Source of the DNA: a virus
Taxonomy: Duplodnaviria; Heunggongvirae; Uroviricota; Caudoviricetes
IMG/VR virus record: IMGVR_UViG_2713896781_000020
Reading direction: 5' to 3' (one strand)
Length of the DNA: 5,118 nucleotides
Shown here: positions 1 through 5,118 of the stretch, one piece after another
How positions within the stretch are numbered: the stretch's first letter is position 1
Layout of the letters: every line of letters begins with the position of its first letter
Notes under the pieces: model-generated
Databases searched by the model: none
Told to the model about the DNA's origin: nothing
What the model saw: only the letters and a program-made list of their open reading frames with translations
Made by a program: the position numbers and the translations under genes

Positions 1-37
1 TTATTGTTGTCAGCTTCCGGATAACGGGAGACGGGGT

Positions 38-253
38 ATGTACCAGATGGAAAAAATCACAACAGGTGTGTCATACACCACGTCAGCGGTGGGAACGGGC
101 TACTGGTTCCTGCAGTTGCTGGACAGGGTTTCCCCGTCTCAGTGGGCGGCAATAGGCGTGCTGGGGAGTCTGCTGTTTGGGCTGCTGACATATCTGACTA
201 ACCTGTATTTCAAAATCAGAGAGGACCGGCGTAAGGCGGCGCGGGGAGAGTAA
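38..253 (+). CDS. S: Class II pinholin, phage 21 S21-like (71 aa; a second in-frame start at codon 4 would give a 68-aa form)
   Basis: ORF 38-253 with GGGAG about 7 nt upstream of the ATG. Translation [10 protein letters not shown]...[50 protein letters not shown] is recognisably similar, from memory, to the phage 21 S21 pinholin. It has two TMDs, a weakly hydrophobic Gly/Ser/Thr-rich TMD1 and a canonical TMD2, and a charged C-terminal tail. The two Met codons (38 and 47) match the 71/68 dual-start layout of S21. Confidence 0.85.
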
Positions 254-308
254 NNNNNNNNNNNNNNNNNNNNNNNNNNNNNNNNNNNNNNNNNNNNNNN
301 NNNNNNNN
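254..308. other. Run of N (masked or unknown bases, 55 nt)
   Basis: Literal n characters in the sequence. The reading frame of the downstream ORF is open back into this run. Confidence 1.
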
Positions 309-341
309 GCTGAGGCGAAAAAGCAGGCGAAGCAGTTTTTC

Positions 342-953
342 ATGGATGTTGCTGCCGGGTTATGTGAAGGGAACGAACCGTTGCCGGAAAAGCGCCCCAT
401 AATTTTAGAGGCGCAGGATGTGTTGATAACCTACAAAGGAAAGCTACCGGGAAGAATTACTGGTTCTCTGAAGATGCCGCCGTCAACACTGCGGTCAGAA
501 AAAGAGGCGTCTTGTCTGCAGTCTGAGTACTCCATTACGGTTAAAAGTGCCGGAGAGGAAGGAAATAAACGTTATTTTATTGCGTCTGCACCTGATAAAG
601 ATCAGGAATGGGAGTGTAACCGGCCATCCTTTGTTGTATACGGAGATGGCGGGAAAATAACCATCTCAGAAAATGGGAAATTAACACCGCCATCGCACCA
701 GCATAGTGAGGCGCTCATTGAATTTGCCATTGATTACCTGAAGAACAATAAAAAGCAGGGGCTGATGAAGCGCATTGGTCGTTGCATGGGATATCTGCAG
801 GTAGCAGCTGAGATTGAAATGATGGCCAGTGGTGCTGACAATGATGCAGTTGTGCTGGAGGCTCTTCTGCGTGATTTTGATAATACGCCCTTTAAGAAAG
901 CACCTGTTGACTGGATGCAGCCGGGGATGACTTATCTGAAAGGGCGTATATAA
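342..953 (+). CDS. Hypothetical protein, at least 203 aa, unknown function; the true start is probably inside the upstream N run
   Basis: Long uninterrupted ORF on the same strand as the lysis genes, stop TAA at 951-953. The frame stays open upstream from 342 back to the N run at 308 (AEAKKQAKQFF precedes the first Met), and neither ATG 342 nor ATG 474 has a convincing Shine-Dalgarno. I recognise no family or catalytic motif. The segment looks more AT-rich than the flanking lysis genes. Confidence 0.55.
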   Translation: MDVAAGLCEGNEPLPEKRPIILEAQDVLITYKGKLPGRITGSLKMPPSTLRSEKEASCLQSEYSITVKSAGEEGNKRYFIASAPDKDQEWECNRPSFVVYGDGGKITISENGKLTPPSHQHSEALIEFAIDYLKNNKKQGLMKRIGRCMGYLQVAAEIEMMASGADNDAVVLEALLRDFDNTPFKKAPVDWMQPGMTYLKGRI

Positions 954-962
954 GGTGGCTCG

Positions 963-1277
963 TTATCTGTTGCTGGATAATCGACTGAAGATGCGTTCTT
1001 TTTGTGTTTTTGCGTAATGATTGTCCCACTCACAATCAAGGTAGCTTAATTCTTCATTCAACCAGTTATTTATATTGGTCTTAATACGCATAAGCATGGG
1101 CTGTGTTAATGCTCTGGCGATAATGCCGAGAGTCACAGGTGTGAGATGTCCATACGGCTCAGCCTGAATGGATTTTACTGCATCGTGTTCTTGTGGGAGG
1201 AGTAAGAGGCACTCTGATTTTACCCGCTCATTTATGGCTTGCAGGCATAAATCATAATTATGTTGATCGTTATGCAT
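963..1277 (-). CDS. Hypothetical protein, 104 aa, unknown function, antisense to the late operon
   Basis: ORF on the - strand with AGAGGA about 6 nt upstream of the ATG (minus-strand context GTAGAGGATTAACC-ATG). Its stop is only 9 bp from the stop of the convergent 342-953 ORF. No + strand ORF above the track threshold competes in this interval. The region looks AT-rich relative to neighbours. No family recognised. Confidence 0.5.
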   Translation of the reverse strand: MHNDQHNYDLCLQAINERVKSECLLLLPQEHDAVKSIQAEPYGHLTPVTLGIIARALTQPMLMRIKTNINNWLNEELSYLDCEWDNHYAKTQKERIFSRLSSNR

Positions 1278-1405
1278 GGTTAATCCTCTACTGAAATTGT
1301 CAGATATATTTCAGCCATCAGGAAAAACGCCAGTGTCCTACCGCTGGCGGGCTGAAGATTTAACATATCCAGGGATTCGGAACCGATAAATCCTGATAAA
1401 TATCC

Positions 1406-1939
1406 ATGAACACCAAAATCAAATATGGCCTGTCGGCTGCCGTTCTGGCGTTGATTGCCATCGGTGCGCCTGCGCCTGATATTCTCGACCAGTTTCTGGA
1501 TGAAAAAGAAGGTAACCACACAACGGCATACCGTGATGGTGCGGGTATCTGGACCATCTGCCGCGGTGCCACAATGGTGGATGGTAAACCTGTTATTCCG
1601 GGCATGAAACTGTCGAAGGAAAAATGCGACCAGGTTAATGCCATTGAACGGGATAAGGCGCTGGCATGGGTGGAGCGCAATATTAAAGTTCCACTGACCG
1701 AACCACAGAAAGCGGGTATAGCGTCATTCTGTCCCTATAACATTGGCCCCGGTAAGTGTTTCCCGTCGACGTTTTATAAGCGGCTGAATGCTGGTGACCG
1801 CAGGGGAGCGTGTGAGGCGATTCGCTGGTGGATTAAGGACGGTGGCAGAGACTGCCGTATCCGCTCAAATAACTGTTATGGTCAGGTATCCCGTCGTGAC
1901 CAGGAGAGCGCGCTGGCGTGCTGGGGAATCGACAGATAA
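1406..1939 (+). CDS. R: SAR endolysin, T4-lysozyme-like muramidase (GH24)
   Basis: 177-aa ORF. The N-terminal Gly/Ala-rich weakly hydrophobic segment (GLSAAVLALIAIGAPAP) is typical of a signal-arrest-release domain. The catalytic triad E35-x8-D44-x5-T50 (EGNHTTAYRDGAGIWT) matches the T4 lysozyme E11/D20/T26 spacing. Overall it resembles, from memory, phage 21 R / P1 Lyz class endolysins found in Stx-converting lambdoid phages. No obvious Shine-Dalgarno upstream of the ATG. Confidence 0.93.
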   Translation: MNTKIKYGLSAAVLALIAIGAPAPDILDQFLDEKEGNHTTAYRDGAGIWTICRGATMVDGKPVIPGMKLSKEKCDQVNAIERDKALAWVERNIKVPLTEPQKAGIASFCPYNIGPGKCFPSTFYKRLNAGDRRGACEAIRWWIKDGGRDCRIRSNNCYGQVSRRDQESALACWGIDR

Positions 1940-2029
1940 GCAGAATATTTTGCTGAAAAATAAGGTATGGCCACGCGGGCGGATAACACGAAATCCTGCG
2001 AACTGGCGAAACGTAAGTGAATAAAAGTA

Positions 2030-2068
2030 AAAACCCCGTTTGTTGGCACCAAGCGGGGTTTTGTGTTT
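2030..2068. terminator. Bidirectional rho-independent terminator-like hairpin
   Basis: AAAACCCCG-TTG...CAA-G-CGGGGTTTT: stem CCCCG(2034-2038)/CGGGG(2054-2058) extended by TTG/CAA, followed by TTTTGTGTTT on the + strand. An A-run upstream gives a U-tract for the - strand as well. Confidence 0.6.
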
Positions 2069-2095
2069 CTGACCTTGAGTAAGGCAAGGGAGAAC

Positions 2096-2278
2096 ATGGC
2101 GAAGTATAAACGAATTCTGTTGAGGTTGACTATGAAAAATGGCCTTGAACTGAAAGCGTCTGTAACTGATGACATCAGCAGAGCACTGGCTTTTGCCATT
2201 AAGTGGGTGGCGGTCGGTGTTGCTGTGTCCCCGATGCTGTATGGGCTGGCAAAACTGGTCATTGCGTTGAAATCGTGA
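2096..2278 (+). CDS. Small hypothetical protein, 60 aa, with a C-terminal hydrophobic (putative membrane-anchor) segment
   Basis: ATG at 2096 preceded by AAGGGAG (2086-2092). Translation [60 protein letters not shown] has a basic amphipathic N-terminus and a roughly 22-residue hydrophobic C-terminus. The ORF track extends it to a GTG at 2063 inside the terminator tail, which I consider less likely. No family recognised. Confidence 0.4.
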
Positions 2279-2292
2279 AGGGAGGATTAAGC

Positions 2293-2424
2293 ATGTCAGA
2301 CAAACTCATAACGCTGGCGAAGATCCTCTGTGTAATTGTCGGCATTTCATTTTCACTAATGCTGGTTGCTCTTTTTCTTTCCATGGCCTGGATGATGTTG
2401 TCTTCGTCGGGGTTGCTGGGGTGA
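2293..2424 (+). CDS. Small hypothetical single-pass membrane protein, 43 aa
   Basis: ATG at 2293 with a strong Shine-Dalgarno AGGGAGG (2279-2285) 7 nt upstream. Translation [43 protein letters not shown] is one long hydrophobic helix. Its stop TGA (2422-2424) overlaps the GTG start of Rz (GTGA), implying translational coupling. Confidence 0.45.
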
Positions 2425-2894
2425 ACATAAACCGAATGCTTTCCGCGTTTATCGTTATTCTGCTGGTGGCCTGTGGTGCGCTGTGGATGGCAACAGACCA
2501 TTACCGTGATAACGCGATTACCTACAAAGCGCAGCGCGATAACAAAGCCAGTGAACTGAAGCTGGCGAACGCAACCATTACTGATATGCAGGTGCGCCAG
2601 CGCGATGTTGCTGCGCTCGATGCAAAATACTCGAGGGAATTATCCGATGCGAGAACTGAAAATGAAACTCTGCGCGCTGATGTTGCCGCTGGTCGTAAGC
2701 GCCTGCGGATCAACGCCACCTGTCCAGGCTCCGTGCGTGAAGCCCCCACCACCTCCGGCGTGGATAATGCAACCGGCCCCCAACTGGCAGACACCGTTAC
2801 ACGGGATTATTTCACCCTCAGAGAGCGGCTGATGACGATGCACAAGCAACTGGAAGGGGCACAGGACTATATCCGCACTCAGTGCCTGAAATAA
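2421..2894 (+). CDS. Rz: i-spanin (inner-membrane spanin subunit), lambda Rz-like
   Basis: Translation has an N-terminal TMD ([17 protein letters not shown]) followed by [14 protein letters not shown]...DAKY...RERL...QLEG, recognisably similar from memory to lambda Rz. The periplasmic part is coiled-coil-like and there is a C-terminal Cys. The start may be GTG 2421 (N-terminal length then matches lambda) or ATG 2436. Confidence 0.92.
2647..2832 (+). CDS. Rz1: o-spanin (outer-membrane lipoprotein spanin subunit), lambda Rz1-like, embedded in the +1 frame of Rz
   Basis: 61-aa ORF entirely inside Rz in a different frame. It has a signal peptide with lipobox LVVSAC, a proline-rich mature region ([14 protein letters not shown]...[12 protein letters not shown]) and a GAGGG Shine-Dalgarno-like element about 9 nt upstream. 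This closely resembles lambda Rz1 from memory. Confidence 0.88.
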
Positions 2895-2964
2895 GTTTTG
2901 TTGATGCGCCGTATCGTCGCTGTATTCCCTCATTAACAGAGACCGCAGCCCGACAGGGAGACTC

Positions 2965-3014
2965 NNNNNNNNNNNNNNNNNNNNNNNNNNNNNNNNNNNN
3001 NNNNNNNNNNNNNN
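2965..3014. other. Run of N (masked or unknown bases, 50 nt)
   Basis: Literal n characters. Confidence 1.
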
Positions 3015-3244
3015 ATAATCAAAAACGATACACACCGGGGTTTACCGCGTTAACGGAGCGCGGCGTTGTCCCCTCATAGTCGCCTGTCCGGTGCGATGGT
3101 GGAAGAAGCCGGATGTTTATCACTATTAATTGATGACACAGAAATGGATTCATTGAATTTCAGCACGTTTTTGTATTCGTGTTATTGAACATCTGTTTAT
3201 TTTACTTTTAACATATTGATAATAAAAAGAGCTGTAAATCTTTA

Positions 3245-3304
3245 NNNNNNNNNNNNNNNNNNNNNNNNNNNNNNNNNNNNNNNNNNNNNNNNNNNNNNNN
3301 NNNN
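3245..3304. other. Run of N (masked or unknown bases, 60 nt)
   Basis: Literal n characters. It is followed on the + strand by CGTCGC-TTTTTTTT (3317-3325), which could be the tail of a terminator whose stem is masked. Confidence 1.
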
Positions 3305-3465
3305 TGATTTTCTCGTCGCTTTTTTTTGAGTAAGTTATATTAATTATAACAAATAATTTTCTGTGTTATTTTTTCAGGCTATCCCGTCAGAGGGGAAGCC
3401 TGTACTGCCGGGGAGCGAATGGAAAACTGATGTGTCCGGTAACTGCGTGTTCTGTGAACACCATG

Positions 3466-3651
3466 TTACTTAATTATGTAATTCATACCCGAACTCTCTG
3501 TTGACAGCCTTCTTCTGCAGGCTTCAATAACCCACGCTGAAAAGTTTCCTGAACCTTTCAGATCAAGAGCGATGTTAATTTGTTCAATCATCTGGTTTGG
3601 AAATCGGATGTTGCGGGTTGTTGTTCTGCGGGTTCTGTTCTTTGATGACAT
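3466..3651 (-). CDS. Small ribbon-helix-helix-like putative DNA-binding protein, 61 aa (possibly a YlcI/DUF3950-type prophage protein; family assignment unverified)
   Basis: - strand ORF with GGGG about 8-11 nt upstream of the ATG. Translation MSSKNRTRRTTTRNIRFPNQMIEQINIALDLKGSGNFSAWVIEACRRRL... fits a basic N-terminal arm, a short beta-strand (IRFP), helix 1 (NQMIEQINIALDLKG), a turn (SGN) and helix 2 (FSAWVIEACRRRL), which is the RHH (Arc/MetJ/CopG) pattern. In E. coli cryptic lambdoid prophages a small gene of this kind lies just upstream of the Nu1-like gene, as far as I recall. Confidence 0.6.
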   Translation of the reverse strand: MSSKNRTRRTTTRNIRFPNQMIEQINIALDLKGSGNFSAWVIEACRRRLSTESSGMNYIIK

Positions 3652-3806
3652 AATGTTTCCCCATATTCAGTGTTGCTGATTTGTATTATCTGAAGTTGCT
3701 TTTACGTTAATTTGACGCAGATCAATTAATACGATACCTGCGTCATAATTGATTATTTCTCGTGGTTTGATGGCGTACACACATGTTGTGATAAACCTTA
3801 TATAGA

Positions 3807-3890
3807 TGATAATCATTATCATTTCGTGGGTCCTTTCCGGCGATCCGACCGGTTACGGGGCGGCGACCTCGCGCGTTTTCACTATTTATG
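3807..3890. other. cos: cos site: cosQ-like region plus cosN, with the 12-nt cohesive-end sequence GGGCGGCGACCT at 3858-3869
   Basis: GATAATCATTATCATTTCGTGGGTCCTTTCCGGCGATCCGACCGGTTACG-GGGCGGCGACCT-CGCGCGTTTTCACTATTTATGAG matches, from memory, the lambda right end (...GGGTCCTTTCCGG.GATCCGAC.GGTTACG) joined to the lambda left end (GGGCGGCGACCTCGCGGGTTTTCGCTATTTATGAAAATTTT), with a few substitutions. It lies directly upstream of the Nu1-like gene, as in lambda. Confidence 0.85.
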
Positions 3891-3906
3891 AGATTTTTTG
3901 AGGGGG

Positions 3907-4055
3907 TGGTTGTTGTTTAATTGTTTGGTATATCTAATTGATAAGTAAGGTGAAAATAAAATAAATACAACAACCTTACGATGTGTTTTGATGTCGTCAA
4001 TGCGAAAAATGTCAATGATATCAAATGGTTTTGCAAAAACACATGGTTGTTGTTT
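3907..4055. repeat. cosB-like region: three copies of a GGTTGTTGT(TT) motif (3907-3918 direct, 3967-3975 inverted, 4044-4055 direct) flanking an AT-rich segment; candidate terminase small-subunit binding sites (R3/R2/R1-like)
   Basis: TGGTTGTTGTTT occurs identically at 3907-3918 and 4044-4055, and ACAACAACC (reverse complement of GGTTGTTGT) at 3967-3975. The position between cosN and the Nu1 start, and the arrangement of an inverted pair around an AT-rich stretch plus a third copy near the gene start, parallel lambda cosB (R3-I1-R2-R1). The sequence itself is not lambda cosB. Confidence 0.45.
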
Positions 4056-4085
4056 CGCTTTTTATCGATGACTTATGGAGAGGAG

Positions 4086-4592
4086 ATGGCCTTTTTATTG
4101 AATAAAAGTGATATGGCCTCCTCCATCGGTATCTCTGTTCAGGCATTTGATAAATGGGGCGTTCCTCCTGTTGAACGTCGGGGGAGGGAAGTTTTATATG
4201 ACGTTAAAACTGTACTGGAGATAGATCGCGAGCGGCGACAACACAATCAGAGAACACCTGATGACGGGGGAGAACTGGAGGAAAGGCTGCTTCGGGCCAG
4301 AGCTGAACTGACAGAAGAACAGGCTGTAGCTCAAAAACTTAAAAATCAGGTAACCGAAGGTAAGCTCATCGATTCAGACTTCTGCGTTTTCGCCCTCAGC
4401 AAACTGGCGATGGCATTGTCCAGTACGCTTGATTCCATTCCGTTATCCATGCAGCGACAGTTCCCGGATTTAACGCCACGTCATATTGACCATCTGAAAA
4501 CCCTTATTGCAAAGGGCGCAAATCAGTGTGCGCGGGCAGGGGATAAATTACCGGATTTGCTGGATGAATATATCAGAGCAACAACTGAATAA
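4086..4592 (+). CDS. nu1: Terminase small subunit, lambda Nu1-like
   Basis: Translation ...SIGISVQAFDKWGVPPV...EVLYDVKTVLE...DSDFCVFALSKLAMALSSTLDSIPLSMQRQFPDLTPRHIDHLK...LPDLLDEYI aligns by eye with lambda gpNu1 (...EVLYD...ETAFCTFVLSRIAGEIASILDGLPLSVQRRFPELENRHVDFLK...IPGLLSEYI). Start chosen at ATG 4086, directly preceded by GGAGAGGAG. The ORF track starts at 3981, but that extension covers the cosB repeats and lacks a Shine-Dalgarno. ATG 4068 or 4113 cannot be excluded. Confidence 0.88.
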   Translation: MAFLLNKSDMASSIGISVQAFDKWGVPPVERRGREVLYDVKTVLEIDRERRQHNQRTPDDGGELEERLLRARAELTEEQAVAQKLKNQVTEGKLIDSDFCVFALSKLAMALSSTLDSIPLSMQRQFPDLTPRHIDHLKTLIAKGANQCARAGDKLPDLLDEYIRATTE

Positions 4593-5118
4593 TATGGTGG
4601 CCGCCGTTTCGGTTGCGCTGCAGCCTCTGGTCAGGGTTGTACCGATGACGGCAGTTGAATGGGCTGACCAGTATTATTATCTGCCGAAAGAATCCTCATA
4701 CGGTGACGGCGAATGGAAAACGCTGCCGTTCCAGATCGCCATCATGAACAGTATGGGGAATGATCAGATCCGCACTGTTAATCTGATTAAATCTGCCCGT
4801 GTTGGCTATACAAAGATGTTGCTGGGAGTCGCCGGGTATTTTATTGAGCATAAATCCCGAAACAGTCTGCTTTTTCAGCCCACGGATTCTGCCGCTGAAG
4901 ATTTTATGAAGTCTCACGTGGAGGCGACGATTCGGGACGTGCCATGCCTGAAAGATCTTTCCCCGTGGCTGGGTCGTAAACATCGTGACAATACTCTCAC
5001 GCTGAAACGCTTTTCATCGGGGGTGGGCTTCTGGTGCCTGGGTGGTGCGGCAGCAAAAAACTACCGTGAAAAATCCGTGGACGTGGTCTGCTATGACGAA
5101 CTTTCCTCGTTCGAGCCG
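4564..5118 (+). CDS. A: Terminase large subunit, lambda gpA-like (5' portion only; continues beyond the window end)
   Basis: Open frame from ATG 4564 to the window end with no stop. Translation MNISEQQLNNMVAAVSVALQPLVRVVPMTAVEWADQYYYLPKESSYGDGEWKTLPFQIAIMNSMG...IKSARVGYTKMLLGV...FMKSHVEATIRD...KHRDNTLTLKRF...FWCLGG.AAKNYREKSVDV is recognisably similar to the lambda gpA N-terminus (MNIS...TAVEWADANYYLPKESAYQEGRWETLPFQRAIMNAMG...KSARVGYSKMLLGV...). The first 29 nt overlap the 3' end of the Nu1-like gene in another frame, as in lambda. It is absent from the ORF track only because it has no in-window stop. Confidence 0.92.
   Translation, partial: MNISEQQLNNMVAAVSVALQPLVRVVPMTAVEWADQYYYLPKESSYGDGEWKTLPFQIAIMNSMGNDQIRTVNLIKSARVGYTKMLLGVAGYFIEHKSRNSLLFQPTDSAAEDFMKSHVEATIRDVPCLKDLSPWLGRKHRDNTLTLKRFSSGVGFWCLGGAAAKNYREKSVDVVCYDELSSFEP

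Follow-up and report, generated by a model that had tools for sequence, protein, structure and literature searches.

Two convergent genes between the holin and endolysin genes of a lambdoid E. coli prophage: a mosaic DUF1327 gene and a moron-type gene behind a conserved leader

The junction between the holin gene S and the endolysin gene R in a 5,118-nucleotide stretch of caudoviral DNA (IMG/VR record IMGVR_UViG_2713896781_000020; the whole stretch is referred to as the window) contains two convergent genes, both of which are real and under purifying selection. The + strand gene, close-packed after the holin gene, encodes a 268-aa protein that is a mosaic of a DUF1327/YdfR domain typical of late genes, a predicted disordered linker, and an uncharacterized C-terminal module. 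The − strand gene encodes a predicted helical protein of 104 aa and occupies a moron slot, behind a conserved leader with a candidate promoter, a 5′ hairpin (positions 1328 to 1355), and a putative structure next to the Shine-Dalgarno (SD) sequence. The best explanation, to which we assign a probability of roughly 0.55, is that the S-R junction is a “non-contiguous operon” of these two genes, read in an effector/neutralizer style. Under this explanation, the − strand gene would have its expression in the lysogen driven by its own leader, and after induction the Q-antiterminated late transcript would cross it antisense, damping its expression and yielding the + strand protein. The pair is modeled, by analogy, on a prophage-expressed effector and its late-expressed neutralizer: lysogens of phage phi80 express taiEcA constitutively, Q expression lowers it, and the late-strand gene atiEcA neutralizes it (He et al. 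2024, PMC11364771). The likely role of the pair would then be in phage-phage conflict or host modulation.

Table 1. Features of the S-R junction, in window coordinates (masked runs included as given)
Feature	Coordinates	Strand	Basis or remarks
Holin S, phage-21-type class II, 71 aa	38..253	+	PF04971, E 9e-33; left border of the junction
DUF1327/YdfR domain of the + ORF, aa 1-112	254..482	+	PF07041; homology with the short EH2201 gene stops at 482
Variable linker of the + ORF, aa ~113-153	483..604	+	Predicted disorder (AF2); coiled-coil block in other alleles
C-terminal module (C-module) of the + ORF, aa ~154-268	605..953	+	Motif KRIGRCMGYLQVAAEIE; tail PPFK..P..W..PG..YLKxRI
Spacer between the two convergent stop codons, 9 bp	954..962	.	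Sequence
Cargo gene, 104 aa (WP_000551290; phage 86 gp06)	963..1277	−	Predicted soluble five-helix protein, phrog_1853
Cargo-proximal 5′ leader	1278..1327	−	SD, palindrome, GATGGCTGA motif, T5 run right after the main hairpin
Core element TCAGCCCGCCAGCG-GTAGGA-CACTGGCG, hairpin	1328..1355	−	Boundary of the cargo slot
Distal shared leader (5′ flank of R)	1356..1405	−	Candidate promoter TTTATC (1385-1390)-N17-TATGTT (1362-1367)
Endolysin R, SAR-type, 177 aa	1406..1939	+	PF00959, E 3e-25; right border of the junction

The junction and the + strand gene

The identification of the flanking genes as those of a pinholin and a SAR endolysin, made in a preliminary description of this DNA, held up in the profile searches (Table 1). 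The holin carries the RefSeq label “class II holin family protein,” and the N-terminal sequence of R, MNTKIKYGLSAAVLALIAIGAPAP, resembles that of R21-type SAR endolysins. Downstream of the late promoter region, the genes are arranged in the order S (+), + ORF (+), − ORF (−), and R (+). The masked runs of the window are not length-true: where the window shows 55 N (positions 254 to 308), each of the close relatives L001, L002, and L003 has 166 bases, so that the S-R junction measures 1,263 bp and not the approximately 1,150 bp initially estimated. The exact sequence was found in the O104:H4 lineage of the 2011 outbreak and in the Stx2-converting phage 86, and 3,137 of the 5,426 complete Escherichia coli genomes match part of the junction, mostly the 5′ part of DUF1327 and the ∼78 bp that precede R. 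Adjacency of S and R is therefore not the norm in this clade. DUF1327 is what the junction usually contains; in addition to the present locus, DUF1327 lies between a phage-21-type holin and an endolysin in Qin and in four further loci (L007, L024, L025, and L026). For lysis biology, this means that phage-21-type S and R genes flank a locus of variable content rather than being adjacent in a fixed manner.

The + strand frame is open from 342 to 953, as originally reported (at least 203 aa, with a masked N terminus), but the full-length gene is longer. Because the mask hides 166 bases rather than 55, the gene comprises 807 nt and 268 codons and starts 4 bp past the holin stop, as in all close relatives, with the start and the first 55 codons falling inside the mask. 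An identical sequence carries a CDS annotation in phage 86, and the closest protein cluster (98% identical) contains 584 member sequences. In RefSeq, by contrast, PGAP flags the gene as a truncated pseudogene (“incomplete; missing C-terminus”). This call is wrong, and because of it a conserved protein is absent from the proteomes of the O104:H4 outbreak lineage and phage 86 genomes.

Given in full length (from L003), the + strand protein matches PF07041 over aa 1 to 100 (E 7e-44; 148.3 bits versus a gathering cutoff of 25); the part visible in the window scores just 16.4 bits because of the mask. The earlier statement that no known family could be recognized is thus incorrect for the N-terminal third, and the accompanying mention of ydfR as a gene between holin and endolysin proved apt: Qin has the order essQ-ydfR-rrrQ, with YdfR encoded at the same site, just after a phage-21-type holin gene and before the endolysin gene, and the N terminus of the + ORF is homologous to it. 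The two proteins differ in that YdfR comprises 103 aa and its gene overlaps rrrQ, whereas the + ORF has ∼155 additional residues and is followed by the opposite-strand gene. Residues 1 to 72 of YdfR bind the N-terminal (catalytic) half of RNase E, as detected by BACTH and pull-down assays, and YdfR possibly also binds RNA (PMC13232886). The + strand protein is 45% identical to K-12 YdfR over aa 1 to 77, a span that covers the binding region reported for YdfR.

Beyond this domain, the alleles of the + ORF are mosaic, ranging from 162 to 333 aa, with breakpoints at 482, 505, and 526 from comparisons with Stx2_EH2201, Stx2_95, and PhiR5_1. In the AF2 model, pLDDT is below 50 across residues 70 to 154. 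The C-module belongs to phrog_1085 and phrog_26186, is present in 787 of the 5,426 E. coli genomes, evolves with a within-type dN/dS of 0.19 to 0.32, and has a Salmonella homolog at 41% identity (E 2e-26); searches of Pfam, PDB sequences, and folds yielded no match to it. Sequence comparison thus identifies the + ORF as a routine DUF1327 late gene, over its first ∼112 codons, that is fused in frame to a separate module. It is not simply accessory cargo. The pattern [ST]HxH was considered as a catalytic or metal-binding motif and rejected, being not invariant (SRRH in L018). The tail of the C-module is conserved yet structurally unmodeled and has the look of a binding peptide.

The region had also been described as an accessory insert, but this direction of change is uncertain. 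The 114-aa short form of Stx2_EH2201, which retains one half of the hairpin where its ends join at a microhomology, resembles the product of a deletion. Given this appearance of the short forms, the supposed insert may represent the ancestral state.

The − strand gene and its conserved leader

The − ORF was confirmed as first delineated, with a good SD sequence (GAGGA, 1284-1288) located 6 nt 5′ of its ATG. The ORF is intact across dS values of 0.2 to 0.6, with a dN/dS of 0.24 to 0.37, and the AF2 model of its product consists of five helices (pLDDT 88, pTM 0.81). The family is small, with 20 representatives among 1.84 billion proteins. An N-terminal truncation, suggested by the 159-aa phrog_1853 profile, was dropped because the family members down to 28% identity are all 103 to 107 aa long; the ORF itself keeps a length of 103 to 105 aa between 99% and 28% identity. 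The product has no signal peptide or transmembrane segment (maximum KD19, 1.16) and no match in Pfam or NCBIfam. For either protein of the junction, PADLOC-DB 2.0 returned no defense family at E values up to 0.1, fold searches returned no match, profile searches against PDB sequences returned nothing significant, and family matches were limited to the DUF1327 part and to PHROGs of “unknown function.” Pfam and PHROG scans of divergent members similarly returned solely “unknown function” families, and P0134 and P0137 used as queries had no matches in viral or genome collections. Apart from the YdfR-RNase E interaction, no literature on either protein was found.

The behavior of the − gene supports its proposed status as horizontally exchanged, moron-type cargo oriented against the Q-dependent late operon. 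The moron concept reportedly goes back to Juhala and colleagues in 2000. The gene is found in only 95 of the 5,426 E. coli genomes, the syntenic flanks being present in thousands, and lies in a slot that is shared by unrelated genes. As had been suspected, both ORFs are richer in AT than the lysis genes, with a GC content of 0.410 for the − ORF and 0.463 for the + ORF versus 0.546 for S and 0.530 for R. The 9-bp distance between the stops and the lack of a terminator-like site there were likewise borne out, by the sequence and a terminator scan, respectively, and no terminator was detected downstream of the gene on the − strand within the + ORF.

The slot is bounded by the core element, which lies 50 nt before the R start codon. 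Positions 1328 to 1405 recur in many of the ∼2,200 E. coli genomes with a match, irrespective of the cargo, and the core element precedes six unrelated cargo genes; unrelated − strand genes of 79, 86, 91, 96 (DUF1883), and 98 aa are located behind it. The same element was detected in 80 IMG/VR loci; in 79 of these, an ORF begins 42 to 57 nt downstream. These ORFs fall into at least 23 families unrelated by BLAST, which the element precedes at a constant spacing of 46 to 51 nt, and hhalign relates no more than 2 of 78 family pairs at ≥50% probability. None of the related pairs involves the 104-aa family, and a “helix-LPxE-helix” motif thought to be shared across the cargo proteins was accordingly rejected. 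Some of the loci are in tail and terminase regions, distant from lysis genes. The − gene occupies a swappable moron slot behind a conserved leader.

Around the core element, a profile of ∼140 nt is conserved. In 47 of 56 core-element sequences, the main hairpin has U.G on the cargo strand; its arms were set by the search pattern, so that its conservation is partly circular and covariation is uninformative. The hairpin with the loop GATGGCTGATTA shows compensatory stems and G.U pairs on the cargo strand. The leader in this window is a divergent variant that has a T5 run and lacks the canonical GATGGCTGATTA-loop hairpin; closer to the gene, it contains the palindrome CTGAAAT-N10-ATTTCAG (1291-1314) and, read on the − strand, the GATGGCTGA motif (1311-1319). 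In the predicted fold, the leader RNA occludes the SD sequence (minimum free energy, −24.3 kcal/mol; z, −1.88), the single-sequence z-scores of the leader (−1.88 and −0.84) being weak. The main hairpin could terminate transcription, because the T5 run follows it in this window; nevertheless, a terminator upstream of the − ORF is disfavored and a conserved leader favored because the T run is missing in the Salmonella and canonical leaders. No sigma-70 consensus promoter with at least 9 of 12 matches was detected upstream of the − ORF by the promoter scan. The candidate promoter (Table 1) has 7 of 12 consensus matches, which is below the scan threshold; its predicted start would be the first base of the core element, and a −10-like TAAGGT/TATGTT is conserved in the 56-sequence leader profile. 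Rfam 15 contained nothing overlapping the L003 leader at E values up to 1, and an isrK match near canonical leaders (22 bits versus 50, sub-threshold, on the opposite strand) was treated as chance.

The conserved leader provides a sequence handle for finding small, probably lysogen-expressed cargo in lambdoid prophages, a class to which superinfection-exclusion and anti-phage proteins belong, HK97 gp15 and Tai among them. A broader scenario, speculative and in our judgment rather doubtful, is that the ∼140-nt leader represents an undescribed cassette system, in which a shared promoter and a structured 5′ UTR would form a portable platform, possibly also a recombination handle, that lets the prophage express dozens of unrelated small proteins from genes inserted antisense in late operons. 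In that scenario, the 104-aa protein and the C-module would be a new effector/neutralizer pair in phage-phage conflict, like Tai/Ati, and the DUF1327 partner would tie the unit to RNase E-dependent RNA turnover.

Pairing of the two genes and alternative explanations

All six of the distinct E. coli and metagenomic homologs of the − ORF that were examined lie between S and R, tail to tail with a C-module gene or its remnant at a distance of 9 to 11 bp. In Salmonella (L019 and L020), the same convergent pair is found at 41% and 47% identity, upstream of a holin gene of the Phage_holin_2_3 family and without DUF1327, and the pair is likewise present in L023. The unit originally proposed consisted of the two ORFs between S and R. 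Both are indeed genes, but the unit is better drawn as the convergent pair, which also exists outside the S-R junction, together with the leader-defined slot. Co-inheritance of the C-module gene and the 104/105-aa gene as a convergent pair in both E. coli and Salmonella makes it most likely that the two function as partners.

A credible, albeit less probable, alternative is that the two genes are functionally independent, such that the junction would be a hotspot of recombination that has brought a mosaic late gene with DUF1327 next to an unrelated, leader-driven moron, and the pairing would reflect the shared ancestry of a DNA block. Indeed, the two occur unequally (787 versus 95 genomes), and each is found without the other: Stx2_95 has the C-module and lacks the − ORF, whereas L009 combines an intact 105-aa gene with a decayed + gene. 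DUF1883 or other cargo can follow C-module or DUF1327 genes, as in L021 and L022, where the C-module genes are paired with a DUF1883 gene, and in 73 of the 80 leader loci no reference lysis, DUF1327, or C-module protein was detected nearby. Linkage alone, however, poorly explains a pair that is kept at 41 to 47% identity in Salmonella, in another position and next to another holin family, and the peptide-like tail of the C-module also speaks against independence.

Alternatively, the main action of the − unit could be to regulate the lysis cassette by antisense or transcription interference, setting the S:R ratio or lysis timing, with DUF1327 modulating the RNase E-dependent decay of late mRNA and the 104-aa protein being secondary. 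The convergent layout with its short, terminator-free spacer, the position of the leader and hairpin 50 nt before R, the binding of RNase E and possibly RNA by YdfR, and the lowering of Tai by Q expression in the analogous phi80 arrangement would all fit. We nonetheless consider such a regulator unlikely: the − ORF is under purifying selection at the protein level and has a confidently predicted fold, the same leader precedes cargo far from lysis genes, and most prophages with such a lysis cassette have no − gene at all.

Two small genes that lie side by side and are inherited together in different genera, one of them from a family with a conserved N terminus and variable C termini that loosely recalls polymorphic toxins, might also suggest a toxin-antitoxin or toxin-immunity module. 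This is very improbable for genes that are convergent rather than co-directional, either of which is frequently found alone, and for which Pfam and PADLOC indicate no toxin or antitoxin domain and no catalytic motif was found. Finally, the notion of decaying junk, that is, a truncated YdfR pseudogene and a chance − ORF, to which the PGAP flag and the AT-rich composition might lead, is already refuted by selection and conservation, given the 268 open codons of the + frame, the CDS annotation in phage 86, the 584-member cluster, dN/dS values well below 1 for both genes, and homologs in another genus.

Comparison with other opposite-strand genes of lambdoid phages

The phi80 locus on which the effector/neutralizer reading is modeled resembles the present one in that both are moron-type loci of lambdoid prophages, where the Q-dependent late operon is broken up by a gene on the opposite strand, beside a small gene of the late strand. 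The differences are that TaiEcA comprises 204 aa, that its gene diverges from atiEcA whereas the present pair converges, and that the phi80 locus is found upstream of the packaging genes, without the leader element. Homology was not detected either: blastp E values of both window proteins against TaiEcA and AtiEcA were above 0.1, and none of 79 cargo proteins matched.

The annotated morons HK022 gp23 and ES18 gp25 (NC_002166 and NC_006949) are preceded by the same leader element. Like the − gene described here, these are small genes of lower GC content and present/absent distribution that oppose the late operon and converge on a small late-strand neighbor (gp22 and gp24, respectively). Unlike the present unit, which is inside the lysis cassette, they are located between tail genes; their cargo shows no relationship to the 104-aa protein, and the present leader is divergent, with no terminator after the cargo. 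ES18 gp24 is itself a DUF1327 protein. With a prototype that binds RNase E, DUF1327 as a recurring neighbor points to a connection of moron expression with RNA decay that can be tested.

Lambda bor, the classic case of cargo expressed in the lysogen, is likewise a small gene that opposes the late operon, at the border of the lysis genes; its product is a lipoprotein. It is located downstream of Rz, whereas the 104-aa gene lies between S and R, and the two are unrelated in sequence. Phage 86 carries a bor-like gene after Rz.

The holin-endolysin junction and its late-strand gene

Positions 309-1405 of the window are 100% identical to phage 86 (Stx2-converting; NC_008464, 4155-5251). The identity extends to many E. 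coli strains, among them O104:H4 2011C-3493, in which the segment belongs to a lambdoid prophage; the top match to the whole window, with 5 mismatches, is O111:H21 strain 15A (L003). The 55 N at 254-308 correspond to 166 bases in three close relatives (L001, L002, and L003), and the N runs at 2965-3014 and 3245-3304 to 20 and 142 real bases in matching records, so that ORF lengths and distances across the masks are unreliable. The true distance between the phage-21-type holin gene S and the SAR-type endolysin gene R is therefore 1,263 bp, not ∼1.15 kb as in the preliminary description. The identities of the holin and endolysin proposed there were borne out, as were both reading frames between them, the good Shine-Dalgarno (SD) sequence of the minus-strand ORF, and the greater AT content of both ORFs relative to the lysis genes. 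Their convergent stop codons are 9 bp apart, and the terminator scan found no terminator-like site in this spacer, again as described.

Features of the window
Feature	Position	Strand	GC	Remarks
Holin gene S	38-253	+	0.546	PF04971, E 9e-33
Late-strand gene	342-953	+	0.463	Position of the visible part; frame open
104-aa gene	963-1277	-	0.410	GAGGA Shine-Dalgarno 6 nt 5' of ATG
Core element	1328-1355			Precedes the 104-aa gene
Candidate promoter	1385-1390 and 1362-1367	-		TTTATC-N17-TATGTT; 7/12 consensus positions only
Endolysin gene R	1406-1939	+	0.530	PF00959, E 3e-25
Hairpin and T-run	∼2029-2062			Strong; just upstream of the R-Rz ORFs
Two R-Rz ORFs	2063-2424			60 aa and 43 aa in RefSeq (WP_001151822/3 and WP_001280932)
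ORF embedded in Rz	2605-2832			+1 frame; lipobox-like signal
YlcI/YnfO-family gene	3466-3651	-		61 aa; in a stretch of GC 0.33-0.43

The late-strand gene begins within the mask, as had been suspected, 4 bp 3' of the holin stop, but its product, put at 203 aa or more, comprises 268 aa in all relatives. Residues 1-100 match DUF1327 (148 bits), and the N terminus is 45% identical to residues 1-77 of K-12 YdfR. In Qin, ydfR is flanked by essQ and rrrQ, as given in the preliminary description, and its product is homologous to this N terminus. Residues 1-72 of YdfR are reported to bind the N-terminal half of RNase E in two-hybrid and pull-down assays, and YdfR to copurify with RNA (2026 study, PMC13232886). 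Beyond codon ∼112, a linker predicted by AF2 to be disordered leads to a C-terminal module (C-module; aa ∼155-268) with strong internal conservation and a within-type dN/dS of 0.19-0.32. The C-module is present in 787 of 5,426 E. coli genomes and is restricted to Escherichia, Shigella, and Salmonella. No Pfam match was found for it or for the 104-aa protein; the statement that no known family was recognized in either ORF fails for the DUF1327 N terminus. Mosaicism is strong in this family: DUF1327 proteins range from 114 to 333 aa and differ in what they carry in the middle and at the C terminus, and others, of ∼213 aa, have the C-module without DUF1327. In RefSeq, the late-strand gene is a pseudogene (“YdfR family, missing C-terminus”) of which just 112 codons, the first ones, are annotated; this call is an error because the frame is open, selection is detectable, and phage 86 has a CDS here. 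Long DUF1327 fusion genes are systematically labeled “YdfR family, incomplete” pseudogenes by RefSeq/PGAP (L002 4839-5174, L003 2791-3126, and L024 1415-1756); their C-modules are left unannotated (“none” for most matches), and the genes have uninterrupted frames that evolve under purifying selection.

The holin and endolysin genes had been taken to be normally adjacent. However, the normal occupant of the junction is a DUF1327 gene: some part of the S-R region has a match in 3,137 of 5,426 complete E. coli genomes, chiefly the 5' end of DUF1327 and the ∼78 bp before R. The late-strand gene is the routine late gene of the DUF1327 family with an accessory module fused to it, and not simply the accessory moron cargo as which both ORFs were originally viewed; the 104-aa gene retains that status. 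In Stx2_EH2201, the order is S, a 114-aa DUF1327 gene, and R. The segments homologous to window positions 5-482 and 1340-2006 abut there, so that the window has 857 extra bp. Of the core-element hairpin, Stx2_EH2201 keeps only the 3' half (CCACCGCTGGC), which meets codon ∼112 at a microhomology of the ACCG type. This suggests that Stx2_EH2201 underwent a deletion rather than that the window gained an insertion, and the “insert” of the preliminary description may be the older state. The S-R locus is a mosaic hotspot: Stx2_95 retains the C-module and lacks 953-1399, PhiR5_1 has other genes in place of 506-1328, and Stx2_12E129 carries the C-module and the 104-aa gene behind an N terminus that is not DUF1327.

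The convergent 104-aa gene and its probable partner

The 104-aa gene is rare, occurring in 95 of 5,426 E. coli genomes and four phage records; its close homologues form only 13 clusters, E. coli in every case, and the family has 20 representatives among 1.84 billion proteins. Searches of Pfam, NCBIfam, PADLOC, and PDB sequences gave zero hits, and the match to the phrog_1853 profile was confined to its last two-thirds. Nevertheless, the gene is full length, because distant members (28-47% identity) are all 103-107 aa. Its dN/dS is 0.24-0.37 over dS 0.2-0.6, and the soluble, mildly acidic product yields a confident five-helix AF2 model (pLDDT 88, pTM 0.81) for which no specific structural relative was found. 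Both products of the junction are real and conserved.

Each examined homologue of the 104-aa gene between S and R lies tail-to-tail with a C-module gene, with stops 9-11 bp apart. In two Salmonella loci (L019 and L020), genes for a 166-aa C-module protein (41% identical, E 2e-26; without DUF1327) and a 105-aa protein (47% identical to the 104-aa protein, E 2e-35) converge with 19 bp between stops, upstream of a Phage_holin_2_3 holin; the convergent pair is present again in L023. Its recurrence in Salmonella prophages argues for a functional unit and suggests a partnership of the two genes; any biological role or expression timing ascribed to them is likewise presumptive. The link is not obligate: the majority of C-module loci lack the 104-aa gene, an intact 105-aa gene adjoins a decayed plus-strand gene in L009, and the convergent partner of the C-module gene in L021 and L022 is a DUF1883 protein. 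Such 96-aa stand-alone DUF1883 proteins fill the cargo slot behind C-module genes (L021 913-1203 and L022 1192-1482). The domain architectures reported to predominate in TIR-containing proteins include DUF1883 (PMC9153377), a weak hint of immunity-related functions. In L019, a ParE-toxin/HTH pair and a DUF4406 gene (1569-2269) lie between Q and the lysis genes, which makes the region downstream of the late promoter dense in accessory genes.

The 104-aa gene is cargo of the moron type, directed against the late operon. Among the features that define morons (PMC3594210), the block of DUF1327 gene, convergent small gene, and leader (see below) shows three: additional DNA, a deviating GC content, and an orientation opposed to the late operon. 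It lacks the downstream terminator, and as regards a promoter, the window has the 7/12 candidate. In function, the nearest precedent is the noncontiguous taiEcA/atiEcA operon of phi80, whose opposite-strand immune gene is expressed constitutively in the lysogen, is lowered by Q expression, and is neutralized by a late-strand gene (PMC11364771). The likeness is one of analogous layout: the phi80 and window pairs share no sequence homology, and the leader described below is absent from phi80.

A leader common to unrelated cargo genes

The most interesting outcome is a conserved structured leader common to many unrelated small cargo genes. In other prophages, the minus-strand site before R, or before the holin gene, carries AT-rich genes of 79, 86, 91, 96, and 98 aa without pairwise similarity, all preceded by the core element YTCAGCCCGYCAGTG-N4-6-CACTGGCG. 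An exact-pattern scan of IMG/VR for this element gave at least 120 stretches, and 80 loci were analyzed. In 79 of them, an ORF starts 42-57 nt (mostly 46-51 nt) past the element; by BLAST, these ORFs fall into at least 23 unrelated families, and profile comparison linked only 2 of 78 family pairs, neither including the 104-aa family. No reference lysis, DUF1327, or C-module proteins were found nearby in 73 of the 80 loci; there, the slot is close to terminase genes or has tail genes on both sides. Lysis cassettes are not the only setting of DUF1327-like genes, which are also found between tail genes: one in L148 (ES18; 2243-2503) is convergent with leader-driven cargo, and a minus-strand 76-aa ORF in L038 (5473-5703 of the reoriented locus) has the same setting. 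Thus, the association of DUF1327 with the cargo slot recurs in different genome regions.

The leader (∼140 nt) precedes cargo genes in the tail, terminase, and lysis regions of lambdoid phages. It has three hairpins and consists of an upstream stem (CAGGGT...ACCCTG), a -10-like TAAGGT, the main hairpin, a second hairpin with the loop GATGGCTGATTA in the canonical form, an AAGGA Shine-Dalgarno sequence, and ATG. The stem of the second hairpin is kept across many arm sequences, including GGAGG/CCTCT, CGGGGG/CCTCCG, TGCGAG/CTCGCA, TGCCGA/TCGGTA, and ATGGGG/CCCCAT. The arms of the main hairpin were set by the search pattern and so carry no independent covariation signal. In 47 of 56 sequences, this hairpin has a U.G pair on the cargo strand where the late strand would have an A.C mismatch, which favors a structured RNA made from the cargo strand. 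The leader has no match in Rfam, and no description of it was found there, in the inspected record annotations, or in the literature searched. Examples are L031 6130-6287 (minus strand), HK022 NC_002166 13980-14128, and ES18 NC_006949 18095-18230, part of which was marked by annotators as a putative terminator of gene 24. In L042 (102-183, minus strand), a sub-threshold Rfam isrK match (22 bits versus a gathering score of 50; E 0.93) adjoins the leader on the opposite strand and is probably due to chance.

The canonical leader was found in HK022, HK633, mEp043, mEp213, ES18, SPN3UB, and Oslo. The gene behind it is gp23 in HK022 (“srb; moron gene product”; convergent on gp22) and gp25 in ES18 (“possible moron”; convergent on gp24). 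ES18 gp24 is a DUF1327 protein (30.7 bits) encoded between gpM and gpL homologues. These parallels identify a DUF1327 gene, a convergent leader-driven gene, and the leader as a mobile moron unit, found in tail operons and the lysis cassette. The window carries a divergent variant, with a T5 run past the main hairpin and no canonical second hairpin, and its predicted fold occludes the SD (z -1.88). The candidate promoter, which the promoter scan did not detect, would begin transcription at the first base of the core element.

Other small ORFs in the window

The R-Rz interval holds two small ORFs that contain hydrophobic segments. Phage 86 has an ant gene at this position, making the R-Rz junction a second variable slot. 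The YlcI/YnfO-family gene is another moron-like gene: it is directed against the late operon and lies in a very AT-rich stretch, bounded by the lysis genes on one side and the small terminase gene on the other. Finally, the ORF embedded in Rz, unannotated by RefSeq in L002 and L003, is consistent with an Rz1 o-spanin.

What the first reader, a model, noticed from the sequence alone, without database searches (positions are those of the whole stretch)
2096..2424. Two tiny membrane-protein ORFs between the endolysin and Rz, translationally coupled to Rz
Between the endolysin stop (1939) and Rz (2421) there are two consecutive small ORFs with good ribosome-binding sites. The first is 60 aa with a C-terminal hydrophobic anchor, the second 43 aa and essentially one transmembrane helix. 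The second ends in a GTGA overlap with the Rz start. They sit immediately downstream of a bidirectional terminator. This spot is where some lambdoid phages carry other cargo; I recall an ant-like gene in some Stx phages, unverified. Small single-TMD proteins inside a lysis cassette could be lysis-timing modulators (antiholin-like or pinholin partners), membrane-depolarising toxins or superinfection-exclusion factors. Nothing here matches a family I can name.
Basis: partly seen in the sequence, partly recalled or inferred. Interest (0 to 1): 0.5.

Follow-up and report, generated by a model that had tools for sequence, protein, structure and literature searches.

The report
Tiny membrane-protein genes before phage Rz
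Two very small, conserved genes for inner-membrane proteins sit between the endolysin and spanin genes of this E. coli prophage; relatives are in about a third of complete E. coli genomes and many Shiga-toxin phages, often unannotated, and their function is untested.

Summary
ORF1 (2096-2278, 60 aa) and ORF2 (2293-2424, 43 aa) follow a conserved bidirectional terminator hairpin (2030-2062). Both have Shine-Dalgarno sites, and ORF2 ends in GTGA at the first in-frame start of Rz.

Both are real genes. ORF1 has dN/dS 0.20 in frame against 1.05 and 3.5 off frame. ORF2 has 0.27-0.47 against 0.66-1.65. They are intact in 110/114 and 132/139 sampled copies. RefSeq calls both hypothetical; PHROGs places them in unknown-function families; no Pfam, NCBIfam or PADLOC match; no paper found.

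In all 150 related loci sampled, the terminator-to-Rz gap holds at least one micro-membrane ORF abutting Rz. I saw three sequence families in six arrangements. ORF2 relatives occur in 276 phage records, mostly Stx phages and mostly unannotated.

ORF1's family spans Enterobacterales. It usually precedes Rz, beside four holin/endolysin combinations, but also occurs in baseplate and post-tail-fibre positions. A terminator-like hairpin lay upstream in all ten contexts examined.

No sense-strand promoter was found, so expression is probably late and read into Rz. Best guess, unproven: dispensable accessory membrane proteins that tune lysis. The main rival is moron-type cargo. Moderate interest.

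The parts
1406..1939 (+). Endolysin R, a lysozyme with an N-terminal SAR-like hydrophobic segment. It marks the upstream edge of the slot.
   Evidence: PF00959 E 2.8e-25 and phrog_7 endolysin. The N-terminal window 9-27 has Kyte-Doolittle 1.88. RefSeq calls it 'lysozyme'.
2030..2062 (.). Bidirectional intrinsic-terminator hairpin, with an A-run 5' and a T-run 3'.
   Evidence: 13 pairs, dG -18.9 kcal/mol, z -2.6. Four pairs show compensatory changes across 8 loci. A hairpin of this type lay upstream of the ORF1-family gene in all ten contexts examined.
2081..2092 (+). Shine-Dalgarno region of ORF1 (AAGGCAAGGGAG).
   Evidence: Anti-SD duplex -7.2 kcal/mol, against a background mean of -2.2 (sd 2.7).
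2096..2278 (+). ORF1, 60 aa: a basic N-terminal segment, the MKNGLE..AP motif, and a C-terminal transmembrane anchor. It is WP_001151823.1-like and falls in phrog_1115.
   Evidence: - Coordinates and annotation.
- phrog_1115 match, E 5.7e-41.
- dN/dS 0.20 in frame against 1.05 and 3.5 off frame; variable sites by codon position 19/9/41.
- 110/114 sampled copies intact.
- AlphaFold gives helices 2-15 and 21-59, pLDDT 73.
2132..2134 (+). Internal in-frame ATG (Met13) with its own GAGG SD at 2122-2125. It is a possible second start giving a 48-aa form.
   Evidence: SD -6.3 kcal/mol. Many database homologues are called from this Met. The Yersinia copy has only this start.
2103..2132 (-). Sigma-70-like site on the minus strand: -35 TAGTCA, 18 nt spacer, -10 TATACT. 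It lies inside ORF1 codons 3-13. It could drive a roughly 75-nt antisense RNA ending at the hairpin. This is a lead only.
   Evidence: It is the only promoter-like site found in 1900-2960, and one is expected by chance. The -10 is kept as TATACT or TATAAT in diverged members, but it coincides with conserved Lys-Tyr-Lys codons. The predicted RNA folds as a 5' hairpin, then the terminator, then a U-run.
2278..2286 (+). Shine-Dalgarno of ORF2 (AAGGGAGGA). Its first base is the last base of ORF1's TGA stop.
   Evidence: -11.3 kcal/mol; only 3.7% of window positions reach -8 or stronger.
2293..2424 (+). ORF2, 43 aa, one transmembrane helix. It is WP_001280932.1-like and falls in phrog_4906.
   Evidence: - Coordinates and annotation.
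- phrog_4906 match, E 2.1e-23.
- AlphaFold gives a single helix 2-38, pLDDT 88.8.
- dN/dS is 0.47 pooled among close copies, 0.27 against the 69%-identical L220 copy (Fisher p 0.001), and 0.43 among 4 diverged alleles; off-frame values are 0.66-1.65.
- 132/139 sampled copies intact.
2421..2894 (+). Rz, the i-spanin. The start is either GTG 2421 (GTGA overlap with the ORF2 stop) or ATG 2436.
   Evidence: PF03245 E 1.6e-46 and phrog_13 Rz-like spanin. RefSeq starts it at the ATG that corresponds to 2436. The ancestral ATG is ATA at 2427-2429 (one search compared).
2647..2832 (+). Rz1, the o-spanin lipoprotein, embedded in the +1 frame of Rz.
   Evidence: The ORF reads [20 protein letters not shown]..., with a lipobox. 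The homologous 61-aa ORF is present in L084.

Best explanation
ORF1 and ORF2 are real genes for tiny cytoplasmic-membrane proteins.

Anatomy. ORF1 has a basic N-terminal segment of about 25-30 residues, probably cytoplasmic, followed by a C-terminal transmembrane anchor. ORF2 is little more than one transmembrane helix.

Setting. They are one of several interchangeable fillings of a fixed slot in P21/Stx-type lysis cassettes. The slot begins at a conserved intrinsic terminator after the endolysin gene and ends at the start codon of the i-spanin gene Rz. Every filling seen contains at least one micro-membrane ORF whose stop abuts the Rz start.

Expression (inferred). No sense-strand promoter was found behind the terminator. 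So the genes should be transcribed only when Q-modified, terminator-resistant RNA polymerase reads the late operon. Ribosomes finishing ORF2 would then re-initiate at Rz.

Function (inferred from context only). The most likely role is as dispensable accessory components of the lysis module. They would act in the inner membrane late in infection and tune the membrane step of lysis: holin or pinholin triggering, endolysin release, or spanin insertion. They are not essential lysis proteins.

What is shown: coding status, membrane character, conservation, position, and the tight junction with Rz. What is inferred: late-only expression, translational coupling, and any effect on lysis.
For: Coding status
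- ORF1 has dN/dS 0.20 in frame, against 1.05 and 3.5 off frame.
- ORF2 has dN/dS 0.27-0.47 in frame, against 0.66-1.65 off frame.
- The frames are intact in 110/114 and 132/139 copies.
- Both have strong SD sites.

Membrane character
- Hydropathy and charge distribution.
- AlphaFold helices.

Slot architecture
- 150 of 150 loci anchored on the terminator have at least one micro-membrane ORF ending 0-12 nt from the Rz start, in six arrangements.
- Stx2a phage EH2201, phage GER2, phi24B and Salmonella phage SPN3UB all fit the pattern.

Link to the lysis module
- ORF1-family genes sit directly before Rz next to an HP1-type holin with lysozyme, a P21-type holin with lysozyme plus ant, a lambda-S-type holin with a soluble GH19 endolysin, and HP1-type holin with lysozyme and an HNH gene.
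- The ORF1-Rz pair survives in a Yersinia prophage remnant.
- The ORF1-ORF2 pair is kept together in a GH108-endolysin cassette at only 69% (ORF2) nucleotide identity.

Late expression
- There is no plus-strand sigma-70-like site in 1900-2960, and only 33 nt separate the hairpin from the ATG.

Precedent
- Mu gp25 releasin is a membrane-tethered accessory lysis protein (PMC9239132).
- From my own knowledge: P2 lysA between the endolysin and spanin genes, P1 lydB/C/D, and T4 rI are accessory lysis regulators.
Against: - There is no functional data of any kind, and no similarity to any holin, antiholin or releasin family.
- ORF1-family genes also occur outside lysis cassettes. They lie between the baseplate spike and gp25-like genes in Klebsiella and Serratia myovirus prophages. 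They lie after tail-fibre assembly genes in E. coli and Enterobacter. One lies beside a DUF1353 gene.
- An A-type relative sits among tail-region small ORFs in a Pseudomonas phage.
- The same slot also takes unrelated cargo: an ant-like gene and a DNA methyltransferase.
- Frameshifted copies exist next to intact lysis genes.
- Lambda and the K-12 Qin prophage have R overlapping Rz with nothing between them, so the genes are not needed for lysis as such.
- ORF2's constraint is only moderate.
Confidence: 0.4

Rival explanations
1. Moron-type cargo unrelated to lysis. The micro-membrane proteins would serve the prophage or host in another way, for example superinfection exclusion at the inner membrane or some other membrane phenotype. 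They would sit before Rz only because that junction tolerates insertions.
For: - The slot is variable and also carries ant-like and methyltransferase genes.
- ORF1- and A-family genes recur at classic moron positions: after tail-fibre assembly genes, inside tail or baseplate operons, and at prophage ends.
- Small single-pass inner-membrane proteins are typical exclusion factors (my own knowledge, e.g. HK97 gp15).
Against: - No promoter was found between the hairpin and the ORF in the window.
- By eye I saw none in the other contexts.
- A terminator lies upstream rather than downstream, so expression from a repressed prophage is hard to see.
- Base composition is not atypical.
- Most contexts are directly before Rz.
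Confidence: 0.28
2. Type-I-toxin-like unit. ORF1 would be a toxic hydrophobic peptide. Its translation start would be masked by a short cis-antisense RNA. That RNA would fire from a promoter inside ORF1 codons 3-13 and end at the bidirectional hairpin. The hairpin would then belong to the cassette, which would explain why it always travels with the ORF.
For: - The only sigma-70-like site in 1900-2960 is on the minus strand at 2132-2103. It points at the ORF1 start and SD, and then at the hairpin.
- The -10 is TATACT in most diverged members and TATAAT in Klebsiella. The -35 is 4-5 of 6 at an 18-nt spacing.
- The predicted 79-nt RNA has an sRNA-like shape.
- A hairpin lay upstream in all ten contexts examined.
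Against: - One such site is expected by chance in this region.
- The conserved bases coincide with conserved Lys-Tyr-Lys and Leu-Thr-Met codons.
- Synonymous divergence there (pS 0.50) is only slightly below the downstream region (0.65).
- A-type cassettes lack a comparable site, judged by eye.
- There is no match to Hok/Gef or any other toxin family and no Rfam family.
Confidence: 0.1
3. Translational relay only. The ORFs would exist to carry ribosomes from behind the terminator hairpin to the Rz start. Alternatively, translating a membrane peptide would bring the mRNA to the membrane. In either case the peptides would have no function of their own.
For: - The stop of the last micro-ORF lies 0-12 nt from the start of the next gene in every context that has a downstream gene, whether that gene is Rz, a gp25-like baseplate gene or a DUF1353 gene.
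- In this window Rz has lost its ancestral ATG and has only weak SD sites of its own, -5.7 and -6.0 kcal/mol.
Against: - Purifying selection acts on the peptide sequences.
- The MKNGLE.DAP motif is conserved across genera.
- Three unrelated families are all transmembrane.
- Up to four such ORFs occur in series where one would do.
- Copies exist with no downstream gene.
Confidence: 0.1
4. Not genes: chance ORFs, or a decayed remnant of a longer gene.
For: - The ORFs are very short.
- About 3-5% of copies are frameshifted.
- Some database 'proteins' across this region are mis-framed chimeras such as P0081/P0088 and phrog_3246.
Against: - Selection is specific to these frames.
- Length, start and stop are conserved across hundreds of database clusters.
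- Both have their own strong SD sites.
- The ORF1-ORF2 pair is conserved at 69% (ORF2) nucleotide identity.
Confidence: 0.03

Closest known systems
Holin/antiholin pairs made from dual starts (lambda S105/S107; phage 21 S68/S71 pinholin)
   Same: These are small inner-membrane proteins encoded in the lysis cassette and expressed late. ORF1 has two in-frame starts, each with an SD (2096 and 2132). The longer form adds four or five positive charges at the N-terminus, which is how S107 and S71 differ from the holin forms (my own knowledge for lambda and phage 21).
   Different: There is no sequence match to any holin family. Each ORF has a single transmembrane segment. Neither has a charged cytoplasmic C-terminal tail. 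The cassette already has its own S21-type holin at 38-253. The dual start is not demonstrated.
Accessory lysis regulators encoded beside endolysin and spanin genes (P2 LysA; P1 LydB/LydC/LydD; T4 RI)
   Same: They are non-essential membrane proteins in or near lysis cassettes that shift lysis timing. P2 lysA occupies the same relative position, between the endolysin and the spanin genes (my own knowledge; the P1 system is described in PMC9025707, listed).
   Different: The sequences are unrelated, and these ORFs are much smaller with one transmembrane segment (LysA has four). No timing phenotype is known for ORF1 or ORF2.
Releasin (Mu gp25, DUF2730)
   Same: Releasin is a membrane-tethered protein with a small cytoplasmic part that acts on SAR endolysin release. 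Its family also occurs with cytoplasmic endolysins (PMC9239132). Similarly, the ORF1 family occurs with both SAR-type and soluble endolysins.
   Different: There is no DUF2730 match. ORF1's anchor is C-terminal, whereas gp25's is N-terminal. This cassette has a pinholin, so a releasin is not required.
Type I toxins (Hok/Gef, TisB, Ldr, and similar)
   Same: They are hydrophobic peptides under 60 aa, common in prophages, whose translation start is controlled by RNA structure or antisense RNA. A possible antisense promoter and terminator flank the ORF1 start.
   Different: There is no family match. The antisense promoter is not above chance. The genes sit inside a late operon rather than forming a stand-alone locus.
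Phage morons that encode small inner-membrane proteins (e.g. HK97 gp15 superinfection exclusion)
   Same: Both show variable presence among otherwise similar phages, insertion between late genes, and single-pass membrane products.
   Different: Morons carry their own promoter and a downstream terminator and are expressed in lysogens. Here no promoter was found, the hairpin is upstream, and composition is ordinary.

Membership tests
PHROG phrog_1115 (unknown function) | Profile match over the full length | tested here: met
   ORF1 matches at E 5.7e-41, residues 1-60 against profile positions 8-67 of 67. It also matches phrog_4493 at E 3.1e-29.
PHROG phrog_4906 (unknown function) | Profile match over the full length | tested here: met
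   ORF2 matches at E 2.1e-23, residues 1-43 against profile positions 7-49 of 49.
Holin (including the S21 pinholin, PF04971) | Sequence match to a holin family | tested here: not met
   There is no Pfam, NCBIfam or PHROG lysis-category hit for ORF1 or ORF2. The window's own holin at 38-253 does hit PF04971, E 9e-33.
Holin (including the S21 pinholin, PF04971) | Small protein with at least one transmembrane domain | tested here: met
   Kyte-Doolittle 1.88 for ORF1 and 2.89 for ORF2 over 19 residues. AlphaFold predicts helices.
Holin (including the S21 pinholin, PF04971) | Highly charged hydrophilic cytoplasmic C-terminal domain | tested here: not met
   The C-flank is 4 aa with one Lys in ORF1. 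In ORF2 it is 14 uncharged residues.
Holin (including the S21 pinholin, PF04971) | Dual-start motif giving two products | tested here: inconclusive
   ORF1 has ATG 2096 (SD -7.2) and an in-frame ATG 2132 (SD -6.3). Whether both are used is unknown. ORF2 has a single start.
Holin (including the S21 pinholin, PF04971) | Lethal, energy-poison-triggerable membrane permeabilisation that sets lysis time | not testable with these tools
   This needs induction and expression experiments.
Releasin (Mu gp25, DUF2730) | DUF2730 profile match | tested here: not met
   No Pfam hit for ORF1, and only a sub-threshold DUF3930 hit for ORF2.
Releasin (Mu gp25, DUF2730) | N-terminal transmembrane domain tethering a cytoplasmic domain | tested here: not met
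   ORF1's transmembrane segment is C-terminal (residues about 30-58) and its soluble part is N-terminal.
Releasin (Mu gp25, DUF2730) | Required for, or stimulates, SAR endolysin release | not testable with these tools
   The function is defined genetically in PMC9239132.
Type I toxin-antitoxin | Hydrophobic peptide under about 60 aa | tested here: met
   ORF1 is 60 aa and ORF2 is 43 aa, and both have transmembrane segments.
Type I toxin-antitoxin | Antisense or overlapping sRNA gene with its own promoter and terminator | tested here: inconclusive
   A minus-strand -35/-10 lies at 2132-2103 and the bidirectional hairpin follows. One such site is expected by chance, and the conserved bases coincide with conserved codons.
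Type I toxin-antitoxin | Match to a known toxin family (Hok/Gef PF01848 and others) or a known antitoxin RNA (Rfam) | tested here: not met
   There is no Pfam hit and no Rfam family at E of 1 or below apart from a chance terminator-shaped hit.
Moron | Present or absent among otherwise closely related phages | tested here: met
   Six different fillings of the same slot occur in loci that share the flanking terminator and Rz.
Moron | Own promoter upstream and terminator downstream of the ORF | tested here: not met
   There is no plus-strand promoter-like site in 1900-2960. The only hairpin is upstream, and ORF2 runs straight into Rz.
Moron | Base composition unlike the neighbours | tested here: not met
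   GC is 0.45-0.50 across 2050-2424, against 0.46-0.55 in R and the 5' half of Rz.
Moron | Expressed from the repressed prophage | not testable with these tools
   This needs transcriptome or translatome data from lysogens.
Spanin components (i-spanin Rz, o-spanin Rz1) | For an i-spanin, an N-terminal transmembrane domain plus a long periplasmic coiled-coil domain; for an o-spanin, a lipobox | tested here: not met
   Neither ORF has a periplasmic domain: the C-flanks are 4 and 14 aa. Neither has a lipobox (sequence). They do not hit the Rz profiles that the neighbouring gene hits.

The most novel reading that the evidence does not exclude
The micro-membrane ORFs before Rz could be a previously unrecognised functional class of the lysis pathway. 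The class would comprise the ORF1 family, the ORF2 family and the 45-aa A family. It would be present in most Stx phages in the collection and about a third of complete E. coli genomes.

For example, ORF1 might be made in two forms from two starts. The long form is highly basic and would be N-in. The short form would have the opposite or an ambiguous topology. Together they would act as a clock modifier on holin triggering or on spanin activation.

If so, these genes would influence when Stx phages lyse and release toxin.
Probability: 0.15. Interest if true: 0.7.

Novelty: new member of a known kind. Interest (0 to 1): 0.4.

Why it matters
If these proteins tune lysis, they are an overlooked part of the lysis cassette of Shiga-toxin phages. 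In those phages, lysis timing governs toxin and phage release. Most GenBank Stx-phage records do not even annotate them.

The question is directly testable. Inducible phages that carry exactly this pair grow on E. coli K-12 and E. coli C (PhiR5_2 and the PhiR12 series).

More generally, the unit 'terminator, then micro-membrane ORF, then tight junction to the next late gene' recurs in lysis, baseplate and tail-fibre regions across Enterobacterales. That is a tidy case for studying how very small genes insert into phage late operons without breaking them.

If they turn out to be ordinary cargo, the practical gain is better annotation of a few hundred phage records.

Tried and rejected
- ORF2 as a duplicated Rz transmembrane segment. 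The KILCVIV / RVLCVVI resemblance is not significant: local alignment against 500 shuffles gave p 0.03-0.99 over six pairs. Rejected.
- Known RNA element around the hairpin. Rfam gave only a chance terminator-shaped hit to the rimP leader, 25.6 bits against a gathering score of 47. Rejected.
- Defence-system protein. PADLOC gave nothing for ORF1, ORF2, the A type or the 50-aa variant.
- Foreign composition. None was seen.
- Species range through the GTDB representative genomes. The alignment-based scan confirmed none of its candidates. A degenerate DNA pattern hit only two Clostridia by chance. The range came instead from protein searches.
- Nucleotide-level constraint on ORF1 codons 3-16, as expected for an embedded antisense promoter or internal start region. 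Synonymous divergence is 0.50 there against 0.65 downstream, too small a difference to decide.
- GTG 2063 as the ORF1 start (71 aa). It abuts the terminator stem, and its apparent SD is the stem itself. Homologues supply starts at the 2096-equivalent position from five different upstream sequences. Rejected.
- Literature. Searches for peptide strings, accession numbers, lysis-cassette terms and Stx-phage terms found no paper that mentions these ORFs.
- One dN/dS run included a copy offset by one codon. It was dropped and the run repeated.
Full report
**What the window is**

The window is the late lysis region of a lambdoid E. coli prophage. The 491 nt around the finding are 99.8% identical to many E. 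coli chromosomes. The gene order is as follows:
- an S21-type class II holin (38-253, PF04971);
- two inserted ORFs of unknown function (342-953 on the plus strand, 963-1277 on the minus strand);
- a lysozyme with an N-terminal SAR-like segment (1406-1939);
- the region of the finding;
- Rz with embedded Rz1 (2421/2436-2894 and 2647-2832);
- further downstream, a YlcI/YnfO-like gene and the terminase genes.

**Checking the observation**

- The hairpin at 2030-2062 has 13 pairs and dG -18.9 kcal/mol. An A-run lies 5' and a T-run 3', so it can terminate transcription in both directions. Across eight diverged loci the stem is kept, with compensatory changes in four pairs.
- ORF1 (ATG 2096 to TGA 2278, 60 aa) has a purine-rich SD, -7.2 kcal/mol against the 16S tail.
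- ORF2 (ATG 2293 to TGA 2424, 43 aa) has a very strong SD, AAGGGAGGA at -11.3. The background mean is -2.2 and 3.7% of positions reach -8.
- ORF1 has a hydrophobic C-terminal segment and 8 Lys+Arg before it. ORF2 is essentially one helix. AlphaFold gives helix 2-38 at pLDDT 88.8 for ORF2. For ORF1 it gives helices 2-15 and 21-59 at pLDDT 73.
- GTG 2421 overlaps the ORF2 stop as GTGA.

There is one qualification. In related cassettes Rz starts ATGAACCG, and the corresponding codon here is ATA (2427-2429). The true start is therefore either GTG 2421 or ATG 2436, which RefSeq uses. Both have only modest SD sites, -5.7 and -6.0. That makes dependence on ORF2 translation plausible.

**Are they genes?**

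Yes for ORF1, and very probably for ORF2.

I used 24 unique DNA copies of ORF1, drawn from IMG/VR and genome loci.
- Pooled dN/dS is 0.20 in frame, against 1.05 and 3.5 in the other two frames.
- Variable sites fall 19/9/41 by codon position.

ORF2 is less constrained.
- Among close copies dN/dS is 0.47, against 0.66 and 1.26 off frame.
- Against a copy only 69% identical in DNA (L220) it is 0.27, against 0.92 and 1.65 off frame. The excess of synonymous changes gives Fisher p 0.001.
- Among four diverged alleles it is 0.43, against 0.80 and 1.13.

The frames are intact in 110 of 114 ORF1 copies and 132 of 139 ORF2 copies. The remainder carry 1-2 nt insertions or an 11-nt deletion.

RefSeq already annotates both as hypothetical proteins, WP_001151823.1 and WP_001280932.1. 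PHROGs places them in unknown-function families phrog_1115/4493 and phrog_4906. Pfam, NCBIfam and PADLOC give nothing. Six literature searches, and a reading of a survey of Stx-phage lysis cassettes (PMC8136144), found no mention of them.

**How common**

- DNA matching the ORF2 region is in 1750 of 5426 complete E. coli genomes, with up to 11 copies per genome.
- By tblastn, ORF2 relatives are in 276 phage records. These are mostly Stx1- and Stx2-converting phages, including phi24B, Min27 and P27. In most rows listed nothing is annotated under the match.
- The ORF1 family in the narrow sense is confined to Escherichia and Salmonella.
- A profile search widens it to 230 clusters, all hypothetical. 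Named sources include Klebsiella, Serratia, Yersinia and Enterobacter.
- Family members share a basic x-Y-K/R-R-hydrophobic stretch, an MKNGLE.DAP motif and a transmembrane segment. Many end in IRWW.

**The slot**

I anchored on the conserved hairpin and collected 162 oriented segments. In 150 of them Rz lay downstream. The distance from the terminator to Rz falls into a few classes, and each class contains micro-membrane ORFs.

| Gap length (nt) | n | Content |
|---|---|---|
| 182-191 | 30 | one 45-aa 'A-type' ORF (phrog_6632), as in Stx2a phage EH2201 |
| 221-222 | 22 | one 50-aa GTG-start paralogue of ORF1, as in phage GER2 |
| 324 | 2 | ORF1 plus a 28-aa paralogue |
| 373-386 | 57 | ORF1 plus ORF2, the window's type |
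| 528-529 | 36 | a 44-aa A-type ORF, then ORF2, then the C-terminal two-thirds of ORF1, then the 28-aa paralogue |
| 1310-1312 | 3 | ORF1, ORF2 and a 311-aa DNA methyltransferase |

In every class the last ORF stops 0-12 nt from the Rz start. All of these peptides have a 19-residue window above Kyte-Doolittle 1.8. In all but the 28-aa paralogue the positive charge lies on the N-terminal side.

In phi24B/933W-type phages, and in O111 and related E. coli prophages, the order is R, ant-like gene, ORF2-like gene, Rz.

K-12 Qin has rrrQ overlapping rzpQ with nothing between them. The ORFs are therefore accessory.

**Where the ORF1 family sits in other genomes**

It lies directly before Rz in several Salmonella prophages:
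- with an HP1-type holin and a lysozyme (L208, L229);
- with an HP1-type holin, a lysozyme and an HNH gene (L235);
- with a P21-type holin, a lysozyme and an ant-like gene (L210);
- with a lambda-S-type holin and a soluble GH19 endolysin that has no N-terminal hydrophobic segment (L211).

A Yersinia enterocolitica prophage remnant keeps only the ORF1-family gene and Rz. An E. coli prophage with a GH108 endolysin keeps ORF1 and ORF2 together. There they are followed by a 60-aa lipoprotein instead of Rz.

The family is therefore not tied to SAR endolysins or pinholins.

It also occurs outside lysis cassettes:
- between the baseplate spike and the gp25-like gene in Klebsiella and Serratia myovirus prophages;
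- after tail-fibre assembly genes in E. coli and Enterobacter;
- between a NanS-like esterase gene and a DUF1353 gene in Salmonella.

An A-type relative lies among small ORFs after a tail K-like gene in a Pseudomonas phage.

In every case the gene is on the same strand as the late genes. In all ten ORF1-family contexts I examined, a strong AAAACCCCG...CGGGGTTTT-type hairpin lay roughly 30-110 nt upstream. Where a gene follows, it starts within a few bases of the stop.

**Start of ORF1**

Five unrelated upstream sequences each supply an in-frame start with a good SD at the position equivalent to 2096:
- ATG in E. coli;
- GTG overlapping the stop of an 8-codon leader ORF in Salmonella and in GER2-type copies;
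- GTG in Klebsiella;
- ATG in the tail-fibre copies;
- GTG in the NanS-linked copies.

Codons 3-16 show pN/pS 0.30, so the basic N-terminal extension is translated. Met13 (2132) also has its own GAGG SD at -6.3, and it is the only start left in the Yersinia copy. Two products are therefore possible but not shown.

**How it most likely works**

Shown:
- two conserved genes for single-pass inner-membrane proteins lie in a fixed slot;
- they sit behind a conserved terminator;
- they end at the Rz start.

Inferred:
- Only 33 nt separate the hairpin from the ORF1 ATG, and there is no plus-strand promoter-like site in 1900-2960. Transcription must therefore come through the terminator. In a lambdoid late operon that means Q-modified polymerase (established lambda biology, my own knowledge).
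- The proteins would then appear together with holin, endolysin and spanin.
- Ribosomes leaving ORF2 would feed Rz.

On context I rate 'dispensable accessory lysis-module proteins acting in the inner membrane' as the most likely role, at about 0.4. There are precedents: P2 LysA, P1 LydB/C/D, T4 RI and Mu releasin (PMC9239132).

Rival readings:
- Moron-type cargo, for example an exclusion factor, at about 0.28. This is the main rival, because the family recurs at tail-gene positions and the slot accepts unrelated cargo.
- A type-I-toxin-like unit with a cis-antisense RNA, at about 0.1. The RNA would fire from the minus-strand site at 2132-2103 and end at the hairpin. The idea would explain why the hairpin travels with the gene, but the site is not above chance.
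- A pure translational relay, at about 0.1. This is unlikely given selection on the peptides and the use of up to four such ORFs in series.
- Not genes, at about 0.03.

**Comparison with the known, and novelty**

The ORFs are members of PHROG families of unknown function and of nothing else. They fail the sequence tests, and some of the architecture tests, for holins, releasin, type I toxins, spanins and classical morons (see the membership table). What they resemble functionally remains open.

They are already present in databases as hypothetical proteins. New here:
- their genuineness is quantified;
- they form an interchangeable set of three micro-membrane-protein families filling one slot before Rz;
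- ORF2-like genes are widespread and largely unannotated in Stx phages;
- ORF1 has a possible dual start;
- the hairpin is constantly associated with the ORF1 family.

I file this as a new member of a known kind, namely small accessory membrane proteins or cargo of phage late operons. Interest is moderate, 0.4. It is not very surprising to a lysis specialist, but it is cheap to test and relevant to Stx-phage lysis timing.

Noticed in passing
window 2427-2429: The codon that corresponds to the Rz start ATG in related cassettes (ATGAACCG...) is ATA here, and in the whole 373-nt gap class. Rz must then start at GTG 2421 or ATG 2436, and both have only modest SD sites.
   Followed up: partly
window 2159-2161: ORF1 codon 22 is TCT (Ser). 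At least 90% of family members have Pro there, within the conserved ..AP.. motif. The best genome matches differ from the window by a single base in 491 nt, so this is probably a private substitution at a conserved site.
   Followed up: partly
window 2103-2132 (minus strand), with 2020-2096: A sigma-70-like -35/-10 (TAGTCA, 18 nt, TATACT) lies inside ORF1 codons 3-13 and points leftwards. The RNA it predicts is about 75 nt. It would cover the ORF1 start and SD and end at the bidirectional hairpin and U-run. It is not above chance on its own.
   Followed up: partly
L084 3786-4353; the 528-nt class: A common alternative filling has four micro-ORFs in series: a 44-aa A-type ORF, ORF2, a 5'-truncated ORF1 joined at codon 22 just after the ORF2 stop, and a 28-aa ORF1 paralogue. 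In L084 an extra T in a T-run fuses ORF2 to the truncated ORF1. The 83-90 aa database 'proteins' and phrog_3246 look like mis-framed calls across this junction.
   Followed up: partly
L207/L211/L229 upstream of the ORF1 homologue; L206 around 2650-2685: In Salmonella and GER2-type copies an 8-codon leader ORF (MCREACSL or MGREVLSL) with a strong SD precedes the gene. Its TGA overlaps the GTG start as GTGA. A short AGGGA/TCCCT inverted repeat could sequester the second SD (GGAGG). This looks like leader-dependent translational control. The window's version has lost it.
   Followed up: no
L077 and L116 (1310-nt class): A 311-aa DNA methyltransferase gene is inserted between ORF2 and Rz. Its last codons (..MVVI) run into the Rz start.
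   Followed up: no
L220 1653-1835: In a prophage with a GH108 endolysin, ORF1 and ORF2 are followed by a 60-aa predicted lipoprotein where Rz would be. It has an LVGC lipobox and a mature part of about 30 aa with three Cys. Its start lies 4 nt after the ORF2 stop. No Rz is annotated nearby.
   Followed up: no
window 342-953 (+) and 963-1277 (-): Two ORFs of unknown function are inserted between the holin and endolysin genes. The first is a 203-aa ORF combining a DUF1327/YdfR-like fragment with phrog_1085; RefSeq marks the YdfR-like part as a pseudogene in the near-identical genome. The second is a 104-aa ORF on the opposite strand (phrog_1853).
   Followed up: no
L225 2501-2671; L234 2501-2770: ORF1-family genes sit between the baseplate spike gene and the gp25-like (sheath-initiator) gene of myovirus prophages in Klebsiella and Serratia. 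In L225 a terminator-like hairpin lies upstream, although essential baseplate genes lie downstream. That hairpin must be leaky or overridden there.
   Followed up: partly
L232 1759-2087 (Pseudomonas phage YMC11/02/R656): A relative of the 45-aa A-type ORF (50% identity) lies after a tail K-like gene. By eye from the translated frames, a terminator-like hairpin appears to precede it, and a further 38-aa hydrophobic ORF follows.
   Followed up: no
window 254-308, 2965-3014, 3246-3304: Three runs of N mask parts of the window. Coordinates relative to the near-identical genome L001 shift by 111 nt between the holin and ORF1. So sequence length differs somewhere in that interval, which includes the first N run.
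   Followed up: no

Follow-up and report, generated by a model that had tools for sequence, protein, structure and literature searches.

A lambda-like Escherichia coli prophage with a lambda-type cleavage module and a cosB of probable N15/Monarch packaging specificity

Gene order and the cleavage module

The window, i.e. the whole stretch of 5,118 nucleotides analysed here, matches, at 100% identity, a prophage of E. coli O111:H21 strain 15A (NZ_CP077477). A holin gene (38–253) is followed by two ORFs without assigned function, and by the genes for lysozyme (1406–1939) and Rz (2421–2894). An ORF of the DUF3950/YlcI type (3466–3651, minus strand) lies to the left of the cos region. On the other side, on the plus strand, a gene encoding a small terminase subunit of the Nu1 family, TerS (4086–4592; 168 aa; Pfam Phage_Nu1, E = 1.4e-21; start identical to that in RefSeq), overlaps at its end with the 5' part of a gpA-like large terminase gene, TerL (4564–5118), which runs off the window and is named as in the RefSeq entry for the identical locus of E. 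coli. In the identical genome TerL is followed by lambda-type head-tail joining, portal, S49 protease, decoration and major capsid genes (RefSeq). The annotation there gives TerS, TerL and the portal, protease, decoration and capsid genes as intact, with a YdfR pseudogene in the lysis region. The order holin/lysozyme/Rz – cos – TerS/TerL places the cos site at the lysis/terminase junction of a lambda-like prophage. Gene order and annotation are in agreement with a preliminary description of this DNA, which had located lysis genes on one side of cos and Nu1/A on the other, and the Pfam match bears out the Nu1-like protein proposed there. The stretch comprising cos and TerS was found in 220 of 5426 complete E. 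coli genomes (coverage of at least 80%), and a scan of GTDB species-representative genomes revealed the same cos/TerS lineage in E. albertii. A PICI cos site redirected by Rpp (recognised as cosQ/cosN followed by an rpp gene without a TerL-binding tail, and with no terminase or lysis genes) was also considered and rejected, as the site is flanked by a full-length TerS with its C-terminal domain, TerL, head genes and holin/lysozyme/Rz.

The cosQ heptamer GGGTCCT (3828–3834, plus strand), placed 23 bp before the top-strand nick, is identical and identically spaced in lambda and phage 21, and its 7/7 positions are invariant in alignments A3 (five genera) and A4 (Escherichia group). The cohesive-end sequence of cosN, GGGCGGCGACCT (3858–3869), is identical at 12/12 positions to those of lambda, phage 21 and PhiR12_1, and by homology the nicks would fall at 3857/3858 (top strand) and 3869/3870 (bottom strand). 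Between cosN and the first terminase-binding box, R3, lies the AT-rich I2 segment (3875–3907, bp 18–50 from the left cohesive end), of which 17/32 columns are invariant across five genera; the I2 of lambda has been reported as conserved and essential (PMC4856287).

Identity to lambda amounts to 87% over the 270 bp to the left of cosQ (3558–3827), to 28/30 positions from cosQ to cosN (3828–3857) and to 25/29 at bp 13–41 to the right of the cohesive end, the last value applying likewise to phage 21. The lambda homology detected by megablast stops at about 3898, and over bp 42–215 the ungapped identity is 48/174 with lambda and 48/174 with phage 21, i.e. random. Thus, the lambda-identical cosN with lambda-like flanks and the downstream cosB unlike that of lambda, both claimed in the preliminary description, are upheld. 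The alignment with the lambda and phage 21 cos regions that it had proposed gave a common cosQ/cosN and a different cosB, and its view of phage 21 as the classic case of a shared cosN with a different cosB was confirmed on the annotated record M81255.

R boxes and geometry of the cosB region

The core 9-mer GGTTGTTGT is present at three boxes of cosB in +/−/+ orientation. These are: R3 (TGGTTGTTGTTT, 3907–3918, core 3908–3916, plus strand, bp 50–61 from the left end), the inverted R2 (AGGTTGTTGTAT on the minus strand, 3965–3976, core 3967–3975, bp 108–119) and R1 (4044–4055, core 4045–4053, plus strand, bp 187–198), which is an exact 12-nt repeat of R3 and lies 30 bp before the TerS start codon. 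The 12-nt direct repeat and the inverted 9-nt copy had been pointed out previously, and all of their coordinates hold. With up to 2 mismatches allowed, TGGTTGTTGTTT gave 5 matches against 0.68 expected, a number reached in 0/200 shuffles. A look-elsewhere test with dinucleotide-preserving shuffles returned any 9-mer in three non-overlapping copies, on either strand of 3870–4085 (216 bp), in 8/5000 cases. A fourth exact GGTTGTTGT is located to the left of cos, within the DUF3950/YlcI ORF (3616–3624). Its role as an extra terminase site was rejected: it is base-for-base the same in lambda and codes for Thr-Thr-Thr, and, being shared with lambda and inside a coding sequence, it is not counted as part of cosB.

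Counted from the left cohesive end, R3 occupies bp 50–65 in phage 21 (as annotated) and bp 50–65 in lambda (PMC9026076), while R2 occupies bp 107–122 in phage 21 and approximately bp 106–121 in lambda. R1 lies at bp 150–165 in phage 21 and at approximately bp 150–165 in lambda (both lambda R2 and R1 were read off the lambda left-end sequence). The TerS ATG is at bp 229 here, compared with bp 189 in phage 21 and bp 191 in lambda. The lambda-like R3-I1-R2-R1 layout put forward earlier is supported, with R3, the candidate I1 and R2 agreeing in position within 1–2 bp; R1 is the exception, being 37 bp further out. Among the boxes, the role of R1 is the least secure, since its distance from R2 exceeds that in lambda and phage 21 by this amount and only close relatives keep it.

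The spacer between R3 and R2 (3919–3964) has a GC content of about 22% and harbours a candidate IHF site, I1 (TATCAATTAGATA, 3931–3943, minus strand, bp 74–86), with one mismatch to the IHF consensus WATCAANNNNTTR. A partial IHF-like core had been noticed on the reverse strand at this very position. The candidate coincides with the annotated I1 of phage 21 (bp 72–86) and shares its strand with the best consensus match of lambda (bp 79–91), from which it is no more than 5 bp away. Its core TATCT...TGA.AA is invariant in alignment A4, and the comparative scan found the consensus match missing from more distant loci with a complex (Monarch-type) cosB. Over the whole window the IHF consensus gave 7 matches against 5.99 expected, which is not above chance; as the scan was not enriched, IHF binding at I1 is regarded as no more than plausible, and IHF is the weakest component of the mechanism proposed below.

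With lambda, the site shares its cosQ, cohesive end and much of I2, the places and orientations of R3 and R2, a TerS of the Nu1 family and a TerL of the gpA type. The R boxes of lambda, however, are of the CGTTTCC type, unrelated to those described here, and its recognition helix reads SIRTIQNW as against SVQAFDKW. A cosB of lambda specificity was accordingly ruled out, given the lack of CGTTTCC-type boxes, the different helix and the identity of 48/174 over bp 42–215. The phage 21 record, in which R4, I2, R3, I1, R2 and R1 are annotated, has identical cosQ/cosN and coincident places of R3, I1 and R2, but R boxes of the TTTCATGTCGGGCCTT type, a gp1 helix PRTIERW and a differently placed R1. 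Phage 21 specificity (CATGTCGG-type boxes and the gp1 helix) was ruled out on the same 48/174 identity and on an unrelated N-terminal sequence of gp1.

Relationship to N15 and the Monarch prophages

The R box GGTTGTTGTTTAAT (bp 51–64) is identical at 14/14 positions to R3 of phage N15 (bp 50–63), whose left end reads GAGGTTGTTGTTTAAT at bp 48–63. R3 of N15 was mapped by linker-scanning (scrambling) mutagenesis to bp 48–59 (GAGGTTGTTGTT), of which bp 54–59 are critical (PMC4669245, PMC9026076): scrambling of bp 48–53 lowered the phage yield about 7-fold and scrambling of bp 54–59 about 100-fold (PMC4669245). Judged by this match, the repeat described here is the R3 box of N15, an identity that the preliminary description did not recognise.

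The N-terminal part of TerS constitutes the DNA-binding domain and the C-terminal part the TerL-binding region. Residues 15–24, GISVQAFDKW (codons at 4128–4157, plus strand), include the recognition helix and align with GASIRTIQNW of lambda. A phmmer search of PDB with TerS alone gave no match, and a profile of relatives was needed: that of 16 TerS proteins matched the lambda TerS structures 6HN7 (8.8e-7) and 1J9I (0.008) over residues 3–84, and the domain is homologous to the DNA-binding domain of lambda gpNu1. The helix ISVQAFDKW is identical to that of N15 gp1, GISVQAFDKWGV is the same in both proteins, and residues 1–45 are 78% identical.

The site and N15 cos share the same R box at the same distance from cosQ and cosN, in addition to the related domain and the identical helix. 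They differ in several respects. N15 has R3 only, with a remote inverted rR2 at bp 249–260 inside gene 1, and lacks an IHF site, R2 and R1; its gene 1 starts at bp 89, as opposed to bp 229 here; its cohesive end, GGGCGGCGTCCG, differs at two positions; and the C-terminal part of its TerS is lambda-like, whereas that of the window is PhiR12-like. The simple cosB layout of N15 is not what was found in the window, where 178 bp separate R3 from the TerS start and R2 and R1 occur, but rR2 does not: no R-like sequence (with up to 2 mismatches) occurs near +149 to +161 of the TerS gene, while N15 has one at +162.

Within N15 specificity, Feiss and co-workers (PMC4669245) distinguish the simple cosB of N15 from the tripartite cosB of the Monarch prophages. 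According to the published description, the Monarch prophages (Feiss et al. 2015, Virology 482:260) carry an N15-type R3 and helix, three R boxes plus a site for IHF in a lambda-like tripartite cosB, and no rR2 (PMC4669245). The window agrees with that description, which was the basis of the comparison in place of a Monarch sequence, in its N15-type R3, N15-identical helix, tripartite R3-I1-R2-R1 arrangement with a candidate I1, and absence of rR2 from the TerS gene. No difference is demonstrable from the description, with which the cosN sequence and the position of R1 are not comparable. Since the box is R3 of N15 and a tripartite cosB of this kind has been published as the Monarch group, the "non-lambda" cosB falls within a known specificity class; the published precedent, like the N15 box itself, went unrecognised in the preliminary description. 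As far as the published description allows, the cos site is a further, apparently common member of the N15/Monarch class, real but not new. The original report reportedly dealt with four Monarch prophages; the lineage of the window is present in E. albertii and in no fewer than 220 complete E. coli genomes.

GTDB species-representative genomes were scanned with peptide patterns from the DNA-binding domain (helix included). The 25 loci obtained belong to some ten genera, among them Escherichia, Trabulsiella, Pluralibacter, Erwinia, Aeromonas, Pseudomonas, Halomonas and Oceanimonas. The GISVQAFDKW segment is invariant in 16 TerS proteins that are otherwise 40–70% identical, an invariance that is partly circular because most loci were retrieved with that motif. 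The co-occurrence of the helix with the DNA box and the fixed position of the box are independent of the retrieval: GGTTGTTGT (with up to 1 mismatch) is found on the plus strand upstream of TerS in 25/25 loci, and in each of the 15 loci with a recognisable cosQ its start lies 79–82 bp beyond that of cosQ. Observed directly are which sequence elements are present, where they lie, how far they are conserved and that they occur together with the helix.

The layout of N15 prevails among these loci (18 of the 25), with R3 39–62 bp before the ATG and, in most cases, a further box, inverted and located 200 bp downstream of R3. The full tripartite layout is present in the window and in loci L005, L006 and L009. 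R3 and R2 are present in L008 and L012; within the gene, L012 has one more box, in direct orientation. L024 carries R3 alone, together with a long spacer. The distance between R3 and R2 is 59 bp in the window, L005, L006, L009 and L012, and 56–59 bp among the loci. When five divergent cos regions of the complex type, from five genera, were aligned, pairwise identity was 100% for cosQ, 93% for R3, 90% for R2 and 69% for I2, compared with 45% for the cohesive end, 37% for the R3-R2 spacer and 29% for the R2-R1 spacer. The retention of the boxes against diverged spacers across genera points to purifying selection. In alignment A4, R2 is invariant at 12/12 positions. R1 is conserved in the Escherichia group and L009 (94% versus 75–77% in its flanks) and absent or degenerate in more distant complex-type loci.

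Searches of 50,697 phage records (megablast and blastn of cosB/TerS) revealed no isolated phage with this cosB. The part of the TerS gene encoding the DNA-binding domain was matched only by N15 and one Enterobacter phage, and the 3' half of the gene by PhiR12 phages. By tblastn, this type of domain is otherwise found in many temperate phages of Pseudomonas. In Pseudomonas phage records that begin near the terminase gene, TerS starts about 50–210 bp from the start of the record.

Proposed mechanism, alternative readings and cassette exchange

Taken together, the locus is very probably a lambda-type cleavage module (cosQ, cosN and I2) joined to a cosB of N15/Monarch packaging specificity, in a lambda-like E. 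coli prophage. Extrapolating from experiments with lambda and N15, on which the binding, bending and nicking steps are modelled, a dimeric winged-helix TerS domain (helix ISVQAFDKW) would dock on the GGTTGTTGT boxes R3 and inverted R2, R3 being the critical docking site. Bending would turn the AT-rich spacer between them into a hairpin, with IHF probably bound near 3931–3943, and R1 (bp 187–198) may add affinity. TerS on R3 would then position TerL to nick at 3857/3858 and 3869/3870, which would generate the 12-nt GGGCGGCGACCT cohesive ends, where the preliminary description had placed the ends of the packaged genome, and initiate rightward packaging, and cosQ would act in termination.

An alternative is that cosB is functionally simple, as in N15, with R3 alone anchoring the terminase, R2 and R1 dispensable or left over, and no IHF hairpin. 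N15 indeed packages with R3 alone, its remote rR2 being non-essential (PMC4669245, PMC9026076), and the simple layout prevails among the relatives (18/25 loci, plus L024 with R3 only), to which may be added that R1 is not kept beyond close relatives and that the IHF consensus match is weak. This reading is nonetheless unlikely, as R2 retains 90% identity across five genera at 56–59 bp from R3, as opposed to 37% in the spacer, with a spacing equal to that of lambda and phage 21, and R2, R1 and IHF of lambda measurably raise packaging efficiency (PMC4669245, PMC9026076). Even less probable, and only a slight possibility in our opinion, is that the prophage is defective and its cos a decaying relic, in which the repeats persist through recent descent and not through current function. 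Many lambdoid prophages of E. coli are cryptic, a YdfR pseudogene is present in the lysis region of the identical genome, and no isolated phage with this cosB was present among the 50,697 records; against this, the annotation shows intact terminase, portal, protease, decoration and capsid genes, the element occurs in 220 complete E. coli genomes at a coverage of at least 80%, and the boxes are kept across genera while the spacers have diverged.

The GGTTGTTGT boxes might also bind a factor other than TerS, e.g. a transcription regulator of the late/head operon, or be mere GTT-rich, low-complexity sequence. GGTTGTTGT is close to a trinucleotide repeat, its fourth copy (3616–3624) sits in an unrelated coding sequence, and R1 is 30 bp upstream of the TerS start. 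Such an explanation is nevertheless extremely improbable: in 15 loci the box keeps a constant 79–82 bp from cosQ, it goes with a single type of TerS helix, other repeats take its place at these positions where the domain is a different one, the same box is genetically required for packaging in N15 (PMC4669245), and chance produced three copies of a 9-mer in only 8/5000 shuffles.

The replacement of boxes together with the domain is seen in phage PhiR12_1. Its cosN and I2 are those of the window and its TerS is about 88% identical over residues 65–168, but its TerS N-terminus is unalignable and its repeats are CATGTCCGGTT, at bp 50 (plus) and bp 108 (minus), i.e. in the places of R3 and R2. An unrelated DNA-binding domain accompanied by different repeats at the same positions suggests that cosB and the domain are swapped as a cassette. 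Conversely, E. coli OkiPb01706 and L009 combine the cosB and TerS of the window with different cohesive-end sequences, from which it appears that cosN and cosB recombine independently. On these comparisons, cosB and the TerS DNA-binding domain (about 3899–4287) seem to behave as an exchangeable specificity cassette, or mosaic unit, whose recombination would be tied neither to cosN, to one side, nor to the TerL-binding part of TerS, to the other. The earlier proposal that the cosB repeats determine the specificity of the Nu1-like protein gains from the same data, i.e. from the co-occurrence of box and helix in 25 loci and their joint replacement in PhiR12_1.

The assignment of N15/Monarch specificity places a common prophage lineage of E. 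coli and E. albertii in that packaging class, and not in that of lambda or phage 21. A prediction follows as to the helper phages or co-resident prophages that would be able to package its DNA and hence to mobilise neighbouring host genes. The principle itself is not new. To a modest degree, the comparative data favour two proposals already in the literature: one holds that the DNA-binding domain of TerS and cosB move jointly, as a specificity cassette, the other that N15 has its simple cosB from a tripartite one like that of Monarch. We tentatively extend the latter, as a possibility somewhat short of even, to the view that complex (Monarch) and simple (N15) cosB are two states of one widespread class, interconverting through unequal crossover of R3 with R1, with cosN and cosB recombining independently and packaging specificity uncoupled from the compatibility of the ends. 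The exact 12-nt R3/R1 repeat would be a natural substrate for such a crossover, and L012 and L024 would mark intermediates on the path. R1 lies 41 bp ahead of the ATG here, compared with 39 bp for R3 in N15. By calculation, deletion of the 137-bp R3-to-R1 interval shortens the distance from cosN to the ATG from 228 to 91 bp, and the agreement of this value with the 88 bp of N15 fits the published hypothesis of unequal crossover.

Assortment of cohesive ends and cosB

The complex cosB of the window (R3-I1-R2-R1) and its small terminase subunit (TerS) were also found in two other loci, L035 (E. coli OkiPb01706, NZ_AP042637) and L009. Alignment to window positions 3835-3880 revealed that the cohesive-end region of these loci differs from that of the window (e.g. 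GGGGTCGGTAGACGCGC and GGGTGCGTATACCCGC vs GGGGCGGCGACCTCGC), while cosQ and I2 are kept despite this change. As cosB and TerS are shared with the window and the cohesive end is not, the comparison argues that cosN and cosB assort independently.

Escherichia phage PhiR12_1 (PV340549, locus 501-700) has a cosN identical to that of lambda, but adjoined by another cosB specificity type, in which boxes of the sequence CATGTCCGGTT lie at bp 50 (+), 108 (-) and 138 (-), counted from the left cohesive end. These boxes are paired with the TerS N-terminus VATQTEVARHLSLTDRQLRRLQ, which is unrelated to the TerS N-termini of lambda, phage 21 and N15. The R boxes of phage 21 (CATGTCGG) bear a loose resemblance to CATGTCCGGTT. 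An apparent direct copy of CATGTCCGGTT with one mismatch was seen by eye near bp 146.

Across five genera, the block C.CTAT.TA.GA..TTTTT (window 3880-3898, bp 23-41) is invariant, and its conservation exceeds even that of the cohesive-end sequence. The block corresponds to I2, reported to be conserved and essential in lambda (PMC4856287).

Intermediate layouts and a fourth box

Two loci have cosB layouts intermediate between the simple N15 and the complex Monarch type. In a contig labelled Chryseobacterium sp. 18061, R3 is followed 58 bp on by an inverted R2, and a third, direct box lies within the TerS gene (bp 281-289); contamination may explain why a cos of gammaproteobacterial type is found in an assembly assigned to Chryseobacterium. 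The Pseudomonas linyingensis locus carries R3 only, with a long (~150 bp) GC-rich spacer ahead of TerS.

A fourth exact GGTTGTTGT is located at window 3616-3624, 242 bp left of cosN, within an ORF of the DUF3950/YlcI family (3466-3651, minus strand), where it codes for Thr-Thr-Thr. This box is probably coincidental, because the same sequence occurs in lambda, whose cosB is different from that of the window. Nevertheless, an N15-type box is present near the right end of lambda DNA, and lambda DNA is known to be packaged by the N15-specific terminase.

Lysis cassette and masked sequence

Two ORFs without a Pfam match, of 203 aa (342-953, plus strand) and 104 aa (963-1277, minus strand), separate the holin gene from the lysozyme gene; for an insertion within a lysis cassette, this position is unusual. 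The RefSeq annotation of this region lists a hypothetical protein and a pseudogene of the YdfR family, the latter truncated. The window also contains three runs of N (masked sequence), one immediately following the holin gene (254-308) and two between Rz and the DUF3950 ORF (2965-3014 and 3246-3304).
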